The notes beneath the pieces were generated by a model, which was not told where the DNA came from, ran no database searches, and was given only the letters and a program-made list of their open reading frames with translations. Below, piece after piece: positions 1-64,000 of a DNA stretch of 64,000 bases (position 1 is its first letter; each line of letters begins with the position of its first letter). Source of the stretch: an uncultured Alphaproteobacteria bacterium (GTDB lineage Bacteria; Pseudomonadota; Alphaproteobacteria; Rhizobiales; Aestuariivirgaceae); contig CAVZHN010000015.1 in NCBI GenBank assembly GCA_963775095.1, positions 173,547 through 237,546 of the forward strand, in the 5' to 3' direction. The translations under genes were made by a program, and so were the position numbers.

Positions 1-134
1 CGGTCGTCCAACTGGCTGAGCTGACGCTCGGCGCGGCTCTTAACGAAGAAAGACCGCAACCGGCCCACCAGACCAGAGCTCATCTTCACGCCTTCGTTGC
101 GCACGGCTTCGCGGCCATAGGTAATCGTGGTCAT
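1..134 (-). CDS. DUF1127 (YjiS-like) small protein, runs off the window edge
   Basis: Manual translation MTTITYGREAVRNEGVKMSSGLVGRLRSFFVKSRAERQLSQLDDR; the R-xx-L-xx-LDDR motif is typical of DUF1127; AGGAGA RBS at 141-146. Confidence 0.8.
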   Translation of the reverse strand, partial: MTTITYGREAVRNEGVKMSSGLVGRLRSFFVKSRAERQLSQLDD

Positions 135-199
135 CGTCTTTCTCCTTCAATTCACTGTTGGGTCGCCCCCTCTTGGGTCGATCTTTCAGTCATGCCTTA

Positions 200-214
200 T
201 TGTGCAATGCACAA
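200..214. promoter_or_regulatory. 15-bp dyad TTGTGCAATGCACAA, PhaR-like operator candidate
   Basis: Perfect palindrome around a central A; fits the rhizobial PhaR consensus TGCRNYGCASMA; near-identical copy at 488-502. Confidence 0.45.
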
Positions 215-487
215 GTTCGATCCCGATATAGGGGCAGTTATATTGCAGTGCCAGAGGGCGAACAGCAGCGTTACTATGCAATCAGCGCATAGCTAAATTC
301 ATGTACCGTTAAGGCCTGAATGTCGCACAAGAAACTCAATAAAGCTGTGCAGAAATAGTCAACTACCTGGCAATGTCGGCCAGTATCTTGCCACGCTGCG
401 TGGGGCTGAACCCTAGCCAAATCGCCATGTAATGTCCCAAAAGCGACACTGTTTATGCAAGAATCACATGGAACAGCTGGTAAGAAA

Positions 488-502
488 TTGTGCAACGCAC
501 AA
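488..502. promoter_or_regulatory. Second copy of the dyad, TTGTGCAACGCACAA
   Basis: One mismatch to 200-214; immediately beyond the cspA terminator. Confidence 0.4.
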
Positions 503-529
503 ACAAAATGCCCGGCCAATGGCCGGGCA
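501..529 (-). terminator. Rho-independent terminator of cspA
   Basis: 9-bp stem TGCCCGGCC/GGCCGGGCA with 3-nt loop, followed on the minus strand by TTTTGTTT, about 27 nt after the cspA stop. Confidence 0.8.
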
Positions 530-555
530 CCGAGGTCGTCAGAAGTGGCTAGAAA

Positions 556-765
556 TCAAGCCGCCTGGAGATTGCCGGCCGAGCTCTTGCCCGTGCGCTT
601 GTCGGTTACGATCTCGAAGGAGATCTTCTGGCCTTCCTTCAGCGTGCGCATTCCGGCGCGCTCGACAGCGGAGATATGGACGAACACGTCCTTCTGACCA
701 TTGTCGGGCTGAATGAAACCATAGCCCTTCTGCTCGTTAAACCACTTCACAGTACCCGTATTCAT
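556..765 (-). CDS. cspA: Cold-shock protein
   Basis: 69 aa, [18 protein letters not shown] and [11 protein letters not shown] motifs. Confidence 0.97.
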
Positions 766-1030
766 GGGAAGTCCTTCAGTTGGGTTGTATCAAGACCGGC
801 CCATTTGCTCATCGCGCACACGCCGACCCACGGTCGATCATTGGAGGAGTCTTGCGTGTGGCACCCAACTGGGGAGCCCGCGGCCAATCTTCCGGCCCAA
901 GTGTCGATGGCGCCTATATGACGCACCCCGCCCTTTTTGGCAAGACCCCCGCTGACGGAGCGTCATCAAGCCGTTGCAGTGGCAACCAAAAAGGCGTTCC
1001 ATGGCGCCGCAATTCACTAGGAGGCAATGC

Positions 1031-2542
1031 ATGACCATGATCCGCAATTCCCTCGCAACTTTTGCTCTCGCAACTGCACTTGCCGCCGGCCCGGCCATGG
1101 CAGACACTGTCAACATCACGTTTCTGTTGACCAGCGACATCTACAATTTCGATGCCGACAAATCGGGCCGTGGCGGCTTCGCCCGGCTTAACGCGGTTGT
1201 GAAGGCCGAGCGCGCCAAGGGCGGCAACGTCGTCTACGTCAACGCTGGCGACATGATCTCGCCTTCGCTGCTCTCGGGTTTCGACCAGGGCGCCAACATG
1301 ACAGAACTGTCCAACATCGCCGCACCCGATTTCTTCGTGCCGGGCAATCACGAGTTCGATTTCGGACCCGACATCTTCAAGGCGCGAATGAAAGAACTGA
1401 AGTCAACGCTTCTTGCCGCCAACATGACAACGGCCGGTGGCACGGCGCCGGAAGGCTTTGCCGCTACCAAAGTCATGGAACTGGGGGGTGTTAAAGTGGG
1501 CTTCGTCGGCATCACCGCCGATGACACGCCCGCAGTGTCGAGTCCCGGCCCCGACTACAAGTTCCTGCCTTCCGTCGAAACCGCCATTGCTGCCGCCAAG
1601 GACCTGCGCAAAGCCGGAGCCGAATTGGTCGTGGGCGTGGTACAGACCGACCGCGTGCAGGATCAGCAATTGATCGACAGCCACGCCTTTGACGTGCTGC
1701 TTTCCGGCGACGATCATACCTTTGCCGCTTCCTTCGACGGCCGCACTGCCTTCGCCGAGTCGATGACCGAAGCCATCTACATCACCGCCGTCGACGTCGC
1801 CATCGACGTGCAGGAGAAAGACGGCAAACGCACCATCAGCTGGTTTCCCAACTTCCGGGTGATTGACTCGGCCACCGTGATGCCCGACCCCGAAAGCCAG
1901 AAACTCGTGGACCGCTTCAATGGCGAACTCTCGTCGCAGCTCGACGTGGTGATCGGCAAGACGTCGACCGCCCTCGACAGCCGCAAGGCTTCCGTGCGCA
2001 GCCAGGAAACTGCGATCGGCAACCTGATTGCCGATGCCTCGCGCGCTTCCGTATCAGCCGATATCGCCATCACCAATGGCGGCGGCATCCGCGGCAACAA
2101 GGAATATCCGGCCGGCAGCGATATCACCCGCCGCGACATCTTCACCGAACTGCCCTTCGGCAACAAGACCGTGAAGCTTGAAGTGACCGGCGAGACCATT
2201 TGGGCCGCCCTCGAAAGCGGCCTGAGCGAAGTCGAAAAAGGCGCCGGCCGCTTCCCGCAGGTCTCGGGGTTGGTGATCGAGGCCGACGTGACCAAGCCCG
2301 CGGGCAGCCGCGTCATCTCGGTGATGGTCAATGGCAAACCACTCGACAAGGCCGCCACCTATACCCTCGCCACCAATGACTACATGGCCGGCGGCGGCGA
2401 CGGCTACGTGGTGTTCAAGAGCGCCAAGGTGCTGGTCGAGGCGCTGAACGCCAAGCTCCTGGCCGTCGAGGTCATGGACTACATCGCTGCCAAGAAGGAA
2501 GTGGCTCCGGCCATCGAAGGGCGCATCAAAATCAAGATGTAA
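1031..2542 (+). CDS. Periplasmic bifunctional metallophosphatase / 5'-nucleotidase
   Basis: Signal peptide, AGDMISPS and GNHEFD metallophosphoesterase motifs, C-terminal NGGGIR / LPFGN / GRFPQVSG / NDYMAGGGDGY domain; start chosen at the ATG after GGAGG. Confidence 0.92.
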   Translation: MTMIRNSLATFALATALAAGPAMADTVNITFLLTSDIYNFDADKSGRGGFARLNAVVKAERAKGGNVVYVNAGDMISPSLLSGFDQGANMTELSNIAAPDFFVPGNHEFDFGPDIFKARMKELKSTLLAANMTTAGGTAPEGFAATKVMELGGVKVGFVGITADDTPAVSSPGPDYKFLPSVETAIAAAKDLRKAGAELVVGVVQTDRVQDQQLIDSHAFDVLLSGDDHTFAASFDGRTAFAESMTEAIYITAVDVAIDVQEKDGKRTISWFPNFRVIDSATVMPDPESQKLVDRFNGELSSQLDVVIGKTSTALDSRKASVRSQETAIGNLIADASRASVSADIAITNGGGIRGNKEYPAGSDITRRDIFTELPFGNKTVKLEVTGETIWAALESGLSEVEKGAGRFPQVSGLVIEADVTKPAGSRVISVMVNGKPLDKAATYTLATNDYMAGGGDGYVVFKSAKVLVEALNAKLLAVEVMDYIAAKKEVAPAIEGRIKIKM

Positions 2543-2548
2543 CTTTAG

Positions 2549-2603
2549 CATCCCTCCTCGCTTGGCGGAGAAGGGTGCCTTGCGAAGCAAGGCAGGTGGG
2601 GAC
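2549..2603. repeat. Degenerate rhizobial intergenic palindromic repeat (CCCTCC...GGAGAAGGG / GCGAAGC...GGTGGGG type)
   Basis: Two short hairpins (ccctcctcgc-ggcggagaaggg; tgccttgc-gaa-gcaaggca) in a 73-bp intergenic gap. Confidence 0.4.
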
Positions 2604-2615
2604 TAGAAGGCAAGG

Positions 2616-4409
2616 ATGATCCAGAAAAGAGCCGTCTCCGCCTCACCCCTCGCACTCCTCCGCGCCGAACTGAAGAAGCGCAAACTCGCTGGCTTCATTG
2701 TTCCCCGCCAGGATGAATTCCAGGGCGAATACGTGGCGGCCTATGCCGAACGCCTGAAATGGCTGACCGGTTTTGCCGGCTCATGGGGCATGGCCATCGT
2801 GGCAGCCAAGAAGGCGGCCATCTTTGTCGATGGCCGCTACACCATTCAGGTGCGCCAGCAGGTCAATGTGAAGGACTTCGAACCGCAACACCTGACTGAG
2901 CAACCACCCACTGCCTGGATCGCCAAGACCTTCAAGAAGGGCGATGCCCTCGGATTTGATCCCTGGCTGATGTCCGCCAACGAAACCAAGCGCCTTTCCG
3001 AGGCCTGCGCCAAAGTGGGCGCGAAATTCGTGGCCGTTGCTTCCAACCCTGTCGACGCCGTTTGGCAGGGCCAACCGCAGCGGCCAACGGCCGCCATCAC
3101 CGTACAGCCCACTCAATTCGCCGGTCGTAGTGCCGCTGACAAGCTGAAGGATATGTCAAAGACGATGGCGCCGCACGACGCCGTTGTGCTGACGCAACCG
3201 GATTCGGTCGCCTGGATATTCAACCTGCGTGGCTTCGACGTGCCCTACACGCCGGTGGTTTGCGCCTATGCAATCCTGCACAGGAAGGGCAAGGCAGATC
3301 TGTTCATCGATGCCAGCAAGGTGCCCGAGGATGTGCGCGACCACCTGAAGCGCATCGCCGTCGTGCGAAAGCCTGCGGACATTGCCGCAACACTGAAGGC
3401 ACTCGGCAAGAAGAAGTCTTCAGTGTTGCTTGATCCGGGGTCGGCACCGGAGGCCATTCGCGCCGCGCTGACGAAGTCCGGCGCGAAAATCTTGACGGGC
3501 TCCGACCCCTGCGTGTTGCCCAAGGCCCGCAAGAACAGTGTCGAGCAGGAAGGCGCCCGTGCTGCCCAGCGCCGCGATGGCGCAGCCGTTTCGCGTTTCC
3601 TGCATTGGCTTGAAGGCGAAGCGCCAAAGGGCGCGTTGACTGAAATGAAAGTGGCGGACAAGCTTGAGGCCTTCCGCCAGGAAACCGGCCAGCTCCTCGA
3701 TCTTTCCTTTGACACGATTTCGGCGGCCGGCCCCCATGCGGCGATCCCACATTACAGCGTGTCGCAAGAGTCGAGCCTGCCGCTTGAACTCAACCGAATC
3801 TTCCTTGTCGATTCCGGCGCGCAGTATCAGGATGGCACCACCGACATCACCCGCACGGTGATCGTCGGTCAGCCCACGGATGAAATGTGTGACCGCTTCA
3901 CCCGTGTGCTGAAAGGCATGATCGGCATTTCGCGCCTGCGCTTTCCCAAGGGCACCTGCGGTTCGCAAATTGATGTGCTGGCCAGGCAGCACCTGTGGGC
4001 GGCAAGCCTCGACTATGATCACGGCACCGGCCATGGCGTCGGCTCATATCTGTCGGTGCACGAGGGCCCTGCCCGCATCAACAAGCTGGACCGCACGCCA
4101 CTTGAAGCCGGCATGATCCTCTCCAACGAACCGGGCTACTACAAGCAGGACGATTTCGGCATCCGCATCGAGAACCTCCTGTTGGTCCACGAAGCCAAGG
4201 CGATCGCTGGCGGCGACCGCCCGATGCTGGGCTTCGAAACCCTGACGCTCGCTCCTATTGAGCGCCGCCTGATCAACCGCCACCTGCTGACCAAGGACGA
4301 GGTGATCTGGATCGATGCCTACCACGCCCGCGTGCGCGATGAAGTGGGTAATCTGCTGAACGGCGAGGACCTGGCATGGCTGAAGAAGGTGTGCGCGGCA
4401 ATTGAGTGA
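2616..4409 (+). CDS. Aminopeptidase P family (Xaa-Pro aminopeptidase, M24B)
   Basis: 597 aa; DSGAQYQDGTTDITRT, HGTGHGVGSYLSVHEGP, EPGYY and GIRIEN metal-ligand motifs. Confidence 0.95.
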   Translation: MIQKRAVSASPLALLRAELKKRKLAGFIVPRQDEFQGEYVAAYAERLKWLTGFAGSWGMAIVAAKKAAIFVDGRYTIQVRQQVNVKDFEPQHLTEQPPTAWIAKTFKKGDALGFDPWLMSANETKRLSEACAKVGAKFVAVASNPVDAVWQGQPQRPTAAITVQPTQFAGRSAADKLKDMSKTMAPHDAVVLTQPDSVAWIFNLRGFDVPYTPVVCAYAILHRKGKADLFIDASKVPEDVRDHLKRIAVVRKPADIAATLKALGKKKSSVLLDPGSAPEAIRAALTKSGAKILTGSDPCVLPKARKNSVEQEGARAAQRRDGAAVSRFLHWLEGEAPKGALTEMKVADKLEAFRQETGQLLDLSFDTISAAGPHAAIPHYSVSQESSLPLELNRIFLVDSGAQYQDGTTDITRTVIVGQPTDEMCDRFTRVLKGMIGISRLRFPKGTCGSQIDVLARQHLWAASLDYDHGTGHGVGSYLSVHEGPARINKLDRTPLEAGMILSNEPGYYKQDDFGIRIENLLLVHEAKAIAGGDRPMLGFETLTLAPIERRLINRHLLTKDEVIWIDAYHARVRDEVGNLLNGEDLAWLKKVCAAIE

Positions 4410-4430
4410 AGGCGATGCAATCGATAAGCT

Positions 4431-4521
4431 GGCATCGCTGGGCTTGCTCGGGACCTCATTGATCAATAAGGGCATGTCCTCAGAACCTGACAAGGGTCGC
4501 CGGAACAAGTCCGGCGAAGAC
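4431..4521. repeat. Degenerate REP-like doublet between convergent genes
   Basis: Right arm GGGTCGCCGGAACAAGTCCGGCGAAGAC (4494-4521) and decayed inverted left arm (about 4431-4458), resembling alphaproteobacterial GTCATCGCCGGACTTGATCCGGCGACCC repeats. Confidence 0.5.
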
Positions 4522-4554
4522 AGTTGAGGAGGCTGTGTCGCGCAAGGGCCCTGA

Positions 4555-8332
<3,778 letters not shown>

Positions 8333-8460
8333 GCACCAACTCTATAGCGAACAAAACCAGAATCAAGCCAGAGCAAAGAGGCGCTTCGAGGCCCTGCTGC
8401 GCAGGGCACCTCGGCGTGAGGGGCATCCCCTGAGGCGCGAGCGGCGCGAGCCTCGAAGAG

Positions 8461-9399
8461 TTACAGCGGCTCCAGCGGGTTGAGCGAGCTGAAGGCCCGG
8501 CTGATCCAGCTCGACTGGTTTTCCAGGGGCGCCTGGCCATCGCTCGACACCAGCGTGTAGGCGTCCTTGTACCATTGGCTGTCCGGGAAATTGTGCCCGA
8601 GGACGGCAGCCGCGGTCTGCGCCTCCGAAGTAACTCCCAGCGCCATGTAACCCTCTGCGAGACGATACAGCGCTTCCGGCACCTGTGCCGTGGTCTGGTA
8701 GTCGGTGACGACGGTCTTGAACCGGTTAATACCTGAAAGGTATGAGCCGTGGTTCAGATAATAGCGGCCAACGTCCATTTCCTTGGCAGCGAGGTGATCG
8801 CGGGCCAATTGCGCGCGCTGCGAAGCATCGGCAGCATAGGGACTGTCTGGAAAACGCCGCTGCATTTCTTCGAGGCTTTCCAGGGCTTGCCGCGTGCGCG
8901 TCTGGTCGCGCTGCACATCCTTTATCTGTTCGTAGTTCGACAATGCCACCAGATAATACGCATACGGAGCATCCTTGCCCGCCGGATGCAGCGTGATGTA
9001 GCGGTTGGCGGCATTGATCGAGTCGTCATAGTCGTTGCGCTGATAGAAGGCATAGGCCTGCATGACGATCGATTTCGTAGCCCACTTCGAATAGGGATAC
9101 TGTCGCTCTACTTCGGAAAAGTTCTTGGCCGCCGACTTGTACGACCCCGACTGCAAGTCAGCGAGCCCGCGATTGTAAAGCGTCGCCACCGGATCAGTCT
9201 GATTGGCGGCAATCATTTCCGGCGTAAGCGCATTGCCCTGGGAATCGGTCGTCGCCGTCGCCGCCGATGTTGAGGTTTCGCTACCGCCGTCAAGCAGGTT
9301 GGACATCTTCGAGCAGCCGCCGAGTGCCAGGCAAAAACATGCCATTACACCCAAGGCGCGCAGCCTTTTTGCCTGACCAGCCATTGCCGTTATCAACAC
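8461..9399 (-). CDS. bamD: Outer membrane protein assembly lipoprotein BamD (ComL)
   Basis: Lipobox LALGGC, TPR repeats, FPDSPYA, HLAAKEMDVGRYY, ALYRLAEGYMALG; conserved position before recN; start may be 9384. Confidence 0.95.
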   Translation of the reverse strand: MLITAMAGQAKRLRALGVMACFCLALGGCSKMSNLLDGGSETSTSAATATTDSQGNALTPEMIAANQTDPVATLYNRGLADLQSGSYKSAAKNFSEVERQYPYSKWATKSIVMQAYAFYQRNDYDDSINAANRYITLHPAGKDAPYAYYLVALSNYEQIKDVQRDQTRTRQALESLEEMQRRFPDSPYAADASQRAQLARDHLAAKEMDVGRYYLNHGSYLSGINRFKTVVTDYQTTAQVPEALYRLAEGYMALGVTSEAQTAAAVLGHNFPDSQWYKDAYTLVSSDGQAPLENQSSWISRAFSSLNPLEPL

Positions 9400-9545
9400 C
9401 GAACTACCCTATTCCCACGCCCACGAGTTCACTACCTCATAACAAGAAGGGCGCCAAACCGCCAGCACCCGGGAGTGTGTCGTTTAAGGCGTCAAACCCG
9501 GCGGAAGTGTGACCGCCGGGTTCCTAGATAGAGTTGCAATTTCAA

Positions 9546-11075
9546 TTAGTTGGCTTGGCGCCGCAAGAACGCGGGAATTTCCAGCTGGTCATCGTCATAT
9601 GACGGTTCCGGAGCCGGTTGCGGCGGTTGCATGCGCGGCTGGTGCGCCGGCGCCTGGCGCTGTGGTGCAGCCATCTGCGGCTCGCGCTGCGGCGCAGCCG
9701 CGGTTTCTTCCCGGCGGCCGAGGCCGACCGAAGCAAGGCGCTCGAAAAGCCCCTTCTTCTTGCGCGCCGCATGCTCGGCAATGTTTTCGATGCGGGTCTG
9801 CTGCTCGGCGATCTGGCGCTGGGCAATCGGCGGGAACTCTTCAATGGAAGGAATGCGAGGCGCCATGCGCTGTGCTGCCGGCCGCTGTTGCACCGGAGCG
9901 GTTGCAGCGTGCTCCTCATCGCTGATTTCCTCTTCAGCGGAAACGGTTTGCTGAACCACCGGCTGATGCTGCGCGTTGGCCCGCGCGGCCATCGGCGCGG
10001 GCTTCTTCACCGGAATTGTCTGTTTGCCGGTGAAGCCGAACACCGGGCGGTTGGGGACCTGCACTTCCTCGACAGCTTCGGCCTCGTCGGTCTTCGCGCC
10101 TTTGAGCGCTTCGATCGACAATCCCGTGGCGACGACCGATACGCGCATTGTGCCTTCCAGCGCATCATCGAAGGTCGCACCGAGAATGATATTGGCCTCC
10201 GGATCCACTTCCTCGCGGATGCGGGTTGCCGCTTCATCTACTTCATACAGGGTCAGGTCCGGACCACCGGTGATCGAAATCAGCAGTCCACGAGCGCCGC
10301 GCATCGACACGTCATCAAGAAGCGGATTGGAGATGGCAGCCTCTGCCGCCTCAATGGCCCGCTTTTCACCGGAAGCCTCGCCGGTGCCCATCATCGCCTT
10401 GCCCATCTCGCTCATGATGGCGCGGACGTCCGCAAAGTCGAGATTGATTAATCCTTCCTTGGTCATCAACTCGGTAATCGAAGCGACACCCGAATAGAGT
10501 ACCTGGTCGGCCATCGCGAAGGCCGCCGCGAATGTCGTCTTTTCATTGGCGACGCGAAACAGGTTCTGGTTGGGAATGACGATCAGGGTGTCCACGTGCT
10601 TGGCGAGCAGCTCAATGCCGCGCTCCGCCGTCTGCATGCGCCTGACACCTTCGAAGTGGAACGGTTTGGTGACCACGCCAACTGTCAGAATACCCTGTTC
10701 CTTGGCGGCCCGCGCGATAACCGGCGCTGCCCCCGTGCCCGTGCCGCCGCCCATGCCGGCAGTGATGAAGGCCATATGGGCGCCTGCCAGATGGTCAAGA
10801 ATTTCCGGAAGCGCTTCTTCTGCAGCCGCAGCGCCAATCTGCGGCTGCGAACCCGCACCCAGTCCTTGCGTCAGCGCCGTACCCATCTGCACCCGGCGTT
10901 GCGCCGCGTTCTGGATCAGTGCCTGCGCGTCGGTGTTGGCGACGACGAACTCGACCCCTTCCAGGCGGCTTTCGATCATGTTGTTGACGGCATTGCCGCC
11001 TGCCCCGCCCACCCCAAACACGGTGATTCGCGGCTTGAGATCGGAGAGGTCTGGAACTGAAAGTTTGATTGTCAT
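9546..11075 (-). CDS. ftsZ: Cell division protein FtsZ (long-linker alphaproteobacterial type)
   Basis: [29 protein letters not shown]-terminal [12 protein letters not shown]. Confidence 0.99.
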
Positions 11076-11126
11076 GATTGGCGCCCGGTCGTTGATTTGC
11101 CGCCCTCCATGTTTCTTACCCAAACC

Positions 11127-11142
11127 ATAACAAATGGTTAAC
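11127..11142. promoter_or_regulatory. CtrA-like box upstream of ftsZ
   Basis: ATAA-CAAATGG-TTAAC, one mismatch to TTAA-N7-TTAAC, 52-67 bp upstream of the ftsZ start. Confidence 0.6.
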
Positions 11143-11302
11143 GAGTGCTAACCATGGCGGGGAAAAAGCGAATCAATTTGCTCCGGAACGACTCAAGATT
11201 AACAGCTTTGGGAAACCATGGCGTCGCGCAACGGAAAACGGCAGCAGGGGCCTCCCCCGCTGCCGTCCCCAGGCGCGTCCCCGCAAAGTGCAGGTCCGCC
11301 GC

Positions 11303-12628
11303 TTAGAAGCTCTCCGCGATCCACCGCCCCATTTTTCGCACATAGGAAAGCTGGGCGGCTTCGTTGACCAGTGTCTTCTCCCTGGGCAGCGCATATTGTA
11401 TGTCGGGGTTCAGCCCATGGTTGAGCAGCCCGGCGCACACCGCGAAACCCGCCGCCTGTGCGGCTTCCGGCATGCCGGAAATCAGATTGGGAAGTCCCAT
11501 GCGCACCTGCCGGTCTAGCCAATGGCTGGCAACTTCGCGTACCCCGTTCAATTGCGAGGCGCCGCCCGTCAGCACCACCCGCCGGCCCGCCAAATGCGCA
11601 GCACCGCAGGCTTCAAGCTTATCGCGCAGCATTTCGAATATCTCTTCGACACGCGGCCGGATGATGCCGGTGAGCATCGACTTCGGTACCTTCTGCACCG
11701 TGTCGACGCCACGCTCGCCAAGCAGCGGCACGGCAATGACTTCGCGTTCGTCGATTTGCGAGGCAAGTGCTGAGCCCCACAGGGTCTTCATGCGCTCCGC
11801 ATGGGCAATGGTCGTCGATAACCCGCGGGCGATATCGTTGGTGATATGCTGGCCCCCCAGGGGAATGATATCAGCATGGACCAGGTGGCTCTCGCTGAAG
11901 ATCGCAAAACTGGTGGTGGCGCCACCCATGTCGATCAGCGTGATGCCGAGTGCCCTCTCGTCATCGGCCAGCACCGATTTTGCTGCGGCGTATGGCGCTA
12001 CCACAAATCCTGCCGCCGACAGATGCGCCCGCGAAACCGCCAGCGAAAGATTGTTGAGGTGGGACGGTTCAACCGTCACAACACCAAGGTCAACCCCGAT
12101 CTCCTCGCCATACATGCCGAGCGGTTCTTTGATGCCGCGCACTTCGTCGAGATGGTAGTGAACCGGCGCTAGATGCAGCACAACCCGCCGTCCCGGGTCG
12201 ACGCCTTCAAGTGCCCCGTTTAACACGTTGTCCATATCCCGCGGTGAAACTTGACCGGTCTGGGTCTTGATTTTCGCGCTATGCAGCCGTGATTGCGGGC
12301 GGCCGCCGGATACGTTCACATAGACTTCGCTGATGGTGCGCTGGGCCATGCGCTCGGCCGCATCGACAGCCACTCGGATGGCGCGTTCCGCCTCATCGAC
12401 ATTGACAATGGCCCCGCCACGCACGCCGCGCGACAGTTGATGGCCAAATCCCAGGACCCGAAGGCCATTCTGGTCCTGGCCTTCCGCATTGCGATGTTTC
12501 GGCGGCTGCACTTCGGCAATCAGGCAGCTAATCTTGGTCGAGCCAACGTCAAGCGCCGCGACCACCGCCCCTTTGGGCGCCAGCGGCGCGCGGCCCTGTG
12601 GCCTTCCATGCAAAGGCACTACACCCAT
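11303..12628 (-). CDS. ftsA: Cell division protein FtsA
   Basis: ALDVGSTKISCLI, IDMGGATT, GGQHITNDIA, VLTGGASQL actin-fold motifs. Confidence 0.98.
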   Translation of the reverse strand: MGVVPLHGRPQGRAPLAPKGAVVAALDVGSTKISCLIAEVQPPKHRNAEGQDQNGLRVLGFGHQLSRGVRGGAIVNVDEAERAIRVAVDAAERMAQRTISEVYVNVSGGRPQSRLHSAKIKTQTGQVSPRDMDNVLNGALEGVDPGRRVVLHLAPVHYHLDEVRGIKEPLGMYGEEIGVDLGVVTVEPSHLNNLSLAVSRAHLSAAGFVVAPYAAAKSVLADDERALGITLIDMGGATTSFAIFSESHLVHADIIPLGGQHITNDIARGLSTTIAHAERMKTLWGSALASQIDEREVIAVPLLGERGVDTVQKVPKSMLTGIIRPRVEEIFEMLRDKLEACGAAHLAGRRVVLTGGASQLNGVREVASHWLDRQVRMGLPNLISGMPEAAQAAGFAVCAGLLNHGLNPDIQYALPREKTLVNEAAQLSYVRKMGRWIAESF

Positions 12629-12643
12629 ACCCTACCCCACACA

Positions 12644-13501
12644 CTACTGGGCCTTGAGCTTCTTTGCCCCGCCCGCGCTTTCCTTCACCTCTTCGACTTC
12701 AGCCATGGCAACCGATATGCGGTCCTTTAGCCTCAGGTCGACGGCGGTAATCCCCTTCGAAAACAGCTTTTGGCTGCGGTCGAGTTCGGCGGCCTTTGCC
12801 AGCGCTTCAGCCACCCCCTCTTCCGGCAACAACAGCTTCACCCCATTGTCGAGGTAGAGGGTCCAGCGCCGGTCACCCACCCGTGCCGCCGCCTTCACCT
12901 GCAACATTAGTTCAGGTAAGGCTTCCAGATGGTTAACGAGCTCGGCCGCCGCCAACTGGGCGCCCTCGCCGGAAACCAGGGGCAGTTTGGTCATCAGGCT
13001 GGCCGGCAGCGTGCTCATGGCAGCCCCTGACCGGTCGATCACGTAGTAGTTGGCGCCGCGCTGCCAGACGGCAAACGGTTCACGCTCGACTACTGATATC
13101 TCCAGTTGATTTGGAAAAAGCCGCTGCACCTTGGCAGCCGACACCCAGTCGAGGTTTTCCAGGAGCTGCTTTGCCTCAGTGGCGTCGAAGCCGATCAGCG
13201 AGCCGCCGGGCGAAACGCCGATAGCTTTCAAAACCGTCTCGGCGTCCTGATGCACCAAGCCATCGATCTTGATGTCCTCTGCCGCCATGCCAGTCAGGCC
13301 CGCGAGTTTCCCCGGCAATCGCCCAAATGGGCTGCCGTCATAGTCGAGATAGCCGCCCATGACCACGCCGCGGGCAACCGCTGCGAACAGGAACACGACC
13401 GCCGCCAGGCGGGTCGCGAAGCGCCAACGCAGACGGTTGCCCTGCGACAGAAAATTCTGCAGGCGCCTGCTGTTTCCCGATCTCGTGGAGAAAGTCCTCA
13501 T
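12644..13501 (-). CDS. ftsQ: Cell division protein FtsQ
   Basis: Single TM, POTRA domain (LDWVSAAKVQRLFPNQLEISVVER), RVGDRRW, VDLRLKDR; between ddl and ftsA. Confidence 0.95.
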   Translation of the reverse strand: MRTFSTRSGNSRRLQNFLSQGNRLRWRFATRLAAVVFLFAAVARGVVMGGYLDYDGSPFGRLPGKLAGLTGMAAEDIKIDGLVHQDAETVLKAIGVSPGGSLIGFDATEAKQLLENLDWVSAAKVQRLFPNQLEISVVEREPFAVWQRGANYYVIDRSGAAMSTLPASLMTKLPLVSGEGAQLAAAELVNHLEALPELMLQVKAAARVGDRRWTLYLDNGVKLLLPEEGVAEALAKAAELDRSQKLFSKGITAVDLRLKDRISVAMAEVEEVKESAGGAKKLKAQ

Positions 13502-14451
13502 CTGTTGAGCGACGCGTCGTTGACCATCCAGGTAACCAGGTCCTCGTAGGAATGCCCGGCATGAACAGCGAGTTCCGGTACCAGCGACGTGCCCGTCATC
13601 CCTGGCTGGGTGTTGAGTTCAAGCACGAACAGGCTGTCTTTTTCCGGTCCCGGCGTATCGTTGTAGCGGAAGTCGGTGCGCGAAACGCCGCGGCACCCAA
13701 GCGCCTTGTGGCTGAGGATCGCGTACTGCTGGCACTTGCGGTAGACGTCATTCGGAATATCGGCTGGCAGGATGTGCTGGGAACCGCCTTGCGCGTACTT
13801 CGAGGTGTAGTCGTAGAACGATCCCTTCGACACAATGTCGATGACCCCAAGGGCCACGTCGCCCATCACCGCGCAGGTCAATTCACGGCCAGGAATATAG
13901 CGTTCAACCATGGCTTCATCGCCGAACAGATCGCGCTGCTCGAGAATGATCACCGGCGGGCCATTGGAGGCTTGCGTGACAATATGGACGCCAACGCTCG
14001 ATCCTTCGGCGACCGGCTTTACCACATAGGGCAAGGTCATCGTATGCTGGCTCGCGGCAACTTCCAGGCTGACAACCTTGCTTTCGGCGACCGGGACCCC
14101 GGCCTCTCGCAGGATGGCCTTGGACTTTTCCTTGTGCATCGCCAGCGCCGAAGCCAGCACGCCGGAGTGCGTATAGGGAATCTGCAGGGTTTCAAGCATG
14201 GCCGCGCAGCAGCCGTCTTCGCCCCACTTGCCATGCAGCGCATTGAACGCCACATCCGGCTTAAGATCTTCCAGAATTGAAATGATGCGATCGCGTTTCA
14301 CATCGACCGGTACAACATTAAACCCCGCCCGGCGTAGCGCATTGGCGCAACTCTCACCGGACGAAAGCGATACTTCCCGTTCGGCCGACCAGCCGCCCAT
14401 CAACACGGCAACCGTCGTTTCCGTCGGGATACGGCGTGGGAGTTGGTTCAT
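13498..14451 (-). CDS. ddl: D-alanine--D-alanine ligase
   Basis: [37 protein letters not shown]. Confidence 0.98.
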
Positions 14452-15377
14452 TGCGCCTCCGCCGGCGTGAGGCCGATACGCTTGATCTCCCACTCAAGAT
14501 CAATGCCGAAGGTGTCTTTCACTCTGCGTCGCACGGTTTCACCGAGTTCCTCGATCTGTGTAGCGGTGGCGCCGCCTTCATTGATGAGGAAGTTGCAGTG
14601 TTGTTCCGATACCTTTGCCGGTCCTATGGCAAAGCCGCGCATGCCGGCCTTGTCGATCAGCTGCCATGACTTGTTGCCAGGCGGATTCTTGAAAGTCGAA
14701 CCACCGGTGCGGCTTTTGATTGGCTGTGTCGCCTCGCGGCTCGTGGTGATCTTGTCCATGGCGGCGGCAATCTCCGCGGCATTGCCCGGCCTGCCCTGCA
14801 ACAGGGCCTCGGTGAAGATCAAATCCTCTGGCGCCCCGCAGTGCCTGTAGGTGTAATGCATGTCGGAATTCGTAAGCACGTGGATGTGTCCTGACCGGTC
14901 AACCGCCCGCGCCGCAATCAAAATGTCCTTGGTCTCGCCACCATAGGCCCCACCATTCATCCGCAGCGCGCCGCCGATCGTGCCCGGTATACCTCTCAGA
15001 AAGGTTAACGCATCGATACTGTGTTCCTGCGCCAAACGCGCCACCCGAACATCAAGCGCCGCAGCACCGGCCCGGATGCGCCTTCCCGGCTCTACGCTGA
15101 CGGTGCCGAAACCCTTGCCCAAGCGGATGACCACGCCGGGAATCCCGCCATCGCGCACCAGCAAGTTGGAACCGACGCCAATGACATAAACTGGAATATC
15201 TGCCGGTGTGGCCCTGAGAAACTCCGCAAGGTCGGCCTCGTCGGCTGGCGTGAACAACACTTCCGCCGGCCCGCCGGCCCGGAACCATGTGAGATCGGCA
15301 AGTGGCACATTAGCCTCAAGTCTTCCGCGCACCCGTGGCAGCCGCATCAAAAGACTTTCGCCGTCGATTTTCGCCAT
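14448..15377 (-). CDS. murB: UDP-N-acetylenolpyruvoylglucosamine reductase
   Basis: [50 protein letters not shown]. Confidence 0.98.
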
Positions 15378-16796
15378 CAGGCGCCGGCCTTCTCGTCGCA
15401 GGCAGCAAGCTGGCCGGGCAGCGCATAGGCCCACTGTGAAATGGTGCCGGCACCGAGACAGATAACCACATCACCTGGCTTGGCGAGGCCGTGAACGAGT
15501 GGCGCCAATTGCTCCGGCCCGTCGATCAGATGCACAGCGCGATGGCCGCGCGCCTTCAGGCCTTCGCCGAGAGCCGCGTGCGAAGCGCCTTCAATCGGCG
15601 CTTCGCCAGCCGCGTAAACTGGCGCCAGAATCACCGTGTCGGCGTCGTTGAAACACGAGCAGAACTCGTTGAACAGGCTCGACAGCCGCGTGTAGCGGTG
15701 CGGCTGCATGACGGCGACAACCTTGTTTTTCGTCACCCGCCGGGCCGCACTCAGCACCGCGGCGATCTCCACCGGATGGTGGCCATAGTCGTCGAACACC
15801 GTCACGCCATTGTGCGCACCTGTACGCGTGAACCGGCGCTTGACACCGGTGAAACTCTTGAAGCCGGCACGAATTGTTTCGTCCGAAAGCCCAAGCTCCT
15901 TGGCCACGGCCAGTGCTGCTGTAGAATTCATGGCGTTGTGGTCGCCCGGCATGGCCAGCGTCAGGCCTTCGACATCGTGGGTTTCGCCGTTGCGGCGATT
16001 GGTCAGCCGCACCGCAAAGCGCGTTTCGCCGTCGGCATAGGAAACATCGAGCAGCCGCACATCGGCCTGCGGGCTATGGCCGTAGGTAATCACCCGCCGG
16101 TCTTTAACCTGGCCGATCAATTCCTGTACCACCGGATGATCGATGCACATCACCGCGAATCCGTAGAATGGAATATTCTCCACAAACGCCAGGAAGGCCT
16201 CCTTGGCCTTGTCGAAAGTCCCATAGTGGTCGAGGTGCTCGGGGTCGATATTGGTGACGATCACCACATCCGCCGGCAATTTGACGAAGGTGCCATCCAA
16301 CTCATCGGACTCCACCACCATCCATTCGCCCTTGCCGAGCCGCGCATTGGTGCCATAGGCGTTGATGATGCCGCCATTGATGACCGTGGGGTCAAGCCCG
16401 CCGGCATCAAGAAGGGCTGCCACCAGCGATGTCGTAGTCGTCTTGCCGTGCGTGCCGCCCACCGCCACGCACGACTTGAAGCGCATAAGCTCCGCCAGCA
16501 TTTCGGCGCGGCGCACGATCGGCAGATAGCGATTGCGGGCTTCCACCAGTTCCGGATTGTCGGGCTTCACCGCCGACGACACCACGACCACCGCCGCCTC
16601 GCCGATGTTCGCCGGCCTGGTGGCCAATGTGCACGCTGATGCCACCCTTGCGCAGCCGCGCCACATTGTAGTTGTCGGAGAGGTCCGACCCCTGAACGGT
16701 GTAACCCAGCGTCGCCATGACTTCGGCGATGCCACTCATGCCAATGCCGCCAATGCCGATGAAATGGATTGGCCCTACGTCGCGTGGCAACTTCAT
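15377..16796 (-). CDS. murC: UDP-N-acetylmuramate--L-alanine ligase; one extra base at about 16614 (probable sequencing error)
   Basis: N-terminus [15 protein letters not shown] in ORF 16407-16796 joins [12 protein letters not shown] / DDYGHHP in ORF 15377-16735 if one G is removed from CAGGCCGGCGAAC. Confidence 0.95.
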
Positions 16797-17905
16797 CTGT
16801 GAGACTTCCCTGCTAGGTCTTCGGTAAGATCGGCAAGGCGCTGGGCGGCATCCGGCTTGCCGTGTTTGAGCGCCGCCTGCGCCGCCTGGCGCAATGCCGT
16901 GTCGTCATACCGCAGCCGCGTCAGGAATGCAGCAAATTCAAGCGCATCGAGTTCGCCCTGTGGACGAACCCAGCCAGCTCCCGCGGCCGCGAAACTCTCG
17001 GCATTGCGCAGCTGGTCGTTGTCGAGCGCATGCGGCAGCGGCACCATGATGGCCGGGCGGCCGATAACCCCAAGCTCGGCGATGGTCGAGGCTCCTGAAC
17101 GGCATATCACCAGGTGCGCCGCCGCAATGCGCTTCGGCATGTCCATGAAGAACGGCTGCAGTTCAAATTCAAATCCGTGGCCGGAATAATCCATCCGCAC
17201 CGCATCCAGGTCTTCCGGGCGGCACTGCTGCACTAGCCGGAGCGACTTCAGCACCTCGCGATCCAGCGCCGCGATCACTTTCGGCATGAATTCGGCGAAG
17301 AACCGTGCGCCTTGGCTGCCGCCGAACACCAGGAGATTGAATGGAATGTTCTTGGCCAGGTCCGGATAATCCGCACCGCTTTCGCGCAAAGCAATGTCTC
17401 GCACCGGATTGCCAGTAAACACCAGCTTGTCCCTCGCTGCTTCCGGCAGGCCGATAGGCTTCGGGAATGATGACGCCACCACATCCGCATATTTCGACAG
17501 GAGCCTGTTGGCCCGGCCCATCACCGCATTCTGGTCATGTACGCAAGCCGGAATGCCAAGCCGCGACGCAGCCAGGATCGGCGGGAACGACGGATATCCT
17601 CCGAAGCCAACAACGGCGGCGGGCCGCAGGCGCTTGAGAATGGCGCGCGCCGCAATGTAGCCAGAGAGCAAGCGCCAGGCTCGGCCCGGCAGGCGCAGAG
17701 GATCGCTGAGCGAGAGGGTGGCCGACGGAACAACGTGGGTTTCAGCGGCCGGAAAGCTCTTTCCGTAGTCACGCACCCGCTCGTCGGTCATCAGGTGGAT
17801 GGTGTAACCGCGGCGCACCAGCTCCTCGGCAAGTGCCTGGGCGGGAAACAGATGCCCGCCCGTGCCGCCCGCCGCCAGTACGATGATGTTTGAACTGCTC
17901 GCCAC
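16793..17905 (-). CDS. murG: Undecaprenyldiphospho-muramoylpentapeptide beta-N-acetylglucosaminyltransferase
   Basis: [43 protein letters not shown]; GTG start just after ftsW. Confidence 0.97.
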
Positions 17906-17912
17906 CGCCACC

Positions 17913-19061
17913 TCAGGCCGGAACCGCGCCTGCCAGGAACGCCTTGCCCTTCGCATGCCCGGCGTGCCGCCGCCCGAAGGCAAGGATCAGCCCCATGGCA
18001 AACGCCATGCCGATCAGCGACGAGCCGCCATAGGATATGAACGGCAGCGTCATGCCCTTGGCCGGCAACAGCGAGACATTGACGCCCATGTTGATAATGG
18101 CCTGAAGACCGAAAACCAGAACCAGACCCGACATGGCAAGGGCCGGAAATGGATCGGCTTCGGTCCGGGCCCGCCGCAGCACCCGCAGCACAACGAAGGC
18201 AAACAGCGCCATCAGCGCCAGACAGGCAATGAGCCCGAATTCCTCGCCGACCACCGCAAAGCTGAAGTCGGTGTGAGCGTCAGGCAATATCTGCTTGGCC
18301 TCACCGCCACCCGGCCCTGTTCCCATCAGTCCGCCATTGTGAAACGCCTGCATCGCCGTATCGACCTGGAACGTGTCGCCCTTCTCGGGATCGAGAAATC
18401 GATCGATGCGCGATGCCACATGCGGCACCATGGCATAGGCAGCGGCAACGCCGCCGCCAGCAATGCCGGCCAGCCCAAGCACCACCACCCAGGGAACGCC
18501 GTAGATCAGCAGCATGGAGCCAATGACCAGAATCATCAGCGCCGTCTGTCCGAAATCCGGCTGCAACACCAGAAGCCCGACAAACAGCACCGAGGCGCCG
18601 ATCATCAACCACAACCCCGGGACTTCTGGCCGCCGTGTCTGTTCCGAGAGGAGCCACGCGGCAAGCACGACAAAGCCCGGTTTCGCCAGCTCCGACGGCT
18701 GCAGTCCGATCGGCCCCAGATTGATCCACCGATGGGCGCCCTTGATCTCCGGCCCGAACTTAAGCGCCGCCATCATCAGGATGATGGCCACGAAGAACAG
18801 CCCCACCCCAGCGCGCCGCGCCTGCTTCTGCTCGAGGAACGACATGGTGACAAGCACCGCAACGGCGGGCGCCAGATAGAACAACTGGCTCTTGAAAAAA
18901 TGGAAGCTATCGAGCCCGATGCGTTCGGCAACCGGCGGGCTTGCCGCCATGCTGACCAGCACTCCGGTTGCCATGAGCAGCAGAACAGCGCTCATCAGGC
19001 CCCGGTCCACCGTAAACCACCAGCGCGCCAGAAGCCCGCGATCACTGCGCCCGAGAAGCAT
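17913..19061 (-). CDS. ftsW: Peptidoglycan polymerase / cell division protein FtsW
   Basis: KGAHRWI, LQPSELAKP, QPDFGQT, DAHTDF, GEEFG, LPFISYGGSS SEDS motifs; start 19061 or 19073. Confidence 0.97.
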   Translation of the reverse strand: MLLGRSDRGLLARWWFTVDRGLMSAVLLLMATGVLVSMAASPPVAERIGLDSFHFFKSQLFYLAPAVAVLVTMSFLEQKQARRAGVGLFFVAIILMMAALKFGPEIKGAHRWINLGPIGLQPSELAKPGFVVLAAWLLSEQTRRPEVPGLWLMIGASVLFVGLLVLQPDFGQTALMILVIGSMLLIYGVPWVVVLGLAGIAGGGVAAAYAMVPHVASRIDRFLDPEKGDTFQVDTAMQAFHNGGLMGTGPGGGEAKQILPDAHTDFSFAVVGEEFGLIACLALMALFAFVVLRVLRRARTEADPFPALAMSGLVLVFGLQAIINMGVNVSLLPAKGMTLPFISYGGSSLIGMAFAMGLILAFGRRHAGHAKGKAFLAGAVPA

Positions 19062-20461
19062 CTTGTCCTCCACCGGATATCATTTGCACGTTGGGAAGTG
19101 CCGCGACTGCCTTCACGAAGGCATCGCCCCGCACCTCGAAATTGGGATATTGGTCGAACGACGCGCAGGCCGGCGACAACAGCACGACGGCGCCCTTCCG
19201 AGCCTCGGCCGTGGCATCGCGCGCCGCGGCCAAGACGGCATTTTCCATCGTGCCGCACTTCTCGAATGGGCTGGCGCCAAGTGCCGCCGCGAATTCATCG
19301 CTCGCCTGGCCGATGAGATAGGTCTTGGCGATCTTCGGAAAATATTGCCTCAGCGGCTCGATGCCGCCAGCCTTGGCGATACCGCCGGCGATCCAGTAGA
19401 TTGTGTCAAAGGCGGCAAGTGCCTTTTCGGCGGCATCGGCATTCGTGGCCTTCGAGTCGTTGACGAAGGCAATGCCCTTGACCGTCGCCACTTGCTGCAT
19501 GCGGTGCGCCAGGCCCGGAAAGCTCTTCATGCCCCGCTCGATCTCTTCTACCGAAAGTCCCAATGCGCGCGCCGCGCCATAGGCCATGCAAGCGTTTTGC
19601 CAATTGTGGGCGCCGCGCAGGGCCGGCATCTCGCGAAGGTCGATGCGCGCCACGTCCTTGCCGCCGCGCCGGTCGAACAACACTCCATCCGGGGCACGAA
19701 ATACCCTCAAGCAGCGGCCGCAGGACCGACACCATGCGTGTGTCCACGGCTGACGCGATGCCGGAGGCGATTTCCGCGCTCCACTCATCATCGACGCCGC
19801 ACAGCGCCGTGTCACCCGAGCCCTGCTTCGCAAAAATGCGACTCTTGACCGCCGCATAGTTTTCCATGGTCCCGTGGCGGTCGAGATGGTCCGGCGTAAT
19901 GTTGGTGAGAATGCCGGCGTCCGGATGCAAGCCCGGCATCAGGTCGATCTGGAAGGATGACAGCTCCAGAACATAGATGCGGTCCTTGACCGGCGGCCGC
20001 ATGAGAAACACCGCCGTACCGATGTTGCCGCCAACATCGCAGTCGCGCCCCGCCATCTTGAACAGATGGCCGGTTAGCGCCGTTGTTGTCGACTTGCCGT
20101 TGGTGCCGGTAATCGCCACGATCCTGGCGCCGGACTTTCGAACTTCGCGCCCGAAGACCTCCGTGTCACCGATGATTTCGATGCCCGCATGCCGCGCCTT
20201 TTTCACTGTCCAATGCGGTTCCGGATGGGTGAGCGGCACACCTGGGCTGAGGATCAACGCATCAATGCCCGAGAAATCCATGGCGTGAAGATCGGAGACT
20301 GGCAAACCCGCAGCCCTCGCTTTTTCCACCGATGGCCCCGCATCGTCCCAGCCATGCACCTCAGCACCACCCAGCCGTAGGGCCTCGATCATCGCCGTGC
20401 CGGAGCGCGCCAGTCCAAAGACCGCAACCTTCTTGCCTTTGAAAGTGAAAGCAGGAAACAC
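19042..20461 (-). CDS. murD: UDP-N-acetylmuramoyl-L-alanine--D-glutamate ligase; one extra base at about 19696 (probable sequencing error)
   Basis: FGLARSG, ITGTNGKSTTT, ELSSFQ in ORF 19406-20461; NDSKATN and SPACASFDQY in ORF 19042-19857; frames switch at LEGIS/APDG. Confidence 0.95.
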
Positions 20462-20465
20462 TCCC

Positions 20466-21554
20466 TCACCTCAGCTTCAGCGTCGCCAGGCCCAAGAGCG
20501 CCAGCACCACCGAGATGATCCAGAATCGGATGACAATGGTTGGTTCTTTCCAGCCCTTCTGCTCGAAGTGATGATGCAGCGGCGCCATTGCGAACACCCG
20601 TTTGCCGGTGAGCTTGAACGACACCACCTGAATAATGACGCTCGCCGTCTCCAGCACGAAAAGCCCGCCGATGATGCCGAGCACGATCTCGTGCTTCACC
20701 GCAACGGCGATGGCCCCCAGCGCCCCGCCGAGGGAAAGCGACCCCGTGTCTCCCATGAAGATCATGGCGGGTGGCGCGTTGAACCACAGGAAGCCAAGCC
20801 CCGCTCCCACCACAGCACCACAGATGATCGCCAATTCCCCGGTGCCGCGCACGAAATGCAGCTGCAGATATTCGGCGAAATTGAAATTGCCGACCAGATA
20901 GGCAATGAGCCCGAAGCTTCCCGCCGCGATCATCACCGGAACGATGGCAAGGCCGTCCAGGCCGTCGGTCATGTTCACCGCATTTCCGGCCCCCACAACG
21001 ATCAGCATGCCGACGACGATGAACAGCGAGCCAAACGGAATGAGCAAATCCTTGAAGAACGGCAGGGCCAGCGAACTCGACAGCGGCTTGTCGCCAATCC
21101 ACATGAAACACAACACCGCCATGCCGGCGATCACAAACTCCGCCAGCAACCGGAACCGCCCCGAGAACCCGCGCGTCGTCGACTTGGTGACTTTCAAGAA
21201 GTCGTCATAAAACCCGATGGCGCCGAAACCCAAGGTCACAAACAGCACCGCCCAGACATAAAGATTGCCAAGGTCCGCCCACAGCAGCGTCGCCACCAAT
21301 ATGCCTGACAGGATCATCAGCCCACCCATGGTCGGCGTCCCTTGCTTCTCCACGATATGGCGCTGCGGTCCATCGCTGCGGATAGGTTGGCCCCTGCCCT
21401 GTTTCAGTTTCAAAAGCGAGATGATGCGCGGTCCAAACAGGAACACGAACAGCAGCGCCGTGAGAATGGCCGCACCCGTCCGCGTCGTCGAATAGCGGAA
21501 CACGTTGAGCGGCGAAAATTCGTCGGTCAGGCTGGTGAGCAGGTAAAACAACAT
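20466..21554 (-). CDS. mraY: Phospho-N-acetylmuramoyl-pentapeptide transferase
   Basis: [43 protein letters not shown]. Confidence 0.99.
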
Positions 21555-21557
21555 CGG

Positions 21558-22985
21558 TCAGCTATCCTTCAGCACGGGCGGATGTGCCACGCGAATGGCC
21601 TCGGCCAGCGGCCCCATGCGGCTGCCGAGCGACCCTTTGATCATCACGACATCACCGGCCTGCAGCCCGGCCAGAAGCGGTTTGCGAAGCTCCTCGGAAT
21701 CTCCGCCATAAACACCCTTCCGCGAACCGGGTATCAGCTCCCAGAGGTTCGCCATCAGCGGACCCGCCGCATATAGAACATCGGTGCGGGCCGCGTCTAC
21801 GGCTTCGGCAAGTCCCGCGTGGAGGCCGGGACCGAAATCGCCGAGTTCCAGCATGTCGCCCAAAACCGCAATGCGCCGCCCCCCCTTCTTCGGCTGGGCC
21901 TGCGCCAGCAATGCCAGCGCGGCGCGCATTGAAGTTGGGTTGGCGTTGTAGCTTTCGTCGATCAGCAGAATTTCGCCGCCGTCGGCTGAAAGCCGCTGTT
22001 GCACGCCCCGGCCCTTGGCGGGTTCTGCTGATGCCAGCGCCAGCGCCGCCCGTGCCAGATCGGCACCCGCCATCTTGGCCGCCGCCAGCACCGCCAGCGA
22101 ATTGATCGCCATGTGTTCACCCGGCATGCCAAGCTTGTAGATCAGCTGTTCGCCCAGCACATCGGCAGTGATGCAGCAACAGGCTGGATGCAGCGCCACC
22201 CGCTCGATCCGCACTTCGGCTTTGTCGTGGCGCCCAAACCCGATGATGCTGGCAATGCCGCAAGCCTTCGCCGCCGCCGCCAGTCGGGCGAAATGGGGCG
22301 TATCGCGATTGATAATCGCATGGCCGCCCGCCACCACACCGCTGAATATTTCGGCTTTGGCATCGGCGATCTCGGTGAGCGACTTGAAGTGGCCGAGATG
22401 GCTTTCAGCAATGGTCGTGACGATAGCGATATGTGGCCGCACCATGTCCACCAGTGGCGTGATCTCGCCGGCATGATTCATGCCAATCTCGAAAACTCCA
22501 AACGCCACCTCGCGCCGCATCCGGGCAAGGGTCAGCGGCACCCCCCAATGATTGTTGAAGGAAGCAGCCGAAGCATGTGTCAGTCCCGAGGTCGAAAGCG
22601 CCGTGCGCAGCATCTCCTTGGTGCTGGTCTTGCCGACACTGCCGGTCACCGCAATGATCTGCCCTTTTGAACGTGCCCGCGATGCCCGCCCTATGCGCTC
22701 AAGACCGTTGAGCGGGTCGTCGGACACCACCAGCAACGGCCCAGCCGCCCGCATCTCGTCGCTGGGGCGCGAAACCAGCGCCGCCCCGGCCCCGGTCTTG
22801 AGTGCTGCAGCAGCGAAACTGTGGCCATCGTGCTTCTCGCCCTTGATAGCAACAAAGATGTCGCCAGGCACAATAGCGCGATTGTCGATCGACACCCCAT
22901 TGATGGGTTTAGTGATCGTGCCCTCCAGCGTCGCACCGCTCGCCGCCACGGCCTCGCTTGGGCTCCATAGTGGCTGGTCACTCAT
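21558..22985 (-). CDS. murF: UDP-N-acetylmuramoyl-tripeptide--D-Ala-D-Ala ligase
   Basis: VTGSVGKTSTK, SFNNHWGVPLTL, EIGMNH, DESYNANP, GDMLELG, KGS; start MSDQPLW overlaps the murE stop. Confidence 0.97.
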   Translation of the reverse strand: MSDQPLWSPSEAVAASGATLEGTITKPINGVSIDNRAIVPGDIFVAIKGEKHDGHSFAAAALKTGAGAALVSRPSDEMRAAGPLLVVSDDPLNGLERIGRASRARSKGQIIAVTGSVGKTSTKEMLRTALSTSGLTHASAASFNNHWGVPLTLARMRREVAFGVFEIGMNHAGEITPLVDMVRPHIAIVTTIAESHLGHFKSLTEIADAKAEIFSGVVAGGHAIINRDTPHFARLAAAAKACGIASIIGFGRHDKAEVRIERVALHPACCCITADVLGEQLIYKLGMPGEHMAINSLAVLAAAKMAGADLARAALALASAEPAKGRGVQQRLSADGGEILLIDESYNANPTSMRAALALLAQAQPKKGGRRIAVLGDMLELGDFGPGLHAGLAEAVDAARTDVLYAAGPLMANLWELIPGSRKGVYGGDSEELRKPLLAGLQAGDVVMIKGSLGSRMGPLAEAIRVAHPPVLKDS

Positions 22986-24438
22986 TGTAGGCCTCTCCCC
23001 GCAGCGCCGCTCGCACCGCTTCGTGGTCGCTGAACGGAATGAAAGTCTTGCCGACCTTCTGGCCTTCCTCGTGGCCCTTCCCCGCCACCAGCAAAACGTC
23101 CCCTGGGCGCAAGGCGTCGACAGCAGCGCGAATGGCCCGGGCGCGATTGCCGATTTCCGTGGCCCCGGGGCATCCCGCCATGATCTCGCGGCGTATCGCC
23201 GCCGCATCTTCCGTGCGCGGATTATCATCGGTGACATAAACGGCGTCAGCCAGTCGCTGGGCGATTTCTCCCATGATCGGCCGCTTGCCACGGTCCCGGT
23301 CGCCGCCGCAGCCGAACACCAAATGAAGCTTGTTCTTCACATAGGGCCGCATTGCCGCGATGGCGTTCTCCAGCGCATCGGGCTTGTGTGCATAGTCGAC
23401 GAACACCGAGGCGCCATCCGCCGTCCGGCCCACCAGATCAAGGCGGCCCTTGGCGCCCTTGAGTAATTCAAGCGCATGCATCGCCAGCACTTCTTCGCCA
23501 CCCGTGGCGATGACCAGGCCCGCCGCCACCAGGGCATTGGCAGCCTGGAAATCCCCAACCAGCGGCAGCAGCACCGAATGGCGGCGCGACGGTCCTTGAA
23601 TTTCCAGCCGTTGGCCCAGCCCATCGCGTTCAGCCGCCAGGAGTTTCAGCGCCGTTCCCTCGCGGCCTACGGTGAAAGCCGTGAGCTTGGCCGCCGTGGC
23701 GCGTTTCAAAACTGCATGGCCAGCCGGAGTATCAAGATTGATGACTGCTGGCGCGCCTTTCGGCAGCAACTCTTCGAACAGCCGCATCTTGGCGTCGAAG
23801 TATGCCGTTGGGGTCGGATGATAGTCGAGATGATCGCGCGATATGTTTGTGAACCCTCCAGCCGTCAGCCGCAACCCATCGAGCCTGTACTGATCGAGAC
23901 CATGGCTTGATGCCTCGATCGCAAGATGTTGCACATGATCGCGGTCCAAGTCCGCCACAATCTCGTGCAGGCGAACGGGGTCGGGAGTAGTGTGTTCGAG
24001 TTCTGTGATGCCCGACGGCGAGACGACACCCACAGTGCCAAGGCTCGCCGCCCGAAAGCCCATGGCGGTCCAGATCTCGCGCACGAACGTGGCCACCGAG
24101 GTTTTGCCGCTCGTTCCGGTGACCGCAACGATGGTGTCTGGCTGGTTGCCATGAAACCGTGATGCGGCACGCGCAAAGAGCTGCCGGGGATTGCCGGCAA
24201 TGACCAAAGGCAACTTGCCGGTATCCGCCGCTTGCCCAGCGATGATTGCCGCCGCGCCTGCAGCAATGGCCTGAGGGATGAACTTCGCACCATCAACAGT
24301 CGAACCCGGCAACGCCGCAAAGAGGAATCCTGGCTTCACCGCCCGGCTGTCGGCAGTGAGGCCCGCAATGGCAATCAACTCCGCGCCCTTTGGCAACGGA
24401 GCATCAGCACCAATGAGTTTGGAAAGTGTCTGCGGCAT
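22978..24438 (-). CDS. murE: UDP-N-acetylmuramoyl-dipeptide--diaminopimelate ligase
   Basis: VTGTSGKTS, HTTPDP, EASSHGL, DYAHKPD, FGCGGDRD, DNPR, AGKGHE. Confidence 0.98.
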   Translation of the reverse strand: MPQTLSKLIGADAPLPKGAELIAIAGLTADSRAVKPGFLFAALPGSTVDGAKFIPQAIAAGAAAIIAGQAADTGKLPLVIAGNPRQLFARAASRFHGNQPDTIVAVTGTSGKTSVATFVREIWTAMGFRAASLGTVGVVSPSGITELEHTTPDPVRLHEIVADLDRDHVQHLAIEASSHGLDQYRLDGLRLTAGGFTNISRDHLDYHPTPTAYFDAKMRLFEELLPKGAPAVINLDTPAGHAVLKRATAAKLTAFTVGREGTALKLLAAERDGLGQRLEIQGPSRRHSVLLPLVGDFQAANALVAAGLVIATGGEEVLAMHALELLKGAKGRLDLVGRTADGASVFVDYAHKPDALENAIAAMRPYVKNKLHLVFGCGGDRDRGKRPIMGEIAQRLADAVYVTDDNPRTEDAAAIRREIMAGCPGATEIGNRARAIRAAVDALRPGDVLLVAGKGHEEGQKVGKTFIPFSDHEAVRAALRGEAYNE

Positions 24439-26153
24439 CAGCCCGGCTTCTTCTTCGCCTTGGCGAGCTTTGCAAGTTCTTGCTGGTCTTTGTCCGAGAA
24501 CACCGGCGCCACGCCGAGCATTGGTGCAACGCGCTCAATGATTGCTGCGGCAGTCGGCGTGGCGTTCCAGCCCGATGTACGAAAGCCATAGGTCTCCGGC
24601 AACGGTTGCGGCTCGTCGAGCATCACCATCAGCAGGTACTTGGGACTGTCCATCGGAAAGGCCCCGATGAATGAACACAACACGAAGTCGCCATTGTAGC
24701 GCCCGTTGATCACCTTTTCCGCGGTGCCGGTTTTTCCCCCCACGCGATAACCGATGACATCGGCCTTGCCGGCCGTGCCTTCGGCCACATTGAGGCGGAA
24801 GAGATATCGCATCTTTTCCGACGTCTCGGGTTTCACCACACGCTTGGCCATGGCTTCCGCCGTAGCCTGGTCACGCTTCAGCATGGTGGGCGTCATCAGC
24901 AATCCGCCATTGAGCAGTCCGGCAACCACCGAGGCACCTTGCAACGGCTGCACGGCGAAACCGTGGCCAAAAGCCGCCGTGGCGGTGGCCAGCTTTGACC
25001 AGTGCTGCGGCAGAATCGGCTTGGCGCTTTCGGGAAGCTCGGTTTGCAGCCGATCAAACAGGCCCACGCGGCGCAGGAATTCCTGGTGGCCTTCAAGCCC
25101 CACCTCCAGAGCCATGCGCGCCGTACCAATGTTCGATGAGTGCGTGAAAACCTCCGGCACCGTGAGGATGCGGCGCTGCGCATGAAAATCGCTGATCCTG
25201 GCATTGCCAATCACCAGTTGCGAGCGGGCGTCGTAAGTACGGCTGAGGTCCGTTGTGCCATAGTCGAAGGCCATGGCGAAGGTGATGGCTTTAACGACCG
25301 AACCAAGCTCGTAAACGCCGCTGGTCAACCGGTTCACCTGGTCCGACGTCAGCTTCTTGTCTTCAGCATTAGGGTTGAAATCCGGATACGATGCCATGGC
25401 GATGATTTCGCCCGTAGTGACATCGAGAATCACGCCCGAACCGGCCTTGGCCTTGAACTTGGTGACCGCCTTGCCGAGCTCATCGACCATCGCGAACTGG
25501 GCGCGAATGTCGATCGCCAGTTCGGCGGGTTGCGTCGTAAGGCTGCTGGGTTCGGCAAGCGAAGCGGTATAGAGCGCGCCTTGGTCATCGAGATACTTCT
25601 CGATGCCGGCGATGCCCTTGGTGTCCACGTCCACATATCCCACCGTGTGAGCCGTTAGCCGGCCCATGGGGTAAACCCGGCGTCTCTCGTTTACAAATCC
25701 AATACCTGGTAGGCCGAGATTGTAGACCGCATCGCGCTCCTCCGGCGTAACTTGACGCTTCAGCCACACGAATGCCTTGCCGGGCGCCGTAAGGCGCTTG
25801 CGCAAAACCCTGGAGTCGAGGTCGGGCACAGTTGCGGTCAGCAGTTCCACCGCCTCGTCGACATCGATGATTTTGCGTGGATCGGCATAGAGCGAGGCAA
25901 CCGCCACATCGGTTGCCAGCAGCACGCCGTTACGGTCGATGATGTCCGGGCGCGGCAATCGCGGCTCCGGCACCAGCCGCGCGGTCTCACCGTCGCCGGA
26001 CGATCTGATCAGCGTGAGATTGACCAGTTGTCCGGCAATCGCCGCGAACGCCACGCAGAAGCCGATTGTTATCAGCCGCAGGCGGTTCTGACCGCGAAGT
26101 TTCGCCGGTCTCGTTGTCGTGCTATCGCCTCGGTCTGCCGTCATGCCGCTCAC
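24438..26153 (-). CDS. ftsI: Penicillin-binding protein 3 (septal transpeptidase)
   Basis: DIIDRNG, YELGSVVK (SxxK), HSSN (SxN), GKTGTA (KTG). Confidence 0.96.
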   Translation of the reverse strand: MSGMTADRGDSTTTRPAKLRGQNRLRLITIGFCVAFAAIAGQLVNLTLIRSSGDGETARLVPEPRLPRPDIIDRNGVLLATDVAVASLYADPRKIIDVDEAVELLTATVPDLDSRVLRKRLTAPGKAFVWLKRQVTPEERDAVYNLGLPGIGFVNERRRVYPMGRLTAHTVGYVDVDTKGIAGIEKYLDDQGALYTASLAEPSSLTTQPAELAIDIRAQFAMVDELGKAVTKFKAKAGSGVILDVTTGEIIAMASYPDFNPNAEDKKLTSDQVNRLTSGVYELGSVVKAITFAMAFDYGTTDLSRTYDARSQLVIGNARISDFHAQRRILTVPEVFTHSSNIGTARMALEVGLEGHQEFLRRVGLFDRLQTELPESAKPILPQHWSKLATATAAFGHGFAVQPLQGASVVAGLLNGGLLMTPTMLKRDQATAEAMAKRVVKPETSEKMRYLFRLNVAEGTAGKADVIGYRVGGKTGTAEKVINGRYNGDFVLCSFIGAFPMDSPKYLLMVMLDEPQPLPETYGFRTSGWNATPTAAAIIERVAPMLGVAPVFSDKDQQELAKLAKAKKKPG

Positions 26154-26500
26154 TGCATTTTTTCAAGGATGTCGCCGATCGGATCGCTGCCGTCAGCTTC
26201 GAGCTTGATCTGTTGCTCGGCCGGTACCCGCGCCGCCAGTTCGCCTTCAGGCACAATCTGCGTGGATTTGATGGTCTCGAGTTTCAGGTGTTCCGCCGCC
26301 AGTTTCTGCAGCCGGTCGGGGCGGACCAAGCTGCTCCATTCGGCACGCAGGAATTTGATTTGTTCGCGCTCGCTCGCAATTCCCGCCTCGAAATTGGCAA
26401 TGCTGCGCTCACTGCCGCGGGTCGCGTGTTCCAGTGTGTAGAGCATGAAGCCCGATACCAGAACCACAATGACCATCAGAGCATTGATGAATTTGTGCAT
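26150..26500 (-). CDS. ftsL: Cell division protein FtsL
   Basis: TM plus coiled coil, LRAEWSSLVRPDRLQKLA; between rsmH and ftsI with overlapping start/stop. Confidence 0.9.
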   Translation of the reverse strand: MHKFINALMVIVVLVSGFMLYTLEHATRGSERSIANFEAGIASEREQIKFLRAEWSSLVRPDRLQKLAAEHLKLETIKSTQIVPEGELAARVPAEQQIKLEADGSDPIGDILEKMQ

Positions 26501-27507
26501 CAGTGGGTCCTCCCTCTTGGCAGGGCGAGGCCGATTTCATCGGCAATGGAATCCATTGCTGGTGCTGCCGTGCGGATGCCAGCCCTGAGCTTGGCCGATC
26601 GCGCCCGTGGATTGGCGGCGCATTCCGCTTCGCTCGCCGCCAGGTGGCCCTTGAAAGGCAGAGTGAAACTTGGCTCGACGTGCGGTGGGGAGCCAAGCAC
26701 ATGGCGCGATGCCGAAGGAATGTTGCCACTGCGCGATACGAAGAAGCGTTTGACGATGCGGTCTTCCAGCGAATGGAATGTCACGACGACAAGCCGCCCA
26801 CCCGGCGTCAGCAGCCGTTCGGCCGCATGCAGCGCGGCAACCAGTTCATCGAGTTCGCCATTCACATGGATGCGCAGAGCCTGAAACGTGCGGGTCGCCG
26901 GGTGCGTGCGATCCTGCGGGCGCTGGCGGCCGGTCGCCCGCTCGACCGCCTTGACCAGTTCGAGCGTCGTGGTAATCGGCGCCTCGCCGCGCGCTGCCAC
27001 AATGGCCCGGGCAATGGACCGCGACCGCGGCTCCTCGCCAAAAATGTAGATGATGTCGGCAAGTGTTTCGGCCGGCAGCTTGTTCACAACATCGGCAGCA
27101 CTGGCACCCACTTGCGCCATGCGCATGTCGAGAGGCCCGTCGCGCAGGAACGAGAAGCCGCGCGCCGCTTCATCAAGCTGCATCGACGAAACCCCAATGT
27201 CGAGTACCAGGCCGTCGATGGACACCCCGCCCACCAGTTCCAGCATCTCCGAAAACCGGCCCTCGCGCAGCACCAGCCGTCCACCGGACGAGGCAACCAG
27301 CCCCTGCCCCGCTGCTATCGCCGAAGGATCACGGTCGATGGCGATCACCCGGCAAGTGGCGGCAGCAAGTATGGCGCGCGAATAGCCGCCGGCGCCGAAT
27401 GTTCCATCGACGTAAGTGCCGCCATCACGGGGAACGAGTTGGGCCAGCACTTCGCCCAGCATGACCGGCACATGCGGCATTTCATGATCGGTGTGCAGGC
27501 CAGCCAT
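26500..27507 (-). CDS. rsmH: 16S rRNA m4C1402 methyltransferase
   Basis: [75 protein letters not shown]; start 27507 or 27480. Confidence 0.98.
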
Positions 27508-27535
27508 CGGCGCGGAAAACCAGGGTGAACAAGGC

Positions 27536-27573
27536 GTTAAGATTTGCCTGACAATGCCGCTCAAAATCTTAAC
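27536..27573. promoter_or_regulatory. 10-bp perfect inverted repeat in the dcw promoter region
   Basis: GTTAAGATTT (27536-27545) and AAATCTTAAC (27564-27573), 18-nt spacer; both arms contain TTAAC CtrA-type half-sites. Confidence 0.5.
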
Positions 27574-27615
27574 AATTGGTTTCAAATCCGAGTCATTTCA
27601 ATGCGGAAATGAAGG

Positions 27616-28006
27616 TGCCAGCCGGCCTGTAAGCCGGGTTCTGTTTGGACGGTTTCCCGCCCGCGATGACCATTCATCTGGAACGCCCGTTACCGGACGC
27701 TTCGCGCGACCTACCCGGGCAGCAAGCCGGCTAAAGCCCCGGGCCGAAGCCCATGCCACCCCTATTCGGTCTTGCTCCCGGTGGGGTTTGCCGTGCCGCT
27801 TCCGTTGCCGGCCGCGCGGTGCGCTCTTACCGCACCGTTTCACCCTTGCCGTCGGGATTGCTCCGTCAGGCGGTCTGTTCTCTGTGGCACTTTCCCTGGG
27901 GTCGCCCCCGCCGGACGTTATCCGGCACCGTATAACCGTGGAGCCCGGACTTTCCTCCCCCGCGCCCTTTCGGGACTTGCGGCAGCGGTCATCCGGCCGA
28001 CTGGCA
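27616..28006 (-). ncRNA. rnpB: RNase P RNA (class A)
   Basis: Minus strand has GAGGAAAGTCCGGGCTC near the 5' end and ACAGAACCCGGCTTA near the 3' end; terminal P1 pairing TGCCAGTCGGCCGG / CCGGCTGGCA. Confidence 0.97.
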
Positions 28007-28011
28007 GGGAT

Positions 28012-28040
28012 CAGGTAGGCGCTTCAACACCATCCGTCAA
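28012..28040 (-). promoter_or_regulatory. Sigma70-type promoter of rnpB
   Basis: TTGACG-N17-TACCTG ending about 6 nt before the RNase P 5' end; the -35 overlaps the amidohydrolase stop. Confidence 0.6.
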
Positions 28041-29701
28041 CGTTCGAACACCACCCGGCCATCGCAGATCGTCGCCACCGGCATGACCGCCTCGATGGCC
28101 TCGGCATCAATGGCTTCGAGATTGGCGTCGAGCACCGCCACATCCGCCAGCATGCCGGGCTTCAACACGCCCTTGTTGTCCTCGGAGAATTCCGCATACG
28201 CACCCTCAACCGTGTAGGAGCGGATCGACTGGTCGAGTGTTTGCCGGTGATCGTCTAGTCCCGCCTTCCAGGCTTTCCGCGTCATCGCCGAGTGGATCGA
28301 GCGCAGCGGGTTGATGTCGGATACCGGCCAGTCCGTCGCGAACACCAAGCGCGCACCAGCCCTGCGCAAGGTGTTCCACGCGAAGGCGTAGGGCCAGCGC
28401 CCTTCGCCGATCCGCGACAAATAGGGCTCAAGCGGCAGGCCCTGCGAGCCCGGCGGATGCGGTGGCTGCATCGAAGCGATGACGCCAAGCTCTTTGAAAC
28501 GGCTGATGTCATCCGGATGAATGACTTCGATGTGCTCGACGCGGTGGCGTGAATCGCGGCGTCCATTGGACTTGCGCGCCGCCTCATAGCCATCAAGCAC
28601 GATGCGCACCGCGCCATCGCCAATGGCATGAACGGCGATCTGCAAGCCACGCCGGTCAGCCTCCACCGCCACTTCAGCGAAATGTTCAGGCGTGAAAAGC
28701 GGTTCTCCCTTCCAGCCCGGCCGGTCCGAGTAATCGTCGACCATAACGCCCGTGGCGCTGTCGATCACCCCATCGACGAACAGTTTCACGAAACCCGACC
28801 TGAGCATGTCGGTATTGAAACTGGCAGCCATGGCCTCGGCACGGTCGAGCGCCGAAATGTCCATGAAGTTCTTGAAGTGAAACGGCACCCGGACGCGCGC
28901 CGAAAGTTCACCACCCCGTTGCAAGGCATTGAGCAACTGCAACAAATAGAAATTGCCATCCATGTTGTGAATGGAGGTAATGCCGTGCTTGGCGCAGTGC
29001 GCCAGGCCTTTGCGGATCACGCCGAGATCATGCTCGAAATCCGCCGGTCCGGGATAGGGCTCGGGCTCACCGCCGGTCATCAGGCCAATGCGGTCGCGGC
29101 TGCCACTGGTCTCGAGTGCTCTTACCGGTGCCATCGCTTCGCCTTCGCGCAGTTCGCCCGCCGCCAGCCCGTCGGCGCCCATCACGATCTCATTGCCCGG
29201 CCCCAACTTGCGCCCCTTCAGGATGCCGGCCATGTCCAGCGCCATGGTGTTGGCCCACGCCGTATGATGGTCGGGGGAGAACACCATGATCGGCCGGTCC
29301 TTGACGATGCTGTCGAGGTGATGGCGGCTCAGCGCTTCCTGTTCCGAGATGATGATGTAATCGGCCTGCTCGCCGATCACCAGCCCGTCCCCGGGGTTGT
29401 GCTTGAGATAATCCAGGGTTTTTGCTTTTAGCCCGTCGAAGCCACGAACCCCCGTGAGCTGCAGATGGCTGAGCTCGGCCGCACCCGCGAACAGGTGCAT
29501 ATGGCTTTCGACAATCCCCGGCAGAACAGTGTTGCCGCCGGCATCGATCACGCGCGTCTTCGCGCCCTTCAGGGCGGTCACCTCCTTGGTCCCGCCAACC
29601 GCGATCACCTTGTTGCCGGCAATCGCCAGCCCTTCGGCCCGGGGATTTGTCACATCCATCGTCAGGATAGCGGCGTTGCGAATGATCACGTCGGCGGTCA
29701 T
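28037..29701 (-). CDS. Amidohydrolase family 3 (YtcJ-like) metal-dependent hydrolase
   Basis: PGIVESHMH, KLFVDG, VHAIGD, HRVEHIE, FATDWPV, GVLKPGMLAD. Confidence 0.92.
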   Translation of the reverse strand: MTADVIIRNAAILTMDVTNPRAEGLAIAGNKVIAVGGTKEVTALKGAKTRVIDAGGNTVLPGIVESHMHLFAGAAELSHLQLTGVRGFDGLKAKTLDYLKHNPGDGLVIGEQADYIIISEQEALSRHHLDSIVKDRPIMVFSPDHHTAWANTMALDMAGILKGRKLGPGNEIVMGADGLAAGELREGEAMAPVRALETSGSRDRIGLMTGGEPEPYPGPADFEHDLGVIRKGLAHCAKHGITSIHNMDGNFYLLQLLNALQRGGELSARVRVPFHFKNFMDISALDRAEAMAASFNTDMLRSGFVKLFVDGVIDSATGVMVDDYSDRPGWKGEPLFTPEHFAEVAVEADRRGLQIAVHAIGDGAVRIVLDGYEAARKSNGRRDSRHRVEHIEVIHPDDISRFKELGVIASMQPPHPPGSQGLPLEPYLSRIGEGRWPYAFAWNTLRRAGARLVFATDWPVSDINPLRSIHSAMTRKAWKAGLDDHRQTLDQSIRSYTVEGAYAEFSEDNKGVLKPGMLADVAVLDANLEAIDAEAIEAVMPVATICDGRVVFER

Positions 29702-29800
29702 GGAAGCTTTCCATTTGATGCGTTGCGGCTGGCCAAGTTGTCACTTTCCCTATGAAGCGAGAGAGGTTAGACAGGCCGGAGTTGTGGGGGCCCGATTTCC

Positions 29801-30262
29801 ATGTTCAAATCCATCTTCGGCGGGTTCGCCGTGTGCCTCATTGCTTGTAACACTGCCTCGGCCCAAGAACGCCAGTGGTTTCTCGACTCGACCAGCGAAG
29901 ATGCCTTTCTGGTCTTTGGTGTGCCGGAAACCGATGATACCGGCCTCAGCATCTGGTGCACGATTCAATCCGGCAAGGCAAAAATATTCTTGCCTGAGGC
30001 CTCCGAAAAATTGAAGCCCGATACGCCCGGCACCATGGAACTCGTGGCCGGTGATGTGGCCGTTACAATCACCGGCACCAGTCTTGAAAACCAGGACTCC
30101 GGCGTCAGCAGCCTCGAGGTCGAAATAGAAACCGCCAACCCCATTTTTGCCGCCATGACCAAAGCCGACCGGTTGAAGATCCATGTCGAAGGCGAAGAGC
30201 AGATCATCCCCCTGATCGATGCCGACATCGAAGGCCTTCTGAAACTGTGCAACAAGCCGTAG
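29801..30262 (+). CDS. Exported hypothetical protein
   Basis: 153 aa, Sec signal peptide ending ASA, LVFGVPETDD motif, two Cys; coding-like codon usage. Confidence 0.75.
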   Translation: MFKSIFGGFAVCLIACNTASAQERQWFLDSTSEDAFLVFGVPETDDTGLSIWCTIQSGKAKIFLPEASEKLKPDTPGTMELVAGDVAVTITGTSLENQDSGVSSLEVEIETANPIFAAMTKADRLKIHVEGEEQIIPLIDADIEGLLKLCNKP

Positions 30263-30273
30263 GTGGAAGAGTA

Positions 30274-30447
30274 TCACATAAGGTCACCGCAATTGACAGG
30301 GATGGAGGGGAGGCGCGAGCAACGCTTCACCGCAGATTGGGTAGATAAATGGCGGTACGTCGCACCGCCCGCGCCGCGGATTATGGGCTGGCCGGCCACT
30401 TCGGTACGGAAATCTGGGGATCTGAATTCGGTTTTCACTGGCTTCAT
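30274..30447 (-). CDS. Possible 57-aa small protein downstream of a structured leader
   Basis: Tandem AAGGAGATG-GA-AAGGAGATG upstream/at start; no recognisable domain. Confidence 0.3.
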   Translation of the reverse strand: MKPVKTEFRSPDFRTEVAGQPIIRGAGGATYRHLSTQSAVKRCSRLPSIPVNCGDLM

Positions 30448-30469
30448 CTCCTTTCCATCTCCTTCACCC

Positions 30470-30625
30470 ACTTAAGGGAGGCCCACCAGACACGGGTGGC
30501 CCTGCTGTCCGCCGGCGGCCCCTGGTCTCGGGTGGGTCCGGTCCCACCCTATTCAGGCTCCGCATCCTCACCCCGGCTTTCGACGGCTCTAGAACCGCCC
30601 CTCCGTGGGAGAAGGATGAGCGAGC
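30470..30625 (-). ncRNA. Candidate structured sRNA or leader RNA (unassigned)
   Basis: GC-rich hairpins (GGGTGGG-TCCGGT-CCCACCC at 30530-30549; CCACC/GGTGG at 30483-30499) downstream of a minus-strand TTGACA at 30647-30652. Confidence 0.4.
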
Positions 30626-30726
30626 GCTACCATACTAGGAAACTATTGTCAAGGACTATATTCACGAACCCGTCATGTCTGGGCGGCGAAGAGGTGAGAC
30701 TCGAATCCATCCGGCTGCCCTTTGCT

Positions 30727-31464
30727 CTAAGCCGCCAGCAGCCGGTGCAGTGTGTCGATAGTCGAGCGGTCGGCAACGCCATCGACGCGGGCCTGCCGGA
30801 AGTGGCGCTGGAAGGCCCTCACCACCAATTGCGTGTTTCGGTCGTACCAGCCGCTGATCTCCAATCCATAGCCATAAAGCGCCAGCATTGATTGCAGCGC
30901 CTCAATCGGCTGACCCTTGTCGCCCAACTGGAAAAACTGACCACTGTTAATCGCCGCAGGCGGTGCCCAGTGTCCAACTCCTTCGCGATAGAGCCACGCC
31001 CAATCGAATTTTTCCCCCGGGTCGATCTTGCGCAGCGGCGCCACATCCGAGTGCGCCAGCACGCGGCGCGGCGCGATGGCGTGTCTTGAAGCAATGTCCC
31101 TGCACAGCCTGATGACCGCCTTCATCTGCTCGGCCGGAAAATGCGGATAGCCAAGCGAATGGCCAGGATTGTGAATCTCGATGCCGATGGAGCGCGAGTT
31201 GCTGTCGGTTACTCCTTCCCAGCTCGATTGCCCGGCATGCCAGGCCCGCATCTCCTCCCCGACCATTTGCGTGATGATGCCGTGCTCGTCGACGAGATAG
31301 TGGCATGAAACGCGCGAAGCCGGATTGCACAGCCAGGCGCAGGCCCGCTCAGCCGTCTCCATGCCGGTATAGTGGAGAATCAGCATGTCCGGTGTGCCAG
31401 GCAGCAGGCGCGGTTCGATGGACGGCGCCAGCACGAAACGATGCCCAAGCGGTGAACGGATCAC
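30727..31464 (-). CDS. N-acetylmuramoyl-L-alanine amidase (Amidase_2) with C-terminal peptidoglycan-binding domain
   Basis: ILHYT, VSCHYLV, RAWHAG, SIGIEI, AHSDVAPLRKIDPG, VRAFQRHFR. Confidence 0.95.
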   Translation of the reverse strand: MIRSPLGHRFVLAPSIEPRLLPGTPDMLILHYTGMETAERACAWLCNPASRVSCHYLVDEHGIITQMVGEEMRAWHAGQSSWEGVTDSNSRSIGIEIHNPGHSLGYPHFPAEQMKAVIRLCRDIASRHAIAPRRVLAHSDVAPLRKIDPGEKFDWAWLYREGVGHWAPPAAINSGQFFQLGDKGQPIEALQSMLALYGYGLEISGWYDRNTQLVVRAFQRHFRQARVDGVADRSTIDTLHRLLAA

Positions 31465-32150
31465 GCCATGCGCTCCTGCAGGATTTGCGCGTAGGCTTCG
31501 TTGATTTTTTGCAGGCGCCGGGTCGCCAGATCGATCATTTCCGGAGGAACACCGGCGGCAATGTGTTTGTCCGGGTGGTTGTCGCGCACCAGCTTGCGAT
31601 ACCGCTTCTTGATCTCATCAAGTGAAGCCTCGGGCGAAATCCCGAGTACGGCATAGGCATTGTCGCCTGCACCAGCCACATGACGGGCCCTGATGCGCAT
31701 GAAATCCTGGCGCTCGAACCCGAATATCGCCGCCACCTGTTCCAGGAAGTGCAGTTCGGCGCGGTGCAGGGCATCATCGGCCTTGGCGATATGGAACAAT
31801 CCGTCCAGTACGTCCTCGAGAATTGTCGACTTGGCGTGAAACAGCCGGGCAATTTGCCGGGCATAGGCGTCGTATCCCGCCACATCTTGCTTGGCGAGGT
31901 TGAACACCCGCGCCACCGCCGGCAATTCGCCTTCCGGCACGTGGAAAACCCTCTTGAAGGCTTGAACCTCCACCTCGGTCACCACGCCATCGGCCTTCGC
32001 CATTTTGGCGCCGAGGGCGATCATGCCGATGGTGAAAGCCAGGGATTTTTCGGGAGCTGTGGCCCGCGCACGGCTAATCTGGCTTAGGTACCCCGCAACT
32101 GAGGCCCCAATCGCCGACAGGTTTTCACTGATGCGTTGCCAGATCGACAT
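31461..32150 (-). CDS. TerB-like plus DnaJ domain protein (DjlA-like)
   Basis: ALGAKMAKADG, AKAD..HRAE TerB-like region; J-domain AYAVLG...YRKLVRDNHPD...INEAY. Confidence 0.92.
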   Translation of the reverse strand: MSIWQRISENLSAIGASVAGYLSQISRARATAPEKSLAFTIGMIALGAKMAKADGVVTEVEVQAFKRVFHVPEGELPAVARVFNLAKQDVAGYDAYARQIARLFHAKSTILEDVLDGLFHIAKADDALHRAELHFLEQVAAIFGFERQDFMRIRARHVAGAGDNAYAVLGISPEASLDEIKKRYRKLVRDNHPDKHIAAGVPPEMIDLATRRLQKINEAYAQILQERMA

Positions 32151-32193
32151 GGAAGGTAAAGTCTAGCGGATTCGCGCGCCAGGTGCGAAGGGT

Positions 32194-32523
32194 TCAGCGC
32201 TTGAAATAGTAGCTGAGGTTGAACACCGGCTGGTCAATGTCCAGGTGCTGAGCCAGGCGGCGTTCGATGTGCCATGCTCTTCCCGCCGTCCACACGGTGG
32301 CCCACAACACCGGCAAAGCCCCGAGTGCCATGATCACATACATGGCGGCATCCGGCAGTCCAAAGAGTTTTGAAGCGGCCCACACGGTCGCAACCATGGC
32401 GGCACCCAGCTTGGTGGCCGCCAACATGGTAACCCCTGCCGCCGCCAGAAAGCAGCCGAGGGGGCTGAAAGCCTGGCTGCCGGTCCGAGGGGTTTTGTCT
32501 GGCTTGGTGATTTCCTGTTCCAT
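32194..32523 (-). CDS. Small membrane protein, conserved hypothetical
   Basis: Two hydrophobic helices, GRAWHIERRL motif; start at 32523 or 32532. Confidence 0.7.
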   Translation of the reverse strand: MEQEITKPDKTPRTGSQAFSPLGCFLAAAGVTMLAATKLGAAMVATVWAASKLFGLPDAAMYVIMALGALPVLWATVWTAGRAWHIERRLAQHLDIDQPVFNLSYYFKR

Positions 32524-32566
32524 GGCCGTCATATGCACTTTGGCCAAGCCGATTGCAATATGGCGG

Positions 32567-33206
32567 CTATTTGCAGTATCGCGATCCGCTCCGCCGGTGC
32601 TGCAGGTCAAGGTGCAGGTGGTCCCGGTGGTGGGCGTCGGACCCGGGGCCGAGAACCGTCATGAACGGCCCGCAGGCCTCGGCGCGCACCTGGCGCAGAA
32701 ACTTGCGCTCGTCGCCGCGGCCATTCCAGCCGTCGAGCACCATCACCTTGCGGCCGCTTTCGAGCGTGAAGCCAGCGATATCGATGGCGTTGCCGAATCC
32801 ATGCTCGCTCATCTTGGCGCCGCGCCGGTTGTTGCGTGGCCTGCAGGAGTAGGATGCGGCAACTTCAAATCCGGTAACGCTCTCGCCAAACGCCCGCTTG
32901 AGCCGCCGGCTGTACCGAATTTTCGATCCACTGGTCGAGCGGCGAGGCCATGCCGCACGTCACCGTGGCCGGCTGGCTGAACCGGACGCTGGAGATTTCA
33001 TGAACCAGCCACGGGCTCGGCACCTGGCAGTAACCGTTGCTGACGCGCGACAGCGGTTCCGCCTCGCCGAGTTGCGAGGGCTGCACGTCGCAGCGTTGCG
33101 GCGGCGCCTGCAGGCCTTCAGTCTCGAAGTATTTCTTGTTGCTGGAACAGGCGGCAAGAACGCCGGTTATGGCGGCGACTGCCGCCAGCTGATGGACGAA
33201 ACCCAT
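32567..33206 (-). CDS. Extensin-like family lipoprotein; one extra base at about 32894
   Basis: Lipobox VLAACS; YSCR...SEHGFGNAIDIAGF...VLGPGSDAHHRDHLHLD; two ORFs join on removing one G in GCGGGCG. Confidence 0.88.
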
Positions 33207-33269
33207 ACGCTACACCCCACACTCGGCCGTCGCCCCTCACTAGGCCAACAGGGTTAAAGGATGGTGACT

Positions 33270-33283
33270 TTGACCCTGGTCAA
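33270..33283. promoter_or_regulatory. FNR/FixK-like box upstream of the cytochrome c
   Basis: Perfect dyad TTGAC-CCTG-GTCAA (variant of TTGAT-N4-ATCAA), 49 bp before the ATG at 33332. Confidence 0.55.
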
Positions 33284-33331
33284 GGTGGCAGACAACGCAC
33301 GGGAGGATCATGATCAAAAGGAGATCTCTCC

Positions 33332-33781
33332 ATGCGCCGATTGCCTCTGTTCCTGATCCTCGCCGCCGCCGCACTACTTCTCACGGCCGAGGCCTTGGCC
33401 ACCGAACAGGCCACCACCGGCACCCAAGGCGCCGGGCTGATGACCGAGCTTGGCGCCGCCGATTTTCAGACTTACTGCGCCGCCTGTCACGGCGTTGCCG
33501 CCAAAGGTGACGGAACGGTCGCCGAATTCCTGACCATCCCCGCCCCCGACCTGACCCATCTCACCAAGAACAACGCCGGCATATTCCCGCGCGAGCGTAT
33601 TGCCGAAGTGATCGACGGCCGCGCCGAAGTGAAAGTGCATGGCGCCCGCGACATGCCCGTATGGGGCGACTGGTTCGACACCGAAGCCGCCTACGAGGGC
33701 ATGAGTCACGAAGAGCGCGAAGCGGTCGTCAGCGCACGGATCAACGCTCTGTTGTCGTGGCTCGAAACCATCCAGGAATGA
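33332..33781 (+). CDS. Periplasmic monoheme cytochrome c
   Basis: Signal peptide, CAACHG heme motif, APDLT, HGARDMPVWG with Met ligand. Confidence 0.93.
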   Translation: MRRLPLFLILAAAALLLTAEALATEQATTGTQGAGLMTELGAADFQTYCAACHGVAAKGDGTVAEFLTIPAPDLTHLTKNNAGIFPRERIAEVIDGRAEVKVHGARDMPVWGDWFDTEAAYEGMSHEEREAVVSARINALLSWLETIQE

Positions 33782-34381
33782 TCAGCGGTTGAGTGCCGCC
33801 ACCAGCTGGTTCACGTCGCCCTTGCGTTTGGAAATATAGGACGTGAAAATGCCGCGCTGCAGATAAACCAGCGAGAAGCCCAGAACCTTTGCGTCGGTCA
33901 CCCGGTAGCGGCCGCCGATCCACGCCAGCGTCCACTGCACCGTGTAGGTTTGACCCGATAGCATATAGACCTTTGACGAGATCTTGACCGTCTTGTCTTC
34001 GCCCGCCGTTGCCTCGCCGAGTTCGTATTTGGCGACGCGATACTCCCGCGACTGGTCAGCGAAATACCGCGACATGAACGTGGCGACGCCACCGTAATAG
34101 GACTGGCGCTGGCCCTTGGCGAGTTTCGACTGGTATTGCCCGAGCGAATAGTTGCCGATGCCGGTCACATCGGCATGGCGCATGATGACCCGCCTGAAGC
34201 TCGCCGCGGTTCCCAGGCGGTTGGCTTGCAGCAAGTCTTTCGCAACCTGCCGCATGGCATCCAGCGACGGTTGGTCGGAAGCCCGCGCCACAGGAGCCGC
34301 GGCCAGCATGGCAAGGCCGGTCACAAAGGCGCGGCGGCTGAGCCTATGGAAGTTGTCCGTCATGATTCGCTTGTCCGGCAC
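33782..34381 (-). CDS. MlaC/Ttg2D-family phospholipid-binding periplasmic protein (paralog 1)
   Basis: Twin-arginine signal SRRAFV; ADVTGIGNYSLG, YRVTDAKVLGFSL, F.S.I motifs. Confidence 0.8.
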   Translation of the reverse strand: MPDKRIMTDNFHRLSRRAFVTGLAMLAAAPVARASDQPSLDAMRQVAKDLLQANRLGTAASFRRVIMRHADVTGIGNYSLGQYQSKLAKGQRQSYYGGVATFMSRYFADQSREYRVAKYELGEATAGEDKTVKISSKVYMLSGQTYTVQWTLAWIGGRYRVTDAKVLGFSLVYLQRGIFTSYISKRKGDVNQLVAALNR

Positions 34382-34396
34382 GCCACCATCCCGCCG

Positions 34397-34425
34397 CTAT
34401 AGTTGACACTTTCTTAACGCGTCAA
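34397..34425 (-). promoter_or_regulatory. Internal sigma70-type promoter between the MlaC paralogs
   Basis: TTGACG-N17-CTATAG on the minus strand in the 45-bp gap. Confidence 0.45.
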
Positions 34426-34426
34426 C

Positions 34427-35052
34427 CTACCAGGTTTCCGCCTCGCGGAGTTCCGCGAACAGCGCTTCGAAATCGCCCCGCGACTGCTTCAAGACCTTGT
34501 TGAAACGGTCCTTCATCGAAATCGTCAGCCAGATTCCCTTGAGATTGACGTCACTCACCCGGAAACTGCCGTCCGACGGCAGAAGCCTCCAGCGCACCTG
34601 CTCGCGGCCGCCGCTCCGGCGCTTGATGGCGCTGAGGATGGTGATGAACTTGCCCTGCTTGGCATTCGACATGATCTCCAGATCGGTGCCCCGGAAATCA
34701 TCGACGTAATAGACAAACAGCGCCGCCGAGTAGTTGTTCACCAGCCGGTAGAACTCGTCTTTCTTGCCGGCCGGAAGCTTCGGCGCATAGGTGCCGAGCG
34801 CATAAGTGGCGATGTTCCGCAGGTTGATGTGCCGGTTGAGCAACTCGGCGAACCTGGCGCGCAGCGCATTGCCCTTTTGGCCGCTGTTGGCGAGCGCCAT
34901 CACTTCATCGGCGATGCTCGAAACATAGGCCTCCGCCGGATCAACAGCCGCGCCTGGCGGGTCGGCCGACGCAGTGCCAGGAATGCCATCCCGGAGAATA
35001 AAGTCGTCAGAAATGCGCGCCTGCTCACCTGGCGCAGCACAGTCCCGTTCAT
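34427..35052 (-). CDS. MlaC/Ttg2D-family protein (paralog 2); one base missing at about 34975
   Basis: GGAGG RBS then MNGTVLRQVSRRAFLTTLFSGMAFLA (Tat signal) in one frame, continuing as SADPPGAAVDPAEAY...FRVSDVNLKGIWL in another. Confidence 0.8.
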
Positions 35053-35198
35053 GGTTCCTCCTGGGCGGGCCGATTAAAGGGGGCACCCGCCCGATTTCGG
35101 CGCTGAATACGCCGCGAAACTATGAAGAAAACAAGGCGCTAACGAAAATTTGTAGGGATGTTGCGGCGTCATGGGCATCATAAAGCATTTGAAACTCG

Positions 35199-35216
35199 CA
35201 TAAGGATATGTTTATG
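35199..35216. promoter_or_regulatory. SahR-type palindromic operator overlapping the RBS/start
   Basis: CATAAG-GATATG-TTTATG dyad; extra CATAAAG half-site at 35179-35185. Confidence 0.65.
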
Positions 35217-36223
35217 TGTTTATCGTGGAAGAGCTACTGGCAGGACTTAAGGCGGCGGCGGAAGCGACACGGGTGCGCATTCTCTTTGTGCTGTCCCACG
35301 GCGAATTCAACGTCAGCGAACTCACCCAGGTTCTCGGGCAAAGCCAGCCGCGGGTATCCCGGCACTTGAAATTGATGACCGAAGCCGGCCTCATTTCGCG
35401 CCACAAGGAAGGAAATTGGGTGCTTTTCAGGCTCCGCGAGGATGCCGCTGGCGGCGCCCTGTCGCGCGCCATCGCCGGCCTGTTGTCGGCCCGCGACGCC
35501 ATATTGGCCCGCGATCTCACCAGGCTTGAGGACATACGCGCCGAACGCGCCCGCGCCGCTGCACAATATTTCGCTGCCAATGCAAGCGATTGGGAGAAGA
35601 TCCGCACCCTGCACGTGAAGGAGGAGGATGTTGAGGCTGCGATGGTGGCCATGGCCGGAAACCGGCCGATTTCCCTCCATATCGACCTCGGAACCGGTAC
35701 CGGCAGCCTTATCCGCACCTTTTCCGGCCTCGCCGCCCAAGCGATCGGAATTGACCAAAGCCGCGACATGCTGGCCGTTGCGCGCGCCAATCTGGAACGG
35801 CTGGGGCTCCGCCAGGCCCAGGTGCGCCACGGCGACATCTATGCCCTGCCCTTCGCGGATTCATCTTGTGATTTCATAACGATCCACCAGGTTCTTCACT
35901 ATCTGGATGATCCCGGCCGCGCCCTCCAGGAAGCTGCCCGCCTGCTGCGGCCGGGGGGCCGCCTGCTGATCGCCGACTTTGCTCCCCACGACCTCGAACA
36001 CCTGCGCGCCAGCCACGCCCATCGCCGCCTGGGTATCTCAGCCGAAAGCATGGCGGGATGGCTGCAGCGGGCGGGTGTTGCCCTCACCCGCCACGATGTC
36101 CTGCCGCCGCCCTGGCGCCAGCCCGAGACGGGCCTTACCGTTTCCTTGTGGCTTGCCGAAAAACCCAGCGTTCCCAATACTTTGTCCAGTCAGGCTGCAC
36201 AACAACATGAACTTGCCCGCTGA
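35216..36223 (+). CDS. sahR: ArsR-family HTH fused to SAM-dependent methyltransferase domain (SahR-like regulator)
   Basis: TRVRILFVL, SQPRVSRHLKLM HTH; IDLGTGTG, HQVLHY..DP methyltransferase motifs; directly upstream of metF. Confidence 0.88.
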   Translation: MFIVEELLAGLKAAAEATRVRILFVLSHGEFNVSELTQVLGQSQPRVSRHLKLMTEAGLISRHKEGNWVLFRLREDAAGGALSRAIAGLLSARDAILARDLTRLEDIRAERARAAAQYFAANASDWEKIRTLHVKEEDVEAAMVAMAGNRPISLHIDLGTGTGSLIRTFSGLAAQAIGIDQSRDMLAVARANLERLGLRQAQVRHGDIYALPFADSSCDFITIHQVLHYLDDPGRALQEAARLLRPGGRLLIADFAPHDLEHLRASHAHRRLGISAESMAGWLQRAGVALTRHDVLPPPWRQPETGLTVSLWLAEKPSVPNTLSSQAAQQHELAR

Positions 36224-37093
36224 CGACCCCGGCGACATCACCGTGTCCTTCGAGTTCTTCCCGCCCAAGGGCGGTGAAGCCGAAGCTGGCTTCTGGCGGA
36301 CGATCGCCAAACTCGAAACCGTGGCGCCGCGCTTCGTGTCGGTGACCTATGGCGCCGGCGGCACCACCAGGGACCGGACCCTCGCCACCGTCGCCCGCCT
36401 CGCCAGCGCACACGACGCTGCGCCCCGCCGCCCATTTGACCTGCGTCGGCGCCAGCAAGGACGAAGTCAACACGGTGATCGGCGACTTCAAGAAAGCCGG
36501 TGTAAAACATATACTTGCGCTCCGCGGTGATCCGCCGGGCGGGGTCGGCACACGGTTCACGCCACACCCCGATGGTTATCGCAACGCCGCCGATCTGGTG
36601 CGCGGCATCCGCGATATCGGCGGTTTCGAGATTTCGGTGAGCGCCTATCCCGAGCGCCACCCCGAATCGGTGTCGATCGAGGAGGATCTCGCCTTCATGG
36701 CCGACAAGGCCGAACACGGCGCCACCCGCGCCATTTCGCAGTTCTTCTTCCACAACGCCTTTTTCCTGCGTTTGCGCGACCGCATCATGGCCCGCGGCAT
36801 CGACATCGACCTGGTGCCCGGCATCCTGCCGATCACCAATTTCGCCCAGCGTCAAGGAGTTTGCGGCGAAGTGCGGCGCCCACGTGCCGCCGTCGCTCGC
36901 CCAGCGCTTCGAGGGCCTCGACGCCGAACCCGAAACCCGCAACCTGGTGGCCGCCATGGTGGCCGCCGAACAGGTGGCGGCCTTGCGCCGCGAAGGCGTC
37001 AAGCACTTCCACTTCTACACCCTGAACCGCGCCGACCTCGTCTACGCCATCTGCCGCGTCCTGGGCCTCGGTTCGAGCGCCAAAGCGGCTTGA
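36207..37093 (+). CDS. metF: 5,10-methylenetetrahydrofolate reductase; extra bases at about 36409 and 36846
   Basis: VSFEFFPPK, SVTYGAGG, AHLTC, LALRGDPP, AYPERHPES, ISQFFF, HFYTLNRA spread over three frames. Confidence 0.95.
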
Positions 37094-37242
37094 GCGGAAC
37101 CATCCGCTCCGCCGTCTCATTGGCAATGAATTGGCATCCGTTTTTCCATGCAATCGGCGCGAAAAACCGATGATTTAGGACGTCAAAACCCATGTTTTCG
37201 TATGACACTTGATGCCAAAACATTGAGGATTCTCCCCATTTT

Positions 37243-37260
37243 CGGTGACAGTGCACGAAA
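37243..37260 (-). repeat. Left inverted repeat CGGTGACAGTGCACGAAA
   Basis: Exact reverse complement of the 18-mer at 37940-37957 and 37966-37983. Confidence 0.9.
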
Positions 37261-37342
37261 CTCTAGTGCAATCTCTGGTTTCCGTCTCTCAAACTGCAAT
37301 CAAGAGATGAGCGCCCGGCAGCGACAATTCAGATGAAGGAGG

Positions 37343-37819
37343 TTATGCCTTGCCCAAATGTTTCGGCCAGAATTCCAGGTGTACTGCGGCGGCCTCTTCC
37401 TCAAGTTCCGGGCTCGGGCCAATCACCGTGACAGTGCGCGCGCCAGTTTGCAGCACCATCCGGCTTGGCACATTCAATCCGATCCCGGCGATCTCGCCGA
37501 GCCGCGCTTCGGAGCACGCAAACACCATGCGCCCGATGCCCGACCAGTAGATCGCTCCGGCGCACATCGCGCACGGCTCCGTGCTGGTGTAAAGCGTACA
37601 GTCAGCGAGAACAGCCGTGTCGTAGCGCTTCGCCGCCAGTTTGACCAGGTTCATCTCGGCGTGGTTCGTCATGTCGTGGCCGGTGAAGACGCTGTTTTCG
37701 GCGCGCAGGATGACCGCGCCGTCCTTCACCAGCACCGAGCCAAACGGCTCGTCGCCGTTGGCCATCGCCGATTTCGACAGCGCAATCGCCTCGCGCAAAA
37801 ACGGCTCGTGGTTATCCAT
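37343..37819 (-). CDS. Nucleoside deaminase (cytidine/dCMP deaminase Zn superfamily; guanine-deaminase-like)
   Basis: PFGSVLV, HAEMN, LYTSTEPCAMCAGAIYW. Confidence 0.93.
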   Translation of the reverse strand: MDNHEPFLREAIALSKSAMANGDEPFGSVLVKDGAVILRAENSVFTGHDMTNHAEMNLVKLAAKRYDTAVLADCTLYTSTEPCAMCAGAIYWSGIGRMVFACSEARLGEIAGIGLNVPSRMVLQTGARTVTVIGPSPELEEEAAAVHLEFWPKHLGKA

Positions 37820-37939
37820 CGAAGCCTCCCAACAACTAAAGCGGAATGATCTTGTCCTGAATTGAAGGAATTTCCAAGTGGCAGCAAATCTGGGCTAGGG
37901 TGACAGCGGGCTGCGGCGACAGCACATACAATTGCGGAA

Positions 37940-38027
37940 TTTCGTGCACTGTCACCGTATTCCTGTTTCGTGCACTGTCACCGCAATCCCGTGCACTGTC
38001 ACCGTAACCATTTCGTGCACTTCACGG
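37940..38027 (+). repeat. Tandem array of TTTCGTGCACTGTCACCG units (2 full, 1 near-full, 1 degenerate)
   Basis: Copies at 37940-37957, 37966-37983, 37990-38004 (15-mer core) and 38011-38027 (degenerate), 21-26 bp period. Confidence 0.9.
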
Positions 38028-38101
38028 CACCAGTCACTAATTGCAAGTTGACAAGACGTGACCATTAGTTGTGCTACTGTCTGGCGTCAGGGGAGGGATC
38101 G

Positions 38102-38245
38102 ATGAACAAGATCACCGTCCGGTTCGCAGCTATCTATCAGCTCCTAGGCGCTATTGGTATTGCCGCAAGTTGCGCTTGTTTCATTGACAACAGCTACAAG
38201 CCTGTCATTGGCTATTGGCGCGACATCCTGCTTCTCTCAACTTGA
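38102..38245 (+). CDS. Possible short hydrophobic protein (47 aa) or frameshifted fragment
   Basis: GGGAGG RBS; MNKITVRFAAIYQLLGAIGIAASCACFID... Confidence 0.3.
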   Translation: MNKITVRFAAIYQLLGAIGIAASCACFIDNSYKPVIGYWRDILLLST

Positions 38246-38961
38246 TCATCGTCACCGCCATATTGAGGCAACTCCGTTGGCGCCTCCTGATCTCGGCACA
38301 GTAAACATGGCCTTTCAGGCACCGGGTGCTGATCTCGAAGCCGCTCATGGCTACTCATATTCGGAGTAGGATGACCTGTTCGTTTCCGCAAAGATTGATC
38401 CAATCATGTCGCATCGAGCAGTGTCAACATCCGCTGTGTCATCAGAGCGATCAGTGCATCGACGCTCGAGGTCACAATCACCATCAGACGGTGCGAAGTG
38501 TCATGCTCCATCATCTGCAATTGCAATTCACATCGTGATTCAACACGCAAAGCGCTTGGCCATGCCACGCTCGGCCAGTGTTCCCAGACGGCACAGCAGG
38601 TTTGACCGTGGATGTCGTCAAGGATTCGATGTGCATGCCGCTGAAATTTGCCACCGCTTCTCAGGAACGAATTTTCCCAGCAAGCCTTACTTAGTGCACG
38701 CCCATGGCCTTGGCGGCAATCGCCACCAGTCTCATCGAGGCGCGACTGGATTTCTTCGGTTAGAGCTGCAAGGCGCTTGGAGTTCTCCTGGAGGGACACG
38801 TGATGTCGGTCTTCATGTTGAGTTCCTCTTGCTTGATATCTGCCAAACTGGCTCTCGCCGTCCGCAACGTCATATCAGGCACTGTTTTCACTGGCCGTCA
38901 GTGAAGCGGATCACACTGTTTGCGGCGAGAACGAGTGCGCGGAAGAGCATTGCAACGCCCC

Positions 38962-39594
38962 CTACCCCATGTCGTTCCGCTTCCACACCGGCGCAATCGC
39001 CGGCCGCGACTGACAACCGGTCGTGCAGCGCCTTGAGGTTGGGGTGCCTGACGGCAAGGGCTGCATATCGGGCGCCCAGTTGATCAGCATGGCGGCGTAG
39101 ATGTCGGCGGCGCTGAAGCTTGTCGCCGATGAGATAGCGGTTTGGCCCGAGAACGTCCGCCAGAATGCCGAACTGCATTCATCATGTCCTGCGCCGGCCT
39201 TGGCCTTGATGCCGTCGACGGCTGCGGCGTCGGTGGTGTAGTGCTGCGGATAGAGAGACGGAGATCGGTATTGTAGAGCGCCGTGGCCATGAACACCATC
39301 CAGCGCAGATAGCTGGGCCGCTGCGGCCGCCTTGAAGCCCGGCGCCAGCCCGCTCTCCGGATGAAGGATCGGCGAGATGAATCAGGATCGCCGCACTCTC
39401 GGTCATCACCTGCGCCATCGGGCAACACCAGCGTCGGCACCTGCTTCATCGGGTTCATGGCCCGCGAAGCTTTCCGGCAGATGGCCCTGCGCGTCGCGGT
39501 CAAGCGTGATCATCTCGCATTCAACGCCGCATTCGGCCAGCAGCGCCTCGACGCAAACGTTTCCCGCACCCGGCCTCGCATAGAGTTTGTACAT
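38962..39594 (-). pseudogene. Glutathione S-transferase broken into about six frames
   Basis: Fragments MYKLYARPG, MNPMKQVPTLVLPDG, MTESAAILIHL, YLRWMVFMA, YLIGD..SAADIYAAMLINW, RPAIAPVWKRNDMG*. Confidence 0.75.
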
Positions 39595-39682
39595 TTCACG
39601 TCTCCCTTCATCACAATGTTACAACCCCGTGCCACGCTTTGAGAAGCCCCTTGCAACATCTGCGCAAAAGTGGAAAGCCACG

Positions 39683-40644
39683 ATGATCGCCGGACTTGCA
39701 TACAGATCGCTGATGCCAAAACGCCGAGACCCTGTTGCACCCGCGGGCAAGACCAAGCCCGTGCGCTTCAGCTATTCGACCGCCGACCAGCCGAAACTGC
39801 AGCAAGTGGTGATCCAGGCGATCGAGAAGATCGGCGGCCAGCGCAAGCTGAAGAAACTCTACGTCCAGCACCAGAAGAGCGTGGCGGCCGGCGAGAATTT
39901 CTTTGCCGCAGCCCTTCGCCTGCTGCGCATCACCGTCGAGTTTGATCAATTGGCCCTTGCCCAGACGCCGGCCACGGGGCCGGTGCTGTTCATTTCCAAT
40001 CACCCCTATGGCGTGCTCGACGGCATCACCTTGACCTGGCTTGCCACCAAGGTGCGCCCCGACACCAAGGTGCTGGCCAACGACGTGTTGTGCCAGGCGC
40101 CCGAGGCCCGCGACAACCTGCTGCCGGTGGCCTTCGCGCCCACCCGCGAAGCCCGCGAAACCAATGTGCGCTCGAGGCTTGAAGCGCAGGAGCTGGCTGC
40201 GCGATGGCCACGCCATCGGCATTTTTCCGGGCGGCGGCGTTTCGACCTCCGAGCGGCCCGATGAAGGGCCCGGCTGTTGACCTGCCATGGGCGCCATTCA
40301 CGGCGAAGCTCCTGCGCATGTCGGGCGCTACTGTTGTTCCCGTTTATTTCGTTGGCCAGAACAGCCGGCTGTTTCAACTGGCCAGCCATTTGAGCCTGAC
40401 GCTGCGGCTCTCACTGGTGTTCCGCGAAACCGCCCGCCGCATCGGCAGCAAACTCAAGGTGCGGGTCGGCGCGCCAATTCCCTTCGCCGACATCGCCCAC
40501 ATCGAAGACCGCGGCGAACTGGTGATGGAACTGCGCAAGCGCACCTTCGACCTGGCGCGGCTCGAAGATGTCAAAGACCACCCCGGCAACCTCCACATGC
40601 GCGAAGCCCGCATCAAGGGCGTGAAGCACAAGGATGATCCGTAG
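39683..40644 (+). CDS. Lysophospholipid acyltransferase family protein; indels at about 40188 and 40258
   Basis: SNHPYGVLDG (HxxxxD), IFPGGGV, VVPVYFVGQNSRLFQ, GAPIP. Confidence 0.88.
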
Positions 40645-40705
40645 GCGGACTTATTTCACCGCCACCATGAACAGCCGCGGAAGACAGCACCATGCCATCG
40701 GCCGG

Positions 40706-40792
40706 CTATTCAGGCTGCAACGTTTCGAGACCGGCGTTCTCGAAGCACTCATCGCCGAAGGCCAGATAGTCCTGCGCTGACCAGTCTTTCAT
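40706..40792 (-). pseudogene. 28-aa ORF resembling the N-terminus of trans-aconitate methyltransferase
   Basis: MKDWSAQDYLAFGDE resembles Tam starts (W-S-A-x-x-Y-L-x-F-x-D-E); abuts the DUF1127 stop (TAG-ATG). Confidence 0.35.
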
Positions 40793-40975
40793 CTACCAGC
40801 GGTCACCATTGAACGGCCGGCCGCGCACCCGGTAAAGCCGGGCGCGGACCTCCGCCGGCAGGTTGAGATCGGCCAGGTCGCGCTCGCTCAACGAGCTGAA
40901 TTCAATGCGTGGCACCGGCTTGCTCGTCGAACGAGTCCAGGAATGGGCGAAGGCACGCCACAGGGAGAGTACCAT
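40793..40975 (-). CDS. DUF1127-like small protein
   Basis: LSERDLADLNL motif; divergent from a GcvA-like LysR gene. Confidence 0.7.
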   Translation of the reverse strand: MVLSLWRAFAHSWTRSTSKPVPRIEFSSLSERDLADLNLPAEVRARLYRVRGRPFNGDRW

Positions 40976-41065
40976 GTTAACACCTGTTTCACTTATGGGT
41001 TTGAAAGCGTAAAGGCAATATAGCGCTGAGATTTGTTGATTTCCAACGCAATCCGGCGTAAGAGG

Positions 41066-41082
41066 CATCAATGAATTCGATG
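41066..41082. promoter_or_regulatory. LysR recognition box
   Basis: CATC-N9-GATG dyad containing T-N11-A, just upstream of the LysR gene. Confidence 0.55.
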
Positions 41083-41089
41083 GCTCACC

Positions 41090-41971
41090 ATGCCTGATCT
41101 ACCGCCCCTGGGAGCCGTCCGGGTGTTCGACGCTGTGGCCCGCCACGGCAATTTCACCAGGGCCGCCGCTGAACTGAACATGACCCAATCAGCGGTAAGC
41201 TATCAGATCAGGCTGCTTGAGGACTTCACCGGTGCCCCCCTGTTCACCCGCCAGGCGCGCGGTGTTTCGCTGTCGCCGCGCGGCCGGCAGCTGGCACCGG
41301 TGGTTGCTCAATCCCTCGCCGATCTCCAGCGCGCCTTCCGCGTTGGCCGCGCCGATTCCGAGAATATTCTGGCGATCTCGACCTTTCAGACCATCGCCAA
41401 CTCCTGGCTGGCGCCGCGCATCGGCGGCTTCCAGATTTCCCATCCGGAGATCGCCGTCCGCATCGACGTCTCCGTCGAAATCGTCGATCTCGATGGCGGT
41501 GAATTCGATGCCGCCATTCGCTCCGGCAATGGCCAGTGGCCGGGCGTCACCGCTCACTTCCTGTTTGATCAGAGTTTCACGGCTGTCGCCAGCCCGCTCT
41601 ATCTCACGCGCGCCGGACGCCCGGCCGCTCCCACTGACCTGATGAACCACACGCTGATCGGGCCAAGCGATCCGTGGTGGCCAACCTGGTTTGAAGCGGC
41701 AGGCGTTCCCGGTGTTTCGCTGGCGAAGCGCCAGGGCATCGATGTCGAAACCCAGCACACCGCCGCCCTGGTGGCAACCAGCGGCCACGGCGTGGCGCTG
41801 GTCTCCCGGTCATTGCACCTTGAAGCCCTGCGCGACGGGCGCCTGGTGCAACTGTTTGACGTGACCGCCAACGCCGGCTCCGACTACTACCTCGCCTATG
41901 CGCCGCGCAACGCCAAGGCACGCAAGATCAAGCTGTTCCGCGATTGGGTTCTGGCGGAGGCCAAAGGATAG
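41090..41971 (+). CDS. LysR-family regulator (GcvA-like)
   Basis: LPPLGAVRVFDAVARHGNFTRAAAELNMTQSAVS HTH; WLAPRI, FDAAIRSG..WPG. Confidence 0.95.
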   Translation: MPDLPPLGAVRVFDAVARHGNFTRAAAELNMTQSAVSYQIRLLEDFTGAPLFTRQARGVSLSPRGRQLAPVVAQSLADLQRAFRVGRADSENILAISTFQTIANSWLAPRIGGFQISHPEIAVRIDVSVEIVDLDGGEFDAAIRSGNGQWPGVTAHFLFDQSFTAVASPLYLTRAGRPAAPTDLMNHTLIGPSDPWWPTWFEAAGVPGVSLAKRQGIDVETQHTAALVATSGHGVALVSRSLHLEALRDGRLVQLFDVTANAGSDYYLAYAPRNAKARKIKLFRDWVLAEAKG

Positions 41972-41976
41972 AGCCG

Positions 41977-42867
41977 TCAGGGCAGTGGCGCGGGCTCGCC
42001 GGACTGGGTGCGCAGGTATGCGATCAGATTTGCCCGCTCCGCCTCCGCCTCAATACCCGCGAACTGCATACGCACACCCGGCGCGGTGATCTTGGGCCCC
42101 CACAGGAATGCGTTGAGGTCTTCGTAACTCCACGAACCGCCCCAGTCCTTCAATGCCTCCGAATAGGAGAAATCTTCTGTCGATGCCTTCCGCCGGCTGA
42201 CCAAGCCCCAAAGATTGGGACCCAGTTTACGGCCCTTCTTTGGGTCGATGTGGTGGCAATGCGCACAGTTCTTGTCAAAGACGGCTTTGCCCAAGGTGGC
42301 GTCGGCAGCTCCGAGATTGTCGGAAATTGGCGCCACTTCCGGTGGTGCGGCGCCATGCGCGGCCAAGTAACCGGCAATCTCGTGAAGTCCGATCAATTTC
42401 GCGGCGTGAATGGGCGGCTCGCGATCCTTGTTAAGCGCATTCACCTCCGCCCCCGCGTCGACCAGTGCCTCCACGCATTCGAGGCAGCCACTCTTGGCGG
42501 CCAAGTACAGAGCCGAGTTTGTTGCCAAAGCGGCATTGGGGTCGGCGCCACTGGCCAGCAGCAATTTGACCAGAATGCCGTTTTTGCGTTCGATGGCACC
42601 AAGAAGTGGCGGTCCGGAAGTCTTGGTTGCCAGATTGGCGTCCGCTCCCCGCGCTATCAGCAGTTTGGCGGCTTCCTCCTTGCCACGGCGGGCGGCATAC
42701 CAGAGCGGCGTCGCCCAACCGTCATTCTCGTCAACACCGGCGCCAGCATCAAGCGCCGCTATGATCGCGGCGACGTCCCCATTCTTGGCCGCATCATGAA
42801 TGGGGGCGGCTGCAGCGGGTGAAAACACGACAAAAATCGCGATGAGACAACCGGCACCCCAGCGCAT
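41977..42867 (-). CDS. Exported ankyrin-repeat / class I cytochrome c fusion protein
   Basis: Signal peptide, about five ankyrin repeats (TPLWYAA...LLIARGADAN), C-terminal CAHCH...GPNLWG...APGVRM..G cytochrome c2-like domain. Confidence 0.88.
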   Translation of the reverse strand: MRWGAGCLIAIFVVFSPAAAAPIHDAAKNGDVAAIIAALDAGAGVDENDGWATPLWYAARRGKEEAAKLLIARGADANLATKTSGPPLLGAIERKNGILVKLLLASGADPNAALATNSALYLAAKSGCLECVEALVDAGAEVNALNKDREPPIHAAKLIGLHEIAGYLAAHGAAPPEVAPISDNLGAADATLGKAVFDKNCAHCHHIDPKKGRKLGPNLWGLVSRRKASTEDFSYSEALKDWGGSWSYEDLNAFLWGPKITAPGVRMQFAGIEAEAERANLIAYLRTQSGEPAPLP

Positions 42868-43040
42868 GACAAGCCTCTTTTGCGGGAGAACGGGCATCAA
42901 TCCGAATTTGGCTACGTGCTTTTGAATCCGCACCCTAACCTCCGTTGAACTGGCCATTCTCGTGGTAGGCGTCGATCTGCCATTCGCGCCGGTCGTGGCC
43001 CGCCGATGCGACGTTGCCTTTTCCCCTCACGGTTCCGTCT

Positions 43041-43559
43041 CTAGAACTTGCAGTTTGCGGGCGGATCCAGTTCCCCGCGGAATGATTTTTCTACCGGAGC
43101 GAAGATGACTGTCACGTCCTTGGCGGGTGCTCCGGACTCGTTGCGACCGATGTGCCCGCGGCCGGTATCGACATACCCCTGGCCTTTCCTGACCACCTTT
43201 GGCGTGCACGCCGGATCGCCGTGCTCGTAGAACGTCACTTCGCCTTCAATGACTGTGATGAATACCGGCCCCGGATGCGAATGCCATCCAGTCGAGCTTT
43301 CCGGAGCGTAGTCATGGGTCCGCACGACGATATCAAGTGGGACCTTCGCACTGGCCGCGAACCCCAATTCCGATTGCAGGTCGAAGGCATCGTAGGTTGC
43401 CCGCCCAATGACTGCCGGGGTGACCCCAGCCGCCGGCTCCGCCCGCGCCGCCGTTGCATTGAGGGAGAGGACGAGTGCCCCTAACGCAGACATAAACACG
43501 CCGATACGGCACGCGCTGAAAGATCGCAGAGTCAGGGTGGTGCTCCTGGTCGTTCTCAT
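43041..43559 (-). CDS. Exported cupin-domain protein
   Basis: N-terminal hydrophobic signal; STGWHSHPGPVFITVIEG and H..RN cupin motifs. Confidence 0.85.
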   Translation of the reverse strand: MRTTRSTTLTLRSFSACRIGVFMSALGALVLSLNATAARAEPAAGVTPAVIGRATYDAFDLQSELGFAASAKVPLDIVVRTHDYAPESSTGWHSHPGPVFITVIEGEVTFYEHGDPACTPKVVRKGQGYVDTGRGHIGRNESGAPAKDVTVIFAPVEKSFRGELDPPANCKF

Positions 43560-43647
43560 GATTTTCTCCTTCCAGTCCGCAGCTGCTGAGATTGCTAGGA
43601 AGTGACAGCCGAACTGGATAAACTAGGATGCGCGCGAGGAAGGTGAA

Positions 43648-45324
43648 ATGTCCCGAAAGGCTGCTGAAATTTATCCGAAAACTGCTGAAACGATAGCGTT
43701 GCGCGGTTTTGTCTTCCTGACGGACAGCGGCGTGCTTCAGACCTCTGAAGGGACGAGGGTCGACCTTCGCAGCCAGTCGGCCGAGGTGCTTTCCGCGCTC
43801 GCGGCGCGCCCCGGCGAGATCGTTTCCAAGGAAGCGCTTATGCAGGCGGTCTGGCCGGATACCTTCGTGACCGACGATAGCCTTACCCAATGCATTGCCG
43901 ATATTCGCCGTGCGTTGGGCGACGAGGCGCATATGATCGTGGAGACCTTTCCCAAGCGCGGTTACCGGTTGAATGCCGATCCATCGGACGCGGCCGGCCC
44001 AAACATTACAGCCAGTACCGTACGAACCAGGCTACAATTCTCGCGACGCGGTTTCATTCTTGCTGCCGTCGTTCTCGCCGCGGCAGTGATCGGCGCATAC
44101 TATGGCTCAGAGACATGGCGAGCCGAGCCGGTTCGTTCGAGCGACATGCCGAGGATTGCGGTCCTTCCCTTCGAGGACTTCAGTGCCGGCGTGGATAAGG
44201 GATATCTCAGCGATGCCGTCGCCGAGGGGATCATCACCGAGCTGGCGTGGAGCAAGACTTATGCGGTCATCGCCCGCAACTCGAGCTTCAAGTACCGCGG
44301 CAAACCGGTCGACGCCAGGCAGATTGGCGATGAACTCGGCGTCGACTACCTGCTCGAAGGCAGCCAGCAGAAAATTGGAGACCGGCTGAAAGTGACCGCC
44401 CAGTTGCTGAATGCGCACGACGGATCGCATCTCTGGGCCAACACCTACAACCGCGAGATTGGCGATCTTTTCGTCGTCCAGGAGGAAATCATCCGCACGC
44501 TTGCCGGCCGGGTAGGGCGCAGGATCGAGCGGCCCTTGCCACAGAGCGGCGCAGCCCGGGTCAGCGCGCTTCACTATTACCTGATGGGGTATGCCGTGAT
44601 CCAAAAGGATTTTTCCGCCGGGGGAACCGAGTTGCAACGGCAGTTCAGCCTCAAGGCGATCGAAGCGGATCCGAACTCGCAATTCGGCTATATCGGCCTG
44701 GCACACACCTACCAGAGGGACGCGGCTTTCGGGTGGCATCAGCAGGAACACAGCACTGAGGAGGCACTGAGGCTCGGCGCCGAATACGCCGACAGAGCCA
44801 TCCAGCTCGCTCCGGACGATGCCGAGTCGCATTGGGCCCGCGCCCGCGTGTATAGTGAAGCTGGTGAGATCGAGCAGGCCATTGCGCAGTATGATCAGGC
44901 GATCGCTCTGAATCCCAGCAACTCGGATATCCTCGTCGCCAGTGCGGAACCGCTGGTCTATATTGGCCGTACGGACGAAGCGATCGAACGGATCAAGCAG
45001 GCTATGGGCATCGATCCTTTCTACCCTGACTGGTTCAATTGGCAGATGGGCTGGGCTCTCTACTATAAGAACGATTGCGAGGCTGCGCTGGCGGCGATGC
45101 GGAAAATGTCGAGAATCCAAAAAAGCGCACACCGCACGCTTGCTGTGATCCACGCGTGTCTAGGGAATGTGCCGGAGGCAAGGAAGGCGCTTGCGATTTT
45201 TCTCGAGGACTCGCCGGGCGATTCCATCGGCAAACAACGCAAGCAATGGGAGAAGGTAGACACTGCCCCTGGAGCCCTCGAACGCTGGCTCAACCACATG
45301 CGGATCGCAGGAATGCCGGAGTGA
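43648..45324 (+). CDS. CadC-like winged-helix / TM / TolB-like / TPR membrane-anchored regulator
   Basis: GEIVSKEALMQAVWPDTFVTDDSLTQCIADIRRALG, PRIAVLPFED, VDYLLEGS, TPR repeats. Confidence 0.9.
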   Translation: MSRKAAEIYPKTAETIALRGFVFLTDSGVLQTSEGTRVDLRSQSAEVLSALAARPGEIVSKEALMQAVWPDTFVTDDSLTQCIADIRRALGDEAHMIVETFPKRGYRLNADPSDAAGPNITASTVRTRLQFSRRGFILAAVVLAAAVIGAYYGSETWRAEPVRSSDMPRIAVLPFEDFSAGVDKGYLSDAVAEGIITELAWSKTYAVIARNSSFKYRGKPVDARQIGDELGVDYLLEGSQQKIGDRLKVTAQLLNAHDGSHLWANTYNREIGDLFVVQEEIIRTLAGRVGRRIERPLPQSGAARVSALHYYLMGYAVIQKDFSAGGTELQRQFSLKAIEADPNSQFGYIGLAHTYQRDAAFGWHQQEHSTEEALRLGAEYADRAIQLAPDDAESHWARARVYSEAGEIEQAIAQYDQAIALNPSNSDILVASAEPLVYIGRTDEAIERIKQAMGIDPFYPDWFNWQMGWALYYKNDCEAALAAMRKMSRIQKSAHRTLAVIHACLGNVPEARKALAIFLEDSPGDSIGKQRKQWEKVDTAPGALERWLNHMRIAGMPE

Positions 45325-45478
45325 TGGCCGGCTGGCATGCGTTGTTGGCAGGTAGCGAGATGTCCAGATGCCTCGCCGCCGAGACCGGCAATGCTTACGA
45401 CCTCGCTTACCCCACCGGACACCGCAACACGCCGAAGATCCGGATGTCCCCCAAATGGGCGCTGCCCAAGGCGAAGCG

Positions 45479-46622
45479 CTAAGCCAAATGATCCACCCGC
45501 TGCATGTGCTGGGCAAGGCCCTTCACCTGATTGAGCCAACTTTCAAAGATTTTCTTCTCATGCGGCGCACCGTGTACGCCCGGCTTGAAGTCCTTCTTCA
45601 TCACCGACTCAACCGCGAAGCTCACCGGAATTGAGACGAGCCGCCCCATGGCCGTGCCCTTGGCGTCGCCCCAGGCATCCATGGCCCAGGTTTCATCGAA
45701 CACCGGCTTGCCATCCTTCTCGGCCTTGAGCGACACGAACAGGATGACGCGATCCGGCTCGCCCGGCGCGTAGCTGTTGTCCTTCAGGAATTCGGCGGCC
45801 ATTTCGGCAAGGCGCGCGTCGCCCGAGGGGCCAGACAGCGTTTCGATTTCGCGGAACACCGGCTCCCACGCCTTGGCCCAGCCATTCAAGCGGATGGTGC
45901 CGCGCACGAAGTCCTTCACCTTCCAGTCCTTGCCGAAGTTGTAGTCTTCCATGAACGGGATAGCTGTCGCGGTTGGGATAGACCTCAAAACTTTCGGGCA
46001 CCGGCAGCGGCGCATCGTAGGACGTGATGGCGTTCCACGGCCGATCCGCCTTGAATTCCTTGAAATCGCGCAAGGAGCGCGACGGCGAGCGCAGCGCCTT
46101 CAAGACGCCAACCGGCGCCCACGAGAATTTGTAGCGGAAGGGATTGGCAACCTTCGGCACGCCACCGCAATAGGAGGTGAAGCTCACGACATTGCCGGCG
46201 TCATAGGCCTTCGACGCCTTGTAGCGGCTGACGAGATCATGGGCCATCAGATGGTCGATGCCGGGATCGAGGCCAACTTCATTGACCGAGACGAGGCCCT
46301 TGGACCTGAACTCCGCGTCCAGCGCCTTCATCTCCGGCGCGATGTAGGACGATGACACGAAGTTGGCGCCCCTGGTGAGGCAGGCTTTGGCGATCGCCAC
46401 GTGCTGATCGGCGGGGAGCATGGAAATGGCGATATCGCCCGGCTGCAATGCCGCGGTGAGCGCCTCAAGCGAATAGGCGCGGATGTCTTTCGCCACATCG
46501 CCCACGGCTTTCCTGGCGTTGTCGACGGTGCGGTTCCACACCACCACCTTGTGGCCATTCTCTATGAGCCGCCTCAGCCCCGGGCCCGAGGAAAGGCCGG
46601 TGCCGCACCAATGAATTGTCAT
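45479..46622 (-). CDS. Saccharopine dehydrogenase, NADP-binding (Lys9/SDH-like); extra base at about 45958
   Basis: NEVGLDPGIDH, SYCGGVP, YKFSWAP.GVL, YPNRDS, RGTIRL.GW. Confidence 0.9.
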
Positions 46623-46634
46623 CGCTCGAACTCC

Positions 46635-47684
46635 CTAAAGCTTTGCCGTGTGGCGGTCGAAATCCGCCTTTGCCCGGCCCCACACACCATCATCCAGTTT
46701 GCCGAGTGCCAAGAGCGACGGCAAGAGCTGGGCGGCAAAATCCTCGCTCGCCTCGATGGGAAGGAGCGACGGCAGATTGTCGATGGCCATCACGTCGAGC
46801 GGCGGCGTGCCATGGACGCGCAGCGCCGGATGCTCCCAGTCGGTGACGCGATCATAGACCTTGATGGGCGAGAAATCCGAAGTGGGATCGCAGGCGATGT
46901 CGCCAATGACCGTGAGCTTGCGCATCTGGGTTTTGGCGGCAGCCGGCACGAACACCGGGCAGCCGGGGCTGGCCAGAATGCAGTTGAGGAAGATCTCATG
47001 GTCGAGAATCTCCGGGAACGGTCCTCCACCAGCCGTTTCCGCCATATCCCACCGCGTCGTCTCGACGTTAAGGGCCGCGCACAGGTCGTGCGCCCCGGTG
47101 CCGACCCGGCCGAGCGCGCCGATGATCATGGCCCGCGGCCGCGGCAGGTCGCGGAACTCCGAAGTGAGGCTTTCGACCAGCGCATGCCGGTCCCTGTAGC
47201 GCGCAATCGCCCCGGCAATGGTGCCGCGCTGCTGCGCCGCCCAGCACAGGAGCGAAACCGCAGCACCGGCAAACCCCGCCCAATAGCCGAAGGCGGCAAC
47301 CCGGCGGCCCTGCTCGTTCACCAGATACTCGATGTCATAGAGGGCACCACGACCGGCCTTGAAGCGCTTGAGCAGAATCTGCCCCGAAGGCTGACCCTTG
47401 AAGGCATGGCCGAACATGATGTGGCGATGGATGAGCGGCGTGCCATCCTCGGGCAATTCCTTGAGGCCGAAGATCAGCGCATCCCGGGGCGCCGAGGTCC
47501 AGGAATTTTCGGGCGCGATGGCGCAGCCGGTTTTCCTGTAGCCGTCAATGGCAATGGCCCTGACCGAACTTTCCTCGACCGTCACCGTGATCCCGGCCTT
47601 CATCAGCGCCGCAACGCCGTCGGGCGTCACCCCCACGCGCTCTTCATGGGCCCGCTGCTCGGCCCTGACCCACAGATGTGTCAT
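46635..47684 (-). CDS. Saccharopine dehydrogenase, lysine-forming / lysine-ketoglutarate reductase (Lys1-like)
   Basis: HLWVRAE..AHEER, IFGLKELPE, FGHAFKGQ, LYDIEYL, IGALGRVG, DIACDP, IDNLPSLLP.EAS. Confidence 0.92.
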   Translation of the reverse strand: MTHLWVRAEQRAHEERVGVTPDGVAALMKAGITVTVEESSVRAIAIDGYRKTGCAIAPENSWTSAPRDALIFGLKELPEDGTPLIHRHIMFGHAFKGQPSGQILLKRFKAGRGALYDIEYLVNEQGRRVAAFGYWAGFAGAAVSLLCWAAQQRGTIAGAIARYRDRHALVESLTSEFRDLPRPRAMIIGALGRVGTGAHDLCAALNVETTRWDMAETAGGGPFPEILDHEIFLNCILASPGCPVFVPAAAKTQMRKLTVIGDIACDPTSDFSPIKVYDRVTDWEHPALRVHGTPPLDVMAIDNLPSLLPIEASEDFAAQLLPSLLALGKLDDGVWGRAKADFDRHTAKL

Positions 47685-48300
47685 GATTCGGATCCTGTCT
47701 TACCGTGCCTGCGGATTGCACAACCACGCGGGTGCCGATCTGCACCTGATCGTAGAGGTGCACGATGTCGTAGTTCAACATGCCGAAGCAGCCGTTGGTG
47801 GCCTTCTTGCCCACGAGCTTCGGGTCGTGCGTGCCATGGATGCGGAAAATCGTGTCGACGCCGTTCTGGTAGAGATAGATCGCCCGCGCCCCCATCGGGT
47901 TCTTGGGGCCGCCCGGCATGCCGTTCTTGTATTGCACCATGTCGGGGCGCGCCGCGATATGCTCGGGCGTCGGCGTCCAGATGGGCCACTTCGCCATCTT
48001 GCCGATCTCGGTCACCCCCGTCCACGTTTTGCTGTCATGGCCGACGGCGATGCCATAACGCGTCGCCATGCCATTGCCCTGCACGAGATAGAGAAACCGC
48101 TTCTTAGGGATCACAACGACGGTGCCAGCGGGTTCCGAAGTCTCGAACTTGTCCTCGCGGCGCCGGTATTTGTATTCAACCTTCTTGGCTTCCTTTTCCG
48201 AAACCGGAAACAGCTCAGAGTCCTGCGCGAATGCGGCAGGTGTTCCGGCCAGGGCGGCCAACCCGGTGAGCAGCGAACGGCGGGAAATGAGGACAGTCAT
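47644..48300 (-). CDS. L,D-transpeptidase (ErfK/SrfK, YkuD domain), Tat-exported
   Basis: SRRSLL signal; GGPKNPMGARA, RIHGT, ATNGCFGM. Confidence 0.93.
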   Translation of the reverse strand: MTVLISRRSLLTGLAALAGTPAAFAQDSELFPVSEKEAKKVEYKYRRREDKFETSEPAGTVVVIPKKRFLYLVQGNGMATRYGIAVGHDSKTWTGVTEIGKMAKWPIWTPTPEHIAARPDMVQYKNGMPGGPKNPMGARAIYLYQNGVDTIFRIHGTHDPKLVGKKATNGCFGMLNYDIVHLYDQVQIGTRVVVQSAGTVRQDPNHDTSVGQGRAAGP

Positions 48301-48389
48301 ATGAGTCTCCGGATGGGCAATGGCGGGATGATACCGGAGACGGGAGCGGCGCGCAAATCCGCTCGGCGACTGCCCCACTCCCCGATACT

Positions 48390-48484
48390 GTCATCCCGGC
48401 GCAAGCCGGGACCCACTGACAATTTTTCAATGGGGCAGCGCTTGCTGAACGGGCTCACTGGGTCCCGGCTTTCGCCGGGATGAC
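48390..48484. repeat. REP/RIME-like inverted doublet
   Basis: GTCATCCCGGCGCAAGCCGGGACCCA (48390-48415) and TGGGTCCCGGCTTTCGCCGGGATGAC (48459-48484). Confidence 0.9.
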
Positions 48485-48528
48485 GGTTGTTGGGAAGCGT
48501 TACTCAGCGTCTTTCGCGTACTTTCGCC

Positions 48529-48690
48529 TCATTCTCCTGCGACATTTCCACAAACGACTTCTCCTGTCAGCAACTTGCGCAATTCCGGCAAATCACGCGG
48601 CGGCGCTTCCAGGGCGAGTTGAAACCGCTCCCACTGTTCGGCGTTCAGGTAGATCACCCGTTTTTCTTCAAATTCCGTTGCGTCATCCAT
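48529..48690 (-). CDS. DUF1778 (TacA-like) antitoxin C-terminal-only protein or fragment, 53 aa
   Basis: Manual translation MDDATEFEEKRVIYLNAEQWERFQLALEAPPRDLPELRKLL...; below the ORF-track cutoff. Confidence 0.6.
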   Translation of the reverse strand: MDDATEFEEKRVIYLNAEQWERFQLALEAPPRDLPELRKLLTGEVVCGNVAGE

Positions 48691-48701
48691 GGCCAAACGT
48701 T

Positions 48702-49063
48702 ATGACACAGGAACAAGAACGCGTCGAGACGGCCTCAATGCAAGCTTCTCCAACATACCACCGTTGGCTCCGCCAACATCTTCGCCGACATCGGCCTTCC
48801 CAATGCCGAGGAGCATCTGATCAAGGCGCAGCTGGTGGTGAAGATCGACACTCTGATGAAAGCCCGCAAACTCAAGCAGTGCTGACGCCGCCAAGCTGTT
48901 TGGCGTCAAGCAACCCGACATCTCTAAGATGCTGCACGGCGATTTCCGCCAATTCTCCGTCGAACGCCTGATGCGGTTTCTGGTGGCGCTTGGGCAGGAT
49001 GTGGAGATTGTGGTGAAGCCACAGAAGGTGAAGGGAGAGGCGGCGGCGCTAAGGGTAGCGTGA
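48702..49063 (+). CDS. XRE/HigA-like HTH antitoxin; indels at about 48755 and 48880
   Basis: GSANIFADIGLPNAEEHLIKAQL...AAKLFGVKQPDISKML.G.FRQFSVERLMRFLVALGQDVEIVV. Confidence 0.85.
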
Positions 49064-49178
49064 TGAATTATGAGACACACAAGGCAACATTGCCGATGAA
49101 GAGTTCCCCAGCATGCCCCATGCGGTTCAGGTGCGGCAAGCGGAATTTATTCGCGCTAAATTACCGAAGGGTTAACTC

Positions 49179-49930
49179 ATGACTAAAGGCAGTATCCACG
49201 AAAAACTTCCCAGACGTCGTAAAGGATCTTGCCCAAGCACTATCAGAACAGCAACGAAGTGGCAAACCGTATGTGGTTTCTCTGTTTTGGCATCACTATC
49301 CTTGTGATCGCAAATCTCAATCCAGCTAGAAATAGCAACTCGATTGACTTTCTGGGTGTAACACTGACACAAGAGATTCATCTGGCAGCAGCAATAGCAC
49401 TGTTGCTCGAACTTCGCCATTCTATGGCTAGCGAAGGCTCGAATCACAACGTTTAAATTGGGACGACATATCGCGAACTTGTTGATCCGCAAGGTACTCA
49501 ACGAGTCTGAACACATACTAGCCAATTCTACTTCAATGAAAGCTGCTGCGTTCTATCTGCTAAAGTCAAACTACAGCCGAATTCACCCAATATTCCACCA
49601 CATCGATCCGGACGGAAGTCAAAGCCGCTACACGCTAATTAGAGGCTCATAGACATTGCATACTCTGCTGTTCCATCGGGTAGCGAATAATACTCTCAGT
49701 GCATAATGGTTAACTGGCTTATCTAAACAGCGCCAATGGCGGTCCAGTGAATGGGTGACTGTGGTGTTACTAGGCAATTACAGGACTGTTTTCCGCTTTT
49801 CAACGTGCGTCCTCTGTTACTACGCATTAGTACGGACTCGATCTTCCGGAAACTTGAAGGCCTATCACACGAGTTTGACAATGACTTCCTGTTACTTGCG
49901 AATTGCTGGCACTTGGGCATTTCGCTTCCC
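49179..49930 (+). pseudogene. AT-richer foreign segment with a broken putative membrane-protein gene
   Basis: Visible drop in GC; short hydrophobic ORF pieces (49229-49456, 49458-49652) that appear to continue across frames. Confidence 0.4.
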
Positions 49931-51588
49931 TCACCGCGCAAACTGCTTGTACTTGATCCGCTTCGGCATCACGCTGTCTTCGCCCAGCCTGCGCTTCTTG
50001 TCTTCCTCGTAGTCCTGGAAATTCCCTTCAAACCATTCGACGTGGCTGTCGCCTTCGAAGGCCAGAATGTGCGTCGCCAATCGGTCCAGGAACATGCGGT
50101 CGTGGCTGATGATGACGGCGCAGCCGGCGAAATCTTCGAACGCCTCTTCGAGCGCCGCCAGGGTTTCGGTGTCGAGGTCGTTGGTCGGTTCGTCTAACAG
50201 CAAGACATTGGCACCGCTCTTCAGCATCTTGGCCAAGTGCACGCGATTGCGCTGGCCGCCCGACAGCGTGCCGACCTTCTGCTGCTGGTCGCCGCCCTTG
50301 AAATTGAAGGCGCCGGTATAGGCGCGGGAGTTCATCTCGCGCTTGCCGAGATAGAGCACGTCGTTGCCGCCGGAAATCTCCTGCCACACCGTCTTGTCGG
50401 GATCGAGCGAGTCGCGGCTTTGGTCGACGTAGCCCATCTGCACGCTCTCGCCGAACGAGATGGTGCCCGCGTCGGGAAGCTCCACACCCGTCAGCATACG
50501 GAACAATGTGGTTTTGCCCGCGCCATTGGGCCCGATGATGCCGACGATACCGCCGGGCGGCAGCTTGAAACTGAGATCGTCGATCAGCAGCCGGTCGCCA
50601 TAGGCCTTGCTCAGGCCCTCGACGGTGATGACATTGTCGCCCAAGCGCTCGCCCGGCGGAATGATGATCTGCGCCGTCGTTGACTTGAGGCGCTCGTCAT
50701 TGGCCTTGATCAGTTCGTCATAGGCCTTGAAGCGCGCCTTGGACTTGGCCTGCCGCGCCTTGGGCGATGAAGCGATCCACTCGCTCTCGCGCTCGATGAC
50801 TTTCTGCCGTGCTGCGTCCTCGCGCGATTCCTGGGAAAAACGCTTGGCCTTGGCCTTGAGATAGGCGGAATAATTGCCCTCGTAGGGAATGCCGCGGCCA
50901 CGGTCGAGTTCCAGAATCCAGCCCGTCACATTGTCGAGGAAGTAGCGGTCGTGGGTAACGATGAGAATCGAACCCGGATAATCGCGCAAGTGATGTTCAA
51001 GCCAGTTCACCGATTTCGGCGTCCGAGATGGTTGGTCGGCTCGTCGAGCAGCAGGAGATCGGGTTTGCGCAGCAGAAGCTGGGTGAGCGCTACCCGGCGC
51101 TTTTCGCCGCCCGACAGATTGTCGATTGACGCATCCCCCGGCGGGCAGCGCATGGCGTCCATCGCCTGCTCCACCTGGGCCTCGAGGTCCCACAGGTTCT
51201 GGGCGTCGATCACGTCCTGGAGCTTCGCCGCCTTGTCGGCGTTCTCCTCATTGTAGTCCATCATCAGCGCGTTGTAGTCGTCGAGGATCGCCTTCTTGGC
51301 GGCGACCCCTTCCATGACGTTGCCCATGACATCGAGTGCGGGATCAAGCTCCGGCTCCTGCTGCAGGTAGCCGCAGGTCGCACCTTCGGCGAGCCACGCC
51401 TCGCCGTTCCATTCCGTGTCGAGCCCCGCCATGATGCGCAGCAACGTCGACTTGCCCGAGCCGTTGGGGCCCAACACACCGATCTTGGCGTCCGGGTAGA
51501 ACGACAGGTGGATATTCTCAAGAACCTTTTTGCCACCGGCATAGGCCTTGGTGAGGCCTTGCATGTGATAGATGAACTGGCGCGCCAT
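49931..51588 (-). CDS. ettA: Energy-dependent translational throttle ABC-F protein; extra bases at about 51015 and 51024
   Basis: MARQFIYHM, two ABC domains (GPNGSGKS / LSGGEKRR; GPNGAGKT / LSGGQRNR), HLDAES restored by removing two bases, [16 protein letters not shown]. Confidence 0.96.
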
Positions 51589-51625
51589 TGCGGGAAATCC
51601 TGTGCGAAATGTTTCGGGCGGGCTT

Positions 51626-52462
51626 CTAGCCCGCCCGTTTCACAAGGGCAATGCCGTTACGAGTGCTCCCCGGCCGAGCCGGCCTGTGCTGTTCCTCGGC
51701 CATGATCTTCTTCTGGTATCGGCCCTGCACGATATCGACGATGAGCAGCGCTCCCACCACGAAGTAGAACGTGGTTTTGGCCATCGGTTCCACCGGGAAA
51801 CCGAAGAACGCGAGATGCGCGATGTGGCCGCCTTCGGCCAGCAGCATGACGCCCACCAGCAGCAGCACGAACAGGCCAAGCACCTCATACATCCGGTTCT
51901 TCTGCAGGAAGGCCGCCACGTGTTCGGCCAGCGCCACCATGAGAATGCCGGAGAGCACGATGGCCGTGGCCATGACGATGAAGTTGTTGGTGAGCGCCAC
52001 CGCCGACAACACCGTGTCGAACGAAAACACGATGTTCATCACCATGATCCAGAACAGGGCGCGGGCGACGGTGGAATGTTTCGGCCCCGACCCCTCCTCA
52101 TGCTCAAGATCGTGCACCGCCAGCATGTGGAAGATTTCCTTGAGTGCGGTGTGAATGAGAAATGCCCCGCCCGCCAGCACGATCAGGCTGTGGCCGCTGA
52201 CGCTGGCCTCAAACACCGGCAGGTGCACGCTGAACAGCGGCGACTGGAAGGCGCTGATCAATTGCAGCACCACGAACAGCAGCGCGATGCGCAGCAGGAT
52301 GGCGAAGATCATGCCGACGCGGCGCACATATTTCTGCTGCGCCGGGGCGACCTTCTTCGCCTCGATGGAAATATAGAGAAGATTGTCGAAACCCAGCACC
52401 GTTTCCAGCGCCGTGAGGACCATCAGGGTGAAGAGATTCTCGATTGTGAAGAGGTCGGTCAT
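51626..52462 (-). CDS. TerC-family integral membrane protein
   Basis: LETVLGFDNLLYI, FSFDTVLSAV, LLLVGVMLLAEG. Confidence 0.93.
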   Translation of the reverse strand: MTDLFTIENLFTLMVLTALETVLGFDNLLYISIEAKKVAPAQQKYVRRVGMIFAILLRIALLFVVLQLISAFQSPLFSVHLPVFEASVSGHSLIVLAGGAFLIHTALKEIFHMLAVHDLEHEEGSGPKHSTVARALFWIMVMNIVFSFDTVLSAVALTNNFIVMATAIVLSGILMVALAEHVAAFLQKNRMYEVLGLFVLLLVGVMLLAEGGHIAHLAFFGFPVEPMAKTTFYFVVGALLIVDIVQGRYQKKIMAEEQHRPARPGSTRNGIALVKRAG

Positions 52463-52956
52463 GATTCTGGCGGATTAGCGCCCTTTCGCTCCATAAACAA
52501 CCACAACGCGACAGCGCCGGTACAGACCGCGGCGACCGCCAGCGCCACGGCGATGCCTCCGGTCTCCGGGCTGACCGGCAACATGCCGGTGAGCCCGGCG
52601 AATAGCATCACGCAACTGGCGGTCACGAACACCGCCACCAGCGCCGCCAGCTTGATCCCGGTTCCGCTTGACCGGCTCATCGTCACCACGCTCCACAATG
52701 CCGCCGCCAGAAACGGCGGGCCGCCGACCACCGCCACGGTGGTCAGGGTCACATAGGCGCCATCCATGCTGCCGAGAAAGAACAGACTGCAGCCGCCAGT
52801 GAACAGGGCGGTAAGGATGGCCGCTGCTGCGCCCAATACGCGAAGTCCCGAATGCCGGGGCTTGCCCTCGCCTGCCCGCCGCCGTTCGTGGCGCTCGAGC
52901 AGCCACCACAGCACGGCGATGAGCAGCAGCGGGCCAAGGAAGACAATGCTATACAT
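52459..52956 (-). CDS. Membrane protein with internal LFTGGC motif (paralog 3)
   Basis: 165 aa, about five hydrophobic segments, Cys56 in ILTALFTGGC; overlaps both neighbours. Confidence 0.8.
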   Translation of the reverse strand: MYSIVFLGPLLLIAVLWWLLERHERRRAGEGKPRHSGLRVLGAAAAILTALFTGGCSLFFLGSMDGAYVTLTTVAVVGGPPFLAAALWSVVTMSRSSGTGIKLAALVAVFVTASCVMLFAGLTGMLPVSPETGGIAVALAVAAVCTGAVALWLFMERKGANPPES

Positions 52957-53201
52957 CAGGGCTTCGCCTCCGGTTCCGCCTTTGCCTTGCGTTTTTCGCG
53001 GTCAATCCGCCACCCCTTGCGCAGCATGAACCAGCCCGCCACCAGCGGCAGCACGCCGAAGGGCAGCCAGACGCCCAGCATCAATCCCGGCTCCTCCACC
53101 AGCACTTCCACGCCATTGTACACTGTTGCCAGAAACACCAGCGTGCAGCCGCCGCCGAACAGCATCAGCAGCGCCCCCAGGATCATGAGCAGCACGTGCA
53201 T
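52956..53201 (-). CDS. Small membrane protein with LFGGGC motif (paralog 2)
   Basis: 81 aa, hydrophobic leader ending in Cys19, further TM, basic tail. Confidence 0.8.
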   Translation of the reverse strand: MHVLLMILGALLMLFGGGCTLVFLATVYNGVEVLVEEPGLMLGVWLPFGVLPLVAGWFMLRKGWRIDREKRKAKAEPEAKP

Positions 53202-53564
53202 CTAGAGGTTTCGCCAGTAAACGAAGGTGAAGGCCCCCTTGAGGGCGAAAAGCAGGACCGGCAAGCCGATGAGCAGGAAATCCTCGGTGTTGTTGAGGCC
53301 GACCTGGGCGATCAGTGGCAGCGACATCGCCACGACCAGGGCATCGAGGATGACCAGGGTGAGGAAAGCGCCCTTCCGCACCTTCATCTTCCCCCACAGG
53401 GCGCCGATCACCACCACGTTGAGAAGCGCCAGCCCGCCGGGGATAACGGCGAGCGGCGCCGCGAAAATCGCACCCCCGATGCCGCTGCCCGCGAAAATCG
53501 TCAGCGCGCAGCCACCAGCGAACAGCACGATGATGGCGCACAGGATGGTGAGAAGGATTTTCAT
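53202..53564 (-). CDS. Small membrane protein with LFAGGC motif (paralog 1)
   Basis: 120 aa, MK plus hydrophobic leader ending in Cys19, further TM segments; ATGA overlap with the radical SAM stop. Confidence 0.8.
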   Translation of the reverse strand: MKILLTILCAIIVLFAGGCALTIFAGSGIGGAIFAAPLAVIPGGLALLNVVVIGALWGKMKVRKGAFLTLVILDALVVAMSLPLIAQVGLNNTEDFLLIGLPVLLFALKGAFTFVYWRNL

Positions 53565-54973
53565 GCCGCGCCCTTCGACCGCGCCATGCGCTTGCGTGCC
53601 GCTTCGTCGCGGTAGAACAGGTTGTAGGTTTCGAACGGAATGATCTGCCCCGCCGGTGTCACGAAATGGATGCAGGACCGCTTGACGCGGCTCAAACAGA
53701 AATTATGCGCGTCCATGAACTCGACGATGGCAATGCGGAAGATGTTTTCATAACCGAAACCCTCCGGCACCGGCACTTCCGGCAGGCAGCACAGGAGCGC
53801 GTTGAGCTTTTCCGGATTGTTGCATTCCGCCGTGGCCAGCGAGAAGAAATTGAGCACCTGCTTGTGCAGGTCCGGGAACTTCTCGAAGGTGATGGCGTTG
53901 GGCAGCGCCTCTACCAGCATGTCTTTCGGAAAGAACGAAGTGATCGGCGCGATCCTGTCGCCCTTCCGCAGCGCATAGCCGATGGCGATCGATTCCGGAT
54001 TGCACGGCAAGGGAATGATGTCGCCCTCGCCGAACGGGGTTTTCGCTGCGATGATCTTGCGGCGAATGTCGGAGAGCACGATGCGGTCGGTGCCCGGGTC
54101 GAAATTCTCGTTCCGCCCCGCATCCTGGATCGGCTGGAAGGTGATGCCGCGCACGCATTTCCATTGGAGCGCATAGTTGATGATGTCGCCCAACTCGTCG
54201 TCATTCACCCCGGCCTTCACCACGACAACCAGCGTTGTCGAAATCGATTCCCGTTCAAGGGCTTCCAGCGCTTCCCTGCGAATCCGCGTGAGGTCGGCGC
54301 CGCGCAAGGTCTTGTGAACCGAAGCCCTTAGCGAGTCGAATTGCAGGTAGACTTCAAAACCCGGAGTCAAAGTCTTGAGCTGACTCACGAATTCCGGGTC
54401 CTGGGCGATGCGGATGCCGTTGGTGTTGAGCATCAAATGCCGTATCGGCCGGGCCTTGGCGGCTTTCAGAATGTCGATGATCTGCGGATGAATGGTCGGC
54501 TCGCCACCGGAAATTTGCAAAAGGTCAGGCTCGCCCTCGCTGGCCACCAGCGCATCCATCATGCGCTCGATTTCGGCCAAGGGCCGGTGCGCCGTGTGGG
54601 CCGTCGAACTGCCGGCAAAACACACCGGGCACGTCAGGTTGCAGGCCTCGTTGATGTCGATGAGGGCGAGGCAGGAATGCTGTTCATGGTCCGGGCACAG
54701 CCCGCAATCATAGGGACAGCCCTCCTCGGTACGGGTCTGCGGCGCCAGAGGCCGGTCGCCGGGCTTCAGGTAGTCGTGGCACAACTTGTAGTAGTTGATG
54801 TCGGTCGAAACCAGGCTCTTCTCCACACCATGGGTGCGGCAGCGCTTCTGGTACCACACCTTGCCGTCGTCGAAGATGATCTTGGCCGGAACCAGCGCCA
54901 GGCACTGCGAGCACAGTGACGTCGTTTGCCCATAGAACACATAGGGCGCGATCTTACGGATGGGGGCGTTCAC
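53561..54973 (-). CDS. Radical SAM protein, Tes/GDGT-MAS (MJ0619)-like family
   Basis: CSQC...CRTH, CPYDCGLCPDH, CNLTCPVCFA (CxxxCxxC), SGGEPT, NTNG, YLQFD, C-terminal CC and RSCIH. Confidence 0.88.
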   Translation of the reverse strand: MNAPIRKIAPYVFYGQTTSLCSQCLALVPAKIIFDDGKVWYQKRCRTHGVEKSLVSTDINYYKLCHDYLKPGDRPLAPQTRTEEGCPYDCGLCPDHEQHSCLALIDINEACNLTCPVCFAGSSTAHTAHRPLAEIERMMDALVASEGEPDLLQISGGEPTIHPQIIDILKAAKARPIRHLMLNTNGIRIAQDPEFVSQLKTLTPGFEVYLQFDSLRASVHKTLRGADLTRIRREALEALERESISTTLVVVVKAGVNDDELGDIINYALQWKCVRGITFQPIQDAGRNENFDPGTDRIVLSDIRRKIIAAKTPFGEGDIIPLPCNPESIAIGYALRKGDRIAPITSFFPKDMLVEALPNAITFEKFPDLHKQVLNFFSLATAECNNPEKLNALLCCLPEVPVPEGFGYENIFRIAIVEFMDAHNFCLSRVKRSCIHFVTPAGQIIPFETYNLFYRDEAARKRMARSKGAA

Positions 54974-55667
54974 GGGGTCCTCCGATCATCGCAACCGAAT
55001 AAATCACGAGTCCCGCGCAAATGAAATGGAAGAGATTGAAGGGCCCGAGAACCGTGCCATAGGGCTTGAGGAATTCCCACAGGAAGCGCTGGGCGCCGTA
55101 GTAACCGGCCAGCAGATAGAAGCCGTTGCTCATGAAGAATCGCTGCCGGCGGCCAAGCATGATGAGAGAAAAAACCAGGAACGCCGCCATGGCGAAGCTT
55201 TCATAAAGCTGCACCGGATGGCGGGGAATGCCATCGCCGAAATCATAGCCCCACGGAAGCGCGGTGGCGATGCCGTGGGTCTGGTCGTCGAGCCCTGACA
55301 GGAAGCAACCCCAGCGGCCTACCATCACGCTTGTCGCAAACGCCGGCACGAAAATAAGCCCCGTCGACCCTTTGATGCCGGAATACCGCTTAAAGACTTC
55401 GATTGCCACAATCGCCCCGGCCAGCGCCCCCACGATACTGCGGCCCACACCCGGCGCACCCGTGAGCCACAGGTTGAGGCTCCCTGCCCCGAACCCGCCA
55501 GCCACCGCCCCAAGGATCAGCGCCAAGGCGTAGGCATAGCCTGCGCTTTCAATCCGTGCTGAAGCTTCCGCCAGCCGCCAGCGATAGGCGGCAAATGTCA
55601 TGGCCATCGCTGCCGCCGCCGAAAACAGATCAAAGAGTGTGTGGACGATCATGACAACAGGTATCAC
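54954..55667 (-). CDS. Divergent prolipoprotein diacylglyceryl transferase (Lgt) family protein
   Basis: GRWGCF, LPWG, RHPVQLYES, RFLWEF; GRSIVGAL replaces the canonical GMSFHGG. Confidence 0.88.
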   Translation of the reverse strand: MIPVVMIVHTLFDLFSAAAAMAMTFAAYRWRLAEASARIESAGYAYALALILGAVAGGFGAGSLNLWLTGAPGVGRSIVGALAGAIVAIEVFKRYSGIKGSTGLIFVPAFATSVMVGRWGCFLSGLDDQTHGIATALPWGYDFGDGIPRHPVQLYESFAMAAFLVFSLIMLGRRQRFFMSNGFYLLAGYYGAQRFLWEFLKPYGTVLGPFNLFHFICAGLVIYSVAMIGGPRERPHP

Positions 55668-55739
55668 GGCGAAGACAAATGGCGTTACCGGATTCCCGAG
55701 AAACGATAGCGCGATTGAGACAGATTAGTCGCCGGTTTT

Positions 55740-55755
55740 TTAATGGTATTTTATC
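55740..55755. promoter_or_regulatory. CtrA-like box in the divergent lgt-like / GGDEF-EAL promoter
   Basis: TTAA-TGGTATT-TTATC, one mismatch to TTAA-N7-TTAAC. Confidence 0.45.
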
Positions 55756-55792
55756 GTGCCCTCGTCAAAACTGCCCGAAAGAGGCGTCTTGA

Positions 55793-57943
55793 ATGCTTAG
55801 ACTCGACAGCTGGAAGTTCCTGCTTATCGTGGCGCTGCCGCTGGCGGTCGCGACTTTGGCGGTCAGCATCTTCACCTTTGACCTCATGTCGCGCGTGACG
55901 ACTGGCGCCAACCAGGCGGATCACGAAAAGACCCAGCAGATCGTGTTGTCGGCACTAAACGCCGCCCAGCAGCAGATTGCCAATATGGCCACCGATAACT
56001 CCTACTGGGACGACGCCGTCCGCCAGTTTTATGCAAAAGACCTCGACGAAGACTGGGTAGCCGAAAGCTATGGGGTGCCCACCGAAGATGGCGTGAACTA
56101 TCACCTGATGCTGCTGGTCGATAGGGCAATGCCTGAAGCAGTGACCGGATACCGCGCCGGCGAGCAATTTCGTCCCAATCTCAGTACTTATTTCAAATCC
56201 GGCCTGCTTGGCTTGATCGCACCATTGCCGTCCAACCTGGTTGATCACGCTTCCCGCGGGGCCCTGATGCAGACCGCCGACGGAATTGCCGTGGTTGCGG
56301 CCGCGCCGATCGTGCCCACCTCCGAAGACGTCAAGGTCGAAGCGAAGGAAGCCCGCTACCTCGTCTTTGCCCGTTTCCTGAACGAAGACGTGCTCCGGCA
56401 GATCGGCGACCAATATGTGCTCCAGGATCTGAAGCTGCTGCCCCTCGAGGAAGCCCCTTCCGGCGCCACTCTCCTGCAAGGTTTCGACGGCCAGCCGGTG
56501 GCCGCCGTCGCCTGGAAGGAGAGCCGGCCGGGCGACGCCGCATTTCGCTCGGTATCGCTGCTGGCGGTGGTGGCGCTCGGCATTCTCGCCGCTGTCATGT
56601 TCGGTATCGGACTTCTGTGCTGGCGGCTCTTCCGCGACATTGGCAGGAGGGAGCGCACGTCCCGCCACGCGGCACTCCACGACAACCTGACCGGCCTGCC
56701 CAATCGCGCCGGGCTGGTGCAGCATCTGCATGCGAAACTTGCAGAAGGAAACGAACTTGCCCTGGCATTCGCCGACCTCGACGGCTTCAAGGAGGTCAAC
56801 GATACCTACGATCACGAGACCGGCGACACTCTCATCCGCGCCGTGGCCGAAGGCATGCGCTATCTGGGAACCGGCGACGCCTTTGTTGCCCGGCTTGGCG
56901 GCGACGAATTCGTCGCTGTATTCACTGGCCAGGCCGCAGACACCCAGGTCGAGAAGTTCTCGTCAAACCTGATTTCATTGCTGCACACTCCATTCGACCT
57001 CGATGGCCGCCACGCTGCGGTCGGTGTCAGCATTGGAATCGCCCATGCAGGCACCGGGTTGACGGTTACCGAAGTCATGCGGCGGTCCGATGTCGCCATG
57101 TATGAGGCAAAGCGCCTCGGCAAGAACCGCGCGGTGGTCTACGAGCCAGCCATAGACAGCGCGCGGATTGCCAGTGCGGACATTGCCAGACACTTGAAGC
57201 AATTCATCGGCGACGGGACGATGGCCATCGCCTATCAGCCTATCGTATCCTCGGAGACCGGGCAAATCGTCGCCGTCGAAGCCCTGGCGCGCTGGCCAGC
57301 CGGTTTGCAGCCCACCGTGACACCCGACCGGTTTGTTGCCGTTGCCGAATCAAGCGGCCTCATTGATGAACTCGGCGAGGCCATCCTGCGCCGCGCCTGC
57401 ACCGATGCCGCGGGTTGGGGTGAGTTGCGGCTCAGTGTAAACGTTTCGCCGGTCCAGCTCCGCGACCCGGATTTCGTGACGCGGGTGCTCAAGGTCCTTG
57501 GCCAAACCGGCTTCAGCCCTGAGCGCCTCGAACTTGAAGTTACCGAAAGCGTGGTTCTTGACGACTTCGAGCGGACCCGCCGGCAATTTGCCGCCTTGCA
57601 CGCCGCCGGCATCGCCATTGCTCTCGACGACTTCGGAACCGGTTTCTCGAGCATCGGCTACTTGCGCAAACTGCAGTTCGACAGAATCAAGATCGACCGC
57701 TCCATCACCTCGAAAATACTGAGCAGCGTGACCGAACAGCAGATCGTCCAGGGTACGGTCCTGATGGCCTCGGCACTAACCGCCAGCGTCACCGCCGAAG
57801 GCGTGGAGCAGCGCGCCTCGATACAGATACTGCGGCTTGCCGGTTGCCGCGAGCTACAGGGCTTTTATTTCCACAAGCCGATGACGGCGCAAATGATCGG
57901 CATGTTGCTGAGCGCACCGCAGACGGCAGCGTTGGCAGGCTAG
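55793..57943 (+). CDS. Membrane-bound CHASE4-GGDEF-EAL c-di-GMP enzyme
   Basis: TM, DNSYWDDA periplasmic domain, TM, HDNLTGLPNR, DLDGFKEVND, RLGGDEF, VEALARW, DDFGTGFSS, EGVE, QGFYF. Confidence 0.95.
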   Translation: MLRLDSWKFLLIVALPLAVATLAVSIFTFDLMSRVTTGANQADHEKTQQIVLSALNAAQQQIANMATDNSYWDDAVRQFYAKDLDEDWVAESYGVPTEDGVNYHLMLLVDRAMPEAVTGYRAGEQFRPNLSTYFKSGLLGLIAPLPSNLVDHASRGALMQTADGIAVVAAAPIVPTSEDVKVEAKEARYLVFARFLNEDVLRQIGDQYVLQDLKLLPLEEAPSGATLLQGFDGQPVAAVAWKESRPGDAAFRSVSLLAVVALGILAAVMFGIGLLCWRLFRDIGRRERTSRHAALHDNLTGLPNRAGLVQHLHAKLAEGNELALAFADLDGFKEVNDTYDHETGDTLIRAVAEGMRYLGTGDAFVARLGGDEFVAVFTGQAADTQVEKFSSNLISLLHTPFDLDGRHAAVGVSIGIAHAGTGLTVTEVMRRSDVAMYEAKRLGKNRAVVYEPAIDSARIASADIARHLKQFIGDGTMAIAYQPIVSSETGQIVAVEALARWPAGLQPTVTPDRFVAVAESSGLIDELGEAILRRACTDAAGWGELRLSVNVSPVQLRDPDFVTRVLKVLGQTGFSPERLELEVTESVVLDDFERTRRQFAALHAAGIAIALDDFGTGFSSIGYLRKLQFDRIKIDRSITSKILSSVTEQQIVQGTVLMASALTASVTAEGVEQRASIQILRLAGCRELQGFYFHKPMTAQMIGMLLSAPQTAALAG

Positions 57944-57986
57944 CAGCATCTGGCCGGCGTCTCAGGGAGACAGCGGCGCACCGCAG

Positions 57987-60101
57987 CTATTCCTGATGGT
58001 CCAGGGCTTCCTTGATGATCTTGTGCAGATCTTCCCGGCGGTAGGGTTTCATGATGATGAACCCCTCGCGGAACCGCGGCTCTTCCTGGTGCACCATGGC
58101 GCCCTTGGGATAGCCGGAAGTGTGGACGATCTTCAGCCCCGGCCGCATCGAGCGCGCCGCCTGCGCCAGGTCGAAACCATTCATGCCGCCTGGCATGACA
58201 ACGTCCGAGAACATGAGATCGACATCGGGGTTTTCCTGCAGCCTGGCCAGCGCCTGCAGGCCGTCCTCCGCCTCGATCACTTCATAGCCGAAATCCGTGA
58301 GGAAGCCGCAGGCCACGGCCCGCACCGCTTCCTGGTCCTCGACCACCAAGAGCTTGGGCGCCGTCTTCACCGGCAAGGTGAGCGGCGGAGCTTCTTCGAT
58401 GACGGCGGGTTCTGGCGGTAGCGCCGCAACCTCTTCCACCGTCGGCTCAGCTACCGCCGGCATCTCCTCGCCGGCCGCAAACTGGCGCGGCAGATACATC
58501 TTGATGGCCGTGCCGTGGCCGACTTCCGAATAGACGCTGATATGGCCGCCCGACTGCTTGATGAAACCATAGACCATGGCAAGCCCGAGCCCCGAGCCCT
58601 TGCCCGTTTCCTTGGTGGTGAAGAACGGCTGAAAGACTTTCTCCAGCACTTCGGGAGGAATGCCGGTGCCAGTGTCCGAAACCGCCACCATGACATAATG
58701 GCCGGGTTCAACTTCGGGATGCCGCTCGGCATAGGCCTGGTCAAGATAAACAGGCTGCGTCTCGATGGTGAGATGCCCGCCTCTCGGCATGGCGTCACGG
58801 GCATTGATGCACAGATTGAGCACCGCCGACTCGAGCTGCGAAGCGTCGATGATGGCCTTGGGCTCGCCCGCCATGGCATCGACCTTGAGTTCGATGGTTT
58901 CGCCGATGGTGCGCGACAGAAGCGGCGATAGGCCCTTGACCAGATCGTTGATCCGAACCTCGCTGGGCTCCAGCGCCTGCTTGCGGGCGAACGCCAGCAT
59001 TTGCCGCGTCAGGTCGGAGCCCTTGCGCGCCGCATCGATCGCTTCGCCGAGGCGGCGCATGCCGCGCTCGTCGCCATCGATTTTTCCTTCCAGCAGCTGC
59101 AGATTGCCGATCACCACGGTCAGAAGATTGTTGAAATCATGCGCCAGGCCGCCGGTCAGTTGGCCGATGGCTTCCATCTTCTGGGCCTGTTGCAAATTGC
59201 GCTGCGACTGCAGTTTCTCGGTATTGTCAAGGACCTGAACGGTCAATTGCTCGATCTCGCCGTGCTCGTTGCGCACCAGCGCGACCGTTGTCGAACAGCT
59301 GATGGGCTTGCCGTCGGGCAACACAAACCGCAGGTCCTGATAGAAGTTCACCAGCGAGCCCTGAATGAGTTCGCCCACTCCCTTGAGGAAAGCCTGCCGG
59401 TCTTCCCGGTACAGGAGTTCGTCGAACGCCTGAAGGCCGGCTTCCGGCCTGCGCCTTAGCATGGTCCAGAACGCCTGGTTGGCCACCGCGATTTCGCCGG
59501 TGGGGGCGACCAGCGCCATGCCATGCGCCGCTTCCTCGAAGGCGCTCTTGAACCGCCGGTCATCGACCACCGTAACCGCCTGCTCGACCTTGATCGATAC
59601 CGGTTCGGTCAGCACGCAGACCGAGCGCTCGATGCGGCCCTTGTCGCCGCGATAGGCATTCATCGACAGGAGGATTTGCGCCGGCGCTCCATCCTTGCGC
59701 ATGATGGTGAAAACTTCGTCGCGGCATTGGCCGCTCTGCAGATAGGCCGGCATCACCTTCTGCACCAGCCGCGCCCGCAATTCCGGTGCCAGAAGTTCCG
59801 TGAACATGCGGCCTTCGACGTCCGAAAGCTGATACCCCAGCGCCCGCGACCACTGGCTGTTGACCGATGTGATGCGGCCCGACCCATCCATGGCATGCAT
59901 CAGCACCGGCATGTTGTGCAGCAATTGCTCGTAGACCTTGCCGTTCTGATCCGGGAAGAACGGAAGATAGGCCGCGTGCGTCACCGCCGGTCTTTCGATC
60001 TTCCACGTTGGGGCAGACTGGCGCAACTCATCCCAACCCTGGAATGGTTCGGCAAGATTGCTGGTCTTCATCGGCGATGTCATAAAATTGGCCTTTGGCA
60101 A
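57987..60101 (-). CDS. Cytoplasmic PAS-PAS hybrid histidine kinase with C-terminal receiver
   Basis: Two PAS/PAC domains, AHDFNNLL H-box, NLCINARDAM, DTGTG, GSGLGL, receiver VVEDQ...SDVVMPG; start may be 60083 or 60071. Confidence 0.94.
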   Translation of the reverse strand: MPKANFMTSPMKTSNLAEPFQGWDELRQSAPTWKIERPAVTHAAYLPFFPDQNGKVYEQLLHNMPVLMHAMDGSGRITSVNSQWSRALGYQLSDVEGRMFTELLAPELRARLVQKVMPAYLQSGQCRDEVFTIMRKDGAPAQILLSMNAYRGDKGRIERSVCVLTEPVSIKVEQAVTVVDDRRFKSAFEEAAHGMALVAPTGEIAVANQAFWTMLRRRPEAGLQAFDELLYREDRQAFLKGVGELIQGSLVNFYQDLRFVLPDGKPISCSTTVALVRNEHGEIEQLTVQVLDNTEKLQSQRNLQQAQKMEAIGQLTGGLAHDFNNLLTVVIGNLQLLEGKIDGDERGMRRLGEAIDAARKGSDLTRQMLAFARKQALEPSEVRINDLVKGLSPLLSRTIGETIELKVDAMAGEPKAIIDASQLESAVLNLCINARDAMPRGGHLTIETQPVYLDQAYAERHPEVEPGHYVMVAVSDTGTGIPPEVLEKVFQPFFTTKETGKGSGLGLAMVYGFIKQSGGHISVYSEVGHGTAIKMYLPRQFAAGEEMPAVAEPTVEEVAALPPEPAVIEEAPPLTLPVKTAPKLLVVEDQEAVRAVACGFLTDFGYEVIEAEDGLQALARLQENPDVDLMFSDVVMPGGMNGFDLAQAARSMRPGLKIVHTSGYPKGAMVHQEEPRFREGFIIMKPYRREDLHKIIKEALDHQE

Positions 60102-60203
60102 AACTCCGCCTTAACCTATCGGCGTCGCGGTTAATGGAGCCTTGCTGGCGATCATGACTCTGTGCCCGCCGCAAAAATTGATTGGCAACCTCTGAACCTA
60201 TGG

Positions 60204-60219
60204 TTAACCGCCGGTTAAC
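60204..60219. promoter_or_regulatory. Perfect CtrA box upstream of the hybrid kinase
   Basis: TTAA-CCGCCGG-TTAAC, matching on both strands (GTTAACCGCCGGTTAAC); further half-sites at 60111-60134. Confidence 0.7.
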
Positions 60220-62216
60220 GGCTGGCGTTGCCGAGGTGCGGCCGGCCGATGGCTTCCGCCGTCACCCGCGCTCCGAGAAGGCCGTCGTCGCCGCTGGCAT
60301 CCGGCAAGTGGTGAAGTTCCTCCGATAGCGCCACCTGCACGTGGTCCGCACCCATCGCCTCCACCCCGGCCCGCGCCAAGGCTTGCGACTGGCTGCGGGC
60401 CGCGGCCAGCGCCTGGCTGCCGCTGGTGAAGACGGCCACGCCGTCCGGACCATGAACGCGGAACAAGCCGCTGCCGTCGCCCTCGACATTGATCGTCACG
60501 GCATGGGCGACCACGCCGGTTGCCGCACCCACCGCATTGGCCACGTCGAAGAAGGGCGGATAGACGATGTCGCAGCCCAGCCGCTTTCCCACTTCGCCAT
60601 AGAAAACCTTGACCGGCCCACCCACCGCCACAACCGGCAGCGAAGGCGTGAGCCCCACTTGCACCAGGCCGAGTTGGCCGGTGCCCGAACACACCGCATC
60701 GGCCAGCGGATGACCCGAGAAGCTCTGGCCAAAAGCTGCATCCAGAATGACCCGGCAGGTCTTGGCCACCGTCTCGCTCCACACCGCGCGGCAGAAGCTT
60801 TCGGCCCGTGCCGCGTCCGCCGCCCGCATGTCGCGGAACCGCGCCAACAGCCGCGCCGCCAGCATGGCGCCCTCGGCATTCCAATTGTCCTGCAGGCCAA
60901 GCACATGCGCCGCGTCGGATGGCGTGAAGGCGCCAACCTGCACCAGCCCCTTGCGCCGGAGAGAGGCGATGGCCCGTTGCGCCGCCGATGACACCGCGAT
61001 CTTGCGCATCGCCACCGGCCGCTCGCCAACCAACGCCAGAACTTCCGCTTCCCGTGCCGTGAGTTCCGATTTCAGTGGCGCAGCTGATCCGAAGGGCCGC
61101 AGCACGAAGCGGCCATGCAACGAGCCGCCGTCGGTGTCGGCAAGATCGGCTTCCAGCAGGCTGATGGTTTCCGGATAACGCGCCGCCAGCAGCGAAATCG
61201 GCGCCGCTTTCTGGGTGCCCACCTCGATCTTGCCATTGAGTCCGACAATGATTTCGCTATCGCCGCCAAGCCCGATGGTCTTGACGTCGATGGCCTTCAC
61301 CATGGTGCGCCAGCCGCCGACTTCGGCACCTTCTTCGGCAACCCGCGGGCGTCCGTGTTGCAGAATGCCGAGATCCGTGGTGGTGCCGCCCATGTCGGAC
61401 ATGATGAAATCCGTGGCGCCCGAAAGCCAAGCCGCCCCGACCAGACTGGCCGCCGGGCCCGACAGCACCGTCTCGATCGGCCTGAGCGCCACGCGCTCCG
61501 CCAGCGCCAGCGTGCCGTCGCCTTTGACCACCATCAGCGGGCAATCGATATTGAGTTCCGCCATCGACCGGCGCACCGCCTGGATCAGCATGGAAATGCG
61601 CGAGATGAGCCTGGCATTGAGCACCGCCGTGAGCGCCCGGCGCGGCGCATCAAGCGCCGATGTCAGTTCCGTCGACAGCGTTACCGGCTTGCCGGTCTCC
61701 TCGGCAATGATGTCTCGCGCCCGGTGTTCATGCGCCGGGTTTCTGACCGCGAAGGCCGAGGCGATGGCAAAGGCATCGCTGGTCATCGCTTTCACGGCAG
61801 CTCGCAGGGCCGATTCGTCCAAGCGCCATGACAGCGTCGCCATTGTGATCATGCCCGCCGCCGATCAAGGCGACCGGCATGCCCGGAAACGCCTTGGCAA
61901 GGCCGACGCGATCCGCCATCGCCTGATCGAAACCGATGAGTACCGCGCCCACTTGCGAGCCATGGCCTTCGACCACTGCATTGGTGGCGAGCGTTGTCGA
62001 CACCGACACCAGCGAGATATCCTGTGGCCGGAGCCCGGCCGGCAGTTTGCCGATGGCCGCCGTGATCGCGTCGGTGACGCCAATCGCCAGATCGCCCTTG
62101 GTGGTCAGCGCCTTGGCCGAAGCAATGACCTGGTGATTGGCGGCGTTGATTACCGCCGCGTCGGTATAGGTGCCGCCGGTATCGACGCCGATGAGATAGC
62201 TGGGTTTAGCGTTCAT
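60215..62216 (-). CDS. Hydantoinase/oxoprolinase family protein (A-subunit-like); extra base at about 61820
   Basis: IGVDTGGTYTDA, STTLATNAVVEG, SGPAASLVGA, DMGGTTTD, GLGGDS, VANAVGAA. Confidence 0.92.
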
Positions 62217-64000
62217 TTCGTGAGGGCTGCGGCTTCTGCGGCGGCGATGGCTGTCATGTTGACCACGCCGCGCGACGTGACCGACGGCGTGAGAATGTGG
62301 GCGGGCTTGGCCGTGCCGAGCAGAATGGGCCCCACCGGCAAGGCGTCGCCAAAGACCTTTAGCATCTGATAGGCGATGTTGGCCGATGAAAGATCGGGCA
62401 TGACCAGCAAATTTGCCTCACCCTTCAAGGTCGAAGCCGGCAGTTTGCGGGCCCGCACCGCTTCCAGGAGTGCGGTATCGGCCTGCATCTCGCCATCGAT
62501 TTCGAGCTGCGGCGCGGCCTTGCGCACCAGTCCCAGCGCTTTGCGCATTTTGACGGAGGCCGGCGTATCGAAATCGCCGAAGTCCGAATGCGTGACCAGC
62601 GCCACCTTGGCGTTGAGGCCGAACCGTTCGACATGCCTGGCGCACAGCATCACCGTTTCGGCAATGGCTTCCGCCGTCGGGTCGGGCTGCACATGCGTAT
62701 CGGTCAGGAAATGCACGCCCCGCGTGGTGATCATCAGGCTCATGGCGGCGAGTTCATGCACCCCATCGGCAAGCCCGACGATGTCGCGGATATGCCGGAG
62801 CTTGGCGCGGTAACGGCCTTCAAGCCCACAGATCATCGCGTCGGCCTCGCCCCTTCGCAGCGCCAGCGCGGCGATCACCGTGTTCGAGGTGCGCACCACG
62901 GTGCGCGCCGCTTCCGGCGTGATGCCCCGCCGCCCCGCCGCTTCCACATAGCTTGCCACATAGCCGCGGTAGCGCGGATCGTCTTCGGGATTGACCAGCT
63001 CAAAATCTTTTCCTAGCCGCAGCGAAAGCCCGAACCGCTTGATGCGCGCTTCGACCACGTTTGGCCGCCCGATGAGAATGGGAATGGCGGTTCCCTCTTC
63101 CAGAACAACCTGGGCCGCCCGCAACACGCGCTCGTCTTCGCCATCGGCATAGATCACCCGCTGCGGCGACTTGCGGGCCACGGCGAAAATCTGCCGCATG
63201 ATGAAACCCGACCGGAACACAAAGCGCTGCAGTTTTTCGGCATAGGCTTCAAGATTGGCGATGGGCCGCATTGCAACGCCGCTGTCGATGGCCGCCTTGG
63301 CGACGGCCGGCGCCACCCGCAGGATGAGGCGCGGATCGAAGGGCGATGGAATGAGAGAGTTGCGCCCGAACAGCCGCGCCTCGTCGCCATAGGCCCGCGC
63401 CGCAACGTCGGACGGCGCTTCGCGCGCCAGCCCGGCAATGGCCATCACCGCAGCGCGTTTCATCTCTTCGTTGATAGTCGAAGCGCCAACGTCGAGCGCG
63501 CCCCGGAAGATATAGGGAAAGCACAGAACGTTGTTCACCTGATTGGGATAGTCCGACCGCCCGGTGCAGATCATCACATCGTCACGCGTCGCCAGCGCCT
63601 CTTCCGGCATGATTTCCGGTGACGGGTTGGCAAGCGCCAGAACCAACGGGTCTTTCGCCATGCGCTTCAGCATGTCGGGTTTCAAAACGCCGCCAGCCGA
63701 AAGGCCGAGGAACACATCGGCCTCGCCAATCACTTCGCCAAGGCTGCGCGACGTGGTATCCTGGGCATAGACCGCTTTCCACCGGTCCATGAGCTTTTCC
63801 CGGCTCTTGTAGACAACGCCCTCAAGATCGCAGACCCAGATATTTTCGCGTTTGGCGCCAAGGCTGACCAGCTGGTTGAGGCAGGCCAGCGCCGCGGCCC
63901 CCGCCCCCGAAGCGACGATCTTGATCTTGGCAATGTCTTTGCCGGCCAGCGTCAGCCCATTGATGACCGCGGCGCCGACGATCACCGCCGTGCCATGCTG
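62213..64000 (-). CDS. maeB: NADP-dependent malic enzyme with phosphotransacetylase-like domain, 5' part outside the window
   Basis: QHGTA.IVGAA, SGAGAAA, LANPSPE, GRSDYPNQVNNVLCFP, YADGEDERVL, DGEMQAD, GPILLG. Confidence 0.96.
   Translation of the reverse strand, partial: QHGTAVIVGAAVINGLTLAGKDIAKIKIVASGAGAAALACLNQLVSLGAKRENIWVCDLEGVVYKSREKLMDRWKAVYAQDTTSRSLGEVIGEADVFLGLSAGGVLKPDMLKRMAKDPLVLALANPSPEIMPEEALATRDDVMICTGRSDYPNQVNNVLCFPYIFRGALDVGASTINEEMKRAAVMAIAGLAREAPSDVAARAYGDEARLFGRNSLIPSPFDPRLILRVAPAVAKAAIDSGVAMRPIANLEAYAEKLQRFVFRSGFIMRQIFAVARKSPQRVIYADGEDERVLRAAQVVLEEGTAIPILIGRPNVVEARIKRFGLSLRLGKDFELVNPEDDPRYRGYVASYVEAAGRRGITPEAARTVVRTSNTVIAALALRRGEADAMICGLEGRYRAKLRHIRDIVGLADGVHELAAMSLMITTRGVHFLTDTHVQPDPTAEAIAETVMLCARHVERFGLNAKVALVTHSDFGDFDTPASVKMRKALGLVRKAAPQLEIDGEMQADTALLEAVRARKLPASTLKGEANLLVMPDLSSANIAYQMLKVFGDALPVGPILLGTAKPAHILTPSVTSRGVVNMTAIAAAEAAALTK

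Follow-up and report, generated by a model that had tools for sequence, protein, structure and literature searches.

An Lgt-superfamily protein probably distinct from the housekeeping enzyme

Lgt is regarded as a single-function, essential and conserved enzyme and as a drug target, and second copies of it are usually dismissed as weak duplicates. A gene in the 64-kb window, by which we mean the whole stretch of DNA analysed, raises the question of what such a copy does: its product is named 'prolipoprotein diacylglyceryl transferase' in databases, and it is followed by a radical SAM (rSAM) gene and by a series of small membrane protein genes.

The Lgt-like gene (54954..55667, minus strand) was assigned from the ORF call, the Pfam LGT family, a profile of its relatives and an AF2 model to a group of Lgt-superfamily paralogues that we call the Cys clade. 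From its GTG start the ORF encodes 237 aa, the form used for all residue numbers below. The initial annotation had called the protein short at that length; it is indeed shorter than Lgt (291 aa), but the true start is probably ATG 55652, since the public gene call and the homologues begin there, which gives 232 aa and the N-terminus MIVHT. Pfam LGT (PF01790) matched the protein with an E-value of 2.3e-16 (60.3 bits versus a cut-off of 24.9), over profile positions 75-238 only. A profile built from 59 members of the clade matched E. coli Lgt (PDB 5AZB) with an E-value of 6e-15 over Lgt residues 21-151 and 194-289, which is near full length. A phmmer search of the PDB with the single sequence found no Lgt, and a Foldseek search with the AF2 model did not recover Lgt/5AZB. 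The model itself has a mean pLDDT of 96.2 and shows seven long helices plus a short arm helix. The protein is predicted to have seven TM segments with the N-terminus out and the C-terminus in, the same predicted topology as E. coli Lgt (5AZB/5AZC), with which it shares the seven-TM superfamily fold by profile homology. As judged from sequence, it is a clear and full-length member of the PF01790/Lgt superfamily.

The models built for lgt itself scored far below their cut-offs: the NCBIfam equivalog TIGR00544 gave 29.9 bits versus 118.9, and NF000778 gave 29.6 bits versus 334. Congruently, PGAP downgrades the name to 'family protein'. A search for canonical lgt came up empty in the 64-kb window and in every fetched locus, these loci being neighbourhoods and not whole genomes.

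Headgroup residues are kept while TM1, TM3 and TM4 motifs are replaced

We mapped the protein onto E. coli Lgt with MAFFT and HMM alignments, which agreed with each other. The alignment confirmed what had been read from the sequence at first sight, namely that SFHGG is replaced by SIVGA while GRWGCF and RHPVQLYE are kept. At the start of TM3 (55425..55445, minus strand), GRSIVGA lies opposite Lgt GMSFH103GG, within which the HGGL motif is the proposed binding site of the lipobox peptide (PMC4728403), so that H103 is a Val in the window protein. Across the clade this position is V, L, A or E and never H, Y or W. Since genuine Lgts of Firmicutes and Actinobacteria carry Y or W there (PMC13251419), the loss of the FHGG histidine alone is undiagnostic. 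In TM1, the motif H9-T-L-F-D13 (55629..55643, minus strand) places a clade-invariant His at Y26 (Lgt HWY26G opposite IVH9T) and an Asp, or Glu in other members, at Y30; the N-terminal WYG reported as absent is thus replaced, but the TM1 helix itself is present. In TM4, the remnant G-R118-W-G-C121 (55305..55319, minus strand) lies opposite Lgt GRLGN146F. Of the full Lgt signature G142-R143-L-G-N146-F-I-N-G-E151-L-W-G154, which faces GRWGCFLSGLDDQTHG in our protein, G142, R143 and G145 are retained and an invariant Cys stands in for N146; owing to an indel, no equivalents of E151 and G154 can be assigned. Y26 and N146 are two of the six residues that E. coli Lgt absolutely requires (PMC13251419), and the diagnostic substitutions are Y26H plus N146C. 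The initial annotation had named the FHGG His and the arginines as important for E. coli Lgt catalysis; the arginines are kept, and the significance of the Cys, which it had seen, had been overlooked.

The residues that handle the donor headgroup in Lgt (PMC4728403) are well preserved. The essential phosphatidylglycerol-site arginines R143 and R239 are present as R118 and R194, invariant in the 59 sequences. At the start of TM5, RHPVQLYE (55200..55223, minus strand) is equivalent to Lgt residues 195-202 (Lgt LPRHPSQLYE opposite IPRHPVQLYE). The TM6 motif Y190-x3-R194-x3-E198-x2-K201-P (55062..55103, minus strand) corresponds to Y235, R239, E243 and R246 of the donor-lipid headgroup site, where Lgt Y235GAFR239IIVE243FFR246 lies opposite YYGAQRFLWEFLK. 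The hydrogen-bond network of Y235, E243 and R246 is therefore retained as Y190, E198 and K201, with E202 also kept; Lys at the R246 position is also seen in some true Lgts (PMC13251419). What is shared with E. coli Lgt (G142-R143-x-G145, HPxQLYE202, Y235, R239, E243 and a basic residue at 246) is the phospholipid-headgroup cavity, which is predicted from the positive-inside rule and from Lgt homology to face the periplasm. What differs, besides Y26H, Y30D/E, H103V, N146C and the length, is the TM4-TM5 head domain, of about 22 residues versus about 42 in E. coli Lgt. A further stretch, V-E-x-x-K...S-T-G at one end of TM3 and in the TM3-TM4 loop (55359..55397, minus strand), shows clade-specific conservation, with E85, K88, T97 and G98 at least 90% conserved in groups A1 and A2; the positive-inside rule would place it on the cytoplasmic side.

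The substitutions define a clade under selection

The Cys clade comprises 1,496 clusters at 50% identity from at least six phyla, with the signature H-x-x-F-[D/E] in TM1, G[RK][ST][IV]xG[AG] in TM3 and GRxGC in TM4. H-x3-[D/E] was found in 294 of 322 clade proteins, and the substitutions recur in essentially all of about 80 full-length representatives that are at most 50% identical to one another. An alignment of 59 sequences, 27-56% identical to the window protein, has 11 invariant columns and 20 columns that are at least 90% conserved; R118 and C121 are among the invariant positions. The set of substitutions is far beyond chance and, on this comparative evidence, points to selection and not to private decay, since it is clade-wide, its Cys is invariant and its H-x3-[D/E] is near-universal. 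The loss of Y26, H103 and N146, all essential in E. coli Lgt, might suggest a relic that is no longer active, or a pseudoenzyme without a catalytic role. We find this barely credible, given the degree of conservation among such divergent sequences, the invariance of the replacing His, Asp/Glu and Cys themselves, the confident AF2 model (pLDDT 96), and the intact GC3 and operon structure.

A redundant or low-activity second Lgt for ordinary lipoproteins deserves more attention. Two lgt copies occur in about 1,300 genomes (PMC13251419), and the second homologue of Mycolicibacterium smegmatis, MSMEG_5408, which by its reported substitutions, the only basis of our comparison, has Y26H and N146C as in the Cys clade, is described as a non-essential copy of unknown role. 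One suggestion is that it is redundant with MSMEG_3222, and it is treated as a presumed low-activity Lgt, with no mention of an rSAM partner or of dedicated substrates (PMC13251419; bioRxiv 10.1101/2025.01.07.631728). Our literature search on the genes neighbouring MSMEG_5408 found nothing, and the four carrier genera that we looked up in the supplement of PMC13251419 (Bradyrhizobium, Reyranella, Brevundimonas and Phenylobacterium) are not listed there. Moreover, the Lgt of Leptospira interrogans has a Cys at N146 and keeps R143 and R239, like our protein, and is described as that organism's own Lgt, acting on ordinary lipoproteins and partly complementing E. coli (PMC13251419). The database name fits this explanation too. 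On the other hand, the equivalog score of 30 versus a cut-off of 119 and the PGAP name 'family protein' speak against it, and a signature kept so tightly across the clade is unlike a drifting duplicate. We conclude that the protein is most probably other than the housekeeping lipoprotein enzyme Lgt and belongs to a widespread, undescribed Lgt variant; that it merely duplicates Lgt is very unlikely, all the more so in view of the gene linkage described below.

The Lgt-like gene is linked to a Tes-like radical SAM gene

The downstream neighbour (53561..54973, minus strand) encodes a 470-aa radical SAM protein, probably of the GDGT-MAS/Tes family, as assigned from its match to PDB 7TOL, Pfam and NCBIfam. 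The gene starts at a GTG located 20 nt within the Lgt-like gene, with GGAGGA ahead of it. The match to 7TOL (MJ0619, an archaeal GDGT-MAS/Tes tetraether lipid synthase) had an E-value of 4.9e-66, or 3e-90 with the family profile, and Pfam recognised the Zn_ribbon_HMPTM and Radical_SAM domains. The core fold is shared, and the N-terminal metal motifs match Tes exactly (a rubredoxin-like CX2CX20CX2H, a CX3CX2C cluster and the radical SAM CX3CX2C). In contrast, the protein stayed below the NCBIfam equivalog cut-offs for Tes (NF045702, IPR034474; 284 bits versus 450) and for TrsS (NF045646; 304 versus 490, and 337 versus 490 for the partner at the distant locus L086), and its C-terminal cysteines are rearranged. 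The positions of GDGT-MAS C438, Met439, C470 and Tyr459, of which Tyr459 is strictly conserved and Met439 has also been described (PMC9433317), are I416, V417, E448 and F437 in the window protein and I, V, E/D and F in the family, while C324, C395, C396 and C434 are family-specific conserved cysteines of the Lgt-linked rSAM proteins.

We scanned genomes with a 16-sequence alignment, the 59-sequence alignment being too diverse for this use. In 78 of 80 species-level genome loci a GDGT-MAS/Tes-like rSAM gene adjoins the Lgt-like gene, and in the other two the contig ends too soon. These two are the only universal genes of the neighbourhood, and the pairing also occurs in Bacillota, Cyanobacteria and Bacteroidota. 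A redundant second Lgt would leave this cross-phylum linkage without explanation. The hosts of the linked rSAM are mostly aerobic Proteobacteria, from which no membrane-spanning lipids are known.

The constant pairing also admits a reading in which the Lgt-like protein would be a phospholipid-binding membrane partner that docks or feeds the rSAM protein, and the latter would do all the chemistry, either tail-to-tail coupling or the formation of a bond between a lipid tail and a small protein; the small proteins would then be accessory subunits or rSAM substrates. The adjacent and often overlapping genes, the replacement of two cavity residues required in Lgt, and the conserved and putatively cytoplasmic loop VExxK...STG(D), which has no counterpart in canonical Lgt, would all suit such a partner. 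Moreover, GDGT-MAS binds whole phospholipids, including bacterial ones when produced in E. coli, and forms a carbon-sulfur intermediate (PMC9433317). However, the residues that were kept are those of the Lgt catalytic cavity, which faces the periplasm, whereas the Fe-S enzyme must act in the cytoplasm, and this speaks against a direct hand-over at the active site. P0264 and P0164, which look like Lgt-rSAM fusions, gave this reading no help either: their long out-of-frame R/P/A-rich stretches mark them as frameshifted gene calls and we rejected them. Taking into account also the fusions and the small-protein topology presented in the next section, we consider a mere partner role rather unlikely.

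Small membrane proteins with a lipobox-like cysteine are encoded downstream

In the window, six genes are translationally coupled: the Lgt-like gene, the rSAM gene, three small ORFs and a TerC gene. Small protein 1 (53202..53564, minus strand; 120 aa, about four TM) starts in an ATGA overlap with the rSAM stop and begins MK-ILLTILCAIIVLF-AGG-C19. Small protein 2 (52956..53201, minus strand; 81 aa) starts directly after the stop of the first and carries MHVLLMILGALLMLF-GGG-C19. Small protein 3 (52459..52956, minus strand; 165 aa) starts in a TGATG overlap and has a TM1, an R/K-rich loop and then ...AAAILTALF-TGG-C56. All three are candidate acceptors, and their GC3 values (0.87, 0.85 and 0.80, respectively) are of the coding type, as far as composition can tell. 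None belongs to a Pfam or NCBIfam family. The TerC-family membrane protein (51626..52462, minus strand; Pfam TerC E-value 2.6e-38) is ATGA-coupled to the last small ORF; its gene was found at 9 of about 80 loci, and it is an operon member in the window and close relatives only, outside the conserved module. For the same reason we rejected TerC, EttA, the histidine kinase and the hydantoinase as parts of the module, as they reflect local synteny (9-33 of about 80 loci).

Similar ORFs are a general feature of the neighbourhood. Just downstream and on the same strand, 57 of 61 loci have one to six small membrane ORFs with a lipobox-like motif, L-[FL]-x-G-[GLA]-C, located 17-22 residues into a helix that runs from inside to outside; the distant locus L086 has no small cysteine ORF. 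In control zones, cysteine-helix ORFs were present at 0-6 of 53-61 loci (0-11%), and the stringent form of the motif is about 170-fold enriched. The Cys follows the last charged residue (R or K in 85% of cases) by 17-22 residues, a spacing that matches signal-peptide/lipobox geometry, and is predicted to sit near the outer leaflet, at odds with its being served by a cytoplasmic rSAM enzyme. These small membrane proteins form a family that carries no annotation and is marked by a lipobox-like cysteine within the membrane, and their linkage across phyla is another fact that a redundant Lgt does not explain. It also speaks against redundancy that several of them have the acceptor-like Cys in their final helix, 5-9 residues before the C-terminus, a position that does not fit the classical signal-peptide route. 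Permissive lipobox rules do accept 'FAGGC', so canonical Lgt might process these proteins too.

Two clean natural fusions, P0259 and P0203, join an Lgt-like enzyme to a TM helix ending '...VAVASWGC' and an extracytoplasmic domain. Clade members of this fusion type (locus L091) have no rSAM nearby, which counts against a role confined to assisting the rSAM enzyme. A closer examination unveiled that the TM3-start motif of the enzyme co-varies with the motif of the small proteins (xRSI[VL]GA with FxGGC, xRSxEGx with LPGxC, GFSMVGG with LTLGC and SHSxxGA with LCGxC), a correspondence that, in these alignments, is confounded by shared ancestry. An ICMT-Lgt fusion, P0127, stands alone on a 2-kb contig and was left out of the evidence.

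A proposed lipidation module

We propose a dedicated pathway of three parts, with a probability of about 0.45: a Cys-clade Lgt-like membrane enzyme that lipidates cysteines of one to six small cysteine-helix proteins, and a cytoplasmic Tes-like rSAM enzyme that remodels lipid tails. The Lgt-like enzyme would hold a glycerophospholipid, probably phosphatidylglycerol, in its periplasmic-leaflet cavity, with the headgroup gripped by the retained Arg, Arg, Tyr and Glu network, and would pass the diacylglyceryl moiety to the Cys thiol of the co-encoded proteins; the remodelled TM1, TM3 and TM4 residues may activate the thiol and recognise the non-canonical 'G-x-C' box. The acyl tails of either the donor lipid or the lipidated product would be altered by the Tes-like enzyme, whose relatives link the ends of lipid tails. 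We observed that the protein belongs to the family, that the clade has its own signature, that the genes are linked, and that the cysteine-helix ORFs exist and are conserved; to this we add by inference the small proteins as acceptors, diacylglyceryl as the transferred group, the topology, and the role and order of the rSAM step. Gene context, geometry and the two fusions suggest the enzyme-substrate relation. A Cys at N146 is compatible with diacylglyceryl transfer, since the L. interrogans Lgt with this residue is partly functional in E. coli. Nevertheless, four of the six absolutely required Lgt residues differ or cannot be aligned (Y26, H103 and N146, with G154 uncertain), so the chemistry may not be diacylglyceryl transfer. 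The scheme is further weakened by the predicted periplasmic face of the cavity, opposite a cytoplasmic rSAM enzyme, by the fusion-type members that have no rSAM nearby, by L086 with its lack of small cysteine ORFs, and by the possibility that canonical Lgt handles the small proteins. The initial annotation's suggestion of altered specificity, as a dedicated transferase or rSAM partner, agrees with the comparative genomics, although the missing His by itself would not show it; a dedicated role is supported by the rSAM adjacency, the failed lgt cut-offs and the candidate substrates downstream.

A more elaborate version, which is clearly improbable, would have the module make a ribosomally encoded lipid-protein conjugate in two steps. 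Protein farnesyltransferase has an Asp/Cys/His zinc site, and a site formed by H9, D13 and C121, possibly with a metal, could likewise activate the intramembrane Cys for S-alkylation with diacylglyceryl. The rSAM enzyme would then join acyl tail ends by C-C coupling, tying the small protein to a macrocyclic or membrane-spanning lipid, while those small proteins whose Cys lies 5-9 residues before the C-terminus could instead give rise to a short free lipopeptide. If true, this would be the first function for proteobacterial Tes homologues and for Y26H/N146C Lgt paralogues.

Our literature search found no description of the three-gene module (Lgt-like, rSAM and small proteins), in which the small lipobox-like cysteine ORFs are new to this analysis as a third part. 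Canonical lgt, unlike the Lgt-like gene, is not linked to rSAM and small cysteine-helix ORFs. Tail coupling on ester lipids has a single functional precedent, Mss of Thermotoga and Thermoanaerobacter, a bacterial membrane-spanning lipid synthase of the rSAM type that couples fatty-acyl tail ends (PMC13459092); we liken it to the window rSAM by description only, and Mss has no described Lgt-like partner or cysteine-helix proteins. The archaeal lipoprotein lipidation factors AliA and AliB have two conserved arginines and have been put forward as distant analogues of Lgt in function (PMC12462473), but they differ from our protein in their marginal PF01790 similarity (HHpred 29%) and in having no rSAM link. 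One large class of Lgt paralogues, with the Y26H/N146C pair also reported for MSMEG_5408, looks like an enzyme in its own right, with a partner and candidate substrates of its own. The module also supplies a concrete genomic context for bacterial GDGT-MAS/Tes homologues. The function of these proteins is recorded as unknown (PMC8941075, PMC9433317) and has explicitly been an open question since 2022, one that matters where tetraether lipids serve as palaeoclimate proxies.

No Rfam families or tRNAs were detected in the 46-58 kb region of the window, and no RNA runs containing the window sequence were found; the sequence itself was found only in freshwater-sediment and drinking-water metagenomes. 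The module hypothesis is directly testable in cultured carriers, which include Bradyrhizobium japonicum, B. canariense, Reyranella soli, Brevundimonas, Dongia sedimenti, Bacillus alkalicellulosilyticus and Calothrix brevissima.

A divergent Lgt homologue and its residue signature

The minus-strand ORF at 54954-55667 is real and encodes 237 aa when read from its GTG; the ATG at 55652, five codons further on, is the start in the public gene call and in all close homologues and gives a 232-aa protein beginning MIVHT. The sequence derives from freshwater-sediment metagenomes, from an uncultured Hyphomicrobiales-like (Aestuariivirgaceae-like) bacterium. The protein matched Pfam LGT (PF01790, E 2.3e-16) over the last two thirds of the model only, and scored ~30 bits against the NCBI equivalog models of true Lgt, whose cut-offs are 119-558. 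A search of the PDB with the single sequence gave no match, and Foldseek did not retrieve Lgt from the AlphaFold2 model (mean pLDDT 96.2; seven long helices and a short arm helix). We put the Foldseek result down to the method, since a profile of 59 members of the variant clade to which the protein belongs (the Cys clade) matched E. coli Lgt (5AZB, E 6e-15) over Lgt residues 21-151 and 194-289, that is, the whole protein minus the head domain. No canonical lgt was found in the window or in the loci fetched from other genomes. As Lgt is generally essential in Proteobacteria, we assume that one lies elsewhere in the same genome.

We aligned the protein with E. coli Lgt (lgt from NC_000913), and an HMM alignment gave the same mapping. 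Lgt GMSFH103GG corresponds to GRSIVGA, GRLGN146F to GRWGCF, LPRHPSQLYE202 to IPRHPVQLYE and Y235GAFR239IIVE243FFR246 to YYGAQRFLWEFLK, and both alignments bear out the motif reading of the initial annotation. The same annotation gave the N-terminal WYG as absent; the helix itself, TM1, is present, with HWY26GLMY30 replaced by IVH9TLFD13 (237-aa numbering), so that Y26 is matched by His and Y30 by Asp. Among the residues absolutely required in E. coli Lgt by complementation (Y26, H103, R143, N146, G154 and R239; PMC13251419; PMC4728403), both arginines are kept and Y26, H103 and N146 are changed. Because H103 is not universal among Lgts, being Y or W in Firmicutes and Actinobacteria (PMC13251419), the pair Y26H and N146C is the more telling departure. 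The mBio 2026 survey reports distant Lgts with C or C/D in place of N146 and E151, so the residue pattern was already known.

Searching representatives at 50% identity returned 1,496 clusters at E<=1e-3, of which 557 reached E<=1e-10. Across roughly 80 full-length representatives among the best 150 matches, GRxGC, His at Y26 and the lack of His, Tyr or Trp at H103 were near exceptionless, and HPxQLYE, Y, R, E/D and K were kept; judged from these sequences, the substitutions define a clade. In 59 sequences 27-56% identical to the window protein, R113, C116, Y185 and R189 (232-aa numbering) were invariant and H4 was at least 90% conserved. The H-x3-[D/E] of TM1 was found in 294 of 322 clade proteins, the exceptions being mostly truncated gene calls, and TM3 has, at the end predicted to be cytoplasmic, a conserved segment, VExxK...STG(D). 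This conservation contradicts the reading of the protein as an inactive relic. Members occur in Alpha- and Gammaproteobacteria, Planctomycetota, Gemmatimonadota, Bacteroidota, Bacillota, Cyanobacteria and Acidobacteriota. Their PGAP name is 'prolipoprotein diacylglyceryl transferase family protein', which indicates that they are not accepted as Lgt proper, and neither the clade nor the small cysteine proteins described below are covered by a model in NCBIfam release 20.

Linkage to a Tes-like radical SAM gene

The neighbouring radical SAM gene (53561-54973, minus strand; 470 aa) has its GTG start 20 nt inside the Lgt-like gene, preceded by GGAGGA. Its product is a close homologue of the archaeal tetraether/macrocyclic-archaeol synthase GDGT-MAS/Tes (PDB 7TOL, E 4.9e-66; family profile 3e-90). 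Both share the rubredoxin-like CX2CX20CX2H, the N-terminal CX3CX2C and the radical SAM CX3CX2C motifs defined for GDGT-MAS (PMC9433317), but they differ in the C-terminal part: where GDGT-MAS has C438, Met439, C470 and Tyr459 (strictly conserved), the window protein has I, V, E and F, and the bacterial family conserves C324, C395, C396 and C434 instead. The protein falls under the cut-offs of the NCBI models for Tes (284 vs 450) and TrsS (304 vs 490), and proteobacterial Tes homologues are recorded as of unknown function (PMC8941075; PMC9433317; PMC13459092).

Taking one genome per species, we obtained 80 loci with Lgt-like genes 45-73% identical. A Tes-like gene adjoins the Lgt-like gene in 78 of them, and the contigs of the other two stop at the Lgt-like gene. 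It usually lies immediately downstream; in four loci (L021, L024, L026 and L027, which are labelled Planctomycetota or 'Candidatus Kuenenia') it is upstream, and in one it is 3 kb away. Clustering of all ORFs left the Lgt-like and Tes-like genes as the only universal ones. The pairing is also kept in more distant members (~30% identity): an AT-rich metagenome contig (L086), a Chondrinema litorale plasmid (L090), Bacillus alkalicellulosilyticus (L094) and Calothrix brevissima NIES-22 (L095). Neither this linkage nor the conserved signature is explained if the protein is a redundant housekeeping copy, as held for MSMEG_5408, the second Lgt homologue of M. smegmatis with Y26H and N146C.

The histidine kinase, EttA, hydantoinase and TerC, present in 9-33 of ~80 loci, were rejected as module parts and reflect local synteny. 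In some close relatives the two genes are separated by one for a four-helix membrane protein of 146 aa without family assignment (L001:10687-11127, L003:10687-11127; also L010, L012 and L016). The window, where the two genes overlap, lacks it, and no homologue of it occurs in the rest of the 64 kb.

Small cysteine-helix proteins as a third component

Three small membrane ORFs, which the initial annotation did not mention, follow the radical SAM gene on the minus strand and are the third component. Each has a hydrophobic helix closing with the same Cys motif: MK-ILLTILCAIIVLF-AGGC19 (53202-53564), MHVLLMILGALLMLF-GGGC19 (52956-53201) and ...RHSGLRVLGAAAAILTALF-TGGC56 (52459-52956). Their GC3 of 0.80-0.87 is of coding type, their junctions (ATGA, TAG-ATG, TGATG) continue through the TerC gene, and no Pfam or NCBIfam family covers them. 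The TerC-family gene (51626-52462, minus strand) is coupled by ATGA to the last of them in the window and its closest relatives only.

Similar ORFs follow the pair in most loci. A stringent filter gave 97 matches in the 292 kb near zone against 4 in 2.08 Mb elsewhere (~170-fold enrichment), and a looser one gave 1-6 copies in 70 of the 74 loci with room. With 2.5 kb available on both sides, a same-strand downstream match was found in 57 of 61 loci, against 1/61 on the opposite strand, 0/61 and 6/61 upstream, and 3/53 and 6/53 further away. The consensus is L-[FL]-[AGPST]-G-[GLA]-C-[ATSG]-L, with the Cys 17-22 residues past the last charged residue (R/K in 85% of cases). This geometry is like that of a lipoprotein signal peptide, but the box is non-canonical, with G at -2 and a small residue or Pro at -3 where a lipobox reads [LVI][ASTVI][GAS]C. 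Distant members carry the Cys in the last helix, 5-9 residues before the C-terminus (...LVNTAC-FGYFVFQF, ...LLNGSC-FLLIFTNR, ...IGAGVC-GSFF). We found no description of this three-gene module in the literature searched, and the papers found connect such Lgt paralogues neither with a radical SAM gene nor with small proteins dedicated to them.

Relation between the enzyme and the small proteins

In two clean natural fusions (P0259 and P0203) the Lgt-like domain is continued by a helix, ...LVAVASWGC, in which the Cys keeps the same distance from an Arg, and then by an extracytoplasmic domain of roughly 200 aa; no radical SAM gene was found at their locus. For a member of this type (L091:4973-7392: Lgt-like domain, WGC helix, 200-aa outer domain), with no radical SAM gene nearby, the gene overlaps one that lies upstream and encodes a predicted lipoprotein (343 aa; canonical lipobox AVAGC, HExxH motif), and neighbours a divergent FabH-like gene. 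The start of TM3, the proposed binding place of the lipobox peptide in Lgt (PMC4728403), varies in step with the small-protein motif: [GAS]RSI[VL]GA goes with FxGGC, xRSxEGx with LPGxC, GFSMVGG with LTLGC, SHSxxGA with LCGxC or xGLC, and GHSIAGA with [ST]G[LF]C. Such co-variation is consistent with co-evolution and falls short of proof, as shared descent confounds it.

The invariant His, Asp/Glu and Cys of the clade may make up a site like the zinc site of protein farnesyltransferase, whose ligands are Asp, Cys and His. In Lgt, phosphatidylglycerol binds in a cavity that contains R143 and R239 and is open to the periplasmic leaflet, and glycerol C3 is the atom that the lipobox Cys attacks (PMC4728403). 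By alignment, the window protein keeps the donor-site cavity residues, and those around the acceptor site are systematically replaced; the co-encoded candidate acceptors present a Cys at the outer end of an inward-to-outward helix. We propose that the protein would act as a dedicated Lgt-type S-lipid transferase for these small proteins, and that the substrate of the Tes-like enzyme may be either the inner-leaflet donor lipid, at its acyl tails, or the product. A Cys at N146 does not preclude diacylglyceryl transfer, since the N146C Lgt of L. interrogans is partially functional in E. coli (PMC13251419). How a cytoplasmic Fe-S enzyme couples to a periplasm-facing cavity is left unexplained by this mechanism.

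The obligate linkage and the clade-specific cytoplasmic loop would also suit a membrane or lipid-presenting partner of the radical SAM enzyme. That reading is weakened by the predicted topology (N-out, C-in by the positive-inside rule, as in Lgt) and by the fusion members that exist without a radical SAM gene, and the seeming Lgt-radical SAM fusion proteins were rejected as frameshift artefacts.

On the AT-rich contig (L086:4631-8161), lspA (signal peptidase II) and ispD directly precede the pair, and ordinary-looking secreted proteins and lipoproteins follow it, with no small cysteine-helix ORF; the Cys-type enzyme may thus serve general lipoprotein processing in some lineages. In a 502-aa protein (P0127, L089:572-2080), a full Lgt-like Cys-clade domain is fused to one of the ICMT family (isoprenylcysteine carboxyl methyltransferase-like); this protein, which is encoded on a 2-kb contig, may be an artefact.

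Other features of the window

The ABC-F gene ettA (49931-51588, minus strand) is split by a frameshift near 51025-51037: one frame (51588-51025) encodes residues 1-188 and another (51037-49934) residues 182-551, each piece ~90% identical to the relatives' intact 551-aa protein. Either the gene is a pseudogene or the assembly is wrong here. Around 48400-49950, G+C is 0.53 against ~0.61, with only short unconvincing ORFs and no tRNA or Rfam match. A divergent CHASE4-GGDEF-EAL gene (55793-57943, plus strand) separates the Lgt-like gene from a PAS histidine kinase/response-regulator hybrid (57987-60101, minus strand); it looks like an insertion, since in L001-L004 the kinase gene immediately precedes the Lgt-like gene, in the same orientation.
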